From a virus (taxonomy: Duplodnaviria > Heunggongvirae > Uroviricota > Caudoviricetes): a stretch of DNA of 64,000 bases. Positions 1 through 64,000 of the stretch are shown piece after piece. Below the pieces are notes generated by a model. That model was not told the origin of the DNA and searched no databases. It worked only from the letters and a program-made list of their open reading frames with translations. How positions within the stretch are numbered: the first letter of the stretch is position 1; each line of letters opens with the position of its first letter. The stretch is from IMG/VR virus record IMGVR_UViG_2695420859_000012. The stretch is one strand, 5' to 3'. Made by a program: the position numbers and the translations under genes.

Positions 1-972
1 GCCGTCTTTAATGTACTTCTGTTCAGACGCCCAACTCTTACCGTATGGCGGGTTAGACAACATAAAGTCAAAGCGTGAAGCCGCAAACTCGTCGGTAGAC
101 AAGGTTGAGCCTACCTTGATGTTCTCAGGGTTGTTACCTTTGATCATCATGTCCGATTTACAAATCGCGTAGGTCTCGTCATTGATCTCTTTGCCGTAAA
201 GGTAAATATCTCGGCTGTCGTTCGGGTATTTCTCTTCAATGAAGTTTTGAGATTCAGTGAGCATACCACCGCTACCACACGCAGGGTCGTAAACGGTCAT
301 GGTCAATGGTAGCTGCTCTTTCACTGGGTCAAAAACCAAGTGTGTCATCAGCTCAATCACTTCCCTAGGTGTAAAGTGCTCACCGGCTTCTTCGTTATTC
401 TCCTCGTTGAACTTACGGATCAACTCTTCGAACACGTACCCCATACCCAGGTTAGTAAGGGCTGGCATCTTGTTGCCATCTGGGTCTTCGATCGTTTCAT
501 GAGTTAAGTTGATGTAAGGGGAAACAAACTTTTCGACGACATCAAGAAGGACTTGCTTTGAGGCCATGTGACGAATTTGCAACTTGAGGTTAAAGCATTC
601 AATGATTTCTTTAACATTATCGCTAAAGCCAAGCAGGTACTCTTCAAAGTTGGCGAGTAATATCTGTTGGTTATTCGTTGCGGTGTTGAACAGGGATTTC
701 AGGGTCCATTTAGATGTATTGTAAAAAACATAACCACTAGCCGCCTTCAATGGTTCATCATCAAGCTCCGTGGCTTGCATCTCTTCTTTTTGGAACTTGA
801 CCTCTTCAAGCACGGCTTCTTTGGTGGGTTCAAGTAACGTATCTAAACGTCGTAATACCACCATAGGTAAAATCACATCGCGGTACTTACCGCGAACGTA
901 CACATCACGTAAACAGTCGTCGGCAATGTTCCATATAAATGAGATGAGCTTGTTATGTACACTATGATCCAT
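1..972 (-). CDS. hsdM: Type I restriction-modification methyltransferase subunit (HsdM-like), N-terminal part only; gene runs off the left edge
   Basis: Own minus-strand translation from ATG at 970-972: MDHSVHNKLISFIWNIADDCLRDVYVRGKYRDVILPMVVLRRLD..., FTPREVIELM, SAM motif DPACGSGGML, N6-adenine MTase motif NPPYG; no stop before position 1. Absent from ORF track because open-ended. Confidence 0.75.
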   Translation of the reverse strand, partial: MDHSVHNKLISFIWNIADDCLRDVYVRGKYRDVILPMVVLRRLDTLLEPTKEAVLEEVKFQKEEMQATELDDEPLKAASGYVFYNTSKWTLKSLFNTATNNQQILLANFEEYLLGFSDNVKEIIECFNLKLQIRHMASKQVLLDVVEKFVSPYINLTHETIEDPDGNKMPALTNLGMGYVFEELIRKFNEENNEEAGEHFTPREVIELMTHLVFDPVKEQLPLTMTVYDPACGSGGMLTESQNFIEEKYPNDSRDIYLYGKEINDETYAICKSDMMIKGNNPENIKVGSTLSTDEFAASRFDFMLSNPPYGKSWASEQKYIKDG

Positions 973-1134
973 TTTCTTTTCCTGTTCAGTGTTGGTTGCA
1001 CCCCACAAAGTTGCTGCAACGGCTTCACTATAAATTTAAAATTCTGTTCTTTCTGTAACGCCTAAATGGCCTCTACATCGTTCGATTAACTTGTTCTACC
1101 CGGCGCTAGATTTAAGTTTATGACACCATAAAGT

Positions 1135-1176
1135 GAATCGCCACAGGTTTAATAGACTGAATCGCCACAGGTTTAA
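1135..1176. repeat. Two 18-bp direct repeats (gaatcgccacaggtttaa) separated by 6 bp, upstream of hsdM
   Basis: Exact copies at 1135-1152 and 1159-1176. Confidence 0.6.
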
Positions 1177-1204
1177 CAGACACCTCAGAGTCATTTAAGA
1201 TGAC

Positions 1205-1396
1205 TTAAAGAGAGGTGTACAGCTCGGTATTCAGACCAGTCCACTGACGGCCAACGCCGACAACTTCACCGATACCTTTGTCTTCACCCAATTTGTTTAC
1301 TTTGATGCCAACGTACCCAGGCTCAACACGATCGCAGCCTGTAAGACCCATTGTGCAAACAGCAGCCACGATCACTGCCAGTAAACCTTTCTTCAT
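1205..1396 (-). CDS. Small lipoprotein, function unknown
   Basis: 63 aa; signal peptide with lipobox LTGC (MKKGLLAVIVAAVCTMGLTGC). Confidence 0.5.
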   Translation of the reverse strand: MKKGLLAVIVAAVCTMGLTGCDRVEPGYVGIKVNKLGEDKGIGEVVGVGRQWTGLNTELYTSL

Positions 1397-1399
1397 TAC

Positions 1400-1600
1400 T
1401 TACTTCCCCTTCGAATTAATTAGTGACTTCAGAAAGTTACGACCAACATTAAAGCCGATAACAGGAGCGCCAAAAGCAACAATGATTCCAAGCATTACGG
1501 CAATATCGCTTTTAGCCGAGATCAGCGACGGAACCAGCAAACAGTAGATGAAAACTACAGATATACCTGTAGCCACTGCCATCAGATAGAGTTTGATCAT
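1400..1600 (-). CDS. Small hydrophobic membrane protein, function unknown
   Basis: 66 aa, two hydrophobic segments; abuts the lipoprotein gene. Confidence 0.4.
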   Translation of the reverse strand: MIKLYLMAVATGISVVFIYCLLVPSLISAKSDIAVMLGIIVAFGAPVIGFNVGRNFLKSLINSKGK

Positions 1601-1690
1601 GTGTTTTCCTATGTGGCTATTGTGTGTAGATGGTGAGTAAGTGTTTATATATTTTCAAGGTATAAAGGCGTCCATTCGGACGCCTGAAAA

Positions 1691-4030
1691 TTAATCTTCT
1701 AATTCATCTGTCGGTGATGTCTTCTCGCGCCTGTCATCTATTGCCTGTAACGCAGCAATGATTTCAGCTAATGGCTTCTCCCGGTACATCTCGACGATCT
1801 GTGATTTGGTGTATTTCTTCTCGCCAATTTCCACACGCCCGCTGGCGCTCTTGGGCAGGTATCCTTCCTCCAGCATGTATTCAACCAGAGACTCGACGAC
1901 GTCCAGCCCGCGAGTCGGGTCGAAGTAGAATTTCCATGAGCATTTGCCAAACGGAGGCGCGACTTTGTTTTTAATGCACTCGGCGCCAACGTCCTGTCCG
2001 ATCTTCTCTTTGCCATCCTTCATGACGGATGCACCCAGACGGATGCGCACCGACGCGTAGAACTTCGGAGAGTCGCCACCCGGAGACGTAGTCGGATCGC
2101 CAAACATCACACCAATTTTGGTACGCACCTGGTTCAAGAAGATGATGCACGCGTTGTACTTACGCGCCCAAAGCGCCAGAGTAGGGAAGTTCGCACTTGT
2201 CGCGCGCGCCAGCGCCGTGTTGTCGTTCATGTTCAGCTGATCTTTGTCTTTCGCAGTGCCTTCTGCCATCTTGTCGAACTTCTCAGCCTTCGAGTTCGGA
2301 ACCATCGACGCCAGAGAGTCGGCTACGATGCAGATAGGGGCTGTTTCCGGAATAAGCTCTTCGTCGCGCACCAGCTTGAGGATTGTGCCGATCAGCTCTA
2401 CGGAGTCTTCGAAGGTATCCGGCTGTTTGTAGACCCACTGACCGTCATCCTCATCTGCGTTCAGGCCATTGGCTACAGCCAGGCCAACGTCAAAACTGTT
2501 TTCATGATCGAGGAATACCGCCAGACCATCTTGTTTTTGAGCGGAGATCATCGCTGCTGTTGCAAGGAATGTGTTGTGGCTGATAATCCCGTTAGACCAG
2601 AAAGAGTGTGTTTCCGGCATCGCTACGTCGAACGTTGGTGCTTCACCTTCCTCAATAGCCACGACTTCGTCGTAGAACAAGTTAGAGCCAATTACCGCTG
2701 CCAGTTGTGCAAACAGATGCTCGTTAAAACGATTCTTTCTGCCAATGAAGGAGACATAGATTTCTCGCAGTTTGTCTATTCCGACACGATCGCCGCGGCC
2801 AATAACGTGGTCTACCAGAGCGTAGTCTTCACGGGTGGTCTTGGTGAGCGACTCGTAGAGTGATTTCACTAAGCCGCTGATGTGCGGAACATAGCCTGAG
2901 TAAGTGCGGTCAAAACCAATGTCCCGTTTGGTTGCCACTGATAAACGTGCCGGAGATTCGAAACCAATCGTTGACAGAAAAAGGTCGTAATTAGAGCCAC
3001 TGAATGACAGCCGGTAATATGTATTTTCATAACCCGCGACGTGTTTTTCAGAGATAGTTGACGTAATCCCCAGATTCAGGAGCATGAGGCGAATTTGCTG
3101 TAGCAGCAGCCCACTCGCGCTCACAACCTCAATGCAGCGACCATCATTGACGTGGCATTCCAGCTCAAAGTAGCCGCGAAGGAATGCAATTTGAGCCTCG
3201 CTATTGGCGCGACGCACACTCAACGGAACCTGCTTGCCAGCAGCTTTCTCATACTCCAGACCATATTCTTTAAAAAGCAGCGAACGCACCTCTTTGCTAA
3301 ACAGCACATGGTCTTCCGAGCCGTTATGTTTTCTCGTAACTGGCATCTTGTCTGATACCAGCGAAATGAGGCGGTAGTACTCATCCTTGATGAAAGGATC
3401 TGTGTTAGAAAAATTCACTGAATTTTCAGAGGCGACGTATCCGTCAGCAATTAAATAGCCCATCAGTTTTGCGATATTGGCATCCAGGTGCTGATCGCCG
3501 AATTGATGTGTGCCAACCATTGAAGGAATCGTGTCGCCTACACTGATTTTTTCAGCATGTCGCCAGACGACATTACCTAAGTCGTCAACCACACGGATTG
3601 GGTGACGGAACGTAGCCTCGATATAACCGCCTGATGCCAGCTTAATACGCTTGAATTTGCGACGGTTGTTCCATGTCAGGTGTGAGGTCTTCTCTATCAC
3701 GCCATTTTCATTGATGAGTCCAACGTTATGCTCTACATCGCGAGTAGTGCATGTCGCTTTGTACCCTTCAATCTCAAACAACTCTTTCACTGTTACCATT
3801 CCACGCTCCGTCAGCAGCATGGTGTCTGCGGTAACACATTTCCCTGCACTTGGAGGACCGAATACTTCGACGATACGACCACATGGGAAGCCGCCATCGT
3901 AACGACCAGAAATAGCTTTGTTTAACGGTGGAAAGCCTGTATCAATCCAATGAGTTACTTTCTGAATTTCGTCGTTGCTACCGATTTTCTTTTTCAGAGC
4001 AAGTGCCAGTGCGGATTTTCCTTTTGCCAT
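1691..4030 (-). CDS. recA: RecA-family recombinase interrupted by an intein in the Walker A P-loop
   Basis: N-extein ends GRIVEVFGPPSAGK, C-extein resumes TFLATAAM... and contains IIFLNQVRTKIGVMFGDPTTSPGGDSPKFYASVRIRL, closely matching bacterial RecA as recalled; exteins total 357 aa. Confidence 0.85.
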   Translation of the reverse strand: MAKGKSALALALKKKIGSNDEIQKVTHWIDTGFPPLNKAISGRYDGGFPCGRIVEVFGPPSAGKCVTADTMLLTERGMVTVKELFEIEGYKATCTTRDVEHNVGLINENGVIEKTSHLTWNNRRKFKRIKLASGGYIEATFRHPIRVVDDLGNVVWRHAEKISVGDTIPSMVGTHQFGDQHLDANIAKLMGYLIADGYVASENSVNFSNTDPFIKDEYYRLISLVSDKMPVTRKHNGSEDHVLFSKEVRSLLFKEYGLEYEKAAGKQVPLSVRRANSEAQIAFLRGYFELECHVNDGRCIEVVSASGLLLQQIRLMLLNLGITSTISEKHVAGYENTYYRLSFSGSNYDLFLSTIGFESPARLSVATKRDIGFDRTYSGYVPHISGLVKSLYESLTKTTREDYALVDHVIGRGDRVGIDKLREIYVSFIGRKNRFNEHLFAQLAAVIGSNLFYDEVVAIEEGEAPTFDVAMPETHSFWSNGIISHNTFLATAAMISAQKQDGLAVFLDHENSFDVGLAVANGLNADEDDGQWVYKQPDTFEDSVELIGTILKLVRDEELIPETAPICIVADSLASMVPNSKAEKFDKMAEGTAKDKDQLNMNDNTALARATSANFPTLALWARKYNACIIFLNQVRTKIGVMFGDPTTSPGGDSPKFYASVRIRLGASVMKDGKEKIGQDVGAECIKNKVAPPFGKCSWKFYFDPTRGLDVVESLVEYMLEEGYLPKSASGRVEIGEKKYTKSQIVEMYREKPLAEIIAALQAIDDRREKTSPTDELED
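2573..3838 (-). mobile_element. Intein (about 422 aa) with LAGLIDADG homing-endonuclease domain, inside the recA P-loop
   Basis: Begins with Cys immediately after GPPSAGK and ends ...IISHN followed by Thr; LAGLIDADG-type blocks LMGYLIADGYV and FLRGYFELECHVNDG. Confidence 0.8.
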
Positions 4031-4032
4031 GA

Positions 4033-4305
4033 TCAGGCTCCTTTTGTTTCGTTGATTCGTTTTAAAGCGGCGGATTCATCGAATACAATCGCATCGTGGT
4101 TAAGGAGTCTGGATACACGAGCGAGGATTTTTACGACCTGCTCGCTGACTAATCCAAACTCGCGATCTGTCGCTTTCATTCCGGCAGCGCCTAGAATTGA
4201 CGGCAGTGCGATGACAGCGTACTCACCGTGATAAAAGACAATCTCTTTTGCCAGTTGGGCAGGGGTGGTTGTAGCGCCATTAATAATTGATTTAAGCATT
4301 AGCAA
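4033..4305 (-). CDS. Hypothetical protein
   Basis: 90-aa ORF packed between exonuclease and recA genes. Confidence 0.4.
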   Translation of the reverse strand: MLMLKSIINGATTTPAQLAKEIVFYHGEYAVIALPSILGAAGMKATDREFGLVSEQVVKILARVSRLLNHDAIVFDESAALKRINETKGA

Positions 4306-5294
4306 TACCTTTCGAATGGAAGAACATACACTTCAAGGTCTTCAAGGAACGAACGGAAATTCAGCTCGTAGCACAGTTGCTCGAATGCTTTCACGTCACG
4401 ATTGCCTTTGATTGTTTCGATTTCGGTAGGCGGAAACTTCGTCTCAATCAGGTTCATTAGCGTGATGTTTCTCTTGAACGCTTCGAGCATTCGACAGCCT
4501 GTTTTCTCGTTGAAGGCATTCTTCGCTAGTTTGTTGAAGGCGGTCTTATGGCGTCCTTTGTCAACCACGATTGAGCCGTCGTTGATGCCGCGTACCATCG
4601 TTGCGACACTTCCCCATTCATGCAGCAGCTCTTTCGCACCGCCAGCACCAATGCCACCAACACCGCTAATGTTGTCCGATTTATCGCCTTGTAATGCTTT
4701 TGCTTCCAAAAATGCGCGAGGAGTAGCGAATCCTGTCAGCTCCGCAAATTGCTCAAAATTAACCTGCTTGTTTTTGGCGTCTTCACGCAGGCTTACCCAG
4801 CTTACGTTTTCACGAACTAACTGAAGCCAGTCGCTATCGCCTGTTAACAGATAGATGTGTTCAACGGTTGGCTGCGGTGCCATGCGGGATACCAGCAGCC
4901 CGGCCAGATCATCCGCTTCTGCATCTTTTGCAATGAGTTGGGTAACTCCAAGCGCGGTCATCATTTTGAGGATGTATGGCTTCTGGATAGCAAAGCCTTC
5001 CTTCATCTTTTTCATATCAGGATCGTCGTCGCGATTTGCTTTGTAGTCCGGGTAAAAGTCGCGACGCTTGTCACTAAATCCATCCCAAAGAATCATAGGT
5101 CGGGCATGGAGGATGGAGGCATAACGACGGACGTTCTTAACAAAGCCGAAAGCAGCCTGTACTTCCATTTCGCCGTTGTGCAATTTGTCAGATTGTTGGT
5201 GGTAATAACCCAGGCTATTGCCATCTACGAAGAGATAATTCACCGGTACATTCCTTCCAAAAAGTAAGGCGTCCGTAGACGCCTTACTGGTCAC
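4299..5294 (-). CDS. 5'-3' exonuclease / flap endonuclease (FEN, RNase H-like)
   Basis: AKDAEADDLAG acidic motif and H3TH-like GDKSDNISGVGGIGAGGAKELL. Confidence 0.75.
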   Translation of the reverse strand: MTSKASTDALLFGRNVPVNYLFVDGNSLGYYHQQSDKLHNGEMEVQAAFGFVKNVRRYASILHARPMILWDGFSDKRRDFYPDYKANRDDDPDMKKMKEGFAIQKPYILKMMTALGVTQLIAKDAEADDLAGLLVSRMAPQPTVEHIYLLTGDSDWLQLVRENVSWVSLREDAKNKQVNFEQFAELTGFATPRAFLEAKALQGDKSDNISGVGGIGAGGAKELLHEWGSVATMVRGINDGSIVVDKGRHKTAFNKLAKNAFNEKTGCRMLEAFKRNITLMNLIETKFPPTEIETIKGNRDVKAFEQLCYELNFRSFLEDLEVYVLPFERYC

Positions 5295-5303
5295 GTAATG
5301 GGA

Positions 5304-6332
5304 TTACAGAGAGTCCAGCTCTCTCAGTAGGTCATCCAGACCTTCATCTTCCGTCGCAGATGCGGCTGCTACAGATGTCGTTGCGACTGCTTCAGACTCT
5401 TTGACTGATACTGCAACGGCAGCGGGACTTGCTTCTGGTTTAAATTCAGTTTCAACGGCACGGAGGATTTCTTCATCAACCAGACTGGTTGGTTCAGAAG
5501 CTGGGGTATGAGCGGTAGCTACAGCAGTCGCACCCTCCGTATGACCAGTGACAGAGCCAAATCCAGGTAGTGCCGCAGCCGATGTTTTCGCGGTTGAGGA
5601 AATTGCTGGTGCAGATGCTGCGGCAGTTGGTGCAGCGATGCCAATCAGACGACCCATAGTGCGAACTGTCGACAGAAGACGAGTTTCATCAGCCTGATTT
5701 GCGTATGCGATCAGATCATGCTGGGTATTCCAGAATTTATCTTCGATATCGCCTTTGTAGACTTTACGCTTAGGCGAGACGTCATATTTGGTATCGCGAC
5801 CAGAGCCAGTACGTTTAATCAGGAATGCGTAGCCTTCCTCTTTGCTCAGTGGATTGCCGATATCATCAGCGATGTCTTCGGTGATTGCTTTGCAGATATC
5901 ATCGAATACAGTAGACGGCAGCTCGATTAACTGGCATTTCTCAGCATCTGCGAAATCCTCACGAGCAGAAAGAATGCCGTTGACCAGGTAGCGAGGAGTG
6001 GCACGCATTTGACCGATGCGTTCTTCCATTGCTTTGTTACCCTTGTGACGAGCGCGACCTTCCATCACCATTTCGCATAGCTGACAAGCGCGACCGTGAG
6101 TATGTTGCTCACAAATATAAGCGTTGGTTGCTTCTTTACCTTCCTCGTTCTGATACTTAACGTAGTGCATACCGAAAGTCTGGAAGAACTTACCGTTTGG
6201 GTCGTCTTTATTCGGGAAGATGCGGATATAGTTGACGCCGTCTTTTAAGCGAGTCAGATCAACGTTGTTACCACGTTTGGCGGCAATGTCTTCACGAGTT
6301 TTGTTAAGCAAATCAAGTAATGTCTTAGACAT
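5304..6332 (-). CDS. Single-stranded DNA-binding protein, T4 gp32-like
   Basis: Recalled similarity to T4 gp32 around the zinc-binding region (IRIFPNKDDPNGKFF...CEQHTHGRACQLCE); Ala/Ser/Thr-rich acidic C-terminal tail. Confidence 0.6.
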   Translation of the reverse strand: MSKTLLDLLNKTREDIAAKRGNNVDLTRLKDGVNYIRIFPNKDDPNGKFFQTFGMHYVKYQNEEGKEATNAYICEQHTHGRACQLCEMVMEGRARHKGNKAMEERIGQMRATPRYLVNGILSAREDFADAEKCQLIELPSTVFDDICKAITEDIADDIGNPLSKEEGYAFLIKRTGSGRDTKYDVSPKRKVYKGDIEDKFWNTQHDLIAYANQADETRLLSTVRTMGRLIGIAAPTAAASAPAISSTAKTSAAALPGFGSVTGHTEGATAVATAHTPASEPTSLVDEEILRAVETEFKPEASPAAVAVSVKESEAVATTSVAAASATEDEGLDDLLRELDSL

Positions 6333-6449
6333 GTGTTTCTCCTTGTTGTGATTTGGCCGATGGCGCTATGCGCGTTGGGCTTTCGTTCATTCGTGGCTCT
6401 TTCGAGCTGTTAAATGATAGATCAGTACTTACTTATTATCTATCAAAAA

Positions 6450-6905
6450 TCAACGGGGAGTAATAAAGCGTTCAGAGCCTAATCGCTCTAATTCAACGAT
6501 GGCCATCTTTGACGCCTGAACGATCATGTCTCGGCGATGCGAAAAGGCGGCGACAGCATGTTTGTATATGTCTGCGATGTGCCGTGCTTCATCCAACTTC
6601 TGCCTTTTAGACAGATACTGTGGGTTTGTTTTAACCTTAGCGTCCAGTACAGATTCGTTGAACTTAATGCCGTTCATACTCAAGTTCTTACGCTCTGTGT
6701 CGTATAGCTTTGCTTCAACAGCTTCAAGGTTAAGTTTTGCCTCTGCGACACTTCTTTCTGCATGAGCGAGTTTTGAGCCATACTCCATTAAAAGGCGGGG
6801 TTGTCTACGCCAGACTTCCTCCAGATTGTCTCGGTCAAACTCGAGATCAGACATTATTTTCTCGTAAATATCGGCGATCATGCACATTTCCTTATCACTT
6901 ATCAT
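6450..6905 (-). CDS. Hypothetical protein (position suggests a replication/recombination accessory)
   Basis: 151-aa ORF between SSB and DnaE genes. Confidence 0.4.
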   Translation of the reverse strand: MISDKEMCMIADIYEKIMSDLEFDRDNLEEVWRRQPRLLMEYGSKLAHAERSVAEAKLNLEAVEAKLYDTERKNLSMNGIKFNESVLDAKVKTNPQYLSKRQKLDEARHIADIYKHAVAAFSHRRDMIVQASKMAIVELERLGSERFITPR

Positions 6906-7007
6906 TTTGTATTGATTATATCATTGTAATGATGAGGCAATGAGCTTGAAGATAGGGGGGGTGAGGGGATAAGGGAAAACATGGCCTTTATGGCCATGTT
7001 TATTGGA

Positions 7008-8177
7008 TCACGTCTTAATAGTTTCTGCTACGTCGGCTAATATCGCTTCTAGTCGTTCTCCCTCTTCAGGTCTGAAGTAAAGAATGTTGGGGTTAAACCC
7101 GTAAAAGACAGTAACGTCAAGGTCTGGAAGATACTCCTTCCTGCCGACCAAATCGGATGGCTTGTTTTTGTTGTTAAACAATGAAGTTGCCCGGCTGCCA
7201 CACGTCAGCACATAGGTCGGACGCACCAGATTGATCTCTTCACGCATAAAGTCGGTGAACTGGCCGATCTCGTCTTTGGTGTAGTCTTTTTCTTTGTCTT
7301 TAACCTTCTTGCAAACACCTGTGACATAGAGATCGCCCATGCGTAAATCTCCAGCCGTCAATAGCTTGGCCTTAAAGTCGTCGTATCCGTTCTCCATAAA
7401 GTAACCGGTTCGAGCATCATTGCCGTTCGCATTGTCCAGAATGATCATGATTTTCGGCTTAATACCAATGCTGGGGCGGATTAGTTCATCACCTAAGCCC
7501 ATTTCAGCCGCCATCCGCGTCATGAGTACGTTAATTTCAGCCGAACGTTTGGGGTTCATCTCAAACGGACGTGAGGCTTTAACTGCGTCTATGACAAGGT
7601 TTCCCATCAATTCAGCCTGGTCGCGTAGGCGCTCTGGATCAGTTGCTGGCAGACTGCCTGGCTCGATGGATGCAAACGCCCCTACTTTTTGCAGCGATTC
7701 GCGCACTCGACTATTACAGGCACGTTTCTCGACAGCTTCTTCGAATTGCGCCAGTGACTCGAATTTGCCGCCAACTTTTTCTCGCGCTCTCATGATGGCT
7801 TGGCAGCCATTCTCAGAACACCCCTTCACAGCAGAGAAGGGCGCATACAGCACCTGGCTGCCATCTTCAAGCGTGCGGATCTCGATTCGGTTAGATGACA
7901 CGTTAACGTCTGGTGGCAATACGCGAATGCCATAGGTCAGCGCATCTTTAACCAGCCCCTGGTGTTTATCTTCGCCAAGAATAGTGAGAGCAGCAGCGAA
8001 AAACTCTGCGGGATAATGAGTTTTCAACCACATAGATTGATAACTGATTAAGGAGTAAGCAACAGAGTGTGATTTGTTGAAGGCATACGCGCCGGATTTC
8101 TCAAACATATTCCAGATTTCTTCGGCTCGTTCGTGCGTCAGGCCATTGCTCTCTTCGACAACACCGGTAATTTTCAT
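7008..8177 (-). CDS. dnaE: DNA polymerase III alpha (DnaE-type), C-terminal fragment
   Basis: ERAEEIWNMFEKSGAYAFNKSHSVAYSLISYQSMWLKTHYPAEFFAA matches the DnaE finger region as recalled; GAGG 7 nt before the ATG, which overlaps the HNH stop (ATGA). Confidence 0.8.
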   Translation of the reverse strand: MKITGVVEESNGLTHERAEEIWNMFEKSGAYAFNKSHSVAYSLISYQSMWLKTHYPAEFFAAALTILGEDKHQGLVKDALTYGIRVLPPDVNVSSNRIEIRTLEDGSQVLYAPFSAVKGCSENGCQAIMRAREKVGGKFESLAQFEEAVEKRACNSRVRESLQKVGAFASIEPGSLPATDPERLRDQAELMGNLVIDAVKASRPFEMNPKRSAEINVLMTRMAAEMGLGDELIRPSIGIKPKIMIILDNANGNDARTGYFMENGYDDFKAKLLTAGDLRMGDLYVTGVCKKVKDKEKDYTKDEIGQFTDFMREEINLVRPTYVLTCGSRATSLFNNKNKPSDLVGRKEYLPDLDVTVFYGFNPNILYFRPEEGERLEAILADVAETIKT

Positions 8178-8908
8178 GCAGTCACCTCATCAATCTTCAC
8201 GAACTCATACCCATTGGAGGCCAGCCAGTTCCGTTGGCGCTCCCAGCTCCATATCTCTTCACGCATTTCACTATGCAGGCGAATGTGGGCGTCTTCTGGA
8301 AGTGCTACAAGATTCCCAGGGGCGTTATCTATCGTATCGCGGTTAATATGGTGGACATGTTCATCGTCACGTAGCTCCCGACCGAGACGTTCTTTCGCTA
8401 TCAATCGATGAACGTATTCGTATTGCGAAACGCCATTGTTACCAACCAGCTGCATCATGTAGCCGTTGGTTTTTACGATGATGCCACCTTTGTAGTTGTT
8501 CGCTTCTTCTCCGATCTTTCCGCGTTTGGCAGCCGCCAGCTTTTCCTTCGTCTCCGCGCGGATTGTTCTGCCGGTTAGCTTTTTCGAAACGGTGGCCACT
8601 CGCTCATCGATATCAGCACGCAGACCGGCATTCCACGAGGTTTTCCCATACATAGGGTTGCCAGTGCCAGTCCGGGCTTCGGAGAGACGCTTCATACGTT
8701 CGTCATTATTTTTGTTTTTGCCACGATTCCAGGCTGGGGTAGCGGAGATCCGCGCGCTTCCGCGCCTGATCCCCCATTTGGCTAATAAGCGGTCAATATT
8801 TGCCTTGCTGCAACCAGCTTCGGCGGCAATGTCTTCTTTTCTCATCAGGTCAACCATGTAACGCTGACGTAACCATTCTTCTGTGATTTTGTACTTCGTA
8901 CTCGGCAT
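8174..8908 (-). CDS. HNH homing endonuclease inserted within dnaE
   Basis: HNH motif EHVHHINRDTIDNAPGNLVALPEDAH; separate frame and start. Confidence 0.8.
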   Translation of the reverse strand: MPSTKYKITEEWLRQRYMVDLMRKEDIAAEAGCSKANIDRLLAKWGIRRGSARISATPAWNRGKNKNNDERMKRLSEARTGTGNPMYGKTSWNAGLRADIDERVATVSKKLTGRTIRAETKEKLAAAKRGKIGEEANNYKGGIIVKTNGYMMQLVGNNGVSQYEYVHRLIAKERLGRELRDDEHVHHINRDTIDNAPGNLVALPEDAHIRLHSEMREEIWSWERQRNWLASNGYEFVKIDEVTA

Positions 8909-8956
8909 TTCTAAGACTCACTAAACAAATTGTTTTCTTATCTTATAAATTAATTC

Positions 8957-11320
8957 TCAAATATCGAAGCTCGTTATGTCGGCATTTATTGCCATTGCTT
9001 CGGCATAAGTGCGACGCTCACCATCAGCACAAAGTAGGCGTGCTGCTTTATGGATTTTTCTCGTAGAACCATCATCCAGTGACACTGTCACCCAGCCTTC
9101 CTCCGCTCGCTTAATGAAGTCGCCGCCAATGGATTTCATTTTCTCCATATCTTTTTTCCCGATCGCTTTCCTGACCGAGTCTGCTTCCGCCATTGAGAAC
9201 CCCGCCAAGATTCGCGTAGCAGCCATGATCTGTTCCTGATAAATCAGAACTCCGTTTGTGTCGCGAGAGATGTCGTCCAGCATTGGGTGTAAGGAATGTG
9301 GGGCCATGAAGCCTTTGGCCACGGACACATAATCGTCCAACATGCCGGATTGAATCGGGCCAGGTCGGAAGAGCGCAGTTGTAGCGACGACCGTTTTAAA
9401 GCTCATTGGCTCAATTCCACCACCTAAATCTTTAAGCAGCTTGCGCATTGGGCCTGATTCAAGCTGGAATACGCCCTGTGTATACCCTGCAGCAAAACCA
9501 TCCAGCACCTTGCGATCTTCAAGAGAAATGGCATCAAGATTGATATCTTCACCTGTGTTCTCTTTTATGTAGCGTTTTGCACTATCGAGCAAATCGAGAG
9601 TTGCCAGGCCAAGCACGTCCAGCTTAATTAGGCCCATAGCCTCGCAGTAACGCTTGTCAAATGCGATACAACGCGCGTCACCACGGCGTTCAACCGGTGT
9701 ACGTTCTGTCAGAGGAACACCTGCTACGATCATCCCTGCCGCATGTCTACCAAAGCCACGCATAAGGCTTTGTAACTTGCAGGCTGCATTGAATGCATCA
9801 GGATATTTTGTTGCGTATTTGTCGAGACTTGCCAGTTGTTCGCGCAGCTCTTCCAATGGAAGGCTATCATCCTCGACGTTCTTCAGTTCTTTTGATACCG
9901 CCATATCTGCGGACTCCACACCATAAATACGAGCGGTGTCACGTAGTGCAGAGGCTGCGCCCAGGTAGGTGAAGTTCGGAATGCCTGCAACGTAATCTTC
10001 GCCGTAGCGTTCATTCAGATACTCGATCACCTCATGGCGACGTGCCTGGCTGAAGTCCAAGTCCGCATCCGGCAAGTCGAGACGCTCAGGGTTGATGAAA
10101 CGCTCAAACAGAAGACCGTGACGGATTGGGTCGACGTTGGTTATGCCTATGCACCACGCCACCAGAGAACCGGCAGAGGAACCACGACCAGGCCCGACAG
10201 GAATGCCAGTTTCACGGCTGTGATTCATCAGATCGCGTACCATCAGGAAGTAACCACAAAATCCCAGGCGAGTAAGCGTGTCCATTTCGTACTTAAGTCG
10301 CTCAACATAAACCCTGTTCTCAGAAGCAGGTGGTGTGTATCCAAACTCTTTTGTGGTAAGACGTTTACGCAGCCCTGCAACAGCCAGTTTCATCAGCGTT
10401 GCAGGTTCGTCGTCTGCCATCTTGGGCAGTGCTGGTGGCAATTCATGCCAGCGCCATGTGCAGGCATCGATAATGGAGTCCTGCGTTGTTGAGGCCATTG
10501 CAGCTGTTACCGGCACATCCATGCGAACGGAGAAGGCTTTAAGCGCCTCAAGGAGATGGCGACGACCATTGATGGCGTTATCTCGCTGGTGGGGGATACG
10601 CAGACGATGCGGCTGGTCGATTTTTATGTTGTTCGTAACCATGTGCGCAATGTCTTTAATGTCTGCATCGTCGATCGATTCGTAATAAGCGGGATAGAAC
10701 GCTACTGGCTCTATTTTCAGTGCGCTGGCGACTTTCATCGCCCGGACGTTAATCTGGTCGTAGAATGGGGTAGGGTGCGGATAAACCACACTATAGAAGT
10801 TGTCTTTTCCACCCGCTGTAATCAGTGTGCTTATGATTTTTGCAAAATCGTTGCGTTGGAACACGCTACCGATGTCGGAAGTAAGCAGGATGATGTTGCC
10901 TTTGGCATATGTAGAAACCAACTGTTCGAGCGAGAGACGCGGTACAAAGTAGAACTGTTCTCGTGTGTTGGCCGCCGTCATTAGTTCGCAGATGTCGCGA
11001 TATCCTTTCTCATTTTTAATTAGAGCGGTAAACGAGTAGTTACGTCCTCGCTCTAATGATTCCATACATCTCATAGATTCTTTAGCAAGTTTAGCCCGGT
11101 GCTCGTATGTGGGATCATCAACAATGTTTAGTTTCACACCACAAATAACCGCCATGTCGTCACCAGCGGCACGTTGTAGTGGAATAACGCTCGCAATATT
11201 CATGCTATCTGCTGAAATTACAGCGGTGTAGCCAGCTTCTCTGGCAATCTTCACCGCGTTTTCTGCTTTTAGAGCCGACTCCCCAAGTGAGAAGTCAGTT
11301 CGAACCATCAGTGCCTTCAT
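8957..11320 (-). CDS. dnaE: DNA polymerase III alpha (DnaE-type), N-terminal part
   Basis: GYFLMVRDLMNHSRETGIPVGPGRGSSAGSLVAWCIGITNVDPIRHGLLFERFINPERLDLPDADLDF matches the DnaE catalytic core as recalled; ORF stops 44 codons after the point where similarity to uninterrupted DnaE ends. Confidence 0.85.
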   Translation of the reverse strand: MKALMVRTDFSLGESALKAENAVKIAREAGYTAVISADSMNIASVIPLQRAAGDDMAVICGVKLNIVDDPTYEHRAKLAKESMRCMESLERGRNYSFTALIKNEKGYRDICELMTAANTREQFYFVPRLSLEQLVSTYAKGNIILLTSDIGSVFQRNDFAKIISTLITAGGKDNFYSVVYPHPTPFYDQINVRAMKVASALKIEPVAFYPAYYESIDDADIKDIAHMVTNNIKIDQPHRLRIPHQRDNAINGRRHLLEALKAFSVRMDVPVTAAMASTTQDSIIDACTWRWHELPPALPKMADDEPATLMKLAVAGLRKRLTTKEFGYTPPASENRVYVERLKYEMDTLTRLGFCGYFLMVRDLMNHSRETGIPVGPGRGSSAGSLVAWCIGITNVDPIRHGLLFERFINPERLDLPDADLDFSQARRHEVIEYLNERYGEDYVAGIPNFTYLGAASALRDTARIYGVESADMAVSKELKNVEDDSLPLEELREQLASLDKYATKYPDAFNAACKLQSLMRGFGRHAAGMIVAGVPLTERTPVERRGDARCIAFDKRYCEAMGLIKLDVLGLATLDLLDSAKRYIKENTGEDINLDAISLEDRKVLDGFAAGYTQGVFQLESGPMRKLLKDLGGGIEPMSFKTVVATTALFRPGPIQSGMLDDYVSVAKGFMAPHSLHPMLDDISRDTNGVLIYQEQIMAATRILAGFSMAEADSVRKAIGKKDMEKMKSIGGDFIKRAEEGWVTVSLDDGSTRKIHKAARLLCADGERRTYAEAMAINADITSFDI

Positions 11321-11498
11321 GTGTTTTTACCTTTCTGGTTTTTTTGATTTTGTCATTGGGGAAGCCTACGAACTTCCCATGCATCGAAATCGCAACTTCT
11401 TTTGCTGATTGGTGACAATCGGGCTTGTCTGGACACACCAGACAAGCCTTACCTGTTTCAGAAGCAGCGATAAGAGAGCCGAAACATCCTTTACGCAC
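11295..11498 (-). CDS. Small Cys-rich hypothetical protein
   Basis: 67 aa with CLVCPDKPDC; overlaps dnaE start by 26 bp. Confidence 0.3.
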   Translation of the reverse strand: MRKGCFGSLIAASETGKACLVCPDKPDCHQSAKEVAISMHGKFVGFPNDKIKKTRKVKTHEGTDGSN

Positions 11499-11500
11499 GA

Positions 11501-12736
11501 TTAACCAAATATTTTTTGAACAACTTCACGAGCCGCTTGTGCAGAAGCTGAAGGGAGTTTGTTAATGAAAGAACGCTCAATACCTGTCACAAAGTCGCCT
11601 CGCATCATTCCAATCTTGGCTGACAACAAAAGTTCACGAGGGCCAATTGGCTGACTAATAAGGTGTTCTTCGTATCCATCGCGAACGATACCGGCAAACT
11701 TAACCATCTTTTCAGCGTATTCATCCACGATGCCTGCATTTGTCAACATGTTGATCTCTGCGTCTTTGCTCATGTATTTCACATTCGAAACGATGCCAAA
11801 ACGCGAAAAGTTCGCGGCGTTCTGGATGTTTGTACCCTGGTACAAGCCGGTTTCATCACCAGATCCGTTCGTGTTGCCAGTGCCAATGAAAGCAAACCGT
11901 TCATGCGGAGTAATGCGACGCCATTCTGGAGTTGCCTCTTTGATGACCAACGCTTCACCTTCCAGCACTGGCTGATACACGCCAAGAATTTGTGGAAACG
12001 CAAAGTCGTATTCATCCGCGAGGTAAACCCAGCCATGCTTCATTGCGAGCGCAAGCAAGCCAGGTTCGAAATACGTAGAGCCATCACGCGCCAGAATTTG
12101 CCCCGTAACATGTGCCTCTTCCATTGATGCTGTATGTTGGGCACGGATCAACGGACGATTGAGCAAAGCACATAGCTGTGTAGGCAATGACGATTTGCCT
12201 GTTCCTGCATGACCCCACAAATAGCCAGGTATGCCAAGTTCAAGCATCATGAAAATATCTTTGATCAGTTCGAAGTCGCCATATACGTAGCCCTTCTTCA
12301 CTTCTGGAACGAACTCTGGATACGGCGTATTGACGTTGACGCTAACCATGAGCGGCGTCCCACGTTTTGTTCCGAGTTCTTCCACCGTTACGTTTAGCAG
12401 TTCGTGAGCTGCGACCAGATCTGTCTTGTACTCAACTGTGCCTGTGTAGCCAGGGCTACTGGTCAAGACAGAAGATTTGGCCATTTCGCTTTTTTGCTCG
12501 GCACGTTTAGCTTGAATTGCATCAAGTGCCTTTTTCGATAGCGTTGGTTCATCTGGAAACTGCGTTGTGTACATTTTCAGTACGGTGTCAGGATCGGCAT
12601 CTTTTACTGACTCAGGAATGCCCTCGCAATTACCATTGGCTACATGGGACTTAAAATAGTGAAATGATTTGCCGCACCACTTGCAAACAAGGTAATCAGA
12701 AGGATTTTTTTCATTTTGCAGTGCAGTAGTCGTCAT
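11501..12736 (-). CDS. AAA+ ATPase, MoxR/CobS-like
   Basis: Walker A GHAGTGKSS; N-terminal CxxC; adjacent to a vWA protein. Confidence 0.7.
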   Translation of the reverse strand: MTTTALQNEKNPSDYLVCKWCGKSFHYFKSHVANGNCEGIPESVKDADPDTVLKMYTTQFPDEPTLSKKALDAIQAKRAEQKSEMAKSSVLTSSPGYTGTVEYKTDLVAAHELLNVTVEELGTKRGTPLMVSVNVNTPYPEFVPEVKKGYVYGDFELIKDIFMMLELGIPGYLWGHAGTGKSSLPTQLCALLNRPLIRAQHTASMEEAHVTGQILARDGSTYFEPGLLALAMKHGWVYLADEYDFAFPQILGVYQPVLEGEALVIKEATPEWRRITPHERFAFIGTGNTNGSGDETGLYQGTNIQNAANFSRFGIVSNVKYMSKDAEINMLTNAGIVDEYAEKMVKFAGIVRDGYEEHLISQPIGPRELLLSAKIGMMRGDFVTGIERSFINKLPSASAQAAREVVQKIFG

Positions 12737-12831
12737 GCGTTTTTCCTTTGTTCTCTAATGAGCGTTCAACTTCTTATATAAATATATCATTATATATCGT
12801 AAGTGGTTACTTATCGTTAAGGCTGTTTTGT

Positions 12832-14940
12832 TCACTTTAAAATGATACGAGATAGTTCAGTAACTACAGATGAACCAAGACTATCAACGCTCGTTACCAG
12901 GGCATGATTTGAGTAAAATCTCTCCGGTGCGTCAGTCATGATGCCAATTGCCATCAAATCAATATCAGTCTGCGTTTCAATTTGCTTCGCAACTGAACGC
13001 AAATGAGCGTCAAAACCTCTCCCAACAGCCCACGGCGCGCCATCACTCAGAACAAGCATGATCTTCCTGTCCTCCATGCGACCGGAAAATAACGATGCAA
13101 GGCTGGCTATGCTTTCACCATCCACGTTATTAAGAAGTGGGAATGTGTAGCCTACGCACCCCATACGTGAGCGAACTTCGCGAGAATTTACCTTTTCATT
13201 CCAATTTTTGATGATAGGTAGCATTAAAGATTCAAAGCGAGAGAACTCATACTTGACAGCCTTAAGTTCTCCTGCCGCCATATGACTACCAAATGTAGTG
13301 AAGCCGGTGATAATGTTGGGAACATTTATTCGATCAAGGGCATCGGCGATGGTATATGCACTTGCAAGAGCCAGTTTAATCGTTATACCACTCATTGAAC
13401 CTGATAAATCAATCACTTGTTGAACACAGGCGTTAACGGCTTTAGATTCTTCTTTTTTACGAAACACGCGAGCATCATTCATTGCTAATCTGTAGATACT
13501 AGAACCATGAATGCGCCCCCGACGCTGGCCCGGTATAAACTGAACTCTGTTTCTGCTTGCTATTGCTCGCTCCAGGTCTTTTGCCAGCGTCGACGAAACA
13601 CCTGACGAAAGATGCTTTTCAATATATTTGTCGAAGAGCTGGTTGCCTTCAGGAACGATGCGATAGCGGCTGATTGGATATCCTCCCAAATCAATATCGG
13701 AGAATGTTTTAATAAGCCGTTTGATATGGGCTTCTGCCTGATCAATCGAGCCGATGAAGTCGTATGAGCGATTGTATGGCCTGTATTCGCTTTTCGAGCT
13801 TTCTGTTAACTCGCTTTTAATCGTTTCGGATAGAGCATCTTCTGTCATGCCTCCGACTTCATCTTCTATGCTATCCAGCTCCTCTAAAGCCTCTTCCAGA
13901 CTCATTTTTGACGGAGTTGGGATATCTGAAGAGCCATCTTCTGTCGTTTTTCTTTTTTCGTGGTCAGCGGTTAATGATTCTGACGCCGCGTTATCAGAAG
14001 CATCAGAATCTGATACCTCTTTATCATTTTCTGTATCATCGAATATTGTTTCTGATGATTCAGAATTATCTGAATCATCACTGTCGCTATTATCATGTTT
14101 GTACTTACTATGTGATTCTGATTTGATAGATTTGTGATTATCTAACACTGAGGGTGTCTCATGATCTTCGTTGTCTTCATTGTTTTCTCCAGAGGCATCC
14201 GTCTGGTCAGCGTCTGAAGGATCGGAAGTTTTTCCCGGAGCTGACTCCTTACCTTTGCTTTCACTTTCAGTGTCTTTGAGGATCTTAGCTATGGTCGCAG
14301 CCACCTTTACACAATCCTCGGTGCAAGACATGTTACGCACGGCCACATCGATACCATGTTCTTTTAATAATGAAATTGGTTTCTCAATGACAGGCCAATG
14401 TTCATCCATGAAATCTACGAACGGTGCTTGGCCATCCCAGGCTCTTACAACCGGACAGAGAAAGAAGTTTAGAAAAAGCGCGCGCTGATCTTTGCCACAA
14501 TAAGCAATAGCCTCTGAAGCCTTTGGTTTAAAGACTTTTTCGATTATAAGGCGCTGAGTTGCCATCAGATTACGTCTTGTTCCGTTAAAGACCTGACCCA
14601 TTTTTCGCTCGATGAACACGTCTTCTAAGGCATTCCATAGCGACCAGGAAGGAACGCGTCCTTTTTCTCTCATTTTGTTGGACACACGAATATCGGTAAA
14701 CAAAATGTGAGCAACCTCATGATCGAGAAATCCGCGCACAGCATTCATCAATGCCGGTGTTGCGTTATCCGGGATTGATGGGATGTTTACGAAAATTGGC
14801 TCTCCATCATCGTTATAGCGTACATAAGCGTCGTCCCCTCGTTCTGCAACAGGGATGTTTTTACCTGAAAGGAGAGCGACTACTCGTTTTACACTGTCAC
14901 GGAAGTCCTGAACCTCTTTGATGGAACGTTTTTTAGACAT
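12832..14940 (-). CDS. vWA-domain protein with acidic linker, CobT-like partner of the AAA+ ATPase
   Basis: C-terminal MIDAS-like DLSGSMSG; long Asp/Ser/Glu-rich low-complexity middle region. Confidence 0.65.
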   Translation of the reverse strand: MSKKRSIKEVQDFRDSVKRVVALLSGKNIPVAERGDDAYVRYNDDGEPIFVNIPSIPDNATPALMNAVRGFLDHEVAHILFTDIRVSNKMREKGRVPSWSLWNALEDVFIERKMGQVFNGTRRNLMATQRLIIEKVFKPKASEAIAYCGKDQRALFLNFFLCPVVRAWDGQAPFVDFMDEHWPVIEKPISLLKEHGIDVAVRNMSCTEDCVKVAATIAKILKDTESESKGKESAPGKTSDPSDADQTDASGENNEDNEDHETPSVLDNHKSIKSESHSKYKHDNSDSDDSDNSESSETIFDDTENDKEVSDSDASDNAASESLTADHEKRKTTEDGSSDIPTPSKMSLEEALEELDSIEDEVGGMTEDALSETIKSELTESSKSEYRPYNRSYDFIGSIDQAEAHIKRLIKTFSDIDLGGYPISRYRIVPEGNQLFDKYIEKHLSSGVSSTLAKDLERAIASRNRVQFIPGQRRGRIHGSSIYRLAMNDARVFRKKEESKAVNACVQQVIDLSGSMSGITIKLALASAYTIADALDRINVPNIITGFTTFGSHMAAGELKAVKYEFSRFESLMLPIIKNWNEKVNSREVRSRMGCVGYTFPLLNNVDGESIASLASLFSGRMEDRKIMLVLSDGAPWAVGRGFDAHLRSVAKQIETQTDIDLMAIGIMTDAPERFYSNHALVTSVDSLGSSVVTELSRIILK

Positions 14941-15038
14941 GGCTAATCCTTTGTTATGAAAACAAATTATTTACTAGTGTGTTTAATGTAGCACTGCGCG
15001 AATAGGGAACTAAGCCATTCGCGCAGGGAGAAGAGGGG

Positions 15039-15251
15039 TTAACAGATTCTGACGGCTAAAGACCCGGAGCCGATATTGAGAAGCGTGAAGCGTTTGTTGT
15101 TAAGTTCGAATATAAAGCCAGTTGTGTCATTCACACCAACCTGAATCTGCTCATTCGGTAGATCGGTGAGGATGTCAGCTACACACTCATCAGCTAATTT
15201 CTGTACGTGTCCGATCTCAAGAGCGATTAGGCTGGAAATAGTGGTGTTCAT
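15039..15251 (-). CDS. Hypothetical protein
   Basis: 70-aa ORF; preceded by hairpin ctgcgcgaat...attcgcgcag at about 14984-15026. Confidence 0.3.
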   Translation of the reverse strand: MNTTISSLIALEIGHVQKLADECVADILTDLPNEQIQVGVNDTTGFIFELNNKRFTLLNIGSGSLAVRIC

Positions 15252-15457
15252 TCAATCAATCCATTCTAACTTATACTATGGTAAGGAATACTACTAAAAT
15301 TTATATCAATACTGAATACATTCATATCATATGCAAGTTAATTTTCTTACCTGTTTTGGGCTAATTTTTCTCCGTGCAATGGCCTTTAACCGGTCTTTTA
15401 AGTGCCTATCGAAAAAAATGATAATAGCTTTACAACCCTAACCTTTGATGTAATATC

Positions 15458-15471
15458 GGTAAGCACTTACC
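15458..15471. promoter_or_regulatory. Dyad GGTAAG-CA-CTTACC upstream of the XRE regulator gene
   Basis: 14-bp palindrome about 30 bp upstream of the ATG at 15503. Confidence 0.4.
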
Positions 15472-15502
15472 AGAGAGAATTGAACGCGCAAAGGTTGTAA
15501 CA

Positions 15503-15889
15503 ATGTCTGACAACAAGATTGAATTTATAGAAAGTCGCTATGCTGCTTTTATCGCAGGGCTGATTGAATCCTCACCTATGAGTCAGGCCCAAATAGCCAG
15601 ACTTATTGGTTATAAAAATGCCAACAACCTTTCTTTAATTAAAAGTGGCAAAATTCCTTTGCCTATCGATAAGGTTCGTCCGTTGGCGCTGGCGCTGGGT
15701 ATTGAGCCAAGTCGTCTTATGATGATGGTGCTGGAAGAACGCCAACCTGAACTCGCAGCATTTTTATACAAAGAAGGCACCGCTCCTCTTAACGAGGACG
15801 AAAAACAGGTTCTTGCTGCATATAACGAGCGATTCGGTAAAGAGAAAGGCGCATCACAAAAGGTTGTTGAGGCCATAAAGTCTCTATGA
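15503..15889 (+). CDS. HTH transcriptional regulator (XRE-like)
   Basis: HTH-like segment MSQAQIARLIGYKNANNLSLIKSGK; plus strand, 3' end overlaps recombinase 3' end. Confidence 0.6.
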   Translation: MSDNKIEFIESRYAAFIAGLIESSPMSQAQIARLIGYKNANNLSLIKSGKIPLPIDKVRPLALALGIEPSRLMMMVLEERQPELAAFLYKEGTAPLNEDEKQVLAAYNERFGKEKGASQKVVEAIKSL

Positions 15890-16987
15890 AAAATTTACAC
15901 GAATAAGCTCTGTTGATAGACGATCTCCCTTGAATTTGTGGTCAATTTCGTCTAAATCCGGTTGCTCTACGATTGATGCGATGTACGTCGAGAAACTTTC
16001 TAAGGCGTCTCGCATCTCGTCCATATAATCGTGCCGGTCGTAGACTCGATCTATCCCCTCAAGACTGTGGTTCATGATTTTGCGTGATACCTCCTGGCTT
16101 ATGCCTAATGCTGGGAAGTAACTACGCGCAGTGCGGCGCAAGTCTCGGGGTGTAAATGGCTCAAGCTCCATCAGTTCTGGTCGTTCCAGAATACGACGTA
16201 ATGCCTGGGCTATTGCCACTTTAGACATAGGAAGGTCTTTCCCGATTTTTTTATTCGAAGGCACGAGCCACTGGCTGCCTTTACCGTATTCGAACAACTC
16301 TTCAATGCATGTGCGCATTAATGAGCTTAAAGGCAGAGAATGCTCACGGGCAGATTTGTTCCTCTTGCCTTGATTCCAAACCCCACGCTTAAGATTGAAC
16401 TCACTTTTTTTAGCCCGCAGTACTTCGTCAGGTCGTCTTGCGGATACAAGACATAGCCTGGCCGCCCATTTTGTACCAGCACACACATTGAAGTAGTCCC
16501 ATATATTCCAGAACACCCATACCTCTGCGTCGGTTAGCTTCCGCTCGCGAGGTGTGGGCTTTGCGCCACCGGCAACTTTGTTAAGTGACATATCGTTTAA
16601 CGGTGACACGTCGATCATCCCCTGGAAGGCGCACCAGCTGAGGAACTGCTTCATCAGAGAGAAAACGCGGCGACCCATAACAATTTTGCCATCCAGTATT
16701 AGTGGGTTGACCAGTTGGTTCACCATGAACCTATTAATATCACTTACTTTTACATCGGCAATGTGCGGCAAAACATGTATCAAAATACAATGAACAGCGA
16801 TCTCTGGCCGACGTCTTGTTATCAGCAGAGATAAGCGAGTGAATAACATGAATGCGTCCGAGAATCTCATGTCATTGCTGACCTGGGAGATCATAACGGC
16901 CTGCATTTGAGATGCTCTTTCGAGATACTCAATCGCCTCTTTTGAGGTGTTCTCCGCAGCGCGTGCTCTGTCAAAGCTATTTTTCAT
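15884..16987 (-). CDS. Tyrosine site-specific recombinase / integrase family
   Basis: LVSARRPDEV (catalytic Arg box), RDLRRTARS (HxxR-box variant), NHSLEGIDRVYDRHDY (nucleophile Tyr region). Confidence 0.75.
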   Translation of the reverse strand: MKNSFDRARAAENTSKEAIEYLERASQMQAVMISQVSNDMRFSDAFMLFTRLSLLITRRRPEIAVHCILIHVLPHIADVKVSDINRFMVNQLVNPLILDGKIVMGRRVFSLMKQFLSWCAFQGMIDVSPLNDMSLNKVAGGAKPTPRERKLTDAEVWVFWNIWDYFNVCAGTKWAARLCLVSARRPDEVLRAKKSEFNLKRGVWNQGKRNKSAREHSLPLSSLMRTCIEELFEYGKGSQWLVPSNKKIGKDLPMSKVAIAQALRRILERPELMELEPFTPRDLRRTARSYFPALGISQEVSRKIMNHSLEGIDRVYDRHDYMDEMRDALESFSTYIASIVEQPDLDEIDHKFKGDRLSTELIRVNFS

Positions 16988-17085
16988 ATGACAATCACCG
17001 AGTTACGCCGATGCACTGTATAAGTAAACAGTATATTAGGCATAGATTCTTATAGGATCAAGAGTAAAAGTAACTCATTTTCAGT

Positions 17086-17118
17086 AATGATTCCATACAT
17101 AGTAGGTATGGAATCATT
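17086..17118. other. Candidate recombination core site: 13-bp inverted repeats flanking a 7-bp spacer
   Basis: AATGATTCCATAC (17086-17098) / ATAGTAG / GTATGGAATCATT (17106-17118); arms are exact reverse complements; 130 bp upstream of the recombinase start. Confidence 0.45.
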
Positions 17119-17237
17119 GTAGGCCTTTTTTATAAAATCTGTGATTCTTCTCAGGATAAATTATCTAAACTAAAAATTGTGTTTTGTGTTGGCATCTGCT
17201 TGAATAGACGCATGTTTATTCAGATATGGAATAATCA

Positions 17238-17774
17238 GTGAACAACCAAATTCATTGGGACTACCCATTCTCAGAAGAATTCGGCAGTGGGATGGTACAC
17301 AGACAATTCACTGTGGGAAGCACTATTTATGCCGTTGGGTTTGAACAAATATTGACGATGGATGATTTCACACGTAAGGGAGTTGATATCCTAAATGTAC
17401 ATCCAACATTCCGGTTTCCTCTGAGTGGTGTATGGGGAGTGATTTTTGACGAAATTGACCCTGTAGAAATGGATTTCAAAGGATTTCGGCATATCCAACA
17501 TCAAGGCTTGGCAGGTGGTCAAGTGCTTTTGAATGTTGCAAGTATAATCTTTGACCATTATACTGTTTGTAACGCAGGAGCTTATGTCTTCTCCGCCGCA
17601 GACGACCATCAGCATTTACGCAGAACTGACTTGGTAGACATTTACTGTAAGATACTAGGTCTAAATGGAAAACGTAAAAGTAGATTGTTCGCCAATGGTT
17701 TTCCTGGATGGGAGGCATACTGTGATGTACCAACAGGAGGAAGAGGCTATGTCGTCACGACTGAAAGTTATTAA
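17238..17774 (+). CDS. Hypothetical protein, weak GNAT-like motif
   Basis: 178 aa; QHQGLAGGQVLL loosely resembles GNAT motif A; plus strand in accessory island. Confidence 0.4.
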   Translation: MNNQIHWDYPFSEEFGSGMVHRQFTVGSTIYAVGFEQILTMDDFTRKGVDILNVHPTFRFPLSGVWGVIFDEIDPVEMDFKGFRHIQHQGLAGGQVLLNVASIIFDHYTVCNAGAYVFSAADDHQHLRRTDLVDIYCKILGLNGKRKSRLFANGFPGWEAYCDVPTGGRGYVVTTESY

Positions 17775-17976
17775 TTATTACCCCACCTCTGCAGAACGTT
17801 TGAGCCTTGAAATGGGCGAAAGACTACAGAAAGCTGCTGGTCAGGATTTAAAGAACAAGTTGGGTTCAGGGGAAATTAAACTGATTAACGGTAAATATGT
17901 AGGTGAAAGCCTGAAAGTTAATAGCACCTCTATGCTAAAAGCGCGGTTGCGTAAAGCGTATATCTCCGCTAAATGA
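17749..17976 (+). CDS. Small hypothetical protein, overlapping downstream partner of 17238..17774
   Basis: Re-called start ATG at 17749 behind AGGAGG (MSSRLKVINYYPTSAERL..., 75 aa); track ORF 17665..17976 starts further upstream. Confidence 0.35.
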   Translation: MSSRLKVINYYPTSAERLSLEMGERLQKAAGQDLKNKLGSGEIKLINGKYVGESLKVNSTSMLKARLRKAYISAK

Positions 17977-18005
17977 AAAGGCCTATATGGGCCTTTTCAT
18001 TTTTA
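17976..18005. terminator. Intrinsic terminator hairpin between convergent genes
   Basis: aaaaggcc-tatatg-ggcctttt followed by cattttta. Confidence 0.6.
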
Positions 18006-18248
18006 TAGTGTACTCACCAGCGCCGCAAATTCCGTATACCCCCCAATATGCTCTCCATGTATGAATATCTGAGGTATGGTATCCACTGGTTTACCAACCT
18101 GGTTGCTCAACGTTTCTTTGTTGATCCCCGCAGATGTAATATCTATATACTCATAATCACCGTAGCCATGTCCCTTTAGTTGCTTCGCCAACTCGACCGC
18201 ACGTTTGCAGTATGAGCAGTTATCTCGTCCGTAGATAGTGATCGTCAT
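18003..18248 (-). CDS. Glutaredoxin (NrdH-like redoxin)
   Basis: 81 aa with CSYC active site (MTITIYGRDNCSYCKRAVELA). Confidence 0.8.
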   Translation of the reverse strand: MTITIYGRDNCSYCKRAVELAKQLKGHGYGDYEYIDITSAGINKETLSNQVGKPVDTIPQIFIHGEHIGGYTEFAALVSTL

Positions 18249-18421
18249 AACTTAACAAATACCTTTATAAATATTGATTCGAACATATCAGACTATACTA
18301 CAAACAGATTTTTTTGATAAGTATGTAGTAACTTATTGATTGACTAGTAAACAATTGAAGTGATTACGACAATAGATTACAGTAAGGATTGCCTTGAAAT
18401 GTACATTTTATAGAGGTTTTA

Positions 18422-19330
18422 ATGATTGGTAAGTTGTCTGATTCTTTGATTGAAAATAAATACAACGAATTTAGAGAAGAAATATCTTTACTTTTTGACT
18501 ATTTAAATCAGATAAATGATACAACAAAGAAAAATATAAAACGTCTTCTTAAAGAAGTGGAGTATGCACAAAATCCAGATACTATTATTAATATTAATGA
18601 AACTATTAAGATTAAGTGTGGCACAACGTTAGCTCGCCATTTATGTTCAAACCCATATACAGGTTCAACATTAGAGATAGGTAACAGCGCCATTGATTTA
18701 GAAGAAAAGATAAGATTGTGTAATACTTTGAAAAATAAACAATATCAGTGGGTTATTACTGAAGCCTATGAGTTACTGGAAGACTATATTGAGGCAATAT
18801 ATGTCTATACTGTATGTGTTCGAAATGATTTATGGTCCTCAAGTGATTTTGGTAAGGTTGAAGATGATGAAATTGGGAAAAGGGAAGTTTATTACAGATT
18901 ATTAAAAGCAAAAAGTAACCCATCGAAAAAAATAACTAAAATTTTCAGAAATAAAATACCTGGCTTCAAAGAGATAGAAACAAACAACAAGATTGGCAAA
19001 AACTATCGCTTTAACATCAAGCTAATTGAACTACTAAGACATACAATAGTACACAATAGTGGACGATTCAATGATACAGAAAAATTTATAAATAAGGTTT
19101 TAGATGAATCTGAAATAAACGGTAAGAAAAGAGTTATTGGAGAAAGAGCTGTTAGAAGTTACATTACTAAAGTGCAAGAAGATGATATTGTGATGCTCTT
19201 AGAAAGACCATCTGAAATTTTAGGTTCTTTTGGTGGGTATTTTAACAGAGCAAAATTTTTACTAAGTGATATTTTAGAATACTCACTAATCATTAAAGAA
19301 GAACTAAAATCATATCTAGGCAATCATTAA
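18422..19330 (+). CDS. AT-rich cargo protein with HEPN-like Rx4H motif; candidate abortive-infection/defence protein
   Basis: 302 aa; LLRHTIVHNSG (R206-x4-H211); Lys/Asn/Ile-rich; AGAGG RBS; own terminator. Confidence 0.45.
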   Translation: MIGKLSDSLIENKYNEFREEISLLFDYLNQINDTTKKNIKRLLKEVEYAQNPDTIININETIKIKCGTTLARHLCSNPYTGSTLEIGNSAIDLEEKIRLCNTLKNKQYQWVITEAYELLEDYIEAIYVYTVCVRNDLWSSSDFGKVEDDEIGKREVYYRLLKAKSNPSKKITKIFRNKIPGFKEIETNNKIGKNYRFNIKLIELLRHTIVHNSGRFNDTEKFINKVLDESEINGKKRVIGERAVRSYITKVQEDDIVMLLERPSEILGSFGGYFNRAKFLLSDILEYSLIIKEELKSYLGNH

Positions 19331-19331
19331 C

Positions 19332-19362
19332 AAAAAAGGGGCCGAAGCCCCTTTGGATTTTG
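19332..19362 (+). terminator. Rho-independent terminator
   Basis: aaaaggggc-cgaa-gcccctttt then ggatttt. Confidence 0.7.
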
Positions 19363-19427
19363 CGCTTAAAAAAGTGTTGCTAGGATGTTAGCAAGCTATG
19401 GTTAAGAACGTCTGCCGTAATTGTCTA

Positions 19428-19505
19428 TCACAGCGTTGAGCGGTCTGGTTTATGTTAGCGGAGTCTTAATCGAGTTGATTAAAAGGCCAAACCGCTCAAC
19501 GCTGT
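19428..19505. repeat. Long stem-loop (15-bp inverted repeat cacagcgttgagcgg / ccgctcaacgctgtg) abutting tRNA-Ser 3' end
   Basis: Perfect 15-bp arms, about 48-nt loop. Confidence 0.6.
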
Positions 19506-19507
19506 GT

Positions 19508-19594
19508 CTGGCGGAGAGTAATGGAATCGAACCATCATCGCTTGCGCAATGGGACGGTTTTCAAGACCGCTTGAGCACCATGCTCCCTACTCTC
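19508..19594 (-). tRNA. tRNA-Ser (anticodon UGA), type II, CCA encoded
   Basis: Own cloverleaf: acceptor GGAGAGU/ACUCUCC, anticodon loop CUUGAAA, long variable arm, T-loop GGTTCGATTCC. Confidence 0.7.
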
Positions 19595-19694
19595 CAGCTA
19601 TTGTGATGGTCGGTGCTGAACTCCGACACAGGGTTGTAGCAAGCCCCGCAAAGCGCGCACTACTGTAGTTGCGGCACATCAGCCTGTGCATTCA

Positions 19695-19773
19695 TCACAA
19701 CGGTAAGATCACTACCTTTCGACCAGTCATTGTGCACATGAACGACGATTAACCGTAATGATCTTATCGTTGT
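19695..19773. repeat. Stem-loop of the CACAACGGTAAGA family
   Basis: cacaacggtaagatcac pairs with atgatcttatcgttgtg. Confidence 0.55.
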
Positions 19774-19824
19774 GTTGTGAAGCCAGATGCTTATCTTCTG
19801 GTTGCTTCAAAGAGCTGCACTTCC

Positions 19825-19913
19825 TCACAACGGTAAGAGCACTGGTCTGACTCTATCGATTTACGGCCTTGTGGGTCAGTATCGCCGATTCGCCCAATGC
19901 TCTTACCTGTTGT
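19825..19913. repeat. Stem-loop of the CACAACGGTAAGA family abutting tRNA-Thr 3' end
   Basis: cacaacggtaagagca pairs with tgctcttacctgttgtg. Confidence 0.55.
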
Positions 19914-19914
19914 G

Positions 19915-19990
19915 TTGGTGCCGGTTAACGGACTTGAACCGCTGGCCATTCGCTTACAAAGCGACTGCTCTACCAACTGAGCTAAACCGG
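19915..19990 (-). tRNA. tRNA-Thr (anticodon UGU), CCA encoded
   Basis: Own cloverleaf: acceptor GCCGGUU/AACCGGC, anticodon loop UUUGUAA, T-loop GGTTCAAGTCC; 76 nt. Confidence 0.65.
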
Positions 19991-19994
19991 CAAT

Positions 19995-20081
19995 TTGGTG
20001 GGGAGTGATGGAGTCGAACCACCCGAGTCGCCATGACAGTAGATTTACAGTCTACACCGCTACCTCTACGGACTAACTCCC
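19995..20081 (-). tRNA. tRNA-Tyr (anticodon GUA), type II, CCA encoded
   Basis: Acceptor GGGGAGU/ACUCCCC, anticodon stem GUAGA/UCUAC with loop CUGUAAA, long variable arm. Confidence 0.7.
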
Positions 20082-20086
20082 CTAAA

Positions 20087-20161
20087 TTGGCGATGGTGGG
20101 TGGATTCGAACCACCGACCAGTTGGTTAACAGCCAACTGCTCTACCGCTGAGCTACACCAT
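20087..20161 (-). tRNA. tRNA-Asn (anticodon GUU), CCA encoded
   Basis: Acceptor GAUGGUG/CACCAUC, anticodon stem GUUGG/CCAAC with loop CUGUUAA, T-loop GGTTCGAATCC. Confidence 0.75.
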
Positions 20162-20430
20162 CAATTCAGCACTGCCAGTATTTATTACTCAACAGTGCCA
20201 ATCGCGACGGTTTAGTTTCTGCCAGGAAACGCACCGCTACTTGCACTTTTCGTTAGTGCCAGACGCTTTCGACTTCGCTCAATAGTAGAAGGCAAAATCT
20301 TTAAGTAGATGATGTTTCTGAGGACAGCACCTACTTTGTAATTTATACAATGTGATGTATGGAATCATTTGTTGTGAAAACAGGCACCAATGGCAACAGT
20401 GGTTAAACCTACACAACAATCCCGTCTTCA

Positions 20431-20550
20431 CAACGTTGAGGCCACTACTCCGATTGAATGTTTGCCCAACATGTTACATATCAACGCTCGCCGGTATCTC
20501 TGTGAATAGAACCTTAGAATTGATAAAAATGTAATGGCCTCAACGTTGTG
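20431..20550. repeat. Long stem-loop (cacaacgttgaggcc / ggcctcaacgttgtg)
   Basis: Perfect 15-bp inverted repeat, about 90-nt loop; shares CACAACG start with the other tRNA-region stem-loops. Confidence 0.55.
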
Positions 20551-20711
20551 TGCTGGCTAACCATACCAGCCGGGCTACGTCGCCGCTTTTTAACCCAGTA
20601 TAAACGACATAATTGAACAAAATGACGTAACAGGATGGGCGGTCAGTGGCTAAGAATCCGGGAGTCATATGGAGTTGAAAATATACCAACCGCCCATTCT
20701 GTTACTTCATC

Positions 20712-20735
20712 GGAGGGAACATGAATGTTCCCTCC
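20712..20735. repeat. Perfect palindrome ggagggaacat-ga-atgttccctcc
   Basis: 11-bp arms, 2-bp spacer, no T-run. Confidence 0.6.
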
Positions 20736-20940
20736 TGCGTTCTGCAATCACACTCGCTCAGTGTGTCCCATTTCGGTAACGAGGCTGGAAACTGACCTCG
20801 CTGGTGTTTGGCTTATTAGGCTACTGCCAGATAGACTTCTTCGTTTGCACTTGTATTTAAGTTCAAACAGTCGCGTCTCAACGAAAACAAAGTCATCTTA
20901 TACATAAAAGATAGGTAAGTAAATACTTATCGAAATGTTT

Positions 20941-21231
20941 TTATTCGGTTGTGACTTTTTTGATCAAGGCCACTCTACGATCAGGTGTTCTTGTGATGGT
21001 GGCAGTGAATCGTTTCGCTTGGATAGTAATGGTTTCGTTCTCATTAAGTTGCCCGTAGCGAGTTTCCACAAGGGTACCAAGACGCCACAGGCCATCATCA
21101 ATACGTTTATGGCTAGCAAATTTAATCAGCAGCAGTTTTACGACTAACTGCCCTACGTAAAAAGCGAATGCGACTCCGGCTGCCATAAAATAGGTTGCCA
21201 ACCACCATTCCCAAGAAGTTAAATTGCTCAT
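20941..21231 (-). CDS. Small membrane protein
   Basis: 96 aa with N-terminal hydrophobic segment. Confidence 0.4.
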   Translation of the reverse strand: MSNLTSWEWWLATYFMAAGVAFAFYVGQLVVKLLLIKFASHKRIDDGLWRLGTLVETRYGQLNENETITIQAKRFTATITRTPDRRVALIKKVTTE

Positions 21232-21376
21232 TTTCTCACCTTTGTTTCATGAACTACCCGATACACACGCTTTCCGATGCACAGTGTTTTGGTTTTAAGT
21301 TCCTGCTTAATTAAGTCACGACAGATGCCGAAGCCGATAAGGAAGCCACCCATAAAAGCTAATGAGATGTATGGAA
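21224..21376 (-). CDS. Very small membrane protein (not in ORF track)
   Basis: Own translation: MIPYISLAFMGGFLIGFGICRDLIKQELKTKTLCIGKRVYRVVHETKVRK; start coincides with one copy of the GTATGGAATCATT motif. Confidence 0.3.
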
Positions 21377-21592
21377 TCATTTTAACACTCCTGATTCTAC
21401 TAATTGCTGTAGCAATACTTTCCCTTTATCAGTTAACTGGTAGTTGGCCGAACACTTCGTTTCAGAAACGTTTGCAACCAACCCTAAACGCTCTAACTTA
21501 GCTCGCGTTTTAGGCTTCCAGTACTCAGGGAACTCCGGCCACTTACTGATTTCATGAAGCGTTTCCTTCTCCCGTTTACTTAATACGATCAT
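21377..21592 (-). CDS. Small hypothetical protein
   Basis: 71-aa ORF. Confidence 0.4.
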   Translation of the reverse strand: MIVLSKREKETLHEISKWPEFPEYWKPKTRAKLERLGLVANVSETKCSANYQLTDKGKVLLQQLVESGVLK

Positions 21593-21751
21593 CCTTAATC
21601 TCCTTCACGGTGTTGGTTATTTCTACAATGCGATAAATGCGACCGCGTCTTTCTATAACACCGTTTTTAATGTAGTCATTAATGCAACTGGACATCACCA
21701 CAATACCGATGAAAAAACCAACTGCTAAAAATGCAATCATCCAGCCGAGCA

Positions 21752-23074
21752 TCATTCTTTATCTCCGATTCGATCTTCTGTATCGCGTAAGCAACGCGGC
21801 CATTTCAGTCGTGGGTGGCGTAAGCTGCCATCAGGTGTTTTCTCGTGACAATGAACCTCGACAATACGACCACGGTACTTCTCTTTGTTGTTCCAGATCT
21901 CGTCCAGATATTTATGCTTAATGCCGCTCGCACGAACGATGACGCCGTTTTCAAGACGAATAACAATTTTTCCAAGCGTGTTGGCAAAACCAGAGTCCGG
22001 GTCGCCCGGCTCAAAATCGATAATTTCACCATCTTCTGAATCTTCGTCTTTTAACTTCCACCAGCTGCGGGTACGTTTAAATTCGTAAACAGAGTTCGGA
22101 TCTTTGCCCATCTCCCCTTCTTCGTTATCGTCCAGGCGTTTCATGAAGCGTTCGATGAAGTCTTCGTGGCTATGGATGATGTAGAACGGATGCAGGTGAA
22201 TGTCTTGTGCGTAGCCTTCACTGCGATCGTTTTTGAACAACGCCACGAGCATAGCCAGGCGCTCTTTCAGCTTCATACCTGTCTTTGCATACTCTTTGGA
22301 TTTAGCCTGTGCTCGCCATTCCGGTAGGAAGAAGTCGAAAACATGATAAATAGCGCCAATTGCCTGCACGTTCTTTTTGCGCAATGCAGATACGGACTGG
22401 TTAAATGAACCGGCTGTGCCTTCACCATCGAAGAAGATGTGTTTGTGGCCTGAAAGTTTGCCTAATTCGAGCATGGCTGGCTTTAGGTGATCGAGAGACG
22501 TGATTGGATTACCAGTACGAGAAAGGAAGTTAACCTCTTCTTCGTCAACAATAACCTCGCAAATTACTCGCAAACCATCGAGCTTAAGGCTGCCAATCAT
22601 CGGCCATTTTGCTTTAGGGTTTGGCTTGAAGGGGTATTTGTCGCCTTTTTCTTTATACGGTGACGCCAGCTGCACCTCGAATTTCGGAATGGGATTTTCA
22701 AAAACCTTGTTACATAGGCTAATCCCAACGCCAGCTTTCGGATCTTTTAAGAGGAAACGACGGAAGACGTCCTGCCCATCGGCGCACATTGACGCCACGA
22801 TAGACTCAACAGCAACTATTGCTGCGTTCCCCGTCAGCTCGCGAGAGGCCAGCTTATTCAGTATATCAATGGCTTTTTCGTCACTTGGGACGGACTCACT
22901 AAGCGGCTCTGCCACTTTGTATTTTTTTACCCCAAAACGGATGAAAGGGTTGAGCATCAATGAAACCATGCTTTGCTCGAAGTCATCCATGTTGGCCAAT
23001 GCCTCTTTTTTTGCATTGGTTCCCATAGCTTTCATTTCGTCCAGCTTATGCTTAAGTGCGATCAACTTTTTCAT
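21752..23074 (-). CDS. ATP-dependent DNA ligase
   Basis: Adenylation motif KLDGLR; downstream FFDGEG and WWKLK motifs. Confidence 0.85.
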   Translation of the reverse strand: MKKLIALKHKLDEMKAMGTNAKKEALANMDDFEQSMVSLMLNPFIRFGVKKYKVAEPLSESVPSDEKAIDILNKLASRELTGNAAIVAVESIVASMCADGQDVFRRFLLKDPKAGVGISLCNKVFENPIPKFEVQLASPYKEKGDKYPFKPNPKAKWPMIGSLKLDGLRVICEVIVDEEEVNFLSRTGNPITSLDHLKPAMLELGKLSGHKHIFFDGEGTAGSFNQSVSALRKKNVQAIGAIYHVFDFFLPEWRAQAKSKEYAKTGMKLKERLAMLVALFKNDRSEGYAQDIHLHPFYIIHSHEDFIERFMKRLDDNEEGEMGKDPNSVYEFKRTRSWWKLKDEDSEDGEIIDFEPGDPDSGFANTLGKIVIRLENGVIVRASGIKHKYLDEIWNNKEKYRGRIVEVHCHEKTPDGSLRHPRLKWPRCLRDTEDRIGDKE

Positions 23075-23541
23075 TGTTGTTTTACCTCCATATGTTGATC
23101 GATTTGCTCATGTGTTTCTTTTGTTGTTTCTTCAAGCAACGCCGCATACACGTCAGTGATCGCTGTTTGTGATGTGGTGCTCTTCTTAACCATGCTATTA
23201 ATCGTTACACTGTCACGTTTTCGTTTTATAGTTCTGGCTTGTTTATTCCGTTCTTCAACCTCCTTAATGAGCGCGGTCATATCTTCGAAATACAGAGATT
23301 CTCCTTTACGAATCTCTTCAACCATCATTTTTAACGCCTTGCATTTGCCTGCTTTAATAGCGGTTGCGCACGACTGGAAAGAAGTTCGAGGAAGACGGTT
23401 TTCTTTGAAGGCAAGAATGGTGTGCTGGCAAACGGAATAGCTGCAATATGTCGACTCACCGTTTATCTTTACTTCCTCACAACGAAGTGAATAACCGTTA
23501 TTTCCTGAAATAGAAGGGATTTTTGACAAATCAGCTTTCAC
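23071..23541 (-). CDS. Hypothetical Cys-containing protein
   Basis: 156 aa, apparent GTG start, weak RBS. Confidence 0.35.
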   Translation of the reverse strand: MKADLSKIPSISGNNGYSLRCEEVKINGESTYCSYSVCQHTILAFKENRLPRTSFQSCATAIKAGKCKALKMMVEEIRKGESLYFEDMTALIKEVEERNKQARTIKRKRDSVTINSMVKKSTTSQTAITDVYAALLEETTKETHEQIDQHMEVKQQ

Positions 23542-23607
23542 AATTACCGCCAGAAATAATCTTGTGCTTACCTATCATTATTTGCGTAAAAACGACACAC
23601 AGAGAGC

Positions 23608-24384
23608 TTACCAACTTCCCCAGCTAATCATCTTGCGCTGATCGCTTTCTAAGCGATAAGGGGCAAGAAGCTCTGTGACATGATTGGTGGCGTATGATTT
23701 AGCCTCTTGCTTAATCATCGGTAATTCGTTAGCAATCCTGACCATCTTCCCAGCAAATTCCGCCATTACGCCATCACAAGCCTTCCCCGCATCAACAACG
23801 ATATGCACAAGATCCAACTGGCTTTTGCACATATCCCAAAGAGACGCGTATTCACTCTCTCTGATTACATTTACGGCACTATTAGCCCCTTTATTAATCA
23901 AAACTTCCAACAGATTTTTCGGGGTAACGAAATCTGCTTTCAGAGATAATGTCTTTTCACCACTTATCGAACGCAAGTACTCTTCGTAGTTATTCTTCAT
24001 CAAACCGCTGCTGCGCATTGCTAGAACTGCTTCTTGAATGGCCGCTTCAATAGTTTCGTCGTTTGAAAGACAAAAAACGGTATTTGTGTAGATCACTCTG
24101 CCATCAAGCCATGCTCCAACCTGCACTTTAAGACTGAGCGGGTTTTCTTTGCTAATAAAAACAACTAATGCAGAACGCCGTGCACAAGAAGGTTCGCCCC
24201 ATACGTGTAACTCAACCTTCAGATAAGGCAACCCTGGTAGCGGGATCTCGTCCATACGAGCAGCGATATGATTCATTGCTGTATTGACGGCCTTTCCAAT
24301 GATGTCTAGTCGACTGCCCTCGCTGATTTCTAAACCTGTTTTATCAATGATGTCACAGGCCAATTTCTGAATTTCGTCTTTCAT
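23608..24384 (-). CDS. Hypothetical protein
   Basis: 258 aa; TAAGTA-N6-TACTTA dyad about 43 bp upstream. Confidence 0.4.
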   Translation of the reverse strand: MKDEIQKLACDIIDKTGLEISEGSRLDIIGKAVNTAMNHIAARMDEIPLPGLPYLKVELHVWGEPSCARRSALVVFISKENPLSLKVQVGAWLDGRVIYTNTVFCLSNDETIEAAIQEAVLAMRSSGLMKNNYEEYLRSISGEKTLSLKADFVTPKNLLEVLINKGANSAVNVIRESEYASLWDMCKSQLDLVHIVVDAGKACDGVMAEFAGKMVRIANELPMIKQEAKSYATNHVTELLAPYRLESDQRKMISWGSW

Positions 24385-24509
24385 ACCAACTCCTAGCTAA
24401 CAGATGAAAGTATTCTTACAAAAAACTAAGTATGTATCTACTTATCATTTTAGGCGCAATAGTTCCCTATACGAAGATGCCGGGCTTATAGTCTGCCCGG
24501 CATTCACCA

Positions 24510-24923
24510 TTAATGAGCTACAGCCTCACTGTTGCACATCTTTCTGTAGACCTGCTTATAACGCTGTAAGTCATGAGGATCATTAGGTGCCAACGACTTC
24601 GATAGGATTTTGTATACCACCCCTTTCGAAAACATGCCCTTTGGCTTCATTTCGAGTTCAACAACATATGAGTGATAGCCCACGTATGCACCAAAGCCAT
24701 TTTTGGCGTTCAATTCTCCGCACACAAAGCCTGTCACACTCCCATCGTCATGATCAGTCCTGACAAACTTATCTTTCCTAAACATCACCGACGTGGGATC
24801 TTTCATATCATCCGCAATTGCTTGTTGGCCCAGAGCAATAGCCTTCTCGTCTGTAGGCTTACACCCCACTAAAGCAAACAAAGACAATAAAGCTCCTGTT
24901 AAAATCAGCTTATTTTTGCTCAT
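24510..24923 (-). CDS. Lipoprotein, function unknown
   Basis: 137 aa; lipobox LVGC. Confidence 0.5.
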   Translation of the reverse strand: MSKNKLILTGALLSLFALVGCKPTDEKAIALGQQAIADDMKDPTSVMFRKDKFVRTDHDDGSVTGFVCGELNAKNGFGAYVGYHSYVVELEMKPKGMFSKGVVYKILSKSLAPNDPHDLQRYKQVYRKMCNSEAVAH

Positions 24924-25156
24924 GTTGGCTTCCCTTTATTTATATTTATCGCAGGTATTAGTTAATCAAAACACGAGCAGTGCCACAATAATTAAATGGC
25001 GTACTATTTCTTATGGTTATTAGTTTCCTAGTAACTTTACCGACCATAAACTAAATCAACAAAGCTGACATATTAACTAAATTTAAGTACCATTTTTCGC
25101 ACACTTGACACTTGCCGCGTCTAAACTGTTCATCCTATATCAACAGAACAAAAAAT

Positions 25157-26302
25157 ATGAAATACATAAAATCTTCATCGTTGCTGGCATTAACTTTGCT
25201 TTTTAGCTCTGGATTCGTTAACGCAGACAATAAACAAACGCTGATAGAAGCCGCTACCGCAGGGGATACCGCAGCACAAAGTGAGTTAGGGACAAATTAT
25301 TTTGATGGTATCAATGGTTTTGATAAGGATGTAGTTGAGGCCAAGAAGTGGATTGATCTCGCTGCAGAAAAGGGAGACAAAGTAGCATATTATGCACTTG
25401 GGGTTATGTACACATTTGGCGAGGGTGTAGATAAAGACTTAAATAAAGCAGTTGAGTACTACAAACTTGCGGGAGATGCTCGTGAAGGTAGAGCCTATAA
25501 CAATCTTGGTGCTATTTATCAAAAGGGGATGCTTGGTAAAGTAGATCATGCGCTCGCCATTAAATACTTCAAACTAGCCTCTGATGCCGGGTATGTTAAA
25601 GCTAGCTACCTTCTTGGTGCGTATTACCAATATGGTAAAGGTGTACAAAAGAGTTATAAAAAAGCTTTTACTTATTACAAAAAAGCGGCGGATCAAGGTA
25701 GTTCAGATGGCATGTTCGCATTAGGCACCTTATACGATGACGGTTTAGGTGTTAAACGCAACGATGCCGAAGCAATTAAGTGGTATAAAAAAGCTGCTGA
25801 ACTCGGAAACGCCGATGCCATGACAAATCTTGGCATTATGTATGAGTATGGTGAAGGGGTTAAAAAAGACTATAAAAAAGCAGCTGAGCTTTATCAGGCT
25901 GCTTGTGATAAAGAAGATAAAAATGGCTGTGATTACATTGCAGAACTGAAAGAAAGCGGCAAATATCGAGCGCCGGCTTCCAAAGCCAAAACAAAATCCG
26001 CCACCCAGCGACTTATTGCTAAATCCATTGATAAGGGCGTTAACGCTACATTTACCTGGCAGGGTGATGATGCTACCTTCACCGCTAATGATGGCAAAGT
26101 TGACTGCACCTTCCTGAAGGATTTTTCAGAGAAAGGAGGCAATCTGGCTACCTCGTTTGTTTGCACCGATAACGTTCAAATCATACTGAAGCAATTCAGA
26201 GATACCAAGAATGCCTACCTCGCGGTAATGACTGACAACTTCAACACAGAAGTTAAATCATTTTCGGTCAATGTGTACGTGACTAATACTGGTTCAAACT
26301 AA
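25157..26302 (+). CDS. Secreted Sel1-like repeat protein with unknown C-terminal domain
   Basis: Start re-called at ATG 25157 (MKYIKSSSLLALTLLFSSGFVNA); tandem Sel1-type repeats (KWYKKAAELGNADAMTNLGIMYEYGEGV...); about 115-aa non-repeat C-terminus. Confidence 0.7.
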   Translation: MKYIKSSSLLALTLLFSSGFVNADNKQTLIEAATAGDTAAQSELGTNYFDGINGFDKDVVEAKKWIDLAAEKGDKVAYYALGVMYTFGEGVDKDLNKAVEYYKLAGDAREGRAYNNLGAIYQKGMLGKVDHALAIKYFKLASDAGYVKASYLLGAYYQYGKGVQKSYKKAFTYYKKAADQGSSDGMFALGTLYDDGLGVKRNDAEAIKWYKKAAELGNADAMTNLGIMYEYGEGVKKDYKKAAELYQAACDKEDKNGCDYIAELKESGKYRAPASKAKTKSATQRLIAKSIDKGVNATFTWQGDDATFTANDGKVDCTFLKDFSEKGGNLATSFVCTDNVQIILKQFRDTKNAYLAVMTDNFNTEVKSFSVNVYVTNTGSN

Positions 26303-27547
26303 TGCTGCTATGCCTTTTACCTTGCTTAAAAGTTCAAGCTGTCGTGAGTAAGGTTTTGCGCAATAGTAGGCTTTGATAATCTGCCCCGGGGTCGCATCGC
26401 CGGGGTCGAGTCCTTCCTCGCCCAAACATGCAATTTTCACATTAAGACCGATACTGGTCAGTCGCCTGGCTGCGGCCATAGTGTTTCGTATAGCTTGCTT
26501 TTCACTATCCCACATCATGATCACATTACGTAATCCACGCGCCTTGAGCGTCAGGAACGCGCCCAACTGATCTTCTGCATCCTGAGTGGTGTTACCAGAT
26601 AGATGCATCCCGAACGTTCCTATTGGTTCCACGTAATCGCGTAATGTTTCTTCGTCAAAAATAGCTCGTTTGACCCCCATAACATCGAACGCCCCCTCAC
26701 AGACAACTACAGTCTGTTTGCCGACTGCATTGTGGCCGTTGTAGAGAAACTTACCTGAAGCTGGAAGCTGCATAGGAAAGAGGTAGCGGCGTTCTGCTGT
26801 ACCGGTAATGTCTCGTCCTTGAAATGTCTTCATTACCCCATCCAGATCGTAAACCGGTATCAGTATTCGCATATCGAAAATCTGTCCTTTAACCTGATCT
26901 GTATACGGATCTACATAAGCGTGCTTGCCTTCGACGCAGTATCGTAGGTCAAAATACTTTGCCATTTCAGGCGATATATTTCGTTCAACCAGATAGTCTG
27001 GAAGATGGCCATCTATAGGAAGATCGTAATGACGAGGGAGTGCAACTGGTCCCTCTAACTCGACTGTGCTTGCAAGCACTATCTCTTCTTTCTTTGGTGC
27101 CCACCCCTGGGAAAGAAGAGCGTTCTGCACATATTCCTCGAACTGTCGTCGTGATTTACCGCTGTAGTGCTTGAGGAAGACCAGCTTATTGAACTGAATC
27201 TCTTCGGGATGATCACCAGCGAAGCATTTACCGACGCCACTGGTCAGATTGAAATATACCTTCCAGTTGGAGCTGCCGCATACCGGACACTCCTTGATAT
27301 TCACTTCACGACCGCGAGTACTCACGCCTCCACGTCGATAAACGATACCTTCAGTATCCAACCATTGTTCAAAATCTAATTCGGTAATTAGCTCTTTCAG
27401 CTCGCTCACGATAATTCCACTTTTAACAGGCAATATTGTGACCAACCTAAATGTTGATATAACATAAAGGCTCATGTGTTTTTCTTTTGTGGTTTGGCAA
27501 AAGAAAAGTTGTTTCACCAATGAATCAAGCGTGGAGGTGTTCTCCAC
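26294..27547 (-). CDS. DNA primase (zinc finger + TOPRIM)
   Basis: CPVCGSSNWK...CFAGDHPE; TOPRIM-like VVVCEGAFDVMGV with downstream acidic residues; follows helicase gene. Confidence 0.7.
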   Translation of the reverse strand: MENTSTLDSLVKQLFFCQTTKEKHMSLYVISTFRLVTILPVKSGIIVSELKELITELDFEQWLDTEGIVYRRGGVSTRGREVNIKECPVCGSSNWKVYFNLTSGVGKCFAGDHPEEIQFNKLVFLKHYSGKSRRQFEEYVQNALLSQGWAPKKEEIVLASTVELEGPVALPRHYDLPIDGHLPDYLVERNISPEMAKYFDLRYCVEGKHAYVDPYTDQVKGQIFDMRILIPVYDLDGVMKTFQGRDITGTAERRYLFPMQLPASGKFLYNGHNAVGKQTVVVCEGAFDVMGVKRAIFDEETLRDYVEPIGTFGMHLSGNTTQDAEDQLGAFLTLKARGLRNVIMMWDSEKQAIRNTMAAARRLTSIGLNVKIACLGEEGLDPGDATPGQIIKAYYCAKPYSRQLELLSKVKGIAALV

Positions 27548-27556
27548 GCTTATTTT

Positions 27557-28897
27557 TTAGGTAACGTCTAAGATTCGCTCAATGAAGCGCATTTGTTCGA
27601 GGTTTTGTTTAACGCGAATGCTGATCCCTCCCTGCTGGTTACGCGAACCAGCAAAGTAGAGACGAGCCTCTCCTTTCGCTTCTTCTTCTTCGGTTTTGTT
27701 GATCGTTATTACCAGGTCAGCAATACGTACTTTTTCGATGTTGTCGGCAGCGTGCATCATTGTGGCAACTTCTGACGCGCCACCTTCACGGTTTGTTTGC
27801 GACGCCGTGATACCAGCAACGTTATGCTTGTCATAAAGAGCACGTAAATCGGTGTAGATACTACGAATGTTGGCGCGATCATCACGAAGGTCATAACTGG
27901 CACGCATCAAATCTGCGTAGTCGACAACAACCATGTCAGGCACCATGCCATTGGCTTTCATACTGTTAAGCATACGGTCCAGATCTGCCGGTGACATACT
28001 TCCTGACGGACGCTCAACAACCCACAAACTACCAATCCCCTTCGTGGCTCCCAACTCTGCCAACTTGCGATGAACTTCATCGCGCCGTTCCACCAGCTTG
28101 GACATTTCCGTCTCCGACAATCTTGCATCAAAACGGTCGGACAAAATGGTGGTGTGAACCTCCAGCGAGAGATACAGAACATTGTAGCCAGCAAGCGTAG
28201 CGTTTATGGAAAACTCACCCATTGCGGTCGATTTACCGGATTTAGCAAAACCCATGAAGAGCACCATTTCGCGCTTTGCCCAGCCTTTTTGGTACAGCAA
28301 TCTATCAAGCAGAGGGAGTCCAGTTGTAATGCTGTTTGGCACATACTCCTCTGAAGCCTCATATTCACGCGCTTTCAATCGCTCACTTGCGGAGGTGTAG
28401 TAGTCATAGATTCCGGTCGCTTCGTTCGAGCCTATCTGCTGAACCTTGGCCATGATTGCCATCGCCCCCTGAAAGTCGCCCTTCTCTTTCAGTTCAGCAG
28501 CTTTAATCAGAGCATCATCAAACGCTACACTTTTTGCGAATGTGGATACCTGGTCAACCATGTACGAGGTATCAGACAATTTTTCTGCAAGGATGCGCTT
28601 AAACGCAGCAACAACATCCGGGAAGAGTTCCTCACGGATGGTCTTATCGCGTTTCGCACGCTTAAGCATATCCAGAATCGCAGATGAAGAAGGCGCGCTC
28701 TTGTACATACGGTAATAGCCCGAAACCATATTAACCAATATGGCATTGGCCGCATTGGCAAATTGGCTAGGCACAACCAGATCTCCCGCACGAGTAAGAA
28801 ACTCGTGATCACGACAAAAATATGCCGTCAGTCTGTTCTGGAAATCTTCATCAAACTCTTCGGACAGCCCGCGTCCTGTATGGCAAAGTTCGGTCAT
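27557..28897 (-). CDS. Replicative DNA helicase, DnaB-like
   Basis: Walker A FMGFAKSGKST; ADLVITINK strand. Confidence 0.75.
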   Translation of the reverse strand: MTELCHTGRGLSEEFDEDFQNRLTAYFCRDHEFLTRAGDLVVPSQFANAANAILVNMVSGYYRMYKSAPSSSAILDMLKRAKRDKTIREELFPDVVAAFKRILAEKLSDTSYMVDQVSTFAKSVAFDDALIKAAELKEKGDFQGAMAIMAKVQQIGSNEATGIYDYYTSASERLKAREYEASEEYVPNSITTGLPLLDRLLYQKGWAKREMVLFMGFAKSGKSTAMGEFSINATLAGYNVLYLSLEVHTTILSDRFDARLSETEMSKLVERRDEVHRKLAELGATKGIGSLWVVERPSGSMSPADLDRMLNSMKANGMVPDMVVVDYADLMRASYDLRDDRANIRSIYTDLRALYDKHNVAGITASQTNREGGASEVATMMHAADNIEKVRIADLVITINKTEEEEAKGEARLYFAGSRNQQGGISIRVKQNLEQMRFIERILDVT

Positions 28898-28940
28898 GTG
28901 CTTTCCTTTGTTTTTTAAACAAATTGTTTTCTAGTATTAG

Positions 28941-29681
28941 TTAATTAGATAGGGGATCAATAAACCGCCGTGCTTCTTCCAGTTCTTCTGGAAAGTGGGC
29001 GGAAATAAGGCGCTCTGGAACGATTTCCATTAGCCAGATAGCGGAGAAAATTGCGCGTATGCGCTTGCTGCGGGGGATGGTGCGTAAACGCTCCAGAATC
29101 CACTCAAAATAGCTTTCCTGGATCGGGTTGAACTGCATGTCTCCCATATGCTTAAAGCTAACTAGAGAGTCATCCAGACGGGTTGTTGCGCGTCTGGCTA
29201 ATTTCTCTTCGAATATCTCAACCAGCTCTGGCTGCCATAAATGCTGTGGGCGCGGCAGCTTGTCCCACAGCCGTCGTGCAGCTGCGGAAAGAACGGTGGA
29301 GATAAAGTAGTCGTATGAGCAGCAATAGCGGTCAGCAAACTGGCGTGCTTTCCATAGAGACGTTTTATTGGCAGTCGACAACTCCTGATAAGGCAGGCGT
29401 TTTAACCCGGTGGTGAACGGAGCTGTTTCAAAGTGTTCGCGACCGTGCGTCAGCATGATATTTGAGTACTGACGTTTGTATGCCTCCGTAAAAAGACAGG
29501 TGGCCATGAGAGGATGCATGTCGCGGTAATCAAACCACTTCGTCTCGAAGAGTTCAGCCTCGTCTTTACAGCGCGACAAACCAATGTTTTCAGCGACCCA
29601 CTTGTCCATAACAGCGGTATTCCACTCTGTCATGAAGTCGTACTGGTCGTTGTCGATGGTATCGAAAAAGATTTGGCTCAT
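28941..29681 (-). CDS. Hypothetical protein, first gene of helicase/primase operon
   Basis: Start moved to ATG at 29679-29681 (AGGTGAG RBS; track ORF starts at GTG 29690); no recognisable motifs. Confidence 0.4.
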   Translation of the reverse strand: MSQIFFDTIDNDQYDFMTEWNTAVMDKWVAENIGLSRCKDEAELFETKWFDYRDMHPLMATCLFTEAYKRQYSNIMLTHGREHFETAPFTTGLKRLPYQELSTANKTSLWKARQFADRYCCSYDYFISTVLSAAARRLWDKLPRPQHLWQPELVEIFEEKLARRATTRLDDSLVSFKHMGDMQFNPIQESYFEWILERLRTIPRSKRIRAIFSAIWLMEIVPERLISAHFPEELEEARRFIDPLSN

Positions 29682-29797
29682 GTGGCTCACCTGGTAGGTA
29701 GTTACTTACTTATCACAATGAGCGGATGATAGCGACTGGTGGCAGTTTTTGGAAGTGGAAACGGAAGGGAGTTGTTCTGGTGGTGTCTTTTAAAAGA

Positions 29798-29852
29798 CCT
29801 GCTTCCGTATATATTTAATAAGTTACTTATTATTTATATATACAGAAGCAGG
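29798..29852. repeat. 55-bp palindromic element, copy 1
   Basis: cctgcttccgtatatatttaataagttacttattatttatatatacagaagcagg; identical to 62647-62701. Confidence 0.9.
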
Positions 29853-29963
29853 CATAACTTGTCGTCTTAGACGCCCAGAAGCTCTACACTTTGAGCCTGT
29901 TAAATTGATTAAAAACTTATGTGTAAAATAGAACGCATTAGTCAGTAGCAAAGAGATGCAATA

Positions 29964-30731
29964 ATGGACGATTTATCGGTATACGCGAGATCATTGGATA
30001 AGGCTAAATACTATGTTTACTGTCTCTATGATACAGAAGACAAGATGAAAAGACCGTTTTACATAGGAAAAGGCAAATCGACTCGTTGTCTCGATCACAT
30101 CAAGTATCCCGATGACTCTCCCAAATCCATGCGGATCAAAGAACTTTTGGCTAATAAAAAATTAGGCATAGATATACTTCGTCATGGTATGGATGAAACC
30201 ACAGCCAAACTTGTTGAGGCGACATGCATCGACCTTATGGGGGTCGGAGAGCTTACGAATAAGGTACGAGGAAGTGGTTCCATGATGGGCAGAATATCAC
30301 TGGACGCCTACCATCACTTAGTGCTGCAAGAGGAAACTGAAATTGCTCCTGAGCACGCCGGTCTTGCCTTCCTGCTAAACAGCACCTACAAGTCAGGAAT
30401 GTCCGCTCTGGCATTATATGAGGCTACGCGTGGCGTATGGGCAAAGGTTCCAAGAGACGAGAATCTCAAATATGCCTACGCTACATATGGTGGGCTGATA
30501 ATGGAAGTTTATCAGATTGAATGCTGGGTCAAAGCCGGTTCTCAGCAGTACTTTACAAGGGATATAGCTCTTGGCCCCGACACAAAACGTTATGAATTTG
30601 TTGGCAGAATAGCCGATGAGCATATTAGAAAACTGTATGTAGGCAAATTAATCAAGAAGCCACCAAGCTACGGTAGCCCTTTTGTGAAGGTTGGGGTGGT
30701 TAGGACTGAACATAGTGTTAGCGCGGCATAA
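29964..30731 (+). CDS. GIY-YIG nuclease-domain protein (possible free-standing homing endonuclease or cargo nuclease)
   Basis: N-terminal YYVYCLYD...PFYIGKGKSTR; about 150-aa unknown C-terminal region. Confidence 0.6.
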   Translation: MDDLSVYARSLDKAKYYVYCLYDTEDKMKRPFYIGKGKSTRCLDHIKYPDDSPKSMRIKELLANKKLGIDILRHGMDETTAKLVEATCIDLMGVGELTNKVRGSGSMMGRISLDAYHHLVLQEETEIAPEHAGLAFLLNSTYKSGMSALALYEATRGVWAKVPRDENLKYAYATYGGLIMEVYQIECWVKAGSQQYFTRDIALGPDTKRYEFVGRIADEHIRKLYVGKLIKKPPSYGSPFVKVGVVRTEHSVSAA

Positions 30732-30749
30732 AGCTGACACTGTAGTTAT

Positions 30750-30786
30750 GCATTGGCGCAATGTACGCGCCAATGCATGATTTTTA
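30750..30786. terminator. Bidirectional intrinsic terminator between GIY-YIG gene and parG-like gene
   Basis: gcattggcgc-aatgtac-gcgccaatgc followed by atgattttta. Confidence 0.7.
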
Positions 30787-31143
30787 ACCTTTCTTCATCA
30801 ACTCTCGTTTGATTTCATCGGTACGCATCGTGACATCGGCAGCGGTGATCGCCTCATTCAATTTCACGATGTCCTCGATTTCCTGCGGTGACTTCTCTGC
30901 CAGATGGAAAATGGCTGCTCGAATCACGTCAGAACGAGTGAACTTCTCGAAGCGAGGGATGAACTTCATCATCTCCAGCAGTTCGAAGTATTCGTCCTCC
31001 AGTGACATTGTGCGGCTTTTAATTTTCTCTTTGCCACGAGTCGGGCGTCCCTGTGGTCTGACTGGTTGGCGCAAAGGAGTTGTGTTCTTAGCCGGTGCAT
31101 CAGGCTCTTTGCGCTTTGCTAGGTCACCCATTTTCATGGACAT
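30784..31143 (-). CDS. Small partition-operon partner protein (ParG/ParB-like)
   Basis: Immediately downstream of parA (ATGA overlap); basic N-terminal tail. Confidence 0.5.
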   Translation of the reverse strand: MSMKMGDLAKRKEPDAPAKNTTPLRQPVRPQGRPTRGKEKIKSRTMSLEDEYFELLEMMKFIPRFEKFTRSDVIRAAIFHLAEKSPQEIEDIVKLNEAITAADVTMRTDEIKRELMKKG

Positions 31144-31811
31144 TATTCTTCTTCCTCCAGACTCAACAGATAATCTACAAATTCTTCAAACTCGGCTTCC
31201 GCCTTTTTGTCGCGCTCGCTACCGGTCATTTCAAAGATAGAACGACCAGACTCTTCCGCATCATCATAGACGTTGCGGTTATATAGATTGACTGGCGCAG
31301 ACTCGATGCCAAACGTCTCAACAATCTCTTTAGCCGCCAGAATGCGAGACACTTGTGATGGCAAAGCCGGGCACTGGTTCATGACCGCGCGGACCTTCAC
31401 TTTATCGTTTACATTACGAACATTGTCGATAATAGGATCGATGTCACGCAGAGATTTCAAATCACGACGCTTAGGACGAAGCGGGATAATGATAACGTCG
31501 GCCATCAGCATCGCTTGTCGCTGAATTTCGGAGTCAAAGCCACCAGCATCTACCACTACATACTCAGCTCTACCCTGAAGCGATTTTAGGTGCTTAATGA
31601 TGTCATCCTGAACGTATGCAAAAGGAATCAGCTCAAGGTCTTCGTTCTGTCGACGGTCTTCACACCAGCTCGTTGTCGTGCGCTGAATATCTATATCGGT
31701 GATATAAACCTTCTTCTTCTTTTTGACTTTCAGGCAAACGGCAATTTGCTGGGCAACGGTGGATTTGCCAGGCCCGCCCTTTGTGCCGCCAACCACAAAG
31801 ATCTTGGTCAT
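31143..31811 (-). CDS. parA: ParA/ParF-family partition ATPase
   Basis: Deviant Walker A GGTKGGPGKST; 222 aa. Confidence 0.85.
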   Translation of the reverse strand: MTKIFVVGGTKGGPGKSTVAQQIAVCLKVKKKKKVYITDIDIQRTTTSWCEDRRQNEDLELIPFAYVQDDIIKHLKSLQGRAEYVVVDAGGFDSEIQRQAMLMADVIIIPLRPKRRDLKSLRDIDPIIDNVRNVNDKVKVRAVMNQCPALPSQVSRILAAKEIVETFGIESAPVNLYNRNVYDDAEESGRSIFEMTGSERDKKAEAEFEEFVDYLLSLEEEE

Positions 31812-31959
31812 TGGAGAGTTCCCTTTGCGTATATAATTATCGTCTGAAACAACTTGTTTTCTTATATGTGATATAGCCTAAATGCCTACGGCTGTGGTGT
31901 AAAGGTTAAATGGTAGGTGCTGCCTTAGAATTTTTAGGCGAGAATCAATGGCTGTTAAC

Positions 31960-31990
31960 AAAAAAGGCGACCAAAGTCGCCTTATTTTTA
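31960..31990. terminator. Intrinsic terminator
   Basis: aaggcgac-caaa-gtcgcctt followed by atttttaa. Confidence 0.65.
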
Positions 31991-32740
31991 ATCTTTTAGG
32001 TATAAACCTACTGGAGTTCTTGTTTTGCGGGAGATGATAAGTACGATAAATTTCTGAACGTTAACTTGCACTTTGTTTGGGAGCCAAGAGCTTAACTCTG
32101 CATCAAGCAACAATCCTCTGTTCCACGGCAAAAATCCGGTTTCTTTCCCCATCCCGTACTCGCCTAACACATCCTCGAACGTTTCTGTTTTGGCATTGTA
32201 TATACGCACATCGCCGGTTCGCATGAGAGGCCCTGCCCAGATCTTAGCACCAGGAATGGTTTGTGTATCGTCGCAGACTAAATGCTCATACCAATGAAGA
32301 AGAAAGAGATAGGTACGGTGACACAATCCTCGCTGACGACGCTCTCTGACAGTTTCGACACCGGCTACCTGGTAACATTCGATCTCATTACCGTCTTCAA
32401 CAAAACTATATTCACGCAGAGCTATCCTACCAGCGATCGTATTTTTGTTTTCGTCCAGAAGCCCGGACTGGAGCACCTCTTTGATAATCTCTTCTTCAGG
32501 GGCATCTTCATCCGCTCGATCTAAGATGAATTCGCTCAGGTCGCCTTGGTCGCGCGCACCTACAAGTTCCATAGAGACATACAGGCAAATGTCATCTTCT
32601 GGTTCAATGATTTCAATTTCTGAGATTTTATAGAGGGAGGCTTCATTGATAAGAAAGCCAAAACGAACAACACGAGTCTCCCCTTTATGAGGAAACTCGC
32701 TTAGATCTTTTGAATATGCGCTATCTAGTGTAGGAGCCAT
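31988..32740 (-). CDS. Hypothetical protein
   Basis: 250 aa, overlaps upstream ORF. Confidence 0.4.
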   Translation of the reverse strand: MAPTLDSAYSKDLSEFPHKGETRVVRFGFLINEASLYKISEIEIIEPEDDICLYVSMELVGARDQGDLSEFILDRADEDAPEEEIIKEVLQSGLLDENKNTIAGRIALREYSFVEDGNEIECYQVAGVETVRERRQRGLCHRTYLFLLHWYEHLVCDDTQTIPGAKIWAGPLMRTGDVRIYNAKTETFEDVLGEYGMGKETGFLPWNRGLLLDAELSSWLPNKVQVNVQKFIVLIISRKTRTPVGLYLKD

Positions 32741-33108
32741 TTTGTAGCAGAATCATCAGCCTTAACCGTGCTGACAATGCTACCATGATTGCGTAAGAAG
32801 CGGCGAATAGAATGTTCAATAACCTCCGAAAAAGCCTCGATAAAACGAGACAGCTCAGGGTACTGTTTAGCTGGCTTGACTACAAAACGAACACGACCAT
32901 TCAGGTAAATTGCTTCAGCTAATGGCTTCACGCTTGCACCAGCGCGCTCAACATCGTCTTTGAAGGTAACGATGAAGCGTGAGTCTTCCGGTTCAATAGC
33001 GTCATTATTGAGCTTACGTACTTCAAGCTTGTGCTGATTCAGCACATGAGTCTCGATAATACTCGTGCAATCGCGAATAGTTTGTATAGAACGTTTCTCG
33101 TTCAGCAT
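32725..33108 (-). CDS. Hypothetical protein
   Basis: 127-aa ORF. Confidence 0.4.
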   Translation of the reverse strand: MLNEKRSIQTIRDCTSIIETHVLNQHKLEVRKLNNDAIEPEDSRFIVTFKDDVERAGASVKPLAEAIYLNGRVRFVVKPAKQYPELSRFIEAFSEVIEHSIRRFLRNHGSIVSTVKADDSATKWLLH

Positions 33109-33332
33109 GTGTCCACCTTAGCCGTTAACACAAGTGTCATTGCGGCACCCCTCTCGGGGTTGAAGGCTACGAGGATGCGTAGCCTGTATGTGCCCACTTA
33201 CGTGGATGCCTAATAAATCTACATCAAATTACTAAATGATTCAACATGAGCTTGAGTGAACAGGCGTGTATATGAGTGAAGATGCCATCTTTAGGATAAA
33301 AGGTAAACTGAGACCACTCATCAATCATCGAC

Positions 33333-33560
33333 TCAGTTCAGGTGCCCCCACTCACACAACCTTTCACCTATCGTATTGTGGATAAGCAACTGTCGCTCCG
33401 TTTCCTCAGTCATAAAATCCTCTCTACTCACATAAATAGGATTTGCAGCATCGCAGAATAGCACGCCTGGAGCCTGCGTCTTAATCACGCACCCATTTAT
33501 CAAACAGCTCGCGATGAACACCAGAGGCATCTTTTTGCCGCACTTCATTAACCGTTTCAT
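33333..33560 (-). CDS. Outer-membrane spanin (Rz1-like lipoprotein), overlapping the i-spanin gene
   Basis: Frame overlapping 33481..33732; internal start MKRLMKCGKKMPLVFIASC with lipobox IASC; start choice approximate. Confidence 0.45.
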   Translation of the reverse strand: MKRLMKCGKKMPLVFIASCLINGCVIKTQAPGVLFCDAANPIYVSREDFMTEETERQLLIHNTIGERLCEWGHLN

Positions 33561-33732
33561 TTTTGACATCCACTGTGCTTTGAAGTCGTTTTCTGTCTTC
33601 CTGTTTTGCCTTCTCTTCCATTGCTCGTCGCGCCGCATTTCCGCCCATCGTGTAAGCGCCGACAAGAACGAAAAGAACGGCAGCCAGCGTAATCAAAGCA
33701 ACTTTTAGCTTTGTCATCAGGCTGCCTAGCAT
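33481..33732 (-). CDS. Inner-membrane spanin (Rz-like)
   Basis: 83 aa; N-terminal TM helix then charged segment. Confidence 0.5.
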   Translation of the reverse strand: MLGSLMTKLKVALITLAAVLFVLVGAYTMGGNAARRAMEEKAKQEDRKRLQSTVDVKNETVNEVRQKDASGVHRELFDKWVRD

Positions 33733-33733
33733 A

Positions 33734-34453
33734 TTAGACCATCCCTTTCTGGTGTTTTCTTACCTGCGACCAGGCAATGAATCCTGCCACAACAATAGTG
33801 GCAATACCGAAGATGATGCGTACTGTATCCCCGCTAGAGATATGACCTTGTGCTTTATCCATAGCAGCGGAAACCTGCGGCATAACATCGGCAAGCTGCG
33901 CCAGACCAATACCTGCTGTGACAGTTGCGCCTGCGGTTTCTTTAGTTACAGGAACAGCCTTCACGGTTTTCACCGGCTTAACGACGCCGGCTCGACGCAG
34001 ACCTTCCTCAATAACTTCTGCCGCATACCAGGTGTTCAGCGTTTTTAGTGGACCTCGACCATTCTCGTGGCGAATGATTGCCTCAACCAAAGGTCGAAGG
34101 ATGTCGTAATCATGCAGATCGATGATCATGTCTGCGGTTACACCAACGGCTTTAGACACCTCATTAATGTAGGCGTCAGTGTTGTTTTCATTCGGCGGTG
34201 CCCAACGTTCAATAACTTCACGAATGGTATCGATACTTGAGCCGTCTTTTGCGCGACGTTTGTCGTGGTAGGTAATTAGAGTCACCGCCAGCGCACGAAT
34301 CCCCCAAACAGGGTCTTTAAACGTGCAAAAGCGCGGTTCGTCTGGATTCGCAACCAGACCTTGCCACGGTGATCCTTTATCAAGATTACCGGGGTTATTA
34401 TTACGAATGCCTCTCGGAGTCTTCATCCTTGATCTCCTGTTATTGCAGTCCAT
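33734..34453 (-). CDS. Putative endolysin with C-terminal hydrophobic segment
   Basis: Assigned by position between holin-like and spanin genes; enzymatic family not identified by eye. Confidence 0.45.
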   Translation of the reverse strand: MDCNNRRSRMKTPRGIRNNNPGNLDKGSPWQGLVANPDEPRFCTFKDPVWGIRALAVTLITYHDKRRAKDGSSIDTIREVIERWAPPNENNTDAYINEVSKAVGVTADMIIDLHDYDILRPLVEAIIRHENGRGPLKTLNTWYAAEVIEEGLRRAGVVKPVKTVKAVPVTKETAGATVTAGIGLAQLADVMPQVSAAMDKAQGHISSGDTVRIIFGIATIVVAGFIAWSQVRKHQKGMV

Positions 34454-34763
34454 TTTTTACGCCATACGCGGCTAACCCCAAAAGCAGTGCAGTAATAATG
34501 AACGACGTTATTTTAGAAACAATGCCGCCAAAGAACCCACTGGAGATGGAATCTAACCGGTTAAGGAGTTTGTCCAGATTGGAGTGTTGAATACTATGTT
34601 GCGCCGGGGTCATATCACCAAAGTAGGTTTTCAGCTGATCATTGACCTCCTGGCCAATTTCTTCACGTAGCTCTTTACCTAATTTGCCAACAACCTCCCG
34701 AGCAACGATCGCGGCAATACGCTCAACTTGCTCTGTTGTAACGCTCGCCATCTCGTTCGACAT
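34440..34763 (-). CDS. Holin-like membrane protein
   Basis: Start re-called at M5 behind GGAGG (track 34440..34775); C-terminal TM ITSFIITALLLGLAAYGV. Confidence 0.45.
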   Translation of the reverse strand: MSNEMASVTTEQVERIAAIVAREVVGKLGKELREEIGQEVNDQLKTYFGDMTPAQHSIQHSNLDKLLNRLDSISSGFFGGIVSKITSFIITALLLGLAAYGVKNGLQ

Positions 34764-34844
34764 GTTTTCCTCCATGAAAAGTCAAATCGGGATGGCGGAT
34801 TTATATCACATTTCACCCTTTTATTGTAGGTGTGTACCTACCTA

Positions 34845-35078
34845 TCATTCAGCATTGCAACGGACTGATGAGAAAGCACCTACTCCTACCCATCGCCAGT
34901 TATAGATACTACCCGCTTTGTATAAGGTATAGTCGTTCACTTTTTTAACAGCATATATGGGTATGACTGTCTCCTGTCCACCAATGATAGCCTCACCGTA
35001 ACATATAGGTGTCGGCAATTTCTGGCAGCCAGTAAGAGAGAGAACAACAGCTATTATTAGAAATAATCTTTTCATCAT
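34845..35078 (-). CDS. Small lipoprotein next to tail-fibre genes (candidate superinfection-exclusion lipoprotein)
   Basis: 77 aa; lipobox LTGC. Confidence 0.45.
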   Translation of the reverse strand: MMKRLFLIIAVVLSLTGCQKLPTPICYGEAIIGGQETVIPIYAVKKVNDYTLYKAGSIYNWRWVGVGAFSSVRCNAE

Positions 35079-35085
35079 TTACTCA

Positions 35086-35694
35086 TCAGTTATACAGATT
35101 TCTATTTATTACCGGTACTCTGCCATTTACGCTAAAACTATGGCCGCCATTAAGTTGGTTTACGAATATCGAGCTAACAGTATTTCCATATGCCGCATAT
35201 CCATAAACCATTGTCATGGCTCCGCCCGGTACTGGAACAGCGAACACATTCGCATATGTTGGGATTATCGCTGGTGGGTAATCAAAAACATGCCCTCCAG
35301 AGCTGTTCCACTCCGTATTATTAAGAAAGGTAAATGAAAGTGGGATATTTGCCGTATTATAGATTTCCTCCCCTTGTGCATTGAAAAAACTCATGCCCCA
35401 AGTTTCTTTTTTGGCTATACCTTTCGAAAATACGTATATCGTGGCACTAGAGTCGCTACCCTGACCTCCGAAACTGTAAATCACCTGGTTGTTACGCACT
35501 ATTCTGTTGGCTATTAATGAAACAGCTTTCGAATAGGCAACAAAAATCATCGGTGAACGATCTGGAGATATTTGGGTGTTAAACTCTGTCCCGCCGGACA
35601 AAGAAACAACCTGCTTTCTCTGAAAAACGATAGGAGACAAAGAAGGAGACATCCAGACCTTCCCGTCAGATCGATATATCTTGCTTCCGTACAT
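35086..35694 (-). CDS. Hypothetical tail-fibre-associated protein
   Basis: 202 aa; translationally coupled to upstream ORF (TAATG); Gly/Ser/Asn-rich. Confidence 0.4.
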   Translation of the reverse strand: MYGSKIYRSDGKVWMSPSLSPIVFQRKQVVSLSGGTEFNTQISPDRSPMIFVAYSKAVSLIANRIVRNNQVIYSFGGQGSDSSATIYVFSKGIAKKETWGMSFFNAQGEEIYNTANIPLSFTFLNNTEWNSSGGHVFDYPPAIIPTYANVFAVPVPGGAMTMVYGYAAYGNTVSSIFVNQLNGGHSFSVNGRVPVINRNLYN

Positions 35695-35948
35695 TATTTT
35701 TGAAAAACCAATATGTTTAAATTACCACTAGCTCCAGACCACGAAATGGTATTTCCAGAAACCGTAAGACTTGTGTATTTTCCATTGGTTACGTCCATTA
35801 TGTAATAGTCGATTCCCAATCCCGCCTCAACCTCATATGTTCTACTTCCTGAACCAGAGGGAGTAAAATAATCGAGGTAATAAACAGGGGCCAACGCATC
35901 GACCATCTCCTGTCTTGATGGCGACCAAACCTGTGCACCATAGCTCAT
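35694..35948 (-). CDS. Hypothetical tail-fibre-associated protein
   Basis: 84 aa immediately downstream of tail-fibre gene. Confidence 0.4.
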   Translation of the reverse strand: MSYGAQVWSPSRQEMVDALAPVYYLDYFTPSGSGSRTYEVEAGLGIDYYIMDVTNGKYTSLTVSGNTISWSGASGNLNILVFQK

Positions 35949-36008
35949 AAATATATCCTTATACTTTTAAGCAGGGGCTGGTTTAGTTCCAGCCCCGATT
36001 GAAGTTGT

Positions 36009-39000
36009 TTATTCTTTAGGTGAATTTAACTTCGTTTCAAGCTCCTCAACCCTTTTGGTCAATTGCTGAATATGATGAATGAGTGGTACAACCAAACGCT
36101 CATACATCACTCCTTCAGCGACCATACCATTTGAGGAAATATCTTCTGGAGAATCATTATTTGTTGGTTCACGCCAATGGACATATTGCGGGGCAATCTC
36201 ACCAACCTCTTCAGCAATAAGGCCGTAATACCCCCAATCCTTTCGGTCACCTCGACAAATTGAACGATACCAAACAGGTCTTAATGACAAAAGTTCATCA
36301 GCATATCGATCTTGTAATGTTTCAATATCCTTTTTATAGCGCCTTGAAGAGGTTGAACGCCAAACTGTATTGATACCTGGGTTTGGATCAATGTACATAT
36401 TGGCACCGCTAGTAGTTGTGCCAATATCCCATATAGCAAACCCTCCACTACCGCCTGATTTGACAACCAGTGTTTCAGCAATAATATCCAGGTTGCCACT
36501 ATAGCCTGTCAGTGATGATCTGCTTGCATAGGAACTTAGAAGGTTTGTTACCTCTGTTTTCGTGTAAGCATTAAGGTTAGCCGCAGTCAAAGTTATATCG
36601 GCAGAGCCATCAAACGCCACACCAGCAATTTTCCTTGCTGTCTGCAATTTTGTGGCGGTTGCGGCATTACCAGTAGTGTTCTGATTACCAGTTGTATTCA
36701 CACCAGGGATTGAATCCTTAGCGGTATATACCTGCGCCCACGCTGACCATGCCGCACCTGTGTTATCTCTTCGTGAGCGAATGAAAACTGGCGCATGTGC
36801 ACCGCTCGTACCACTCCAGCCAATAAGCAACTCTCCCTCACCAGCAGCACTCGCACCTTTCATGTGCAATACGTTGCCATACATGGTCGGGTAGCTATTG
36901 TTGTACGCCTCGTACATTTGAATGCCAGCAGTGCCTTGAGTAGAGCCGCTTAACGCCGTAACTCGGCCACGAGATACCAATGTATTAATGTTGATATCGC
37001 CTGAGCCATCAAACTTAACACCATTGATGTTTCTCGCTGTTTGCAACTTCGTAGCTGTTGAAGCATTACCGTTCAAACTACCATTTACGCCACCAGTCAC
37101 ATTTAGTCCATTACCAATTGATACAGCACCGCTGGTATTATTAATTGTAATAGGTCGCAAACCGTTCCATGAACCTAATGTGTCTCCTGATGCTGTTAGC
37201 ATGAAATATGTGTTCGATCCATCATTACGGATAAAGAACCCAAAGCTACCGTAAGCAATGCGGAAACCATTTGCATATTTTGAAATGATCTCGCCAGAAG
37301 ATGTCAAACCTCCAGATAATGTACCACCGGTAAGAGGTAATGCACCGACATCAGAGGCTGTTGGTTTGTTTTTCGTGTTATATACTCTTCGCCATCCCGG
37401 AGAATAATCTGTGCCATTAAATACATAGATAAACTCCGCATTAGTGAGAGCACCAGAGACACTCGTCGTTGTGGCCGTTGTTATACGGATCGTATAATTG
37501 TTTGAGCTACTACCGTTATTAAATACCTCTATAACAGCTCCTGCCAATGGAATAACGCCACAACCAGTTTCACTATTTGGTATGGTTGCACTATTGGCAT
37601 AGGCCCACGCACATCGAGCAATCCATGACTTTGTGTTAAATGCTCCATTATTTTGCAATAACGTCACTAACTGTGCTGTTGTTATTGCTCCGCCATTACT
37701 TCCTGTAGTTAACCAACCAGTAGGAGATGCCGGGCAACCTATATTTGCTGGCGACAAGGAAATATTTGCCGAGCCGTCAAACGACACCCCATTGATAGTA
37801 CGCGCAGTCTGCAACTTCGTAGCAGTAGCCGCGTTGCCCGTTGTATTCTGATTACCAGTCGTATTAACACCTGGCAAATTAATATTCGCAGTACCATCAA
37901 AGCTCACGCCGCCGATAGTTCTTGCCGTCTGAAGTTTTGTAGCAGTTGCAGCATTACCAGTGGTGTTCTGATTACCCGTAGTATTTACACCTGGAAGGTT
38001 GATATTTGCAGAACCGTCGAAACCAACTCCACCGATAGATCTTGCCGTCTGCAATTTCGTTGCTGTACTTGCATTACCATTTAATGTTCCGGTGATCCCA
38101 CCAGTAACAGACAACGGACCTGAAACTGTTCCTCCGGTTGTTGGCAGTGCTCCAATATCTAACGGCGTCGGTTTCTGATGTGTGCTATACATCGTATAAA
38201 CAACACCATCGGTAACGCTGGAAGGCTTACTAGCTGAATATGTTGGCGATGTATAAATAGAAACTGTCGCATTTGCAGTACAATCCCAATGGATATTTAC
38301 ACGAGTCGCATAATTGCCAATCTCAACGTAAATATCATATGTATCGCCGGATGTGTTGATCCAGGCGAAATTCGTTAATCCGACAGCTGTACGCTTCCAC
38401 AAAGCACCTGTAATCCCTTTGGGGTTTCCATTGCCTGCTCGTAGAACCAGTTCTGAAATGCCTGCCTGATGTGGGGAGCCGACGTTGTAACCAGCGCCAC
38501 CAATCAATGCGATGTAAACGATGGAACTCGCTTGTGGCATGGTAACCGTAGCCAGTTTGAACCACCCTGCCCCGCCAGAGAAAGACATCGTTACTGAATT
38601 TAAAGTACCAATATCTTTCGGCGTTAATGTGATATCCGCAGTCAGTGCTTTACCGTTAACTTTTCGGTTAGATGGCACCCTGCTATTCGCATTGTCATTG
38701 GCTGCTTTAACTGCTTTTGGCGTTGCGGCCAGCGATTCACTGGTGCTGTCGACAGCACTGCTAAGTTTCACAACACCTTTAGTTGTAAGGCTTGCGTCTT
38801 CCATCGCAACTGCACCGGCAATCTCTTCAGCACGATCAGCAGCAGCTTCCGCACGGGTCGCAGCGGATTCAGCAGCAGTTTTGCTCTGAGATGCTGCCGT
38901 CGCACTGCCTGCCGCCTCTGTTGCTTTCGTGGATGCCGTCGTGGCGCTGCCCTTCGCTGCTGACGCCTGTCTGGTCGCCTCATCTTTTGAAGCAGACGCA

Positions 39001-40166
39001 GATGATGCCGATGACGCTGCCGAACTGGCGGACGATGCGGCTGCCGTTTTTGAGGATTCTGCACGGGTTTCCGACGCTTTCGCGTTCGTTTCGGATGTCT
39101 TCGCTGCGGAAGCAGACCTCGCTGCTGCGCTGGCCTGTTCAGTGGCTTCGCCAGCCTTCGTTGTGGCTGTTGAAGCAGACGATGCGGCACTTTCTGCCGA
39201 TTTTCCGGCGGCTGTGGCACTGGCTGAGGCCTGCCCGGCACTTGTTGACGCGGCACTGGCAGACGACGCAGCCGCTGTTTTTGAGCCTGCTGCAGCCGAG
39301 GCGCTCTGTCCCGCTGCCGTTTCAGAAGACCTGGCGTTCGTCTCGGACGTTTTTGCCGCCTTCGCGGAATTTCCTGCCGCCGTTGCCGAGGAAGCTGCGC
39401 TACTGGCGCTCGAGGATGCGTTCGTTTCTGATGATTTCGCTGCCTCTTTTGAGGCCGCCGCATCCCGGGCTGAGGTGGCAGCTTCTGACGCTTTCGTGGT
39501 CGCGGTGGATGCAGAAGTGGCTGCTGATTGTTGTGACGCTGCGGCATTCGTTTCAGATTTTTTCGCAGCAGTTGCACTCGCACTTGCGGCACTTTGTGAG
39601 GATGCCGCAGCGGATGCACTTTGAGACGCTTGAGAGGCTTTTTCTCCAGCGGTATTGGCGCTTTCTGCTGCTGCGGCAGCACTGGCCGCCGCCTCACGAG
39701 CTTTGTCGCCAGCAGCATCAATCGCGTCAGTGTTATTTTTATACCACTCAACGTTTTCGTTGTGCTCGTTGACGATCTGCATTAGCGGCTTAACGGTTAC
39801 TTCTGAACCGTCTTCACGCTCGATTGTCACCTCATCCAGAGCAGTCAACCAACTGCGCATGGACTTGGAATCAGCCGACATACGCGACATTAGTGCTGTA
39901 AAGCGCGCGCTAAACTGTGTTAAGTCGCCTTCATAGGTCGTAATGATTCGGCACGGAACTTCAGACTGAGTTTCGCCGGTATAAGGTTCTGAGAGAACAA
40001 TGTTCGTATCACTGGTTACGCGCTTGATCTCATACAGCTTATTGTCGGGGCCAATGACGATCATCCCCGGCAACACACCATTAGCTGTTACGTTCCAGGC
40101 TGTCCCTGCCCCAACCAGAGTATTGCTGCCCTGTGTAAATGTGATAGTACCTTCCCTGTACCACAT
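36009..40166 (-). CDS. Long tail fibre with C-terminal intramolecular-chaperone domain
   Basis: 1385 aa; Ala/Ser/Thr-rich shaft; repeated NAATATKLQTARTIGGVSFDG fibre motifs; C-terminal ...SSRRYKKDIETLQ... region resembles the S74-type chaperone as recalled. Confidence 0.8.
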   Translation of the reverse strand: MWYREGTITFTQGSNTLVGAGTAWNVTANGVLPGMIVIGPDNKLYEIKRVTSDTNIVLSEPYTGETQSEVPCRIITTYEGDLTQFSARFTALMSRMSADSKSMRSWLTALDEVTIEREDGSEVTVKPLMQIVNEHNENVEWYKNNTDAIDAAGDKAREAAASAAAAAESANTAGEKASQASQSASAAASSQSAASASATAAKKSETNAAASQQSAATSASTATTKASEAATSARDAAASKEAAKSSETNASSSASSAASSATAAGNSAKAAKTSETNARSSETAAGQSASAAAGSKTAAASSASAASTSAGQASASATAAGKSAESAASSASTATTKAGEATEQASAAARSASAAKTSETNAKASETRAESSKTAAASSASSAASSASSASASKDEATRQASAAKGSATTASTKATEAAGSATAASQSKTAAESAATRAEAAADRAEEIAGAVAMEDASLTTKGVVKLSSAVDSTSESLAATPKAVKAANDNANSRVPSNRKVNGKALTADITLTPKDIGTLNSVTMSFSGGAGWFKLATVTMPQASSIVYIALIGGAGYNVGSPHQAGISELVLRAGNGNPKGITGALWKRTAVGLTNFAWINTSGDTYDIYVEIGNYATRVNIHWDCTANATVSIYTSPTYSASKPSSVTDGVVYTMYSTHQKPTPLDIGALPTTGGTVSGPLSVTGGITGTLNGNASTATKLQTARSIGGVGFDGSANINLPGVNTTGNQNTTGNAATATKLQTARTIGGVSFDGTANINLPGVNTTGNQNTTGNAATATKLQTARTINGVSFDGSANISLSPANIGCPASPTGWLTTGSNGGAITTAQLVTLLQNNGAFNTKSWIARCAWAYANSATIPNSETGCGVIPLAGAVIEVFNNGSSSNNYTIRITTATTTSVSGALTNAEFIYVFNGTDYSPGWRRVYNTKNKPTASDVGALPLTGGTLSGGLTSSGEIISKYANGFRIAYGSFGFFIRNDGSNTYFMLTASGDTLGSWNGLRPITINNTSGAVSIGNGLNVTGGVNGSLNGNASTATKLQTARNINGVKFDGSGDININTLVSRGRVTALSGSTQGTAGIQMYEAYNNSYPTMYGNVLHMKGASAAGEGELLIGWSGTSGAHAPVFIRSRRDNTGAAWSAWAQVYTAKDSIPGVNTTGNQNTTGNAATATKLQTARKIAGVAFDGSADITLTAANLNAYTKTEVTNLLSSYASRSSLTGYSGNLDIIAETLVVKSGGSGGFAIWDIGTTTSGANMYIDPNPGINTVWRSTSSRRYKKDIETLQDRYADELLSLRPVWYRSICRGDRKDWGYYGLIAEEVGEIAPQYVHWREPTNNDSPEDISSNGMVAEGVMYERLVVPLIHHIQQLTKRVEELETKLNSPKE

Positions 40167-40258
40167 GTTGAATATGCTCCTTGATTTGGTGGGCTATCCT
40201 TGCCCACCATTAAGTATGTACCTACTTATTTTTACCGATATAAATATTTTTTTCTACA

Positions 40259-43200
40259 TTACAGAAGGCCAATTCTTACTCGTAGGACGTTGTTATCGTC
40301 ATAAACGTCAATCCGCTGACCATTTATGACCAGTCGCCCATTACCCCCGCTATTACCGTTGATCTCAAGCGTTCCATTTTTGCCGAACCGCCATCCAGAT
40401 CTACCGCTAACAAAATTGGTAGATTGCAGATCGCCTACTTTTGCATTGGTGATTGTGCCATCCTTGATATACGCACCATTCATATAGGCGATACTGTTTT
40501 CGATAACAAATGGCGTGGTGATCTTCCCGTTAACAGAGTTGACCAAACCAAACCTGTCAGCCTGCACCAAAAACTGAGAAAGGCCAGTGGTGTCGATACC
40601 AAGCGCAATACCAGCAACATACTTCTGCCCTCCGCTCGTTGAAGTTTCCATTTTCAACGTCCACGCGGTTGACACTTTTTTGTTGGTATCAGCAATAGCT
40701 GTTGCCTGCTGTTGAATTGTCGCGGTATTTCCATCCACCTCTGCTTTCAGAGTATCGATTCGCCCACTCAGAGCATTATCTGCCTGCGTTCTCGCTGTCG
40801 TTTCAGTTGTTACCGCCGCGGAAATGTTGGCTGCCGTTTGAGACTCTAAGTTTGTGATTTGAGTCGCCAATGCAGCATCTTGCTCTGTACGCGTTTTCGT
40901 TTCGGTTGCTACAGCCGCTTTAATATCCTCTTTGTATTGAGAGGTCAGCTTGGTGATCTGAGACGACAACGCCGAGTCAGCATCAGTTCGAGCCTGCGTT
41001 TCAACTGCAACGGCCGCACTAATATCTTTCGCTGTCTGTGCTTTTAAACTTGAAACCTCTTTTGTTAAAGCGGTATCACCATCAGCACGAGCCGTTGTTT
41101 CTCTGGCAAGAGATGCCTCGAGATCATTAGCTTTTGCTGTAAGAGACGAAATCTGAGTGGACAATGCACTATCGGCATCAGTCCTTGCCTTTGTCTCTAC
41201 AGCAACCGCTGCGGCAATATCAGTTCCGGTTTGTGCTCGCAGGCTGTTAATTTCTCGTGAGAGCGCCTGGTCAGCACTTGCTCTGGCCTCCTGCTCCTGA
41301 GTGATGGCAGCGGATATATCACCGTCAACCTTTGACTGAAGCTGGTTTATTTGTTTGGCTAACGCAGAGTCCCCGCTTGCTCGGGCCTCCTGCTCACTAC
41401 GTATTGCAGCAGAAATATCATCATCAACCTTTGCCTGAAGTTGGGTGATCTGGCTTGCCAGAGCCGAATCTTCCGTTGCTCGGGCTTCTTGCTCTTCCTT
41501 AATAGCTGCGACGATATCGTTGCTTACTTTCGACTCAAGCTGAGTGATCTGTGTCGTCAGAGCTTCATCGGCAGATGTGCGAGCCTCCTGCTCTGTACTA
41601 ATCGCCGCGCTGATATCTCCTTCAAACTTAGATTGCAGCTGAGTGACACGCTTTGCCAACGCTTCATCGCCATCGGCACGAGCGGTGGACTCTTCCAGAA
41701 TACTGGCCTTAATGTCTTCGCCAATTTCTACGCGAATTTCCTCAACCTTCGTGGCCATTGCAGACATATCATCAGCAAAGGTTTTCTGTGTTGTTGCGAT
41801 CTTCGCGTTATTGACCATCTGCTTGTGCTGGTCTTCATCTTGACGAAGAGCTAGGTCAATATTTGTTTTGGCTAACGCCTCAATGTTCGTAGTCAGTTCT
41901 GCACTGGCACGATCGACCTCTGCAACCGTCTTTTTCATTTCTTCAACGGCAGCGGAGCTTTCCTCTACCGTTGACTGCAACACTTCCAGTTGTTTAGCGT
42001 TTGCAGCATCGCCTTCAACACGAGCCTCGCTTTCCTTAGCAATAAGAGCCGCCGCTTCATCTCTTGCAGCCTTTATTGCCTCGACTGTATTAGCGAGAGC
42101 TTTATCGTGTTCAGATACGGTGTTTTCGATTTCAACAATTGCAGCATCAGTAGCATCAATTTTTTCAAACGCTTCATTGACCTTGTCGATCGTTGCCGAA
42201 ACCTCACCTTTAAGCTCGGTTTGTGCGTTCTCCAAAGCATCGCTACGCTCGTTGAATTTTATTTCAAAACCCGCGAGGTTATCGCTGAACTGCTTATCTA
42301 ATTCAGCTATATCTTCCTTAACGTCGTTTACCGACCCCTCCAAAGATTCGACGCTCTGGTTGATATGCTCATTTAACTCGTCAACTGCTTCTTGAGAGGC
42401 TTTGCTGTTGATGTCCTCAAGCAGAGCCTGACCAAGCTCGGAAGATGTAATTTTGCCAGCCAGGAACGACAGTACATCGCGAGTTGTCGCCTCTGTACCC
42501 AAGTTTGAGTTCGGAGGGCTTAACATACCTCGCTTGTTCGATGCTCGAACCCAGTAATACCACGTTTCGCTATCCCCAAGGCCAGCATGTGTAAAGGTGG
42601 TGCTTGCAGACTCTGCGATCAGTTTCGCCGTATCCAGATTGTTGGTCTGGGATGCGTAAACATTAATGTGATCAAGGTCTACCGAATCTGGATTAACCCA
42701 ATTCAGTATCACATTACGATAGTCTCCAACGGCCGTTAATGACGTTGGTGCATCCGGCGGTGTCATTGTGCCCAGCACCTGATAAACGGTACTGATAATT
42801 TCTGTTTTTTTACCGTTGAATGAAACCGCATACAGTTGGAAGTCGTAGCGTCCATTCTCCGCGACATTAACGATTTCGTATTGTTCTTCGGTTACACGCG
42901 CCGATTGCCAGTTCGATACATTGTTTTCATCAGAACGTCGCCAACTGATCCAATACTCTGGAGATTTCCCTTCCCATGTTGCAGTCAGTTTTACTGACAG
43001 GTTGCCCGGGCTTGAGAGGTAAGTCCCTTCAGTGATTTGCAAATTAGACGGCTTGGAGTAAGTCGGGTCCAATACCGTCGTATTCTGCGGGATAAGCGTT
43101 GCACCATTGTCGATCGCCTCATATTTAGACGGATTGTTTTCAACAGCGGTGATGTCAAAGCTACCCGACGTTTCCCCCTGAGCGATGTTAACGATGCGAA

Positions 43201-44989
43201 CGCGCATAGGTTCGAGATCTGGTTCTGTAATTGTCCAGACACCGTTCAAAACAGGCGTTTCCGCTGACGACAGAGCTTTTGAAAACGTAACCTTTGTTAT
43301 GTTTTCGCCAGTTTCAAGAACATCGCGCTCAACGATTTTGCCTTCCTGATTCAATATCCGAATAAAGCTGCCGCTTTTAGCTAACGACACAGGCGCATCG
43401 AGAGTGATGCTGTTTTTGGTAAACTCCACAATTCGACCGGAGTTACGTTTACCTGCACGATATTTGTTCTGAATCAGAACGGTTTCACCGGGCATCAGAA
43501 ATGAGGCGTCTAAGCCGGCAGTAAATGTAATTACATCCGACTCCATTCTGGCGGTATACAAAAGCCACAAACCAACTCGGTGAGCCTGGCCTCGGCTTGT
43601 ACATCCAAATGCTACGACTTCTGTTTTACGCTCACCATAACGGCGCATTGCGTCCTGATCTTCAACGTACTCGATGTTTTGCTTATAACCGTCCTCCTTG
43701 TTGTTGTAGGTTACGAGCGCAACGGATGGGCGATCTTTACGCGCAGAACCTTTATAGGTAAACAGTCCATCTTTGACGTTGGAGTTGGTAAACATCATTA
43801 CTGGATCTGATGGGCTATCCTGCATGATGTTAACCATGCCACCAGCCCAAAACACCATGCCGCGGAATGCACCGGCAATATCCTGAATTAATCGGTATGC
43901 GTCTTGTCGACTGGTGATCTGCGTATTGATTGCAAAGCGTTTCTCTTTACCCCCAAAGCCATCATCGACCTCTTCGTCACAATATCGACCAATCTGGTAG
44001 AGCTGGCCGAGGTCAATCATGGATTCCGACACAAATTGCCCAAGACCATACCGAGTATTGGTAAGCAAATCGTAGAGAATCCACGCAGGGTTTGAAGAAG
44101 ACAACAGCTTAAAAGTACCGTCCCATACGCCGACATAAGTATTGGTGTATTCGTTGTAGTTTGACGGTACTCGGATTTTGATACCGCGCACCAAATACGA
44201 ACGGGAAGGCATTGTGCTACCAAACTGCTCTGAATTGACCTTCAAGCCAACAAGAGCAGAGTTAGGGTAGTTCATTGGCGTGTCGACAATCTCACCTATG
44301 GAATCAACCCATGTGTCGTTGTAGAGGTACTGGCTACTGTTATCATCTGTAAGACGAATCACCCTAACCTTGTATGCACGACCAGGCTTAGGTAGTTTCA
44401 GCTCATAGCTACGGTAATACACGCCGGTTTTCTTTGCCGTTAGCGTGATATCAACGCTTTTCTCACCTTCTGCCACTACATCAGAAAATGTTGCGTCTCC
44501 GTTGGCGATCTGGAATTTGTACTTCACCGTAGTGCCATTTGTATCGCCAGAGCTTTTATCAACGCTACGTAAAGAGGGGAATTTCATGATGACACGAACG
44601 CGATCAGCTTCATCGTTATCGATTGAAACCGTAACGTCGTGTGTTTTTTTAAGCTGAATATTTACGGACTTAGGCGTTTCGACAAAATCAAAACCAGCCA
44701 TTGGCGTCTGGTCTTGTGAGCCGTCACGAAAATCCCATGTAATACCGCTGAAGTTGGAAGAGCCATCTTCATTCAAGATCGGTAAATCGTCGATGAAGAT
44801 CGACTTTGCGCCATTTACCAGGCCACCGATAACCCCCTCGCCAAGAAGGTCGAGGATGGCTGCCATAGCACGAGAATTGACAGTATCATCAGCTTCAACC
44901 GGGGTACGGCTGGAGCTTTTACTTTTCTTGCCACCAGCACCGGCAATAAGAAGCGGTAATTTTTTCTTCTTGAACTGTTCCATGTCCAA
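40259..44989 (-). CDS. Central tail fibre / host-specificity protein (lambda gpJ-like)
   Basis: 1576 aa following gpI-like gene; contains about 33-aa tandem coiled-coil repeats. Confidence 0.75.
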   Translation of the reverse strand: MDMEQFKKKKLPLLIAGAGGKKSKSSSRTPVEADDTVNSRAMAAILDLLGEGVIGGLVNGAKSIFIDDLPILNEDGSSNFSGITWDFRDGSQDQTPMAGFDFVETPKSVNIQLKKTHDVTVSIDNDEADRVRVIMKFPSLRSVDKSSGDTNGTTVKYKFQIANGDATFSDVVAEGEKSVDITLTAKKTGVYYRSYELKLPKPGRAYKVRVIRLTDDNSSQYLYNDTWVDSIGEIVDTPMNYPNSALVGLKVNSEQFGSTMPSRSYLVRGIKIRVPSNYNEYTNTYVGVWDGTFKLLSSSNPAWILYDLLTNTRYGLGQFVSESMIDLGQLYQIGRYCDEEVDDGFGGKEKRFAINTQITSRQDAYRLIQDIAGAFRGMVFWAGGMVNIMQDSPSDPVMMFTNSNVKDGLFTYKGSARKDRPSVALVTYNNKEDGYKQNIEYVEDQDAMRRYGERKTEVVAFGCTSRGQAHRVGLWLLYTARMESDVITFTAGLDASFLMPGETVLIQNKYRAGKRNSGRIVEFTKNSITLDAPVSLAKSGSFIRILNQEGKIVERDVLETGENITKVTFSKALSSAETPVLNGVWTITEPDLEPMRVRIVNIAQGETSGSFDITAVENNPSKYEAIDNGATLIPQNTTVLDPTYSKPSNLQITEGTYLSSPGNLSVKLTATWEGKSPEYWISWRRSDENNVSNWQSARVTEEQYEIVNVAENGRYDFQLYAVSFNGKKTEIISTVYQVLGTMTPPDAPTSLTAVGDYRNVILNWVNPDSVDLDHINVYASQTNNLDTAKLIAESASTTFTHAGLGDSETWYYWVRASNKRGMLSPPNSNLGTEATTRDVLSFLAGKITSSELGQALLEDINSKASQEAVDELNEHINQSVESLEGSVNDVKEDIAELDKQFSDNLAGFEIKFNERSDALENAQTELKGEVSATIDKVNEAFEKIDATDAAIVEIENTVSEHDKALANTVEAIKAARDEAAALIAKESEARVEGDAANAKQLEVLQSTVEESSAAVEEMKKTVAEVDRASAELTTNIEALAKTNIDLALRQDEDQHKQMVNNAKIATTQKTFADDMSAMATKVEEIRVEIGEDIKASILEESTARADGDEALAKRVTQLQSKFEGDISAAISTEQEARTSADEALTTQITQLESKVSNDIVAAIKEEQEARATEDSALASQITQLQAKVDDDISAAIRSEQEARASGDSALAKQINQLQSKVDGDISAAITQEQEARASADQALSREINSLRAQTGTDIAAAVAVETKARTDADSALSTQISSLTAKANDLEASLARETTARADGDTALTKEVSSLKAQTAKDISAAVAVETQARTDADSALSSQITKLTSQYKEDIKAAVATETKTRTEQDAALATQITNLESQTAANISAAVTTETTARTQADNALSGRIDTLKAEVDGNTATIQQQATAIADTNKKVSTAWTLKMETSTSGGQKYVAGIALGIDTTGLSQFLVQADRFGLVNSVNGKITTPFVIENSIAYMNGAYIKDGTITNAKVGDLQSTNFVSGRSGWRFGKNGTLEINGNSGGNGRLVINGQRIDVYDDNNVLRVRIGLL

Positions 44990-45000
44990 AAAATCCTTGA

Positions 45001-45591
45001 TTACATAAGCTGGTCGATGGTGATAGAAGAACTCACGACCTGTGAGCCAACTAAAATTTCCTCGCCATAGATAAGCTGTACAGGGTTCCCCTGGTTTGTT
45101 GTGTTTTGAGGTCCATCAAAGTAATAAGAGTTCGAGTTATCCGCCTGCCTCACACTTTCGTTAGTGGCTTGCGGAGATATGATTTGCGCTATACCGCCCA
45201 TCATCAGTGACAAACCGAGAGGCGCAAGAGCGGGCACCCATATCGAGGCAACCATTAATACTGCTCCAACAACCGTCTGAAACCATCCAAAAGCAGATCC
45301 ACCACTTCCTCGCGGAACAGGGGTAATGCGGATTTTTGCAATATTGTCAGACTGCCCCATCATCTGATATTCACTCTCGTCCACAGACCACTTGTGGCCC
45401 TGTTTATTGGTGATCTGGATGTGGTATCTGTCATAGGTTTTGATATTGCGCTTCATCCATGCTTTAAACCCAGGCTTGTTGGCCTCAATTAAATCCAGAG
45501 CCTGTTTTGTATTACGCACCTTTAGATGCCAGTGGCGGCCAAAATGTTTGGCCATAGGGCCGCCAAGCTGCACATGAACTAACTCAGACAC
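45001..45591 (-). CDS. Tail assembly protein (gpI-like)
   Basis: Gene order M-L-K-I-J; C-terminal hydrophobic segment. Confidence 0.6.
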   Translation of the reverse strand: MSELVHVQLGGPMAKHFGRHWHLKVRNTKQALDLIEANKPGFKAWMKRNIKTYDRYHIQITNKQGHKWSVDESEYQMMGQSDNIAKIRITPVPRGSGGSAFGWFQTVVGAVLMVASIWVPALAPLGLSLMMGGIAQIISPQATNESVRQADNSNSYYFDGPQNTTNQGNPVQLIYGEEILVGSQVVSSSITIDQLM

Positions 45592-46403
45592 GTCTCATCT
45601 CCCTTGAGCAAGTCTCTGTGACGCAAGTGATGCGTCGTATGTTTCTGATACATTCCGCCGTAATAAGCACGACAACTTAGGCGGTCGATCTGGTGATGAA
45701 GAATCATTCCATCGCCGATATAAACCGCGCAGTGGTCAGGCATTTTCCCGTATTGGATAAAGAATACGTCCCCACGTTGAGGCTCTGTTCCGGGCGCAAG
45801 ACGCACCAATCCCTCGTTACGGTAGTTCTGATCGAGAATGTCGTTATCGCCGGTGTACCACGATGGAATATGCAGGTGTGCGTTCGGGTTTAGTTCGACG
45901 TTAAACTCACGCTTCAAATAGTCCCGACACAACATCCAGCAATCAAATACGCCAAATACATACGGTCTGCCCAGGTATGGCATTTCGAAACCATCAGGTG
46001 TGATCACATTCATCTCGCTAAAATGGAAAGGGGCATCTCCCTCAACATTCTTGCGAATAGCCAGAATCATCCACGGAACTTCCGTCGCTTCGCAGCCTGC
46101 ACGATCGGCATCAGATGCTTCTGCTGATTCATCAGTATGTGAATGCCAGATTGCGATAACATCACCCGCATCCTCTGCCGCCATAATGTCGTCAACGTGC
46201 ATTACAAAAGTGTTCTGCGGGTTCTCCGAAACATTCCGCGCTTCCATAAAGCGATATTTGTCGCCATTAGTTCTAACCAGAAAGCCACACGCTTCATTAG
46301 GGTAGCGATTTATGGCGCAGAGATAGATTTGCTGCATAACGTCAGAGCCAAGCTCAGGGATTGCTTTATTACCCATACCGCGTAGCTCCAATAAATCCGC
46401 CAA
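45579..46403 (-). CDS. Tail assembly protein (gpK-like, JAB/MPN + NlpC/P60-type)
   Basis: HSHTDESAEASDADRAG metalloprotease-like motif; position between gpL-like and gpI-like. Confidence 0.6.
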   Translation of the reverse strand: MADLLELRGMGNKAIPELGSDVMQQIYLCAINRYPNEACGFLVRTNGDKYRFMEARNVSENPQNTFVMHVDDIMAAEDAGDVIAIWHSHTDESAEASDADRAGCEATEVPWMILAIRKNVEGDAPFHFSEMNVITPDGFEMPYLGRPYVFGVFDCWMLCRDYLKREFNVELNPNAHLHIPSWYTGDNDILDQNYRNEGLVRLAPGTEPQRGDVFFIQYGKMPDHCAVYIGDGMILHHQIDRLSCRAYYGGMYQKHTTHHLRHRDLLKGDETCLS

Positions 46404-47067
46404 AATGGATCACACCGTCGGCAAAATAATTCCGACGCGCATTACAGGCGTCATAACGTTTTGTGCAGTAATCCGCACCAGACATAGACGTCTGCTGGTT
46501 ATTTTTGTCGAAATATGGACCGGTATAGCCGCATTCTGGCCCTCGGTATTTCCACGGGCAGGTGTTTTTAATGATCTGACGATACGGCAGTTGCACCCCC
46601 ATCAAATCGAACACACTGGACAATTCAAACTCGACAACCTGATGAGTTTCGAGAGTTTTCTGTTCGATAAACCACATTTCATCCGGGAAATGTTGGTTTG
46701 GATCTGCTGTTGGGTTGCCGTCTTTAAAATTAACGGCATCGAGGAAGCGAGCCAGCGTCATCTTGCGAATAATGCGGCAGCCAACAAGATCGTCGTTCGC
46801 CTGAACTTCCGCAGAGACGGTTCCGGCAAAGTTCGATACCTGAATTTTTGGACGTGGCAACGTTCCCTGGCCCGTTTTGTCAAAGCCTGATGCTTTTATT
46901 GGCCACGGCTCGTATGTCACTCCTTGCCAGACGACCGGTTGCATCAGTTCGTTTGTTCCGGCGTGGAAGAATAGCTTCCCCCCTGAAGTTGTGTTCGACA
47001 TATCCAGTACGAACAACTCAATGAGTGCAGAGGGAGATAAGCTCTGAATATCAGCTTTAATTCCCAT
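46369..47067 (-). CDS. Minor tail protein (lambda gpL-like)
   Basis: C-terminal LARFLDAVNF...CPWKYRGPECGYTGP...CNARRNYFADGVIHFGGFIG matches lambda gpL as recalled; start moved to M12 behind AAGGA. Confidence 0.8.
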   Translation of the reverse strand: MGIKADIQSLSPSALIELFVLDMSNTTSGGKLFFHAGTNELMQPVVWQGVTYEPWPIKASGFDKTGQGTLPRPKIQVSNFAGTVSAEVQANDDLVGCRIIRKMTLARFLDAVNFKDGNPTADPNQHFPDEMWFIEQKTLETHQVVEFELSSVFDLMGVQLPYRQIIKNTCPWKYRGPECGYTGPYFDKNNQQTSMSGADYCTKRYDACNARRNYFADGVIHFGGFIGATRYG

Positions 47068-47149
47068 TGTTTCATCCTTGAAATAAGTAGGCGCTAACAT
47101 CCTGTCAGCGCCACAATGATAGTAAATTAGTACTTACTTATCCAGATAC

Positions 47150-47485
47150 TTAAGCCTCAAATACTTGTCTGAATGTAGCAGTTAAGACACAGTACCCCTG
47201 ATATCGCTTGACCGTATGACTGTCACATACAACTACAATCTGCTTGCCTCTTGGATTAACCCAATAGAACGATTCAACGCCTGATCGCTCAGTCAGGAAG
47301 TCATCGATTGCATTAATTTCGTTGTATGATCTGGTAAAGGTTAACGACCATTCTTCTTTAATACGATTAAGACCTTGAGCCTGTCGCTGCTCGTAGTCAT
47401 CACCAAAATTAAGTACCGTTACATTCGGTTTTACGCTTTTTTCAGATTCGTAATCTGGATACCAATTAAACGTTTGTCTTTCCAT
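47150..47485 (-). CDS. Minor tail protein (gpM-like)
   Basis: 111 aa between tape measure and gpL-like gene. Confidence 0.6.
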   Translation of the reverse strand: MERQTFNWYPDYESEKSVKPNVTVLNFGDDYEQRQAQGLNRIKEEWSLTFTRSYNEINAIDDFLTERSGVESFYWVNPRGKQIVVVCDSHTVKRYQGYCVLTATFRQVFEA

Positions 47486-47527
47486 CTCACATCCTTGTGA
47501 GACTGCCCCGGTCGGGGCAGTCGATAG

Positions 47528-50500
47528 TTAGTTACGTTGAGTGTTTGGGTTGAGAGATCCGCCAGGGCGTTTCTCTTGAGCGATAGTCTCAAGCGCGATT
47601 GCTTTCATCCGTTGAGCGGCATTGTTCCATATGCTTTCTGTATCGCCGGATTCAGTTGTGCTACCGTCACTATGGACGTTGATCTCAATTGATACCGGAG
47701 AAAGAACATTTCCTCCTCCACTCATACCATCGGTACTGAGCGTTACAGGGATTGTTCGACCATCAGGCAATGGAACATACGCCTCATTCATATCGCCTTC
47801 CCCAAACAACGCCAATTGAGGTGAGTTGGCGATACCGCCTTTCTGGTATGCCCGGAGCGGGATCACGCCGTCTTTTCCGAATATGCCACCATTTGCAAAC
47901 TTCGGAATTGCAGGAATACCATTCGTGCCATCGGCAGCAGAACTGGTCAGATTGTTGAACCCGGAAGTTGAGCCAGAAGAACCGGACATCAATCCATCGA
48001 ATCCACCACCAGCCCATACTGAAACCAAACCAGATGCAACTGTCGCGCCGAAATTCAACCACTTATTACCAGAGCCGGAAGCATTAGCTCCAAGCATTGC
48101 AAACGCGGCAGACAGAGCGCCGGTAACAGAGCTGAGGTTCTGCATCGAGAAGATGGAGTCCTTCACTGCTTTTGTCTCAGCATCTTTGGCTTCGGTGCTA
48201 TCAAATAGCCCCGATACCCAGCTACCAATCGCATTTGTTGCTGTGCCAATTGCGCTGGTGGTCTGCTGTGTTGTTTGCCCCAATCCAGTTACCGAACTGG
48301 ACGTCTCCTTCGTGGCTTCTCCTACCGACTTGTCGCCATTAACAGTGTTGCCCATTCGTACACCTTGATTGGCAACGGCAGAAGCAACTCCAGTGAGCAA
48401 ATTGCCACTCTGTGAACTACCAGCTGCGGTGGTTCCCATCCCCAACATGTTCATTAGAGGCAGCGTGATTTGCGACTTCACGACCATATTGGTGATATCT
48501 TTCAAAATGGACTGAGATAGGCTGGAGAAGCTCATCTTCCCGTTAATAACGAAATCAGTCAGGACATCAGTTAAGCCACTAAACAAATCAGTCCAGGTGC
48601 TTTCGATCTGCTCTGCCAAGTTTTCGTATTCCAGTGCCAACTTCTGCGTCGCAGTCCCCGTCTCTTTAATAAGCGCGGTATTGCCAGCAGCAATCAGTTG
48701 ATTGATTTTCTTTGTATAAAGCGCCACAACTTTAGGATCAGACGCCTTATCACGAAGTTCTATCAACGCTTTGAGATTGCGGTTGTAGGTGTCTTCGAAA
48801 TCGGCAACTTTCTCTTCGCGAGACGGCGTATAGCCAGCACTAATAATGGAATCCGCCTCCGGTGCCCAAGTGGAGATCATCTGCTCAACATTGCGGCGAT
48901 TAAACATCTCACGATATTCAGGTGTCGCATTTTTGAGGTCTTCAAGACGTTTTTTCGCCTTGTCGATCATCTCTTGAGTGATGAACTCGTTAGGAACCGC
49001 ATTAGCCAAATCTGTCAGCGATTTCGTTGTATCGCGAAGAGACTGATCAAACGATACCGTAGCCTTAGAGCTTTCACCCATTTGCCCCATAAGCTGATCG
49101 GCTTTGTCCAGAGCCTTCTGGTATCCGGCTGCCAGTTTCTGTTGCGCTGCCTGTTCCTTCTTGGCCGCACGCTGCGAGGCGTTAGCTGATCGTTGGGCTG
49201 CTTTCTCGGCAGCTGCTGCATCCTGTTCACGAGCTTTAGTTAGTGCAGCAATGGCTGCGGCACGCTCTTCATCGCTCATTTTCTCCAGAGAGCTGGCGCT
49301 GGATGCTTTCTGCAAATTAAGCTGCGTCTTGAGTTGTTTAGGCCCAATAATCGGCTTACCTTCGAAGTCCATCATCGGAGTGCCGTCAGGCAAAGTACGC
49401 TGATAAGTCGCAGAATCCATCTGGTTTCGCATATATTGCGCCAACGCCTTCTGAGCAGCTTTATCAGTTGTACCTAACCCAAGAACAGTCCCCTGGTTTG
49501 ACATTACGCCCTTACCAGTTTTGGCCGCGTTATCTCTCTCGAACTCTGCCTGAGTAAGTTCCTGAGCAACGGCTTCCAAATGCTCCTGATAACCACGAAT
49601 ACTGCCTTGCAGTTTCTGGATTTGCTCGGTATTGCCATCCTTTTTGGCTTTTTCAAGCTGATCATTAAGAGTCGCGATTTGCTTCTCGGTCGCATTCTTA
49701 CGAGAAGAAAGTGAATCAACCAGTTTTTGCGCAGGCTCCAGATAGCTTTTGTTTACCGTTTCACGTAACGGTGCCAATAGCTTGTTCTTTTCGTCATCTG
49801 AAAGTGAACCGTCATCATTGATTTTCTGGATCTTATCCAGAGCCTCCTGCCGGGCTTTCACGAATGTTGCCGCGAAAATCTGGTTTTCCGCTCGAATTTT
49901 CTCAATCTGAGATTCGGCAGCCTCTTTAGCCAAACGCTTTGCTACAGCGCCGTCACCAAGAGCTATCGTGCCGGTTATCTTTTGATACTCTTCCTGATTT
50001 TTTTTCAGGCGTGCTTCGATGTCAGCCTTCGACTCTTTGTGAGTAATAACACCGGCAGAGTTAGATACGTAATTAACACCCTCACCAGTTTTTAATGCTC
50101 GTTGATCAGCAAGAATCTGCTTTTCGAGCTTTTCTGCGCGGTCGGCCATTTGTGCACGTTTGGCCGCCGTCATCGCCTCTGGTATTTTCCTAATCTCGTC
50201 AACGACCTTTGAAGTTTCGCTGCGGAGCATGGTCATGTACGTGATTAGGCCAGCAACAGCTACAGTGGCAACTGTAAATGCTGCCCCTATAGGGTTTGCT
50301 GCAATGAACGCCGTTAATCCAGCAAAAGCGCCTTTAAGCCCCGTAATCGCCCCACGGATGGCGAAAATAAGAGAGGGGATCGGAGCCAGCCCCATACGTG
50401 CCGCACGATTGAATCGGGTTACTGCTGTAGCGCCGAGGTTAAATGGAGTCTGTATGGCGGTCGCCATCGTGGCAAAGGTGCTAACCATCTGGCTGCCTGC

Positions 50501-52120
50501 GCCAACTACCCCCATGATCCCTGCTCGCATCAGTTTGAACGCAACCATCGCGGCCACGACCTTACCGAGATTAATTACCAGCTCTTGGTTCTTTGCTAAC
50601 CATTGAGCAAGCTGACGCAACCCATCAATTGCCGTCGTTAACCCCGAGCCTAAAGAATTGGCAAACGAAATCCCTTCGGCGCTATTCATGATTGAAGCCA
50701 GTTCTTTCATCCCCTTCGATAGAGAATCCAGATATCCGGCCTGACCAACCCGATCAGCAAATAACGTGAATGACGTCTGAAGTTGCGCCAGCGCACCTGT
50801 GTAGGTTTGCATCATGTCTTTCGCTGCGTTCTCATTCTCCGCACGCAGACCAACAAACATCAGAGACAACGCCTGTTTTGCCTCAACCGTACCGCTGGCA
50901 ACGGCTTTAGTCAGTTCCCCCATAGTGATGCCTGCGGCGTCTGCCATTGCCTGCATCGCGTTAGGAACGGCTTCACCTAATTGCTGACGTAGCTCTTCCA
51001 TTGACACAACGCCCTTACCGGACATCTGCTGAACGGCCACAGCCGCACGTTTCAACAGCTCACTATCACCACCAAAACGAGCAACGGAGTCCACCAGCGC
51101 CTTCAGAGAACCATCGGTTGGATCTAAGCCAGCAGAACGAAACTTCACGAAGGAATCTGTTAACGCCTGCATCGCGAACGGCGCATTTTGCGCCATGTCT
51201 ACGATGTACTTCATATCATCAGCGGCAGCCTGGCCAGGGTTGGACTTCTCCTTATTCAACCCTCGAAGCATCACCCGCATACGTTCCATTTCGGCCGCAG
51301 CTTCAACAATAGGCTTCTGCCACCCAAACATGATGTCAGTAACCGTTCTGGCTGCATCTCCGATCTCGCCAAGCAGGAAAATGTTGCCACGAAGGCCAGA
51401 GAACATACCTCCTTCGTTACTTTTACCGCTATGGCCAGAAGCGCCGCTACGCCGCCCGCTACCACCATCGCCACTTCCAGATGTACGAACGCGTACCGGC
51501 TTGCTAATCAGTTGCTGACGTCCGATAACTTCGTCCATCTGCTCACGAACCTTTTTCAGTCCCTCGGCAGCCTGACTCGTTGTGACACCCCAATTACTGA
51601 GTCGCTTCGTCGTGGTATTAAGGCGCGTATTCATGCCACTCACGGACGCAGAGGCTTCTTTGACCTCCGTACCAAAGCGGCTTGCGCTTTTGCTTGCATA
51701 GGTCGCCCAATCAGAGAAATCATTTAGCTCTGATTGCACTTTACGTAATGACGCGGTGAGTTTATCTACTGAAGAAGTTGTCGTATCGACGCGCTCAATC
51801 AGGGCTTTAAGACCAGAATTGAGGCTGGTGATGTTGCCACGCATTTTACGCGTAGCATCTGAAGCAAGCTCAAAACCGGCAGCTACATCCTGTAGTTTAT
51901 CTGCTGTAGAATCGAGCTTGCTTTCCAGAACGCCAATGATACGGGCGACCGAACCCAAAGAGCGTTCAAAGGTTTGGATTTTTTGAGCAGGCTTTGTTAC
52001 CTGCTCACCAAATCGAGTAAGCAGTTTCCCCGCACGATCGATTGACGCTGTAAACTGTTTGTCTTCCAGCGACAGGATAAACTCTACGTTTTGTGACATT
52101 CCCTTGTCATCCTCTGCCAA
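47528..52120 (-). CDS. Tail tape measure protein
   Basis: 1530 aa, Ala/Gln-rich coiled-coil; follows G/GT chaperone genes. Confidence 0.85.
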   Translation of the reverse strand: MAEDDKGMSQNVEFILSLEDKQFTASIDRAGKLLTRFGEQVTKPAQKIQTFERSLGSVARIIGVLESKLDSTADKLQDVAAGFELASDATRKMRGNITSLNSGLKALIERVDTTTSSVDKLTASLRKVQSELNDFSDWATYASKSASRFGTEVKEASASVSGMNTRLNTTTKRLSNWGVTTSQAAEGLKKVREQMDEVIGRQQLISKPVRVRTSGSGDGGSGRRSGASGHSGKSNEGGMFSGLRGNIFLLGEIGDAARTVTDIMFGWQKPIVEAAAEMERMRVMLRGLNKEKSNPGQAAADDMKYIVDMAQNAPFAMQALTDSFVKFRSAGLDPTDGSLKALVDSVARFGGDSELLKRAAVAVQQMSGKGVVSMEELRQQLGEAVPNAMQAMADAAGITMGELTKAVASGTVEAKQALSLMFVGLRAENENAAKDMMQTYTGALAQLQTSFTLFADRVGQAGYLDSLSKGMKELASIMNSAEGISFANSLGSGLTTAIDGLRQLAQWLAKNQELVINLGKVVAAMVAFKLMRAGIMGVVGAGSQMVSTFATMATAIQTPFNLGATAVTRFNRAARMGLAPIPSLIFAIRGAITGLKGAFAGLTAFIAANPIGAAFTVATVAVAGLITYMTMLRSETSKVVDEIRKIPEAMTAAKRAQMADRAEKLEKQILADQRALKTGEGVNYVSNSAGVITHKESKADIEARLKKNQEEYQKITGTIALGDGAVAKRLAKEAAESQIEKIRAENQIFAATFVKARQEALDKIQKINDDGSLSDDEKNKLLAPLRETVNKSYLEPAQKLVDSLSSRKNATEKQIATLNDQLEKAKKDGNTEQIQKLQGSIRGYQEHLEAVAQELTQAEFERDNAAKTGKGVMSNQGTVLGLGTTDKAAQKALAQYMRNQMDSATYQRTLPDGTPMMDFEGKPIIGPKQLKTQLNLQKASSASSLEKMSDEERAAAIAALTKAREQDAAAAEKAAQRSANASQRAAKKEQAAQQKLAAGYQKALDKADQLMGQMGESSKATVSFDQSLRDTTKSLTDLANAVPNEFITQEMIDKAKKRLEDLKNATPEYREMFNRRNVEQMISTWAPEADSIISAGYTPSREEKVADFEDTYNRNLKALIELRDKASDPKVVALYTKKINQLIAAGNTALIKETGTATQKLALEYENLAEQIESTWTDLFSGLTDVLTDFVINGKMSFSSLSQSILKDITNMVVKSQITLPLMNMLGMGTTAAGSSQSGNLLTGVASAVANQGVRMGNTVNGDKSVGEATKETSSSVTGLGQTTQQTTSAIGTATNAIGSWVSGLFDSTEAKDAETKAVKDSIFSMQNLSSVTGALSAAFAMLGANASGSGNKWLNFGATVASGLVSVWAGGGFDGLMSGSSGSTSGFNNLTSSAADGTNGIPAIPKFANGGIFGKDGVIPLRAYQKGGIANSPQLALFGEGDMNEAYVPLPDGRTIPVTLSTDGMSGGGNVLSPVSIEINVHSDGSTTESGDTESIWNNAAQRMKAIALETIAQEKRPGGSLNPNTQRN

Positions 52121-52484
52121 ATATTTGCATCAGTTGCTCTTTGGCGTCAGGGTCTGCCTTATCCTGGCTTGGATCGTAGACTTTATCTGTTACGACTGGT
52201 CTTCCAATCCTGAGTTGCAAACCCTCCATGAACGCCTTCACAGCCTCGCCATCCGCCTGGGACGCACGAGCGACTTGTAAGTTGCGGACATCCTCTTCCG
52301 CACGCAGACGGTCTATATTGCGACTGAGCATCCAGAACATCGTGAGAGGAACGTTCAGTAGCTCTAATGGCGACACGGCGTAGTGAGCAACTACACGACT
52401 GAAATAGAATCCGAGATCTATTGAGACGGTCCTTGTCCCGGATTCATCGCGGGAAATTACTTTGCCCCTTCGCCAGCCGCTTTT
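52107..52484 (-). CDS. T-frame extension of tail assembly chaperone (GT product by -1 frameshift)
   Basis: -1 frame relative to G is open from 52493 down to 52107; A5 run (plus 52481-52485) allows Lys-tRNA re-pairing. Confidence 0.5.
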   Translation of the reverse strand, partial: KSGWRRGKVISRDESGTRTVSIDLGFYFSRVVAHYAVSPLELLNVPLTMFWMLSRNIDRLRAEEDVRNLQVARASQADGEAVKAFMEGLQLRIGRPVVTDKVYDPSQDKADPDAKEQLMQIFGRG

Positions 52485-52774
52485 TCGTTTTCTTCATCAA
52501 TCACTTCCATAGCGAAGGTGAAGATCTGCTGGAGTTGCGGAACAGTCAGTTTTTCAAGAACTTCATCAGGCACTGAAGGGATAACCTTACGAACCAGATC
52601 TGCATAAGCTGTCACTTGCTCAACAGGAGACATGTTCATGAGATCTTTGCCTTCCATCTGCTTGATGGAAACGAACAAACCTACCGTCATTTCAACGATG
52701 GGATATTCCTGACCGCCAAATTTGATGCTTTTCTTCGGAGGCAGAATGGAATCGAGATCGAGTAATTTGGTCAT
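52457..52774 (-). CDS. Tail assembly chaperone (gpG-like)
   Basis: 105 aa between major tail and tape measure genes; acidic C-terminus. Confidence 0.6.
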   Translation of the reverse strand: MTKLLDLDSILPPKKSIKFGGQEYPIVEMTVGLFVSIKQMEGKDLMNMSPVEQVTAYADLVRKVIPSVPDEVLEKLTVPQLQQIFTFAMEVIDEENEKAAGEGAK

Positions 52775-52829
52775 TGGTTTAAATCCTTTTAAAAGAGAGG
52801 CTCATCCTGAGCCTCTGCTTAGTTACTGA

Positions 52830-53576
52830 TTAATCTGCGGAGTTAATCGTTACTGACTTAGTAGCCTTCTTAGAACCGCTATTGCTGGTGAAGGAGATGT
52901 TTGCAGTACCCTGCGCCACACCGCGCACAAGACCCGTTTGATCTACCGTGGCCTTTTCCTGGTCTTCGGATTCCCAAACACCGGTTTTGTCTGCGGCATC
53001 AGCTGGAGTGATTTCGGCTGTCAGTTGCACAGTTTCTCCAGCTTTTACGGTTGGAGATTCCGGTTTGATCGACACGGTTTTTACCGGTTTAGGGCCGCTC
53101 ATTCTTCCCAGAACGCCTTCGTCATCAGGGTACGCACTGAACTGAACAGAGAACACACGAACATCATCAGACTGGTAAGTCATGGTGAAGTTACCTGCGG
53201 TCGCAGCTTTCGGGATGGTCAGAACGTAGTCGGTAGTGTCCTGCGGAGTCAGAACCAGCTCTTTGGCTACGTCGATCAGGTTGACACCCTGTGCGGAAGT
53301 GATGGTCACAGCGTTGTCGTCTTCGTTCAGAGTAGACCCCGGCATCAGATCGACCATATTTTTCAACACAGACTCGGCCAGCGGCGCAGTAATGGTAATG
53401 TTACGACCCTGCACCAGCTCGGACATAATTGTCTGCCCGTGCTGGTCGACAGTGACTTTCAGCGTTTCAGTGGCTACTTCAACCTGAACACCACCTTTGG
53501 TGTAACCCAAATCCACACCACCAAACGACACCTTACAGGCACCAAGTTTGATGTTTTTTACATGGGTATTAGACAT
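52830..53576 (-). CDS. Major tail protein with C-terminal Ig-like domain
   Basis: Start re-called at M13 behind AAGGAG (track 52830..53612); C-terminal Big_2-like segment. Confidence 0.65.
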   Translation of the reverse strand: MSNTHVKNIKLGACKVSFGGVDLGYTKGGVQVEVATETLKVTVDQHGQTIMSELVQGRNITITAPLAESVLKNMVDLMPGSTLNEDDNAVTITSAQGVNLIDVAKELVLTPQDTTDYVLTIPKAATAGNFTMTYQSDDVRVFSVQFSAYPDDEGVLGRMSGPKPVKTVSIKPESPTVKAGETVQLTAEITPADAADKTGVWESEDQEKATVDQTGLVRGVAQGTANISFTSNSGSKKATKSVTINSAD

Positions 53577-53650
53577 TGATGGAAAACTCCTTTTTCCGTT
53601 AATTCTACGCATTCATTGCGCTAATAGTAAGTATATACTTACCGATTAAC

Positions 53651-54157
53651 TTAATTCAATAAATAGCCAGCAAATTCAACAGGAATGCCTGCTTCTATTA
53701 ATGCTCCATCATTTTTGGGATAAATGATTGGCATCGCAATCGGTCGTACCAGTCGAAAATAAACACCACCAGATTCCGTTTCCTCTACTGGAAACATCTC
53801 AATGATTTTATTGGCTTTCTCAACCGTCGTAGTAATTGACGAACCACGCACAATGATTGTGAATGATTCGTGATAAAAGCCCTGTAGCTCATGATCGATG
53901 CTGATACCGGTATTTGGGTTAATAAGCAGGACGCCAGATTTCACATTGGCAGGCAAGTAGTGACAGAAAATGTCAGTCCCGACCGTGCCAATCTTTGCCT
54001 TCTGCATCAAACTTGCAAACGCTTCAATAAACACATTAACCTCTCGTAAATCCGGCTTTTCTGGCAGCCTCAAGAATCGCTTCTGAGAACTGCTTCTCGC
54101 TAATTTCCACCGCTCTTTCCAGAAAGTGTGGCCCAACACGGGGTTTAACACCGGCAA
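53651..54157 (-). CDS. Tail terminator / tail completion protein (by position)
   Basis: 168 aa upstream of major tail gene. Confidence 0.45.
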   Translation of the reverse strand: MPVLNPVLGHTFWKERWKLARSSSQKRFLRLPEKPDLREVNVFIEAFASLMQKAKIGTVGTDIFCHYLPANVKSGVLLINPNTGISIDHELQGFYHESFTIIVRGSSITTTVEKANKIIEMFPVEETESGGVYFRLVRPIAMPIIYPKNDGALIEAGIPVEFAGYLLN

Positions 54158-54509
54158 TTGGTGGGTTTGTCACGTTCTTCATTCGAGAAAGATAACCGAG
54201 TCGGTATTTACCCAGCTCCATGTACTTAGCATAGTCACCTACTTCTACGCCCGGATGCCCCTGACGTGGTTTTGCTCCAGACACAGAAAGCTCAATACGC
54301 AGCCCTGAATAACCTTCTTTAATCACCCTGGCAAAGATGGCTGTCTCCAGAGATCCGGTTTCCAGCGGGGCCATTGCACGGCTGAGGCGCTCAACCAAAC
54401 GCGCCAGCTTTTCCATGTCCCGAATAAGATATCGCTTAAATGCTTTCTGGCTGTTGTTGAGTCTATTCCCCGCACGTTTGAACTGATGCGCATCGTATTT
54501 CAGACCCAT
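54036..54509 (-). CDS. Head-tail joining protein (by position)
   Basis: 157 aa in head-tail connector cluster. Confidence 0.4.
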   Translation of the reverse strand: MGLKYDAHQFKRAGNRLNNSQKAFKRYLIRDMEKLARLVERLSRAMAPLETGSLETAIFARVIKEGYSGLRIELSVSGAKPRQGHPGVEVGDYAKYMELGKYRLGYLSRMKNVTNPPIAGVKPRVGPHFLERAVEISEKQFSEAILEAARKAGFTRG

Positions 54510-54940
54510 ATATTCGCCCCTACTTCAAGATGCCCAGGTCTTCCTCGTAGCCCCCAGCGGCGATGAACACTGGACACCTTTAATTTTTGACCTTCAAGGA
54601 TCAGTACATCATCAAGTTGTACAGCCGCTTCTAAAGGGACAACTAACACAGCATCAAACAGCTCCAGACTCGCCTTACCACGACTACCAGAGCTATCAGC
54701 ACGAACTGACGATTTCTCATTACTCTGTTCGAACTTAACCACGCCGACATTCGTCTTCCTGACGAATTGTAATTGCGCCTCACCGTAAACGTTCTTTGCG
54801 CCAAAGCGGTAGATCGCAATTTCTGTTTGCCATGAAATATTCATGCTCTCTCCCTGTTGTTGTCGGTCGCTCTCATTACTGGCCAAAAAACCTTTCGACC
54901 AAAAGTAAATAATGCGACTGGCGTTACGCACGGCGAACAA
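54500..54940 (-). CDS. Head-tail connector protein (by position)
   Basis: 146-aa ORF. Confidence 0.4.
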   Translation of the reverse strand: MFAVRNASRIIYFWSKGFLASNESDRQQQGESMNISWQTEIAIYRFGAKNVYGEAQLQFVRKTNVGVVKFEQSNEKSSVRADSSGSRGKASLELFDAVLVVPLEAAVQLDDVLILEGQKLKVSSVHRRWGLRGRPGHLEVGANIWV

Positions 54941-55757
54941 TCATACGGTTGTTGATGTAACTGACCAGCAAGCGCCAGGTACTACGAGCCACATGCACGT
55001 TTGCAGCTTTACCGGTACGGTACATGTTGGTTGTTTCACCGATGGACTCTGACAAAATGCCATCCTCTCGTGCTGCGGCTACATCATTGCCATTTGCGAT
55101 CTCACACGCTTCGTTGACAACGGCAAGCATCAACGCTTCTTTGAAGTAGTCAGGGAACTCTTCAAACTTCTCCTGCGTCATCTTTTCCCAATCGACTAAA
55201 TCATGCCGGTACGCTCCATCTGCTTCCCACGGAATGTCATACACATTCAGCATATTTTGAGGGCGATCGTATCGGTCAAAGTCGATACGTAGAATTTTGC
55301 GGATTGAGAACGGTAAAGTTTTAATTCGTCTGGTAGCCTCAATGAGACGCTTGCGCATTAAGCCTTCACCATCCGACAGCAAAGTGTCCCCATTCAGCAT
55401 ATCGATCGCCTGCATTTGAGCATCAGCGACAGTTGCAAACGACTGTTCTGGTATCGACAGTTCAAAACTATTCAGCAGAACATACATTTGCCGCTCTTCA
55501 TGCGTCAGACCCGATGCAACAGCCTTCACAATGACGTACCGCAGATCTCGCTCTTTCTCAGAGAGCTGGTTATATTCAGCCGACACGACAACCGGAATCG
55601 ACATTTGACCGCTGGTAATTTCTAGCGGCTCGCCATCAACGAGAATAGCCCCGGTGCTGTCCTTTACTGTGTAGGTGGCAGATTCGATATCCAGCACGTT
55701 GAAGGCAAATGAAAGAGAAACAGCTTCACCGCTACGATACGAGTCGATCTGCGCCAT
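54924..55757 (-). CDS. Head completion / connector protein (by position)
   Basis: 277-aa ORF. Confidence 0.4.
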   Translation of the reverse strand: MAQIDSYRSGEAVSLSFAFNVLDIESATYTVKDSTGAILVDGEPLEITSGQMSIPVVVSAEYNQLSEKERDLRYVIVKAVASGLTHEERQMYVLLNSFELSIPEQSFATVADAQMQAIDMLNGDTLLSDGEGLMRKRLIEATRRIKTLPFSIRKILRIDFDRYDRPQNMLNVYDIPWEADGAYRHDLVDWEKMTQEKFEEFPDYFKEALMLAVVNEACEIANGNDVAAAREDGILSESIGETTNMYRTGKAANVHVARSTWRLLVSYINNRMIVRRA

Positions 55758-56191
55758 TACTCACCGCCTTGTGCTTTCAGGATGCCGTCAATCATTTCGA
55801 CAATTCCTTTCGCTTTGACACCAACCTGATTACCAATAACTCGTAGACCGGCAATACCTTCGTTGTCTGCAATTGACTCCAGCTCTTCTCGTGTGAAAGT
55901 CTGGATCTGTTTGGCCGGTTCATCTGGTGTCCCACGTTTCATTGGCACAATGTCAGGCGCTGCTGGCTCGGTAATCAGGTCTGCTGTCAATTCACCACGA
56001 TCACTGTATGCGGCAGACGGAGAAACATTTTTGCCCTCTACTGTTGACGCTCGCATTGAAGCACAAATCCTCTGCTGATCGATAAAAGGCAACTCCGCTA
56101 CGGATACCCCGTTCTCGAACTGAACGCCACACAGCATTCCCGAATAACCGGAAAATTGCGGTTCTAATAAAACAATTTTTGCTGGTTTCAT
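55757..56191 (-). CDS. Hypothetical head-associated protein
   Basis: 144-aa ORF. Confidence 0.35.
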   Translation of the reverse strand: MKPAKIVLLEPQFSGYSGMLCGVQFENGVSVAELPFIDQQRICASMRASTVEGKNVSPSAAYSDRGELTADLITEPAAPDIVPMKRGTPDEPAKQIQTFTREELESIADNEGIAGLRVIGNQVGVKAKGIVEMIDGILKAQGGE

Positions 56192-56235
56192 AACGCTTTC
56201 TCTCCACTTGGGCGGCGAAAGCCGCCCAATATCGG

Positions 56236-57156
56236 TTATTCCTGTGCGGCAGTAACTTCTACAGTTGCTGTCGCTTTGTGGCTACCATCTTGGGTAGTAA
56301 CCTCGATTGTGGCAGTACCAGCCGCAACACCAGTTACAACACCGGTTTCGCTGTCAACCGTTGCAAACTCGGTATTTTTGGATTCCCAAGTAACGGTTTT
56401 ATTTGTGGCTCCTGCCGGCTCGACATTTGCTGTCAGCTGAACAGTTTTGTTTGCCTCAACGGTTGTGCTATTTGGGTCGATTTCGACGCCGGTAACAGCC
56501 ACAACAGGCGCAGTTACTTCCACCGTTGCAGTTGCCTTTTTGCTGCCATCTTGGGAAACGATCTCAATCGTCGCAGTGCCAACTTCTACACCAGTAACGT
56601 TCCCGCTCTGGTCTACCGTTGCCTTATCTTCATTTTTGGAAGACCAGGTAACAGCCTTATTCGTCGCATTTGACGGCTGAACATTCGCTTTCAGACTGAC
56701 TGATTTCCCTTTCTCAACAGACGTTGATTCTGGCGTTACCGTTACGGATTGAACGGCTACCGGATTTACGGTGACTTCCACTGAAGCGGAAAGCTGGGTT
56801 TCCTGATCAGTTGCAGTAATTTTTACTTTGCCTGGTGCTACGCCAGTTACTAATCCAGTGCCGTTAACGGTTGCAATTTGGTCATTGGCTGACTTCCAGG
56901 TGAATGAACTGGCACTCTTACCCATACTAATACCTGCACTAAGTTGAACAGTTTTCCCAACCAAAACTGACGGTGAAGCCGGGGTTATGTTTACGGATTG
57001 GGAGAGGGGAACCGCCTGCAAACAAGCAGATAGCTGACTTTGTTGCCGCTCGGTTAAAGGTTCATCGGAGATAGAATTGGTAAATCCGGCACGGCACATA
57101 TGCCCCGTAAAATCCGAAAATGCCTCTTCCGTAATCTTCATCTTTTGTTCTGGCAT
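56236..57156 (-). CDS. Ig-like (Big_2) repeat protein, probable capsid decoration protein
   Basis: Three Big_2-like repeats (e.g. VTPESTSVEKGKSVSLKANVQPSNATNKAVTWSSKNEDKATVDQSGNVTGVEVGTATIEIV); follows capsid gene. Confidence 0.6.
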   Translation of the reverse strand: MPEQKMKITEEAFSDFTGHMCRAGFTNSISDEPLTERQQSQLSACLQAVPLSQSVNITPASPSVLVGKTVQLSAGISMGKSASSFTWKSANDQIATVNGTGLVTGVAPGKVKITATDQETQLSASVEVTVNPVAVQSVTVTPESTSVEKGKSVSLKANVQPSNATNKAVTWSSKNEDKATVDQSGNVTGVEVGTATIEIVSQDGSKKATATVEVTAPVVAVTGVEIDPNSTTVEANKTVQLTANVEPAGATNKTVTWESKNTEFATVDSETGVVTGVAAGTATIEVTTQDGSHKATATVEVTAAQE

Positions 57157-57170
57157 TTCTCGCTCCTACA

Positions 57171-57200
57171 AAAAGGGTGGGCGTATAGCCCACCCTTTAA
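57171..57200. terminator. Hairpin agggtgggc-gtata-gcccaccct downstream of capsid gene
   Basis: 9-bp GC-rich stem with T-run on minus-strand transcript (CCCACCCTTTTTG). Confidence 0.6.
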
Positions 57201-57229
57201 CATAGATAACTACTTATCTACTACACTGA

Positions 57230-58105
57230 TTAAATTTTTACATTGGTCAGTGCAGCGATAGCCTTATCGTGCTTATTCGCCAGAGAGCAGTACCACTTCA
57301 CACGGGTACGTACTGCGTCTTTGTTCTGTACAGTACCAATGTTTTCAACAACGATACCTGCGTTATCGCCGCCATACAGACCAGTAACGCCGTTCTCTTC
57401 TGACAGATGCAAGCAGTAGATGCTTGCTTTGCCAGAATCAGTCGGGATGAAGTCGTTGATGATGAACGGAACGCCGTTATGACACAGCATCGGACGACCG
57501 AAGTTCTCCATCATGATTTCAGACGGACCTACGTTTACTGTACGCAGCAGCGCACGGTAAGCACGAAGGTGCTCTGAACGCATCATGATGCAGTCAGCAC
57601 CAAGATCTTTCACCGCATCGACCAGTTCGTCGAACATAGAGAAAGTCATAGATGCACCGGCGATATCGATCTTCTGATCTGCGTGCATCAGGCGTGGAAT
57701 GCCGTCAAACGCTTTGTTGTTGGTGCTGGAGTCACCCAAAATCAGATTGCGACGGAACGCACGAGCCAGACCTTTAACTTTCTGACGAACCTGAATAGCC
57801 AACTGGTTATTGGTGTCGGCCATAGTGGTTGCCAGGAATTTATCAACGTCTACGTCACCAGCCAGAATACGCAGTTTCGCAACGCATTCTTCGAAGGTTG
57901 CTGCACCTTCCGGGATGGTGTCGTTAACGTCGATGAAGGTAGCCTCACTCAGCGTTTTTTCACGGTTGTACAGATATGCCTTTGAAGTAATTTTCATAAA
58001 AGGCAGGATGGCAAACAGGTCATCGCGATCGATGATGGTTTCAATCACGCCCTGTTCAAGTTCGTTGTTAGACAGCTTTTCAGCTTCTTCACGCAGTAAT
58101 GGCAT
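57230..58105 (-). CDS. Putative major capsid protein
   Basis: 291 aa; position after scaffold, strong RBS AAAGGGAA, terminator downstream. Confidence 0.55.
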   Translation of the reverse strand: MPLLREEAEKLSNNELEQGVIETIIDRDDLFAILPFMKITSKAYLYNREKTLSEATFIDVNDTIPEGAATFEECVAKLRILAGDVDVDKFLATTMADTNNQLAIQVRQKVKGLARAFRRNLILGDSSTNNKAFDGIPRLMHADQKIDIAGASMTFSMFDELVDAVKDLGADCIMMRSEHLRAYRALLRTVNVGPSEIMMENFGRPMLCHNGVPFIINDFIPTDSGKASIYCLHLSEENGVTGLYGGDNAGIVVENIGTVQNKDAVRTRVKWYCSLANKHDKAIAALTNVKI

Positions 58106-58130
58106 CTATCAATTCCCTTTGATTTAGATG

Positions 58131-59018
58131 TTACTTAAGTCCAATTTTCCCCAGACCGGAGGCCAACTTATCCATAGTCGACTTGTTCTTCGGTTGGGAT
58201 ATTGTGTAGGTCGATTTGGAATGTGAGCCTACACCCTGCTTGGCTTCGCTACGCATCAATGCGTCAGCTTCCGGATCTGCCCGCACAATGCGTTCAATCG
58301 CGGATTCAAACGGCAACGGCTTACCTTCACCGTCAACCAGAACAGCTCGTTCTTTATGACCTGCCGGTTTGTCATAACCCACTACGCTACCGTCTTCACC
58401 CACTTCAAAATGAGAACCGTAGATCACGCGGGCTTTTGCCGGAGTCATCAGAACTTTGTCACGTAGGAAGAGAGAGTTACTGAAGGAAGCGCCCACGGTC
58501 ATCTCGACTAATTGAGATTTCAGTGATGCGTTTTCACTTTCCAGTGCTGCATAACGTTCGTCACGCTGTGCCAGCTCTGCCTGGTGTGCTTCGATCATCT
58601 GTTTTTTAACAGCATCGAACTCACCACGACGCTCCAGTTCAGCTTGCTCCGCCTCACGACGTGCGTTTTCTGCGGCCTGTTCAGCTTCTAAAAGCTGGCG
58701 AGCACGCGCCGGGTCGATTTCACCGTACTGAGCAAGCTGATCGGCCAATGTGCGCTCTTTCTCTTTGCGCTTCATGTTCTCTTTCAGCAGTTCAGCACCA
58801 GCTTTCTTGGTTTTGCGAAGTTCGGCCAGTAACTCTTCATGAGTCATGCCAGCGTATTCGTCATCACCCTTCGGCTGCTCTTTTTGTTCACCCTGCTTGT
58901 CAGGATCTTGTGTACTCTGCTCATTATCAGCAGCTACACCGCCAGCGCCCCCACGCTCATGCGCTTCAGCAACATCCATCAGACCACGACGGGCCAAAAG
59001 CATTTGCCACAGTTTCAT
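58131..59018 (-). CDS. Head scaffolding protein
   Basis: 295 aa, charged coiled-coil (AEQAAENARREAEQAELERR...). Confidence 0.6.
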   Translation of the reverse strand: MKLWQMLLARRGLMDVAEAHERGGAGGVAADNEQSTQDPDKQGEQKEQPKGDDEYAGMTHEELLAELRKTKKAGAELLKENMKRKEKERTLADQLAQYGEIDPARARQLLEAEQAAENARREAEQAELERRGEFDAVKKQMIEAHQAELAQRDERYAALESENASLKSQLVEMTVGASFSNSLFLRDKVLMTPAKARVIYGSHFEVGEDGSVVGYDKPAGHKERAVLVDGEGKPLPFESAIERIVRADPEADALMRSEAKQGVGSHSKSTYTISQPKNKSTMDKLASGLGKIGLK

Positions 59019-59039
59019 AAAAATTCCCTTTGTTACTTA

Positions 59040-60614
59040 TCACTCGTTCTCTTGAGTAGATGAGTCCCCATTCCCTCGGGGTTGATCTTGCCCGCTTTCT
59101 TGGGCTGCACCACGATCATAAGTAAGTACTGACTTATTTTCAAGGGTATTTAGATCATTTTTTGGCGGAAAATTCAAGAGATCTTTATCAAATTCCTTTT
59201 TCATCGCCTCAGTAATGTTCGGGAAAATCTTCTCAATAAGCATTTCCATCTGGTGACGACGTACAGAGTCCGGTGCCTGAAGTAATGACAGTTTCTCGGC
59301 AACAGAAAATTCATCTGTAAGGCCACGAATATCGAAACTTTCTGGATACGCAATTAAAGAGTGGTCTTCGTCCAGATCTACCCCCATCCATTTCGCAACC
59401 AGTAGCATGATTTGGCGTTCAGCCCTTTCCAGACGCTCTGCTTTTGTGACAAGCAAGCTATTTACACGCTGGAAGTCATACATTTTTGCGGCACCAGATG
59501 AGTTATCAATTCCCTGTGCGTTGTCCTGCTTCGTTCGCTCACCAGCGACACCAACTGAATGGTAGATTTCGTTAATCACCGTCTTAATCGTAGTGATGAT
59601 CATCTGAGCTTGTTTCGGGTCTGGTGACAAATAAAACGGCTGGTTTCCACCTTCAGAATCGTAGGTGAAGACTCGCTTTGTGCCCATTTCAAGCACTTTA
59701 GTGTGGTTTTCATCACCAGGTAAAAGCGACTGTACCGGTATAGCCAACTGGCTAAATGTCTGATCCTGAATAATGGCATCAAGGTTTGACAGATAGTTTG
59801 CAACCGCACGATCAAGATAAGCGATATCATCGATCAACGATGGGCTGAAATACGGTGATTCACTTTCTCCAATACAATCAACAGGAAACACAGGAACTAC
59901 GCTGAGATTATGCTCACCGCTATCCTCTAAAATAACTTTTGCCTGACGGCGACCTGCTCCACCAGCGCCCTTCTTCACTTCCTCACGGAACAGATACCAC
60001 TCGTTTTGTGTCCACAGACGATAACGTTGGTATTCCTGACCTGTAGAAGTAAAAGGATCTGCATCATCACGAGCGACTTCCACAATTAACGCCCACAACA
60101 TATTCCCGTCGTCGTCCCATGCCACATCCAGCATTTGCTGAGGTGAAATCCAGTAGGCGTAGGCGCGAGCATCTTTCTTTTTCTCGTCAGCTACTGACTC
60201 AACATCACCACTCATCGTGCTATCGACAACAACCCATATGCGACCGTAAATAGACGACTGCAAATCAATAGCGGCCATAAATGAGTCAATAGAGGCATTC
60301 TGGCGAGTCGCACGTTTCCAGAAATTGCGGATCTGCTCTGGTGCCTCTTCGATATTTCTATGAATGTCTTCTTTAAAGAGATATTTGTTGATGAGGTTTA
60401 CCACCTCACGAGTGTGGTTGAAGCGATAAGCACGCTCAACTCGCTCCTTAAACTCCTGATCTCCCTCTTTAAAGTAACGAAAGATATTGTCTGTAAACCA
60501 ACCACGCCCGCCAGCGTAAGTGCTGGCGAGGAAGTCCCAATGTTCTTTTTTCTTTTCGTATTCCGGGTGGCGTCGCGCCACCAGATCCTTAATTTGTTTG
60601 TCGTTCAATTCCAT
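59040..60614 (-). CDS. Portal protein
   Basis: 524 aa directly downstream of large terminase. Confidence 0.7.
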   Translation of the reverse strand: MELNDKQIKDLVARRHPEYEKKKEHWDFLASTYAGGRGWFTDNIFRYFKEGDQEFKERVERAYRFNHTREVVNLINKYLFKEDIHRNIEEAPEQIRNFWKRATRQNASIDSFMAAIDLQSSIYGRIWVVVDSTMSGDVESVADEKKKDARAYAYWISPQQMLDVAWDDDGNMLWALIVEVARDDADPFTSTGQEYQRYRLWTQNEWYLFREEVKKGAGGAGRRQAKVILEDSGEHNLSVVPVFPVDCIGESESPYFSPSLIDDIAYLDRAVANYLSNLDAIIQDQTFSQLAIPVQSLLPGDENHTKVLEMGTKRVFTYDSEGGNQPFYLSPDPKQAQMIITTIKTVINEIYHSVGVAGERTKQDNAQGIDNSSGAAKMYDFQRVNSLLVTKAERLERAERQIMLLVAKWMGVDLDEDHSLIAYPESFDIRGLTDEFSVAEKLSLLQAPDSVRRHQMEMLIEKIFPNITEAMKKEFDKDLLNFPPKNDLNTLENKSVLTYDRGAAQESGQDQPRGNGDSSTQENE

Positions 60615-60640
60615 TTGAATAACCTTAGATAATTACCTAC

Positions 60641-61897
60641 CTATCGAGAACCACCAAGAATAACACGGTTTTTGACTGGATACCTACGATGTACTGGATA
60701 GCCCAATGCGTCTGCACTATGCTCAATGCCACCTGTCTTATCCATATCTCGTGTTCCAGGCTTGTAGATGACTTTTTCCAGTGAATCAATCAAATGCTTG
60801 CACTTCGGATCGATATACAACCGGATATCTCCAGATGCGGTCATCAGCATTCGGTTAACAGCATTAACACGATCCGCAATTGGCGGGTGCTTTTTCGAAT
60901 AATCGACACGTAAGAATCCCTTCTCTTTGAATATGTCGACGTCAGACTCCCCGCGAGCATGTTGGCGATAAGCACCTGCCGGATCTGGAAATACCGTTAT
61001 CTGTGATTTCCAGCGCCAGAAGCGTCTCTCAAGCTCATCACAAACCTCTGCCGTGTTAGAGGAAAAGAGCACCAATTCATCAATTGCCCATAGCTCACCA
61101 TTTGGCTGAGGTTGCAAAATTACTGAAGACATCGGGTCAATGTTGAAGTCCTGCCCTACCCATATAGGCAACCGAGGGTTGAACTGAAGCGGTTTTACAT
61201 GCACGTTACGATCGAACGGGTAGTAAACGCGCCCGGACATGTTCTCAAAGCTCGCCAGGTACTCCTGAGCGAACGATTTCGGGTCCATATCGTTCTTAGC
61301 AGCTTCAATTTCCGCCGTAGGCACAAACGGAGAATCGGCAGTTACAAACTGCCAGCTCTTCCACTGTCCCTTTCTTTGCAGCTCTACGTTCTGGCCTATA
61401 GTCCACAGTTTGTGAAATTCCGAGAAACCTTTTGGCGTACCAATGATAAGTGCACCGCCGCGTGTCGATGAAAGAGTAGGTCGTAACACCTTGTACCAGG
61501 TGTCAGCCTTCATATCCTGAAATTCATCAAGCACTACAAAATGCAACGCTACGCCGCGCAGAGTGTCAGGCTTATCAGCACCTTTGAGGGCGATCTCCGA
61601 ACCGTTCTTCAACACGATTGTCATCGTGGTGTCGTTCTTTTTCCTAACCCACTTACGAGGCAGAACTTCCTGTAGATCGTCCCACAAAATCTGGCGAGCC
61701 ATCTGGTAAGTAGGAGCGACATACCAGACCCTTTGCTTTTTTTCCTTTGCCGCCGCACGAATAATAGTGGAGATCGACAACCGGGATTTTCCCCAGCGTC
61801 GACCAGCACAAACAACTTTAAATCGATGCGGAGACTGGAAGACTTTCATCTGTCCAGAATGCAGTTGCACAAGACTGAGCGAGGACGGGATTGCCAT
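60641..61897 (-). CDS. Terminase large subunit
   Basis: Walker A VVCAGRRWGKS, Walker B VVLDEF; nuclease-region acidic residues. Confidence 0.8.
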   Translation of the reverse strand: MAIPSSLSLVQLHSGQMKVFQSPHRFKVVCAGRRWGKSRLSISTIIRAAAKEKKQRVWYVAPTYQMARQILWDDLQEVLPRKWVRKKNDTTMTIVLKNGSEIALKGADKPDTLRGVALHFVVLDEFQDMKADTWYKVLRPTLSSTRGGALIIGTPKGFSEFHKLWTIGQNVELQRKGQWKSWQFVTADSPFVPTAEIEAAKNDMDPKSFAQEYLASFENMSGRVYYPFDRNVHVKPLQFNPRLPIWVGQDFNIDPMSSVILQPQPNGELWAIDELVLFSSNTAEVCDELERRFWRWKSQITVFPDPAGAYRQHARGESDVDIFKEKGFLRVDYSKKHPPIADRVNAVNRMLMTASGDIRLYIDPKCKHLIDSLEKVIYKPGTRDMDKTGGIEHSADALGYPVHRRYPVKNRVILGGSR

Positions 61898-62529
61898 TAT
61901 TCGTCCTCCCCTTCACTTCCATCATCTGTCGCATCAAATTCGCTTAGAGCTTCTTCTTCCAACGTCTCAAGCAATTCGTCATCGATGATTTCAGGCTCGT
62001 CGTCTTCCTGACGTAATTTCGCCACCTGGGAAGGCGTAAGCTCACCAAATACCAGGTTCGGAATTTCTTCCTCGTCATTTTCCGCATGATCCATGCCCAA
62101 TGCTTTGGACGAAACTTCAAAGCATTTTGCAAGGGTATTACTGGCTCTCTGTAAGCTCTTGAGAGAATCCTCAATCGCCCCTAAAGGCTTACCCTCACGT
62201 TTGGCCGTAGTGACTTCGACCATCACCATCTGCCCCAACGCATACGCCCAGCCGTCATAACGTGTACGACGTTCTTCTATCTTTTCCGCACGGGCTTTAG
62301 CGCGAAGCTCTGCGTCAGATTTAAGAGACTCACGAACCATCTTCCCAACAGAGTCCGCGCCTTTCTCTAATCCTCGCTTTTTGAAATGTCTGGAGAGTGT
62401 TTCACGACGAATGCCGTACTCTTCCTCCAGCTTTGAGAGTGTATATTCGCCTGACGTCCATTTGGCTTCAGCTTCGGCCCACTCCGCTGGTGTCAGGCGA
62501 GTTTTTACCTCGTCTTTTTCGACCGTCAT
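61897..62529 (-). CDS. Terminase small subunit
   Basis: 210 aa upstream of TerL with ATGA coupling; HTH-like N-terminus; acidic C-terminus. Confidence 0.6.
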   Translation of the reverse strand: MTVEKDEVKTRLTPAEWAEAEAKWTSGEYTLSKLEEEYGIRRETLSRHFKKRGLEKGADSVGKMVRESLKSDAELRAKARAEKIEERRTRYDGWAYALGQMVMVEVTTAKREGKPLGAIEDSLKSLQRASNTLAKCFEVSSKALGMDHAENDEEEIPNLVFGELTPSQVAKLRQEDDEPEIIDDELLETLEEEALSEFDATDDGSEGEDE

Positions 62530-62646
62530 AGATCCCTCTAAAACACACAGAGCGCGTCCATGCGCTCTAAAACAACTTGTTTACTGCATTTTCTAACCAA
62601 CTTGTTTTCTGGGTTGTTTAATTAGGTCTGGGCATGTCTTATTAAG

Positions 62647-62701
62647 CCTGCTTCCGTATATATTTAATAAGTTACTTATTATTTATATATACAGAAGCAG
62701 G
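62647..62701. repeat. 55-bp palindromic element, copy 2
   Basis: Identical to 29798-29852; between terS start and the 88-aa gene. Confidence 0.9.
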
Positions 62702-62725
62702 TCTTTAAATAAGCTCCCAGACCGA

Positions 62726-62992
62726 TTACATCACCAGTAACTTCGCTTTGGCTCGACCTAAAGTGGTTAACCCAAGAGTTCGGCGGTGATAGCGATTGTC
62801 ACTGCGTTGGCGCGTATGCCCTTTCTCCACAAGCCCCTTTTTTATCAGAGCGCGAATTGAGAACTGGATACTTTGCTTGGTTGTCTTGTACGGCAAAACT
62901 TCAAGCAATTCGTCCAGATCAAGTAGATAACCTCGCTCATAACCGAGATTGAGCGTTTTGATGATGTCCTTTTGTTTATCGGTTAACGTCAT
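62726..62992 (-). CDS. Small basic protein, possible DNA-binding regulator
   Basis: 88 aa, Lys/Arg-rich C-terminus. Confidence 0.4.
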   Translation of the reverse strand: MTLTDKQKDIIKTLNLGYERGYLLDLDELLEVLPYKTTKQSIQFSIRALIKKGLVEKGHTRQRSDNRYHRRTLGLTTLGRAKAKLLVM

Positions 62993-63001
62993 GGCAAATC
63001 C

Positions 63002-63892
63002 TTATGCCGGTAAAGCAATTTCTAACGGTTTATCCAAAGGTTGTTTGTCGAATGCCAGCAGTGGCAGCGTGTCAGGCAGTCGACGACCAAAGTCAGGGTT
63101 TCGATACACCCCATACAACGGAGACGTAAAGCTCAGGTTGTGAATGTCCTTGAGCAACTTCACAATGCTGGCCTCGTCCACCAGACTGTCGGCAATGTCC
63201 TGAATCGTCGTGCCACGATTCCGCCCAGCTTTTGCCAGGGAACTGTTCTTGTGGTAGTCCGCCACCAGATCACGCAGTGCACGGCGACGACGAGACTCGC
63301 TCATTGCGAACAACTCTTTGACGATCGCCTCGTTATCACCCGGGTCGGAACGGAAATGGCGCTGGAATACACGCAGTGCACTTTCATAGCTCTTCGGTCG
63401 CTCAGGGCGGATGAACTTAAACCCTGCTTTCATGGCGAAGGGATTGTATTTGCTCATCGAGGACTGGATCTCAATGATTGGCCGGTCATGCATCCTGCTA
63501 ACCAGGTTAATCATTCGATAAGAGACGCCTACGCCACGATACTGAGTATCCACAACTGAGCGACTGATCACCGCAAAGTTGTTATTCACGTACCGACCCC
63601 AGTACTGGTTAGCCACGGTGGTATTAGTGGTTGGTTTCAACTTAGGAAACATGCGGTGGCGAGGTGCCAACAGTAGTTTCGGGTAAGCCATAACCACGAC
63701 GCCCACCAGACGGTCATCAAGTTCGCAGCGATAGTAAGTTGGCGCGAAAGGTTTGCCGTCTGTTTTGTAGTGAAGCGACTTAAGAGCGTGCCAGTCCTCT
63801 ACAGTTCCCTTTGTAACAGTCATTCGCTCCAGAAAGTCCAGATGACGCGGAAACTCTTCAGGGCGGTAGCGTTTAATGATGATGTCCGTCAT
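63002..63892 (-). CDS. Hypothetical protein (weak GNAT-like motif)
   Basis: 296 aa; YRGVGVSYRMINL resembles acetyltransferase motif A. Confidence 0.35.
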   Translation of the reverse strand: MTDIIIKRYRPEEFPRHLDFLERMTVTKGTVEDWHALKSLHYKTDGKPFAPTYYRCELDDRLVGVVVMAYPKLLLAPRHRMFPKLKPTTNTTVANQYWGRYVNNNFAVISRSVVDTQYRGVGVSYRMINLVSRMHDRPIIEIQSSMSKYNPFAMKAGFKFIRPERPKSYESALRVFQRHFRSDPGDNEAIVKELFAMSESRRRRALRDLVADYHKNSSLAKAGRNRGTTIQDIADSLVDEASIVKLLKDIHNLSFTSPLYGVYRNPDFGRRLPDTLPLLAFDKQPLDKPLEIALPA

Positions 63893-64000
63893 GAATGGAC
63901 CTCATCGTGACTACCATTGCGATATTCCACCTTCACGCGTTCTTTGTAGTGCTTGGTGATCTGCATATCCGGGCGCAGCGCGTTCTTCAGGTCTTCGTGA
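63889..64000 (-). CDS. Hypothetical protein, 3' end only (gene enters from right edge)
   Basis: Open frame ending ...HEDLKNALRPDMQITKHYKERVKVEYRNGSHDEVHS with TGA at 63889-63891. Confidence 0.4.
   Translation of the reverse strand, partial: HEDLKNALRPDMQITKHYKERVKVEYRNGSHDEVHS

What the first reader, a model, noticed from the sequence alone, without database searches (positions are those of the whole stretch)
1..1200. Partial type I R-M methyltransferase gene (hsdM) with tandem 18-bp repeats upstream
An HsdM N-terminal portion (DPACGSGGML, NPPYG) lies at the left edge downstream of recA and two small membrane/lipoprotein genes, so the element probably carries a type I restriction-modification system as cargo. 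Two 18-bp direct repeats (gaatcgccacaggtttaa, 1135-1176) lie about 170 bp upstream of hsdM.
Basis: partly seen in the sequence, partly recalled or inferred. Interest (0 to 1): 0.5.

Follow-up and report, generated by a model that had tools for sequence, protein, structure and literature searches.

The report
IS-borne type I restriction cargo in phage-plasmid
The left edge of the window holds the start of a restriction-modification methylase gene that insertion sequences carried into an SSU5-like phage-plasmid of E. coli, and the "18-bp repeats" upstream are two leftover copies of an insertion-sequence end; all of this is ordinary and already annotated in public records.

Summary
Window 1-972 (minus strand) encodes the first 324 aa of an HsdM (HsdM_N plus N6_Mtase domains; motifs DPACGSGG and NPPYG). 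The repeat is real: a 24-bp unit present twice in tandem at 1134-1181, with an exact 19-nt core.

The window differs by 1 base in 18,421 from E. coli plasmid pSJC33-2. There the gene is a full 809 codons and is followed by intact hsdS, a DUF4268/NucS-like gene and hsdR. So a complete type I R-M system is carried.

It is cargo. An 8.9-kb insert replaces 1,069 bp of the SSU5-like phage-plasmid backbone (compared with phage Cyrano), truncating a DUF7238 gene and the SPFH/stomatin gene.

The insert has three parts: an IS911-like fragment, an R-M cassette 94-95% identical to a Vibrio gigantis plasmid, and IS-end debris. The repeats are that debris, namely the first 24 nt of an ISEhe3-like IS3-family left end followed by a second copy of the end running 60 nt to 1217. 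This insertion cut off a WYL-domain gene that precedes hsdM in Vibrio.

The repeats are not part of the native hsdM control region. Novelty and interest are low.

The parts
1..972 (-). 5' part of hsdM (codons 1-324 of 809). It is cut by the window edge, not by mutation.
   Evidence: Open frame with motifs DPACGSGG and NPPYG. Pfam HsdM_N plus N6_Mtase. The full 809-aa ORF WP_032328847.1 is present in the near-identical plasmids. It matches PADLOC MTase_I PDLC03029 with E=2e-267.
973..1085 (-). Native hsdM upstream intergenic region, with RBS and presumed promoter. It travels with the cassette.
   Evidence: Conserved with the Vibrio gigantis p1 locus, with a few substitutions. No sigma-70 consensus match on the minus strand in the simple scan.
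1086..1133 (-). Remnant of a WYL-domain gene that precedes hsdM in the Vibrio locus: its last 16 codons with the stop.
   Evidence: Window translation SLYGVINLNLAPGRTS* against the Vibrio WYL protein C-terminus ALYGVTNLNLAPGRTS*. Pfam WYL. Homology to Vibrio stops at 1135.
1134..1157 (+). Repeat copy 1: the first 24 nt of the left terminal inverted repeat of an ISEhe3-like IS3-family element, the allele with T at position 20.
   Evidence: TRF and the repeat finder. The same 24-mer starts natural single IS copies in Enterobacter hormaechei and a MAG. It begins exactly where Vibrio homology ends.
1158..1217 (+). Repeat copy 2, continuing as the IS leader. This is nt 1-60 of an ISEhe3-like IS (IRL, inward promoter-like site, RBS hairpin), cut 3 nt before the orfA ATG.
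   Evidence: 100% identical over 60 nt to the sequence immediately upstream of 'ISEhe3 orfA' in phage SfIV. The SfIV right end has the matching inverted repeat TGAATCGCCACAG. Promoter-like site at 1173-1201 on the + strand. The hairpin pairs CACCUC with the GAGGUG Shine-Dalgarno sequence, z=-2.9.
1205..1396 (-). Stump of the backbone SPFH/stomatin-like gene. It has 60 native codons, including a lipoprotein-type signal peptide, then 3 codons and a stop read from the IS fragment.
   Evidence: 57 of 60 aa identical to the N-terminus of the 276-aa Cyrano stomatin-like protein. That protein is Pfam Band_7. RefSeq marks the window's ORF as 'SPFH ... incomplete, missing C-terminus'.
1400..1600 (-). 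Conserved 66-aa membrane protein gene of the phage-plasmid backbone.
   Evidence: ORF list. Annotated as membrane protein in Cyrano, SSU5 and the plasmids.
1691..4030 (-). Backbone recA carrying a LAGLIDADG intein. It shows that the right flank is phage-plasmid backbone.
   Evidence: Pfam RecA, Intein_splicing and LAGLIDADG_3. 94% nucleotide identity to Cyrano from position 1217 onward.

Best explanation
The window starts inside an 8.9-kb block of foreign DNA that insertion sequences carried into an SSU5-like phage-plasmid of E. coli.

The block has three parts. The first is a fragment of an IS911-like element. The second is a four-gene type I restriction-modification cassette (hsdM-hsdS-DUF4268/NucS-like gene-hsdR) of Vibrio-like origin. 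The third, at the hsdM-proximal end, is the debris of an ISEhe3-like IS3-family element.

Shown: the gene at 1-972 is the intact 5' part of hsdM. The '18-bp repeats' are two tandem copies of the first 24 nt of that IS's left end; the second copy continues 60 nt into the IS leader and stops at 1217. There it is fused to codon 60 of the backbone SPFH gene.

Shown: the IS insertion removed the WYL-domain gene that lies upstream of hsdM in the Vibrio locus.

Inferred: the system methylates and restricts like any type I enzyme. An M2S1 complex methylates a bipartite site set by the two HsdS target-recognition domains, and R2M2S1 translocates and cuts unmodified incoming DNA. This would protect the phage-plasmid and its host against competing phages and plasmids.

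Inferred: hsdM is transcribed from its own promoter in 973-1085, and possibly also by read-through from the recA-membrane-SPFH' operon, because no terminator lies between them. Expression would no longer be under the WYL regulator.

Inferred: the repeats have no function of their own. Either one IS allele inserted into another at nt 24, or the IS end underwent a local tandem duplication.
For: HsdM domains and motifs.

Complete intact system in plasmids that are 100% identical over window 1-1300, and 18,420/18,421 identical over the comparable stretch. The other subunits carry the expected domains (Methylase_S; HSDR_N, ResIII/SWI2_SNF2 and T1R_D3).

Cargo: backbone homology to Cyrano resumes at window 1217 (L001 11803) and on the other side ends at L001 2873, so 8,929 bp replace 1,069 bp. 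No phage record matches window 1-1148. The cassette is 94-95% identical to V. gigantis plasmid p1 over L001 3500-11721, apart from the divergent hsdS stretch 7891-8408. Its GC content is 43.6% against 46.6% for the rest of the window.

IS identity of the repeats: copy 2 plus leader is 100% identical to the 5' end of the annotated ISEhe3 in SfIV and abuts orfA there. The SfIV right end bears the matching inverted repeat. Copy 1 is identical to the start of natural IS copies of the T allele. Vibrio homology stops exactly at the first repeat.

The tandem occurs in 56 E. coli complete-genome records, the same number that hold the cassette. One sister plasmid (pM160133_p3) has a single copy with an otherwise identical junction.

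The left IS fragment is IS911-like, with a genuine terminus abutting the DUF7238 gene.
Against: The DNA left of window position 1 cannot be read for this exact source. Completeness of the system rests on near-identical public plasmids.

No expression, methylation or restriction data exist here.

HsdM and HsdR score below the curated NCBIfam cut-offs (hsdM 107.5 against 242.75; hsdR 211.6 against 284.55). This is a divergent type I lineage, and activity is assumed.

The simple promoter scan found no minus-strand promoter between 973 and 1217.

How the block arrived is not resolved. Neither flanking IS is intact, they belong to different IS species, and the right-hand junction is not an IS terminus. 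At least one later deletion must be assumed.
Confidence: 0.9

Rival explanations
1. The tandem repeats are operator or iteron-like binding sites (for a controller protein or the WYL regulator) that belong to the hsdM control region.
For: They are exact, tandem, and lie 162 bp upstream of the start codon. They accompany the cassette in all 56 E. coli records that hold it with the tandem.
Against: The orthologous Vibrio locus lacks them, and homology ends exactly at the first repeat, inside the WYL coding sequence. The sequence is the terminal inverted repeat of an IS3-family element found at about 1,200 other E. coli sites with no R-M gene nearby. A sister plasmid keeps the system with only one copy. 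The regulator gene itself has been deleted.
Confidence: 0.03
2. The hsdM is an orphan or decayed remnant, with no functional restriction system in this replicon.
For: Only 324 codons are visible. The surroundings are full of truncated genes and IS debris. NCBIfam equivalog cut-offs are not reached.
Against: The visible part has no stop or frameshift. In pSJC33-2, which differs at 1 of 18,421 bases, and in pNT1F31, all four genes are full length. The same HsdM protein accession occurs in the plasmid and chromosomal copies examined, which argues against decay.
Confidence: 0.05
3. The R-M system is an ancestral part of the SSU5-like backbone that was lost in Cyrano, SSU5 and PhiR41_1, rather than gained here.
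For: 27 PLSDB plasmids from four genera share exactly the same junction, so it is stably inherited in a sizeable lineage.
Against: The block interrupts two backbone genes that are intact in Cyrano (DUF7238 and the 276-aa SPFH gene). It is bounded by IS fragments. It also occurs in E. coli chromosomal islands and other plasmids with different flanks, and in a Vibrio Tn7-like element at 94% identity.
Confidence: 0.02

Closest known systems
Classical type I restriction-modification systems (EcoKI, EcoR124I/II; HsdM structures 2ar0, 7bst)
   Same: HsdM_N plus N6_Mtase gamma-class adenine methyltransferase with motif I DPACGSGG and motif IV NPPY. There is a two-TRD HsdS and an HsdR with HSDR_N nuclease and SF2 motor domains. 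hsdM and hsdS abut within one operon.
   Different: HsdM is 809 aa with a C-terminal extension of about 320 aa that has no Pfam match, against about 500-540 aa in the solved relatives. Sequence relation to solved HsdMs is distant (E 1e-9 to 1e-26). NCBIfam equivalog cut-offs are not met. An extra gene sits between hsdS and hsdR.
EcoprrI-PrrC type locus (a type I R-M with a second defence gene embedded between hsdS and hsdR; own knowledge; PrrC is reported in SSU5- and P1-group phage-plasmids in bioRxiv 10.1101/2025.09.12.675607)
   Same: Same gene order, with an unrelated extra ORF between hsdS and hsdR.
   Different: The embedded protein is not PrrC. It has a weak NucS-like nuclease N-terminus and a DUF4268 C-terminus, and matches the PADLOC candidate family PDC-S11. 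No function has been tested.
ISEhe3-like IS3-family insertion sequence, as annotated in Shigella phage SfIV (NC_022749)
   Same: Window 1158-1217 is 100% identical to the first 60 nt of that element, and window 1134-1157 repeats its first 24 nt. TG terminus. The 13-nt terminal IR is shared with the right end.
   Different: Only 84 nt remain. There is no orfA/orfB and no right end anywhere in the 64-kb window. It is a dead fragment.
Phage-plasmids carrying R-M systems as accessory cargo (P1 with EcoP1I type III; R-M and PrrC reported in SSU5 clade J, bioRxiv 10.1101/2025.09.12.675607)
   Same: A temperate phage maintained as a plasmid that carries a restriction system in a variable region.
   Different: Here the system is type I, was recently acquired through IS activity, resembles Vibrio sequences, and disrupts two backbone genes.

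Membership tests
Type I R-M methyltransferase subunit (HsdM) | N-terminal HsdM_N domain | tested here: met
   PF12161, aa 10-149, E=8e-24, 85 bits against a cut-off of 24.5.
Type I R-M methyltransferase subunit (HsdM) | N6-adenine methyltransferase domain with an AdoMet motif (xxGxG) and catalytic NPPY/F/W | tested here: met
   PF02384, E=3e-35 on the fragment and 4e-60 on the full protein. DPACGSGG and NPPYG are read directly from the translation.
Type I R-M methyltransferase subunit (HsdM) | Passes the curated equivalog model TIGR00497 (hsdM) | tested here: not met
   107.5 bits against a cut-off of 242.75. It does match the PADLOC type I MTase model PDLC03029 end to end (E=2e-267), so it belongs to a divergent HsdM lineage.
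Type I R-M system (complete) | Adjacent hsdS and hsdR genes, all intact | tested here: met
   These genes are not in the window. In pSJC33-2 (1 mismatch in 18,421 nt against the window) and pNT1F31, hsdS is 443 aa and hsdR is 1005 aa, with the expected Pfam and PADLOC matches.
Type I R-M system (complete) | Bipartite m6A methylation and ATP-dependent restriction of unmodified DNA | not testable with these tools
   Requires a methylome and efficiency-of-plating assays.
IS3-family insertion sequence (ISEhe3-like) | Terminal inverted repeats starting 5'-TG, identical to a known element's end | tested here: met
   60/60 nt identity to the SfIV ISEhe3 left end. The SfIV right end carries TGAATCGCCACAG in inverted orientation.
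IS3-family insertion sequence (ISEhe3-like) | orfA/orfB transposase genes and a second end (an intact, mobile element) | tested here: not met
   The fragment stops 3 nt before the orfA ATG. There is no other copy of the end in the window. It is a remnant only.
Composite transposon | Two copies of the same IS bracketing the cargo, with a target-site duplication | tested here: not met
   The left flank is an IS911-like fragment and the right flank an ISEhe3-like fragment. Both are truncated, and 1,069 bp of backbone are deleted.
SSU5-like phage-plasmid | Collinear nucleotide homology to SSU5-group phages, plus plasmid replication and phage structural genes | tested here: met
   93-94% identity to Cyrano and PhiR41_1 and 87% to SSU5 from 1217 onward. 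RepB, partition and replication genes, and tail, capsid, portal and terminase genes are present in the matching plasmid.
PrrC-type embedded anticodon nuclease locus | PrrC homologue between hsdS and hsdR | tested here: not met
   The embedded gene is DUF4268/NucS-like (PADLOC PDC-S11), with no PrrC match.

The most novel reading that the evidence does not exclude
The cassette is a two-layer defence module rather than a plain type I system. The embedded NucS-like/DUF4268 protein (PADLOC candidate PDC-S11) would act as a second nuclease coupled to the R-M enzyme, either as a PrrC-like back-up or as a modification-dependent nuclease. IS-mediated loss of the upstream WYL regulator would have turned an inducible Vibrio system into a constitutive one, which the phage-plasmid now spreads among Enterobacteriaceae.
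Probability: 0.2. Interest if true: 0.4.

Novelty: already known. Interest (0 to 1): 0.12.

Why it matters
It matters little beyond correct annotation. The work shows that a lineage of SSU5-like phage-plasmids (27 PLSDB records from E. coli, E. fergusonii, Shigella and Enterobacter) carries a complete type I restriction system. The system came from a Vibrio-like source through IS activity. This is one more example of phage-plasmids spreading defence genes.

It also corrects two misreadings. The 'lipoprotein gene' is the stump of a disrupted SPFH gene. The 'repeats upstream of hsdM' are IS-end debris, not regulatory sites. The loss of the WYL regulator and the embedded DUF4268 gene are the only points that might merit an experiment.

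Tried and rejected
1. Repeats as regulatory sites or iterons: rejected. They are absent from the Vibrio orthologous locus and identical to an IS terminus.

2. Repeats as ends of a Tn7-like transposon (multiple transposase-binding sites containing TGTGG): considered because the Vibrio copy lies in a Tn7-like element. Rejected because the sequence matches the ISEhe3 left end exactly and Vibrio homology ends before it.

3. Classical IR-targeted IS insertion as the origin of the tandem: this gives IRL-IRR junctions in inverted orientation (PMC9333248), not direct repeats, so it does not fit.

4. Searching for the IS right end in the Enterobacter copy L007 failed, because that copy is cut after about 220 nt by an IS21-like element. 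The SfIV copy was used instead.

5. I assumed the window came from pNT1F31. That was wrong, because the sequences diverge from position 2977. pSJC33-2 is the near-identical record.

6. The Rfam gathering scan of 1-12000 found no family.

7. The promoter and terminator scan of 900-1700 gave nothing on the minus strand and nothing above the shuffle expectation.

8. A simple scenario for how the block arrived (composite transposon, single insertion) does not fit the junctions. This was left unresolved.

9. The large protein-database searches and structure prediction were not used, because the family assignment was already unambiguous.

Full report
**1. Observation**

On the minus strand, window 972..1 is an open frame of 324 codons that runs off the left edge. 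It contains VYDPACGSGGML and SNPPYGKSW. Pfam finds HsdM_N (aa 10-149) and the first half of N6_Mtase (aa 177-320), both far above their cut-offs.

Upstream on the same strand lie recA (4030..1691), a 66-aa membrane ORF (1600..1400) and a 63-aa ORF (1396..1205).

The 19-mer TGAATCGCCACAGGTTTAA occurs at 1134-1152 and 1158-1176 and nowhere else in the 64 kb. Shuffled sequence gives no matches. Tandem Repeats Finder reports one array, 1134-1181, with period 24, 2.0 copies and 95% match. The two 24-mers differ only at position 20 (T against C).

**2. What replicon this is**

From position 1217 rightwards the window is 93-94% identical to the SSU5-like phages Cyrano and PhiR41_1 and 87% identical to SSU5. 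No phage record matches positions 1-1148.

Window 1-1300 is 100% identical to two E. coli plasmids of about 113 kb, and 27 PLSDB plasmids cover it completely at 97.9% identity or more. In RefSeq complete E. coli genomes, 56 records cover at least 80% of it.

Compared base by base, the window differs from pSJC33-2 (NZ_CP080257.1, from position 95026) at one position in 18,421. It diverges from pNT1F31 after position 2977. These plasmids carry RepB and replication genes together with phage tail, capsid, portal and terminase genes. They are phage-plasmids.

**3. The left flank in the near-identical plasmids**

In pSJC33-2 and pNT1F31, hsdM is a full 2430-bp ORF (809 aa, WP_032328847.1). It is followed on the same strand by:
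- hsdS (443 aa);
- a 387-aa DUF4268 protein;
- hsdR (1005 aa).

All of these are uninterrupted. Their domain content is as expected:
- HsdS matches Methylase_S.
- HsdR matches HSDR_N, ResIII/SWI2_SNF2 and T1R_D3.
- PADLOC type I models match all three subunits; HsdM matches one of them end to end with E=2e-267.

HsdM and HsdR fall below the NCBIfam equivalog and subfamily cut-offs. The nearest solved HsdMs are only distantly related, and none covers the C-terminal 320 aa. This is a divergent but recognisable type I lineage.

The embedded protein has a weak NucS-like N-terminus and matches the PADLOC candidate family PDC-S11. DUF4268 has been noted in association with type IV restriction enzymes and in newly selected defence genes (bioRxiv 10.1101/2025.02.28.640651).

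**4. It is cargo, and where its edges are**

BLAST of the plasmid against Cyrano shows that backbone homology ends at L001 2873 and resumes at L001 11803, which is window 1217. So 8,929 bp replace 1,069 bp of Cyrano.

The lost backbone is part of a DUF7238 gene and codons 61-276 of the SPFH/stomatin-like gene. The window's 63-aa 'lipoprotein' ORF is 57/60 identical to the N-terminus of that SPFH protein, and its last three codons and stop are read from the IS fragment.

The insert has three parts.

(a) L001 2875 to about 3500 is the right end and C-terminal 211 aa of an IS911-like transposase. Its terminus, TGAAGTG-TCAACAAAAACTGGCC, abuts the DUF7238 gene.

(b) L001 3500-11721 is the R-M cassette. 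Except for L001 7891-8408 inside hsdS, it is 94-95% identical to plasmid p1 of Vibrio gigantis, where it lies beside TnsD/TnsE genes of a Tn7-like element. Its GC content is 43.6%, against 46.6% for the rest of the window.

(c) Window 1134-1217 is the IS-end debris described in the next section.

The same cassette, with the same repeats, also sits in E. coli chromosomal islands with different outer flanks.

**5. What the repeats are**

Window 1158-1217 is 100% identical to the 60 nt that immediately precede 'ISEhe3 orfA' in Shigella phage SfIV. It is 97% identical (58/60) to the corresponding stretch of phage ev099. The SfIV element ends with the matching inverted repeat TGAATCGCCACAG, and it encodes orfA and orfB of an IS3-family transposase. 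Copy 2 is therefore the left terminal inverted repeat of this IS.

The fragment continues through the IS's inward promoter-like site (1173-1201). It then includes a hairpin that pairs CACCUC with the GAGGUG Shine-Dalgarno sequence of orfA (-17.5 kcal/mol, z=-2.9). It is cut 3 nt before the orfA ATG.

Copy 1 (1134-1157) is the first 24 nt of the same end with T at position 20. An exact-match scan of one genome per species found that 24-mer at the start of three ordinary single IS copies, so the T allele exists in nature.

Homology to the Vibrio locus stops at 1135, exactly at the first TG. The 48 nt before it (1086-1133) encode the last 16 residues of the WYL-domain protein whose gene precedes hsdM in Vibrio. 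So the IS landed in the WYL gene, and the repeats are not part of the native hsdM upstream region.

In E. coli complete genomes the tandem occurs in 56 records, the same number that carry the cassette. One further phage-plasmid, pM160133_p3, has identical junctions but a single 24-mer. Deletion between the direct repeats most simply explains this.

The origin of the tandem is an inference. Either one IS allele inserted into another at nt 24 in the same orientation, with later loss of everything downstream, or the end underwent a slippage duplication plus one substitution. Classical IR-targeted insertion gives inverted IRL-IRR junctions (PMC9333248) and does not fit.

**6. How it most likely works**

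Shown: a complete set of type I genes is carried by near-identical replicons. The visible hsdM part is intact, and the repeats are IS debris.

Inferred from established knowledge of type I enzymes: M2S1 methylates a bipartite adenine target, and R2M2S1 translocates and cleaves unmodified DNA. This would protect the host and the resident phage-plasmid from incoming phages and plasmids.

The C-terminal TRD region of hsdS (L001 7895-8410) differs between the phage-plasmid, the XD35 chromosomal copy and the Vibrio copy. Their specificities should therefore differ.

Transcription of hsdM probably starts in 973-1085, which travels with the cassette. No terminator-like site lies between the recA operon and hsdM, so read-through is possible. 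With the WYL gene gone, any control it exerted is lost.

How the block entered is only partly clear. The IS911-like terminus at the left junction looks like a real transposition end. The right junction, which joins the middle of the IS leader to SPFH codon 60, needs a later deletion.

**7. Comparison and novelty**

The gene is already annotated as 'type I restriction-modification system subunit M' in RefSeq. A survey of clinical phage-plasmids already reports R-M and PrrC systems in an SSU5 clade from E. coli and Shigella (bioRxiv 10.1101/2025.09.12.675607). IS remnants at cargo borders are commonplace.

Nothing here is new in kind. The most that can be said is that the embedded DUF4268/PDC-S11 gene and the loss of the WYL regulator are untested details of a known type of system.

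**8. Verdict**

The repeats are explained as insertion-sequence end debris. Interest is low.

Noticed in passing
window 1691-4030 (- strand): The backbone recA carries an intein with a LAGLIDADG homing-endonuclease domain, inserted in the P-loop (GPPSAGK|C...SHN|T). Pfam finds RecA, Intein_splicing and LAGLIDADG_3. SSU5 and the CMS-2020a records match only the extein parts, so the intein is polymorphic in this phage-plasmid group.
   Followed up: partly
window ~7008-11320 (- strand): In pSJC33-2, which differs from the window by 1 base in 18,421, dnaE is split by a free-standing HNH endonuclease gene. The pieces are a C-terminal DnaE piece (7008-8126), the HNH gene (8174-8908) and an N-terminal DnaE piece (8957-11320). 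pNT1F31 and Cyrano have an uninterrupted dnaE. Rfam found no group I intron.
   Followed up: partly
window 1086-1133 (- strand); L006 11086-12009: This is the last 16 codons of a WYL-domain gene that precedes hsdM in Vibrio gigantis p1. The IS insertion deleted the rest in every E. coli copy seen, so a possible regulator of the system has been lost.
   Followed up: partly
L001 6625-7788 (left of the window): A 387-aa gene between hsdS and hsdR encodes a protein with a DUF4268 C-terminus and a weak NucS-like N-terminus. It matches the PADLOC candidate defence family PDC-S11 (E=4e-182). It occupies the position that PrrC holds in EcoprrI-type loci.
   Followed up: partly
L001 7895-8410 (hsdS, left of the window): The part of hsdS that encodes the C-terminal target-recognition domain has no nucleotide match between the phage-plasmid copy and either the E. 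coli XD35 chromosomal copy or the Vibrio copy. This is TRD swapping, so the recognition sequences are probably different.
   Followed up: no
L006 (Vibrio gigantis plasmid p1, NZ_AP025494.1 190053-211187): The same four-gene cassette, at 94-95% nucleotide identity, lies beside TnsD/TnsE genes of a Tn7-like element and near a SAVED-domain gene. This looks like a defence-cargo region and points to a Vibrionaceae-like source for the E. coli cassette.
   Followed up: no
L012 (pM160133_p3, NZ_CP022167.1 11500-11900): A sister phage-plasmid has identical junctions but only one 24-nt copy, of the C allele. This indicates either deletion between the direct repeats or a pre-duplication state.
   Followed up: yes
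L004 13198-16699 (E. coli XD35 chromosome): In the chromosomal copies the ISEhe3-like leader is cut at window ~1199-1203 by the right end of an IS911-like element, which is itself interrupted by a group II intron (ltrA pseudogene). An IS911-like fragment also flanks the other side of the cassette in the phage-plasmid, at 94.7% identity. This hints at a shared history that I could not reconstruct.
   Followed up: partly
window 1182-1217 (+ strand); L002 3020-3080: The IS leader folds into a hairpin that sequesters the orfA Shine-Dalgarno sequence (-17.5 kcal/mol, z=-2.9). This is the usual IS safeguard against read-through expression, and it survives in the fragment.
   Followed up: yes
window 2024-2055: There is a weak 14-bp-period tandem (2.3 copies, 83% match, score 43) inside the recA coding sequence. 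It is probably chance.
   Followed up: no

Follow-up and report, generated by a model that had tools for sequence, protein, structure and literature searches.

The locus examined here raises the question of how a RecA-like recombinase can be encoded with its ATP-binding loop split by a long insert, and of how that insert came to be there. It lies in the window, by which we mean the whole 64,000-nucleotide stretch of phage DNA analysed (IMG/VR record IMGVR_UViG_2695420859_000012). A sequence-only reading of this DNA had proposed a RecA-family protein interrupted at the Walker A Lys/Thr junction by an intein of about 422 residues with endonuclease blocks, and these proposals are borne out below. 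The explanation that we consider very probable is a mobile class-1 intein with a two-motif LAGLIDADG endonuclease, inserted at the Walker A Lys/Thr junction of an SSU5-type phage-plasmid recombinase. The coordinates of the features discussed are collected in Table 1.

Table 1. Features of the interrupted recombinase gene, in window coordinates
Feature	Position	Strand	Description	Basis
Precursor ORF	1691..4030	(-)	779 aa, 86.5 kDa, RecA-like recombinase with intein	ORF list, Pfam, PHROGs
N-extein	3839..4030	(-)	aa 1-64, C-terminal end is Walker A GPPSAGK	
Walker A GPPSAGK	3839..3859	(-)	aa 58-64	
Intein	2573..3838	(-)	422 aa, 47.5 kDa, Cys65..Asn486 of precursor (1266 bases)	
Hint domain, N-terminal part	3509..3838	(-)	intein aa 1-110, block A Cys1	
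Block B T76-x-x-H79	3599..3616	(-)		motif position
Nested LAGLIDADG region	2684..3508	(-)	intein aa 111-385	
LAGLIDADG motif 1 LMGYLIADGYV	3434..3466	(-)	intein 125-135, acidic D132	
LAGLIDADG motif 2 FLRGYFELECHV	3149..3184	(-)	intein 219-230, acidic E227	
Hint domain, C-terminal part	2573..2683	(-)	intein aa 386-422, blocks F and G	
C-extein and stop codon	1691..2572	(-)	aa 487-779, first residue Thr487	
First 139 nt of C-extein	2434..2572	(-)	Cyrano/CMS type, travels with intein	mismatch positions

The recombinase and its interrupted P-loop

The precursor matches the Pfam RecA family (PF00154; 1.5e-36, over the gathering score); among the PHROGs, phrog_9666 matches it over its full length and phrog_97 corresponds to a UvsX-like recombinase. 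Joining the exteins in silico (64 + 293 residues) gives a 39.0-kDa protein of 357 residues, the size previously claimed for the product, in which GPPSAGKT is restored. This spliced sequence aligns with E. coli RecA in a single piece (residues 29-316, E 3.6e-32), whereas the unspliced frame gives two alignment pieces with the break at the P-loop, and it lies nearer to RecA than to UvsX (4e-9). With the insert removed, the RecA core is continuous and the Walker A signature GxxxxGK[T/S] is intact, as in the RecA/RadA superfamily of ATPases. The RecA-family host proposed earlier can be specified further as a phage-plasmid type: with the bacterial RecA equivalog model TIGR02012 (cutoff 325.3 bits) the spliced sequence reaches 156.5 bits, and a Pfam search found PF00154 alone and no RecA_C domain. 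Judged by sequence, this is a RecA-like recombinase of phage-plasmids and not an orthologue of cellular RecA. The recombination module to which its gene belongs also encodes a gp32-like SSB and a 5'-3' exonuclease. A search for a group I intron in the neighbouring split polymerase gene (Rfam, E <= 1) found none.

The insert begins with Cys65, directly after GPPSAGK, and ends with His485-Asn486, followed by Thr487, exactly at the junction and with exactly the length that had been read from the letters. Thr487 is at once the Walker A threonine and the +1 splice nucleophile.

Splicing domain and nested endonuclease

Three profiles recognize the splicing domain: Pfam Intein_splicing (PF14890; 2.1e-11, over the gathering score) and, at the two ends of the insert, NCBIfam intein_Nterm (TIGR01445; 34.6 bits, cutoff 24.5, precursor residues 65-147) and intein_Cterm (TIGR01443; 17.8 bits, cutoff 15.6, precursor residues 466-487). 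Block F reads TFDVAMPETHSFWSNG and includes D404 and H411; block G reads IISHN and includes H421 and N422. When homologs are aligned, residues E396, T402, D404, P408, S412 and F413 hardly vary, and Cys1, the terminal His-Asn and the +1 nucleophile pattern are common to all aligned homologs (28-46% identity). An AlphaFold model of the intein (pLDDT 84.2, pTM 0.87) has β-strands spanning residues 7-107, and a Foldseek search with it gave the TliVMA intein as the best match (PDB code 7qss; E 3.8e-21, TM 0.71), followed by PI-PfuI (1dq3), PI-PkoII (2cw7) and PI-SceI, all of them full-length endonuclease-bearing inteins. The sequence-only reading had made its case depend on alignment with intein blocks A, B, F and G; profile HMMs, the homolog alignment and the fold search all recover that alignment, and the four blocks are likewise found by motif position. 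To judge from its residues, it belongs to the class-1 inteins, and none of the canonical catalytic residues is missing from the insert.

Between the two parts of the Hint domain, Pfam LAGLIDADG_3 (PF14528) matches precursor residues 279-356 (2.4e-17, over the gathering score), and both of the endonuclease blocks named earlier, LIADGYV and FLRGYFELE, were located. The predicted structure is in keeping with the αββαββα pseudo-dimer of monomeric, double-motif LAGLIDADG endonucleases, with two helices (residues 120-131 and 213-227) that have D132 and E227 at their acidic ends and are each followed by strands; structures of I-DmoI match the model (Foldseek E about 3e-4, target-normalised TM 0.52-0.62). 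Motif 2 reads FLRGYFELEC, with a cysteine at the usual glycine position, and this ELEC ending in place of the usual acidic-Gly could make for weaker endonuclease activity. The atypical motif is one reason for considering an intein that still splices but whose endonuclease is dead, which would persist vertically, spread through general recombination among SSU5-like elements and stand late in the homing cycle. A related intein, P0007 in a cellular RecA, is visibly without the first LAGLIDADG motif, which makes such decay conceivable, but D132 and E227 are both retained here; the population data bear further on this alternative.

Empty sites, distribution and spread

Phages CMS-2020a and SSU5 carry alleles without the intein (357 and 358 residues), which read GPPSAGK/TFLATAAM (the slash marks the insertion point; the junction region of the CMS-2020a protein is GPPSAGKTFLATAAM). 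They provide the comparison with intein-free alleles that had been suggested as a check, and both have precise empty sites. The N-extein DNA of the window is 100% identical to that of CMS-2020a up to the AAA codon of Lys64, the DNA breakpoints against CMS-2020a and SSU5 coincide exactly with codon boundaries and exactly 1266 bases are missing; after splicing in silico, 343 of the 357 residues agree with the CMS-2020a protein. The empty-site DNA reads ...GTATTCGGTCCTCCAAGTGCAGGGAAA/ACGTTCCTTGCAACAGCAGCG... in CMS-2020a and GGTAAA/ACCTTTTTGGCAACGGCT in the SSU5 type, and the uninterrupted site is present in 112 plasmids. The element is thus an in-frame insert within a conserved motif, and homologous alleles exactly lack it. 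The six intein-bearing alleles examined all share only the junction sequence GGGAAA/../ACATTCCT, their backgrounds otherwise differing.

Over the length of this gene, the window and the SSU5-like phage-plasmid pSJC33-2 of E. coli have the same sequence (100% identity). Among 802 plasmids in PLSDB that bear the recA-like gene, ~240 (~30%) carry the intein and about 70% are without it. No E. coli chromosome has the intein; of 121 places none was chromosomal in E. coli, and SSU5-like phage-plasmids or phages were the carriers of the gene throughout. Carriage is 0/63 in Yersinia and 1/49 in Salmonella. PGAP/RefSeq labels most copies 'LAGLIDADG family homing endonuclease', a mislabelling that masks the recombinase.

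These labels might suggest a non-splicing insert that either inactivates the recombinase or leaves an ORF serving as an endonuclease only, and the allele of one 62-kb E. albertii plasmid, with a frameshifted C-extein and an unannotated CDS, would agree with this. Against it, the 2340-nt frame is unbroken in hundreds of plasmids, the splice residues are all kept even in the distant homologs described above, dN/dS in Hint-N is 0.03-0.10 and some NCBI copies are named 'intein-containing recombinase RecA'. We regard a non-splicing insert as highly improbable. The endonuclease region has a dN/dS of 0.13-0.21, with no frameshifts or stops among the five intact intein-bearing alleles compared, and together these ratios imply that purifying selection acts on the intein. 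The strong purifying selection that the exteins show (dN/dS 0.01-0.03) was weighed as evidence that intein-bearing genes must splice and was rejected, because the exteins diverged (dS reaching 1.75) long before the intein spread (~0.09). Since most extein divergence predates that spread, extein conservation is no evidence for a working recombinase from intein-bearing genes.

The mobile, endonuclease-bearing intein that we favour is reflected in the contrast between insert and flanks. Intein DNA identity is 96.8-99.4% among the compared E. coli, Klebsiella and Enterobacter alleles, 92-94% against E. albertii and 92-100% overall across genera, whereas the adjoining exteins are at 78-88%; between the window and the Klebsiella allele, dS is 0.094 for the intein and 1.75 for the exteins. 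On several backgrounds, identity falls from ~97% to ~80% at positions -6 and +8 of the insertion site, an abrupt drop that is predicted by double-strand-break repair and improbable under random crossovers. Taken together, the comparisons point indirectly to recent, repeated homing of the intein. The C-extein of the window changes in sequence type along its length. Compared with Cyrano, it has zero mismatches from -6 to +139 and about 13% divergence further on; mismatches with SSU5 are numerous until +128 and few beyond, and below window position 2434 the C-extein switches to the SSU5 sequence type. The 139-nt Cyrano/CMS-type stretch is likely to be a co-conversion tract.

The same switch, from CMS/Cyrano type up to +139 nt to SSU5-like beyond, can also be read as mosaicism of the recA-like gene regardless of the intein. 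SSU5-like elements are highly mosaic, so general homologous recombination could shift the intein between alleles without the endonuclease, and a frequency of ~30%, near neither fixation nor loss, with the low carriage in Yersinia and Salmonella, would also suit a dead enzyme. This alternative has to accommodate the purifying selection on an unbroken endonuclease region and the sharp transitions at -6/+8 on several backgrounds, and we consider it unlikely. Because the element is polymorphic in about 800 sequenced plasmids from Enterobacteriaceae that are common in the clinic, and has clean empty sites and short tracts of probable co-conversion, it is a convenient natural system in which to measure how inteins home from one phage-plasmid to another within the same cell of a genetically tractable host.

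Proposed mechanism and relation to known inteins

The analysis shows the anatomy of the element, its precise empty sites, its fold and, at the level of populations, the signature of horizontal spread; from these we infer splicing and DNA cleavage as real activities. In the mobile-intein model, the 86.5-kDa precursor would be translated with its ATP site broken. An N-S acyl shift at Cys65 would form a thioester that is handed to the hydroxyl of Thr487, Asn486 would cyclise with assistance from His485 and an O-N shift would release the 39.0-kDa recombinase of 357 residues, with GPPSAGKT restored, and the free 47.5-kDa intein. The latter, with D132 and E227 at its LAGLIDADG helix ends, would then cut the intein-free alleles of relatives that share the cell, in or close to ...GGGAAA/ACGTTCCTT..., and repair off the intein-bearing copy would install the intein together with a short flank. 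A further role is conceivable but doubtful: the endonuclease may act as a weapon against competing SSU5-like phage-plasmids and/or conditional splicing may gate the recombinase at the plasmid-to-lytic switch. If the endonuclease were such a weapon, cutting the recombinase gene of a rival would damage or convert that rival and drag in donor flank, amounting to marker exclusion, and this could in part account for the mosaicism of the recombination module and for the presence of the intein in only 30% of the elements.

The intein itself is already known. It is the RecA-c2 intein of Topilina, Novikova, Stanger, Banavali and Belfort (2015, Nucleic Acids Res 43:6631, PMC4513877), which their Table 1 lists as RecA c2 (65-486) with hosts in E. 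coli (strains including MS 145-7), Enterobacter and Salmonella; residues, position at the end of the P-loop and host genera agree with the window, and the MS 145-7 plasmid carries the intein of the window at 99.9% DNA identity. The discovery value is accordingly small, the intein, its boundaries and its P-loop site having been published in 2015 and Lys/Thr inteins of the P-loop being a textbook case (the 'classic' P-loop insertion of Kelley, 2016). Our additions are the host, a phage-plasmid recombinase instead of cellular RecA, and the homing signature. The words phage and prophage are absent from the RecA-c2 paper (PMC4513877), whereas the gene described here is borne by phage-plasmids and phages; our search for literature linking the intein with SSU5, pLF82 or phage-plasmids found nothing relevant, and we likewise found no published test of splicing or endonuclease activity of the RecA-c2 intein. 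What the literature presents as the first intein of E. coli, located in RecA, is carried by SSU5/pLF82-type phage-plasmids and absent from the cell's own recA, so its distribution and any regulatory role are to be read differently.

Such a role is known from elsewhere. Regulation has been reported for the P-loop intein of Pyrococcus horikoshii RadA and for mycobacterial DnaB inteins, and the window intein could likewise have been co-opted as a conditional switch (responding to ssDNA, redox or temperature) and kept for its benefit, which would be compatible with mobility. The Pho RadA mini-intein (point c1, PDB code 4e2t) shares the insertion point at the end of Walker A, Cys1 and the +1 threonine, and its splicing domain superposes on our model (Foldseek E 5e-5). 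Placement in the P-loop would make the precursor ATPase-dead, and Cys30, Cys228 and Cys235, which the intein has besides Cys1, might conceivably act as a redox trap. However, no sequence feature favours regulation, the intein-free majority of related elements marks the intein as dispensable and the pattern of spread is that of a selfish element. Topilina et al. (2015; PMC4513877), whose work on the E. coli precursor consisted of modelling only (data not shown), report moreover that no model of it gives the RadA-type extein-intein lock. We judge co-option as a switch to be quite unlikely. The RadA element also differs from the intein described here: it is a mini-intein of 172 aa that lacks an endonuclease and belongs to a hyperthermophilic archaeon. 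Similarity between the two is low (about 21% over 124 columns); Topilina et al. (PMC4513877) inferred independent invasions.

Full-length homologs are the helicase intein of Staphylococcus phage Twort ORF006, its relatives in Herelleviridae helicases and the RecA intein of Bacillus phage fHSPT3, which are 32-34% identical to the window intein across all 422 residues. They too are phage-borne, have a LAGLIDADG domain and interrupt Walker A at Lys/Thr(Ser), as ATNGGK/C..NHN/T in Twort and KPGGGK/C..NHN/S in fHSPT3. Their host proteins are different (in Twort an SF2-type helicase) and so are the phages, which are Gram-positive myoviruses, and these inteins are too diverged from that of the window for recent transfer. 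When the intein by itself was compared with proteins through a word index, 14 proteins came up, enough to reveal the shared insertion site.

The RecA inteins of M. tuberculosis (PI-MtuI, point a) and M. leprae (point b) have Cys1 and a nested LAGLIDADG-type endonuclease, as here, and the Mtu splicing domain (2imz) matches the model (E 8e-4). Unlike the window intein, they lie at residues 252 and 206, in the monomer-monomer interface of chromosomal actinobacterial RecA; with other insertion points and only generic Hint and endonuclease similarity, they were rejected as relatives. The best whole-molecule structural matches, TliVMA (7qss), PhoVMA (7qst), PI-PfuI and PI-PkoII (TM 0.57-0.71), share the Hint domain with a nested double-motif LAGLIDADG region, but have archaeal hosts and 15-22% identity, a kinship at the level of the fold only.

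The intein and its empty sites

In the single-frame precursor, the Walker A motif GPPSAGK (aa 58–64) is followed directly by Cys65 and His485-Asn486 directly by Thr487; these junctions delimit an insert of exactly 422 residues, between exteins of 64 and 293 residues (357 in sum). Recomputation of the ORF and residue positions gave the same coordinates, lengths and junction residues as the sequence-only reading. Pfam RecA (1.5e-36, two stretches), LAGLIDADG_3 (2.4e-17, aa 279–356) and Intein_splicing (2.1e-11, spanning aa 73–486) matched the precursor above their gathering scores, and the NCBIfam models intein_Nterm (aa 65–147) and intein_Cterm (aa 466–487) exceeded their cutoffs; partial long matches involved models for intein-containing RFC, aIF2, GyrA, DnaB and V-ATPase. 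The canonical intein residues are complete and both endonuclease motifs are present (see table).

Features of the recombinase gene, its intein and neighbouring genes (window coordinates, or intein residues 1–422 where so marked)
Feature	Position	Strand	Remarks
Precursor ORF	1691..4030	-	779 aa, single frame
Intein	2573..3838	-	422 aa, Cys65..Asn486
Block A	intein Cys1
Block B	intein Thr76-x-x-His79		ATFRHP
Block F	intein Asp404, His411		TFDVAMPETHSFWSNG
Block G	intein His421-Asn422
+1 residue	C-extein Thr
Endonuclease motif 1	intein Asp132		LMGYLIADGYV
Endonuclease motif 2	intein Glu227		FLRGYFELECHV
Stomatin-like lipoprotein, shortened	1205..1396	-	63 aa
90-aa ORF	4033..4305	-	recombination module
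5'-3' exonuclease	4299..5294	-	recombination module
gp32-like SSB	5304..6332	-	recombination module
DnaE-type polymerase III alpha gene	7008..11320	-	split into two ORFs
Polymerase, second ORF	7008..8177	-	389 aa; HHH_6 and C-terminal region
HNH_3/NUMOD3 homing-endonuclease ORF	8174..8908		244 aa, between polymerase halves
Polymerase, first ORF	8957..11320	-	787 aa; PHP, polymerase, finger domains

An AlphaFold2 model of the intein from a ten-sequence alignment (mean pLDDT 84.2, pTM 0.87) has β structure at residues 7–107 and 387–421 and a helical/β middle, with LAGLIDADG helices at residues 120–131 and 213–227. A Foldseek search of the PDB placed whole endonuclease-bearing inteins first [TliVMA (PDB code 7qss; E 3.8e-21, TM 0.71), then PI-PfuI (1dq3), PI-PkoII (2cw7) and PI-SceI] and mini-inteins lower, among them Pho RadA and the splicing domain of Mtu RecA; I-DmoI corresponds to the middle domain. 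By profiles, canonical residues and structural matches, the insert aligns with intein blocks A, B, F and G, and the failure of alignment that the earlier reading had named as decisive against it did not occur; its identification as a LAGLIDADG intein with two endonuclease motifs stands.

The related phages CMS-2020a (357 aa, reading ...VFGPPSAGKTFLATAAM...) and SSU5 (gene 060, a recombinase by annotation; 358 aa, same junction) carry alleles lacking the insert at the Lys/Thr junction. The N-extein DNA of the window is identical to that of CMS-2020a (192/192) through AAA(Lys64), after which the window reads TGT GTT... and CMS-2020a ACG TTC CTT; beyond the intein end (...CAC AAC) the window reads ACA TTC CTT. 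The protein spliced in silico is identical to that of CMS-2020a at 343 of 357 residues and aligns with E. coli RecA in a single stretch (aa 29–316, E 3.6e-32); the unspliced ORF gives two separate alignments, with the break at the P-loop. A 60-nt reconstituted empty site found uninterrupted targets on 112 plasmids (best 59/60).

Relatives and earlier record

Inteins 41–46% identical occupy the same GK/C...HN/T junction in metagenomic RecA-like and true RecA proteins (P0004–P0006, P0008 and P0009 of the protein search), and others, 28–37% identical, do so in P0007, P0012 and P0013. P0007, a cellular RecA with RecA_N and RecA_C domains (locus L012, 3001..5166), lies on a 550-kb contig of MAG GCA_027484465.1; its P-loop intein is 37% identical, with a degenerate endonuclease region that has lost the first LAGLIDADG motif. 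P0014, a 542-aa metagenomic RuvB, carries a P-loop mini-intein at GPPGLGK/C..NHN/T that starts, like that of the window, with CVTADT. Together, these two proteins hint that the lineage has moved between different P-loop ATPases. In the Twort ORF006 helicase (ATNGGK/C..NHN/T) and the Bacillus phage fHSPT3 RecA (GGGK/C..NHN/S), full-length homologs with 32–34% identity lie between the Walker A Lys and Thr(Ser). This junction is the 'classic' P-loop insertion site (Kelley et al., 2016, PMC5050341; Novikova et al., 2016, PMC4760082), as the sequence-only reading had called it.

Table 1 of Topilina et al. (2015; Nucleic Acids Res 43:6631, PMC4513877) gives a RecA intein 'c2 (65-486)' from eight E. 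coli, two Enterobacter and one Salmonella strains. The window intein has the same residues, and strain MS 145-7 of that study has a plasmid bearing it at 99.9% DNA identity (match H103); the intein is therefore not new, belonging to the same allele family at the commonest kind of insertion site. The original finding is real and rightly interpreted, but ordinary. Topilina et al. mention only unpublished modelling of this intein; the word 'phage' appears nowhere in their text and a phage-plasmid location is not stated there. Literature searches turned up no experiment on its splicing or cleavage. What is added here is its genomic home in SSU5/pLF82-type phage-plasmids, precise natural empty sites and a clear population signature of what would be recent homing.

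Probable homing signature and distribution

Six intein-bearing alleles were compared (the window, phage Cyrano, K. pneumoniae CP034047, E. hormaechei AP025825, E. coli CP033097 and E. albertii CP043255). Intein DNA identity is 92–99.8%, against often just 78–88% in the adjoining exteins; between the window and Klebsiella alleles, dS is 0.094 in the intein and 1.75 in the exteins. The junction GGGAAA/intein/ACATTCCT is the sole flank common to all six, each following its own background beyond it, and the +1 codon of the two empty alleles is ACG or ACC. In the window, sequence of CMS/Cyrano type flanks the intein from -192 to +139 nt, and the remaining C-extein is SSU5-like. The dN/dS values are 0.03–0.10 in the splicing domain and 0.13–0.21 in the endonuclease region. 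Taken together, the identities, junction pattern and dN/dS fit the prediction for repeated, site-specific homing that leaves short co-conversion tracts, and they indicate that selection has probably acted on both activities.

The allele of E. albertii plasmid p3RM15112 (CP043255.1, 62 kb; L006, locus 1309..3660) has an intact intein, the most diverged seen (92–94% DNA identity), and a C-extein whose frameshift puts the first stop at codon 615; the locus lacks a CDS annotation. The allele is a decayed recombinase gene that has retained its intein.

In PLSDB the gene occurs on 802 plasmids, 237 of which match the full intein-containing query; the intein alone found 248 plasmids (240 in full). 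Intein and gene counts are 123 and 231 in Escherichia, 71 and 329 in Klebsiella, 41 and 91 in Enterobacter, 0 and 63 in Yersinia and 1 and 49 in Salmonella. The intein is present in 120 of 5,426 complete E. coli genomes; its 121 places there are all plasmid-borne and none chromosomal. On plasmid CP059946.1 (60873..62917; H122), the intein match is broken into two parts spread over 2045 bp rather than 1266 bp, with no gene annotated, which suggests a ∼780-bp insertion within the intein on this one plasmid.

Host protein and gene neighbourhood

The sequence spliced in silico scores 156.5 bits with TIGR02012 (cutoff 325.3) and a Pfam search of the precursor detected no RecA C-terminal domain; by these profiles the host protein is RecA-like and not an orthologue of cellular RecA. 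PHROGs assigns the exteins to phrog_97, UvsX-like recombinase, and the whole protein to a family of its own, phrog_9666, 'unknown function'. RefSeq copies (WP_032328848.1 and many others) are mostly named 'LAGLIDADG family homing endonuclease', the name the NCBI pipeline gives to most, or 'hint domain-containing protein'; the pipeline calls some copies, in RefSeq only certain Enterobacter ones, 'intein-containing recombinase RecA'. This inconsistent annotation conceals the recombinase.

The gene closes a minus-strand recombination module. The window as a whole comes from an SSU5-like phage-plasmid. The gene is 100% identical to that of E. coli plasmid pSJC33-2 (NZ_CP080257.1, 113,446 bp; H14), and the surrounding 3 kb (window 1400..4400) match Escherichia phage Cyrano at 94.8% identity; Cyrano equals plasmid pLF82 (NC_011917) in length.

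On the other flank of the recombinase gene, the stomatin-like lipoprotein gene (276 aa in CMS-2020a, Cyrano and SSU5) is cut short, the sequences parting after ...NTELY. A type I restriction-modification island starts beside it (hsdM end near window 972), continuing in pSJC33-2 with hsdS, a DUF4268 gene and hsdR; the lipoprotein gene therefore seems to be where the defence island inserted.

The split polymerase gene lies 4 kb from the recombinase gene. PhiR41_1 has a single intact annotated gene of 1172 aa, to which the halves correspond as aa 1–782 and 789–1172; the C-terminal region of the second ORF is called uracil-DNA glycosylase in some GenBank records. The stop of the HNH_3/NUMOD3 ORF and the start of the second half overlap, and Rfam gave no group I intron at the split. 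Cyrano, SSU5 and CMS-2020a align without the ∼800-bp insert, and no more than 25 PLSDB plasmids contain it. A free-standing homing-endonuclease gene seems to have split an essential polymerase gene here; some 100 codons around the split are far more diverged than the remainder.

Follow-up and report, generated by a model that had tools for sequence, protein, structure and literature searches.

Organization of the Polymerase Locus

The window, i.e., the whole analyzed stretch of 64,000 nucleotides, derives from an SSU5-like phage-plasmid of E. coli, in which the replicative DnaE-type polymerase is encoded as two proteins. Three genes follow each other on the minus strand. The DnaE-N cistron (8957..11320) encodes 787 aa comprising the PHP domain, the palm (DNA_pol3_alpha), and most of the fingers. 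It is followed by an HNH endonuclease gene (8174..8908), whose 244 aa product consists of an HTH-like N-terminal region, NUMOD3 repeats, and a C-terminal HNH_3 domain, and by the DnaE-C cistron (7008..8177), whose 389 aa comprise the rest of the fingers with the FNKSHS motif, the HhH region (HHH_6), and a family-4 UDG-like C-terminal domain. ORF positions and Pfam domains confirmed this arrangement, which had been proposed in an earlier sequence-only reading.

The DnaE-N stop codon (8959-8957) and the ATG of the endonuclease gene are separated by a spacer of 48 nt (8909..8956, minus strand), in which the DnaE-N frame continues into two extra stops (TAG and TGA). The HNH ORF is set apart from DnaE-N by three stop codons and lies in a frame different from that of DnaE-C. 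Within the spacer, the palindrome AAACAATTTGTTT (8935-8923) was found, which also occurs in the spacers of endonuclease-less alleles. At the other end, the DnaE-C ATG (8177-8175) overlaps the HNH TGA (8176-8174) as ATGA, and a GAGG Shine-Dalgarno sequence (8185..8188, minus strand) is located within the 3' end of the HNH ORF, with the ATG 7 nt further on. Both start signals had been claimed for the C piece and were recovered as such (GAGG at 8188-8185, ATGA). In respect to this overlap and the GAGG motif, translation of DnaE-C is probably coupled to termination of the endonuclease ORF. Non-coding RNA around the HNH ORF is restricted to the 48 nt upstream, with none downstream.

Pfam matches were PHP (PF02811), DNA_pol3_alpha (PF07733), and DNA_pol3_finger (PF17657) for DnaE-N, and HHH_6 (PF14579) as well as a weak UDG (PF03167) for DnaE-C. 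The PHP, palm, fingers, and HhH domains of the DnaE-type class are present across the two pieces. Among the NCBIfam profiles, TIGR00594 matched the polymerase, and positions 9-726 of PRK05673 (Pol III alpha) corresponded to DnaE-N residues 4-741 and positions 725-886 to DnaE-C residues 9-173, the two pieces abutting at 726/725. The Pol III alpha structures of Taq and E. coli matched with E-values of about 1e-116 to 1e-127. For the C-terminal OB-fold/tau-binding region of bacterial DnaE, no PF01336 match was obtained with Pfam in the polymerase pieces; the C terminus instead showed a family-4 UDG-like match (TIGR00758, E=5e-8, below its cut-off). In uninterrupted relatives the polymerase is a single gene of 1168-1172 aa, compared with 787+389 = 1176 aa in the window. 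Residues 1-782 of the continuous protein are covered by the N piece and 789-1173 by the C piece; hence, adjacent co-oriented ORFs jointly span a protein that is continuous in relatives, a hallmark of genes-in-pieces.

Endonuclease Gene and Imported Tract

The 244 aa endonuclease was matched by Pfam HNH_3 (31.9 bits, cut-off 24.8) and NUMOD3 (27.6 bits, cut-off 20.4), the latter representing a modular DNA-binding region, and over its full length by PHROG 21964 ("HNH endonuclease"). Its HNH motif is intact (HVHHINRDTIDNAPGNL...DAHIRLH), and the pattern HVHHI..NN.P.NL..DH..LH is kept in orthologues of 40-46% identity. The gene is free-standing, possessing its own ORF and being neither borne by an intron nor fused in frame as an intein.

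Comparison with uninterrupted alleles revealed a mosaic. Outside a co-conversion tract of ~1.37 kb (7947..9320, unstranded), the polymerase gene shares 97-100% identity with the uninterrupted allele of phage CMS-2020a, while identity inside the tract drops to 50-80%. The breakpoints map to ~9323-9302 and ~7947, enclosing the endonuclease gene, the segments described below as tail and head, and flanking sequence; from 9320 to ~8070, the tract is 93-98% identical to an endonuclease-bearing allele of Enterobacter. The claim of a 1-kb cassette inside the polymerase gene holds insofar as the endonuclease interrupts a gene that is continuous in relatives. It is not a clean insertion, though, since alignment to uninterrupted DnaE homologues confirmed it as a replacement, with ~950 bp (9078-8127) standing in place of ~144 bp of the closest uninterrupted allele. 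As the imported tract sits in a backbone of 97-100% identity to an uninterrupted relative, homing with co-conversion is indicated, and the window copy of the split evidently arrived by gene conversion.

The presence of the endonuclease gene is sporadic and its flanks are co-converted, as reflected by its distribution, the mosaic tract, and its low dS (see below). These properties characterize it as a presumed free-standing homing endonuclease gene, i.e., a selfish element, that would cut alleles lacking the HNH gene; repair would then copy the gene together with neighboring sequence. The copied block would comprise the N-piece stop, the C-piece ribosome-binding site and ATG, a 46-aa tail, and an 8-aa head, and as it brings all of these at once, a single homing event could generate a working two-gene version.

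A 21-bp repeat had been noted on both sides of the insert with 16/21 matches. An imperfect repeat does exist, yet with 15/21 matches, and it does not directly flank the insert: one copy is located at 9112-9092, 133 nt before the N-piece stop, and the other at 8132-8112, its start being 45 nt past the initial base of the C-piece ATG. When pairs of 300-nt flanks were codon-shuffled, 68 out of 200 reached a best 21-mer match of >=15/21; the repeat is no better than chance. Its interpretation as a target-site duplication was rejected, since the copies encode consecutive ordinary DnaE helices (FIKRAEEG and ERAEEIW).

Distribution of Split Alleles and Selection on the Pieces

The endonuclease cassette of the window was detected in 25 out of 439 matching plasmids of PLSDB, and 23 out of 243 E. 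coli genomes carrying this dnaE region have it as well. The 787/389 split is found in those 25 PLSDB plasmids with the window-type endonuclease, and in 243 more, the slot is occupied by an unrelated NUMOD4-HNH endonuclease. Thus, two unrelated HNH families use the same slot. In addition, the slot may be empty: a Buttiauxella split allele has a 69-nt spacer and no endonuclease, and neither does the allele of Klebsiella pCRKP18622-1 (790+386 aa, 75-nt spacer), both ORFs being intact in either case. The endonuclease-less C piece of Klebsiella is the representative of a cluster with 247 member sequences. Piece lengths of 787/389 aa recur unchanged in E. coli, Enterobacter, Cronobacter, Buttiauxella, and Klebsiella. 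The order of N piece, HNH gene, and C piece is retained in metagenomic relatives with DnaE pieces of only 35-41% identity, which share the CobT/CobS...gp32/exonuclease/RecA neighborhood and whose endonucleases are 40-46% (window family) or 36% (NUMOD4 family) identical to the enterobacterial ones. Furthermore, about 30 of the 50%-identity clusters of the family consist of stand-alone C pieces with a start at exactly this break point. The split layout is old and widespread within this polymerase family.

For dN/dS analysis, the window alleles were compared with the split alleles of Enterobacter, Cronobacter, and Buttiauxella. At dS of 0.66-1.66, values of 0.033-0.051 were determined for DnaE-N and 0.015-0.021 for DnaE-C, with an observed dN of 0.02-0.04 for the polymerase halves, neither of which has acquired a frameshift or stop at dS up to 1.66. 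Strong purifying selection acts on both pieces. The endonuclease gene shows a dN/dS of 0.20 and a dS of 0.15-0.32, several-fold below the flanking gene, indicating that its horizontal spread is more recent.

These data bear on an inactivated gene, another option of the sequence-only reading; in this case, the endonuclease insertion would have killed the polymerase, with both halves decaying and replication being taken over by host Pol III. The PGAP annotation of the identical plasmid pGMI17-003_2 speaks in its favor, calling the C piece "incomplete; missing N-terminus" (pseudogene). However, the dN/dS of 0.015-0.05, halves remaining intact at dS up to 1.66, and a dN far below the expectation for neutral decay even over the time represented by the endonuclease dS (0.15-0.32) contradict an inactivated gene, as do the constant lengths of the pieces across genera and the layout kept in lineages of 35-41% identity. 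We regard inactivation as very improbable.

The HNH protein might alternatively be a domesticated partner of the polymerase or of replication instead of a selfish endonuclease. Its conservation equals that of the polymerase pieces (40-46% versus 35-41% identity), it always resides in the same slot, and its dN/dS of 0.20 reflects purifying selection. Against this stand the unrelated NUMOD4-HNH gene or nothing at all in the same slot, the 247-member cluster represented by an endonuclease-less C piece, the sporadic presence among near-identical plasmids, and the location in a recombinant tract with a dS several-fold below that of the flanking gene. Domestication is consequently considered unlikely, albeit less so than inactivation.

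Splicing Versus Assembly of Two Subunits

A group I intron carrying the endonuclease gene, with RNA self-splicing to one continuous DnaE message, had been put forward as a further explanation. The endonuclease gene is indeed placed between two halves of one gene, and phage polymerase genes are known to host such introns, e.g., the SPO1/SP82 intron with its nicking homing endonuclease (PMC2988022). Yet the group I covariance search gave no Rfam intron match at E<=10 on either strand of 6800-11500, leaving no sign of a ribozyme core; the non-coding RNA (48 nt upstream, 0 downstream) offers no room for a structured element, and the spacers fold no better than shuffled sequence. The endonuclease-less spacers of 69-75 nt are too short for a ribozyme, although both ORFs are kept. 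Moreover, relatives of 35-41% identity still possess the stop, the ribosome-binding site, and the ATG, and tail and head are conserved as protein. Together with the purifying selection, these findings contradict the intron, whose probability we consider negligible.

The segments adjacent to the break fall outside the canonical DnaE profile. They comprise an N-tail of 46 aa (DnaE-N residues 742-787, WVTVSLDDGSTRKIHKAARLLCADGERRTYAEAMAINADITSFDI; 8960..9097, minus strand) and a C-head of 8 aa (DnaE-C residues 1-8, MKITGVVE; 8154..8177, minus strand). The tail is kept in all split alleles and the head is conserved among them, both being missing from canonical unsplit family members; MK[IV].. heads are conserved in stand-alone C pieces throughout the polymerase family. 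Continuous SSU5-type alleles retain the tail/head segment inside the gene, and in the AlphaFold model of a continuous allele, the region has a pLDDT of 55-65.

Tail and head could represent intein halves that trans-splice the pieces of a fractured gene. The break is indeed bordered by extra peptide segments, true split inteins are known from elsewhere in this polymerase family, and the gene order, the short spacer, and the C part overlapping the endonuclease stop match a published layout (PMC2677866). Pfam, however, gave no intein/Hint match at E<=10, also with tail and head fused in six sequences, whereas PF14890 does detect the real split inteins of relatives. The tail begins with W-V and offers no Cys/Ser at position 1 as expected of an N-intein; the residue after the head is Gly and not Cys/Ser/Thr, and the terminal His-Asn is missing, while genuine C-inteins of the relatives end with ...VVHN|S. 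The tail of 46 aa and the head of 8-11 aa amount to ~55 aa in total, to our knowledge far below the size of any known intein, and retention of the segment inside the continuous SSU5-type genes also argues against protein splicing. We therefore judge a split intein highly improbable.

Layout, selection, distribution, and phylogenetic depth strongly support the sequence-only suggestion of a two-piece polymerase. We consider it likely that a two-piece DnaE polymerase, with a selfish HNH homing endonuclease gene between its cistrons, assembles non-covalently. DnaE-N would contribute PHP, palm, thumb, and the initial portion of the fingers, and DnaE-C the remaining fingers, HhH, and the UDG-like domain, with both associating into the active enzyme. 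Tail and head may form a small beta-rich module helping the halves to find each other; a beta-sheet clasp is only weakly suggested by the model because of the pLDDT of just 55-65. Whether the split created tail and head or an earlier loop was later split is a matter of parsimony across the family, on which either order would rest. It is possible, although somewhat doubtful, that the cassette carries its own complementation tags (46-aa tail and 8-11-aa head), allowing the polymerase to assemble without RNA or protein splicing, and that the continuous SSU5-type genes are re-fused descendants with a 48-aa scar. If true, such tags would provide a third route, besides introns and inteins, to harmless insertion of a homing element, and as assembly tags, tail and head would constitute a natural and compact pair for non-covalent protein complementation.

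SSU5-like phage-plasmids occur commonly in clinical E. coli, Klebsiella, Enterobacter, and Salmonella, and about 270 public plasmids encode a two-piece replicative polymerase. Annotation pipelines label the second piece variously as pseudogene, "uracil-DNA glycosylase", or "HhH protein", which recognition of two subunits would correct. In some RefSeq records, the C piece is flagged as a pseudogene.

Relation to Known Split Genes

With the two-piece reading, a DnaE-type enzyme would join the few known endonuclease-split genes that still work. According to the account of Friedrich et al. (2007) given in PMC2988022, nrdA of Aeromonas phage Aeh1 is split by the free-standing HNH gene mobE into "genes-in-pieces". 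Both systems have an HNH gene within an essential gene related to replication and uninterrupted in relatives, lack intron and intein so that the pieces must reassemble, and show start/stop overlaps suggesting translational coupling. In contrast to the split in one phage, the one described here affects a C-family polymerase, is ancient and family-wide, accommodates two unrelated endonuclease families as well as empty spacers, and is flanked by tail and head.

Gene 43 of Aeromonas phages 25 and 44RR is split as 43A/43B, and in phage 25, its two pieces are active and co-purify (PMC2988022). Again, two cistrons encode a replicative polymerase, with an endonuclease gene in between in one relative and a short untranslated spacer in another, and the endonuclease was likewise considered either as maker of the split or as invader of an existing one (PMC2988022). 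Gene 43, however, encodes a family-B polymerase of T4-like lytic phages associated with a seg (GIY-YIG-type) endonuclease, whereas in the system described here the polymerase is of the DnaE type, the endonucleases are HNH enzymes, and the carriers are temperate phage-plasmids of Enterobacteriaceae. The T4 topoisomerase genes 60/39 with mobA (PMC2988022) share an HNH-family free-standing gene at the break of a gene continuous in relatives and an enzyme working as separate subunits; the enzyme is a different one, and gene 60 has a translational bypass, nothing comparable being seen here. The present alleles form a natural series (canonical, split and carrying endonuclease A or endonuclease B, split but empty, and re-fused) that could shed light on the breakage and mending of essential genes by homing elements.

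Dassa et al. (2009, PMC2677866) described fractured genes containing split inteins, among them DnaE loci of ocean metagenomes. Gene order, a short spacer preceding the endonuclease ORF, and a stop/start overlap downstream are shared with the present locus, and the model of an invading element supplying stop and start signals would also fit the window; the difference is that their halves are rejoined by a split intein, while the segments here are too short and have no intein motifs. In the metagenomic relative L021, one gene combines the two: one site has a true split intein, the other the intein-less break described here. The cyanobacterial DnaE (Ssp/Npu DnaE split intein), whose halves are encoded at separate loci and ligated by trans-splicing (PMC2677866), is the same enzyme interrupted in the same part of the fingers, as opposed to the adjacent, intein-free halves of the window. 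Its C half (NCBIfam PRK07373) aligns from DnaE-C residue 31, placing the cyanobacterial break ~22 canonical residues downstream of the one in the window.

Layout of the dnaE locus

The locus consists of three closely packed ORFs, all on the minus strand: DnaE-N (787 aa, 8957..11320; Pfam PHP, DNA_pol3_alpha, and DNA_pol3_finger), a free-standing HNH homing endonuclease (244 aa, 8174..8908; Pfam HNH_3 and NUMOD3, each over its cut-off), and DnaE-C (389 aa, 7008..8177; Pfam HHH_6 and a weak UDG match). DnaE-N terminates in TGA, followed by an in-frame 48-nt spacer holding two further stop codons, and the ATG of DnaE-C overlaps the endonuclease stop codon (ATGA) with a GAGG 7 nt upstream. Inspection of ORFs and signals thereby bore out the ORF positions, the GAGG ribosome-binding site, and the ATG/HNH-stop overlap described in the sequence-only reading, and among the interpretations offered there the two-piece polymerase is the one supported. 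A consensus scan of the minus strand between 6800 and 11700 found neither promoters nor terminators, so that the three ORFs are probably co-transcribed. Translation of DnaE-C is probably coupled to termination of the endonuclease, and the two polymerase pieces presumably associate non-covalently. A PDB sequence search with the HNH protein as query gave 0 matches at E<=1.

E. coli plasmids, e.g., pGMI17-003_2, match the region at 100% identity, and the SSU5-like phage-plasmids CMS-2020a, PhiR41_1, and Cyrano (95-97% identity) carry a single continuous dnaE of 1168-1172 aa. Alignment to uninterrupted homologues, by which the sequence-only reading had proposed to define the insertion, placed the N piece on residues 1-782 and the C piece on residues 789-1173 of the continuous protein. 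In the NCBIfam profile PRK05673, positions 9-726 are matched by N residues 4-741 and positions 725-886 by C residues 9-173; therefore, the canonical parts of both pieces abut exactly. Relative to this profile, two extra segments remain at the junction: a tail of 46 aa closing the N piece (residues 742-787) and a head opening the C piece (residues 1-8). Alignment of the continuous SSU5-type proteins to Pol III alpha of Thermus aquaticus (PDB 2HPI) shows an insert of 48 aa that falls between positions 788 and 789, and the break sits close to the end of this insert.

The end of DnaE-C (7023-7373, minus strand; residues 269-385) is a family-4 uracil-DNA-glycosylase-like domain replacing the OB-fold/tau-binding end of bacterial DnaE. 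It matches TIGR00758 at E=5e-8, under the cut-off of that model, and PF03167 weakly; this DnaE-UDG architecture is common to the whole polymerase family recovered by our searches. RefSeq records of identical or near-identical plasmids name DnaE-C inconsistently, as a pseudogene ("missing N-terminus," with the annotation beginning 48 nt inside the ORF), "helix-hairpin-helix domain-containing protein," "uracil-DNA glycosylase," or "DNA polymerase III subunit alpha."

Intron, intein, and pseudogene readings

A group I intron carrying the endonuclease gene had been considered as one explanation of the break. A covariance search against Rfam at E<=10 returned no intron family, its output being noise (microRNA and snoRNA models of 15-23 bits, far under gathering scores), and non-coding RNA amounts to just 48 nt; the intron was rejected on these grounds. 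The spacer RNA folds no better than shuffled sequence. Likewise, stems resembling the regulatory hairpin of Aeh1 mobE can be drawn upstream of the endonuclease start, yet their z-scores of -1.6 to +1.7 do not surpass shuffled sequence. An intein was rejected as Pfam at E<=10 detected no intein or Hint domain in the three ORFs or in six fused tail-plus-head sequences; true split inteins elsewhere in the same polymerase family were readily detected.

The suggestion of an inactivated gene did not hold either. In comparison with split alleles of Enterobacter, Cronobacter, and Buttiauxella, both pieces are under purifying selection (N piece, dN/dS 0.033-0.051; C piece, 0.015-0.021; dS 0.66-1.66) and their lengths are constant at 787 and 389 aa.

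The imperfect 21-bp repeat reported to flank the insert is spurious. It is identical at 15 of 21 positions, not the 16 claimed, and its copies lie away from the break, the first 133 nt before the N-piece stop and the second beginning 45 nt past the A of the ATG that opens the C piece. Since 68 of 200 codon-shuffled controls equalled or bettered it, which is chance level, the repeat was rejected as a target-site duplication.

Distribution and age of the split

The split is common to relatives, old, and independent of the endonuclease found in the window. Of 439 matching PLSDB plasmids, 25 carry this endonuclease cassette (E. coli, Enterobacter, Cronobacter), as do 23 of the 243 complete E. coli genomes having the dnaE region. 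A further 243 plasmids, mostly from Klebsiella and Enterobacter, show the same 787/389 split with another endonuclease, a 231-aa NUMOD4-HNH protein of reversed domain order, whose similarity to the window's enzyme is confined to 57 aa of the HNH core, at 28% identity. Split alleles lacking any endonuclease were found in Buttiauxella p1WJP83, whose 69-nt spacer still contains the upstream spacer together with the sequence context of the endonuclease start, and in Klebsiella pCRKP18622-1 (pieces of 790 and 386 aa, 75-nt spacer). The empty Klebsiella spacer holds GAAAACAAnTTGTTT, as does the spacer preceding the endonuclease gene in the window, as well as AATGAC..GGAAAACAC-ATG, shared with the spacer downstream of the NUMOD4-type endonuclease. 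A palindrome of the spacer ahead of the endonuclease gene, AAACAATTTGTTT (window 8923-8935, minus strand), recurs in the endonuclease-less spacers of Buttiauxella and Klebsiella (L005 3342-3413; L014 ~2172-2181).

The layout extends to distant relatives. Metagenomic contigs with DnaE pieces 35-41% identical to those of the window keep the order N piece (780-790 aa), HNH gene, C piece (395-401 aa), with C pieces that begin MKI.. and overlap the HNH stop, and also retain the neighbourhood CobT/CobS ... gp32/5'-3' exonuclease/RecA. Their endonucleases fall into the same two families, at 40-46% identity to the window's enzyme and 36% to the NUMOD4 type. Split and unsplit forms were counted by searching 1.84 billion representatives exhaustively with HMMER (query, the C piece), which gave 116 matches at E<=1e-30; counted from the table, these include ~30 clusters of stand-alone C pieces (379-412 aa, starting at residue 1) and ~47 full-length proteins (~1077-1172 aa) plus a few longer ones. 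Nearly all stand-alone C pieces open with the conserved head, e.g., MKIKSITPLNDG.

In four Acinetobacter baumannii plasmids (H135-H138, ~105-114 kb), only the C-piece part of the junction peptide matches. The gene beneath the match has a separate annotation, "uracil-DNA glycosylase family protein," an indication that Acinetobacter phage-plasmids, too, have this split.

Tail and head segments at the break

All distant unsplit members examined, full-length or N-extended, possess a canonical junction without insert (e.g., ...FVDGAVKS-GMDKTRAEMLW...), and in the comparison of one of them, P0049, with a split relative (73% DNA identity), similarity begins exactly past the head. Within continuous genes, the 48-aa segment is found only in the SSU5-type cluster, where each allele pairs with one particular split allele. 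Cyrano matches the NUMOD4-type tail plus head at 68 of 83 residues with one 8-aa gap, located at the break; SSU5 matches a further tail plus head (P0121 + P0006) at 61 of 87 residues with a 2-aa gap, and retains a Met at the would-be start of the C piece. By parsimony, tail and head probably originated together with the split or move along with it; the continuous genes of SSU5 type would then be products of re-fusion, with the opposite order as a less favoured alternative.

Comparison of the window with the NUMOD4-type allele gives 57% identity for tail plus head, as against 87% for the N piece and 93% for the C piece overall, which fits a linkage of each tail/head variant to its own endonuclease. 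Given that the segment also exists in continuous form, the tail should end close in space to where the head starts. AlphaFold modelling of a fragment from a continuous allele (P0004) predicts the tail as four short strands and a short helix, followed by a strand equivalent to the head, at a pLDDT of just 55-65.

Mosaic origin of the window's copy

Along two stretches of the window's dnaE, 11320 to ~9320 and ~7947 to 7008, identity to the uninterrupted CMS-2020a allele is 97-100%; in between it drops to just 50-80%. From ~9320 to ~8070 the locus is instead 93-98% identical to an endonuclease-bearing Enterobacter allele, with crossovers at 9323-9302 and near 7947. The endonuclease gene shows a dS of 0.15-0.32, several-fold under that of the host gene, and three different alleles of the segment sit on three E. 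coli backbones ~95-97% alike. Such a pattern is the expected footprint of homing with co-conversion, in which one event would have brought in the stop codon and endonuclease gene, the ATG with its ribosome-binding site, and tail and head.

Relation to known split genes

Genes split by an endonuclease that still work are known from Aeh1 nrdA/mobE, T4 39/60/mobA, and gene 43 of Aeromonas phages 25 and 44RR (PMC2988022); the window's dnaE probably belongs among them. It differs from these cases in its host enzyme, a C-family DnaE, in a split running deep and broad across the polymerase family, in the turnover of two endonuclease families and empty spacers in one slot, and in the conserved tail and head flanking the break. 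Genes fractured by split inteins (PMC2677866) share the same gene order, but the window's dnaE is without an intein; the cyanobacterial DnaE split-intein site lies ~22 canonical residues downstream of its break. Full-text literature searches gave no account of this split in SSU5-like elements, and a phage-plasmid survey (PMC7969092) mentions neither DnaE nor HNH.

Other mobile elements

A second homing element of the replication module lies ~3 kb downstream of dnaE, where a RecA homologue (779 aa, 1691-4030, minus strand) is broken by a full intein that bears a LAGLIDADG endonuclease (Pfam Intein_splicing residues 73-486, LAGLIDADG_3 279-356, best RecA match 484-703); PGAP labels the entire protein "LAGLIDADG family homing endonuclease." On a metagenome contig (SRR27947036_10954; L021 3091-8290), a DnaE relative is encoded as three pieces. 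Piece 1 (719 aa) ends with an N-intein and is followed by a 255-aa HNH_3 gene; piece 2 (198 aa) starts with a C-intein (...VVHN|S) and has a window-type tail at its end; then come a short HNH gene (166 aa, same family as the window's) and piece 3 (398 aa, start MKV). A true split intein and an intein-less break thus occur together in one gene. Finally, in NZ_CP031136.1, a plasmid record identical across the dnaE region, an IS1A element interrupts the gene for a phage tail protein, whose two halves are annotated as pseudogenes (54460-55157; L024 1201-1898); by coordinate mapping, the site would correspond to ~48096-48793 of the window.
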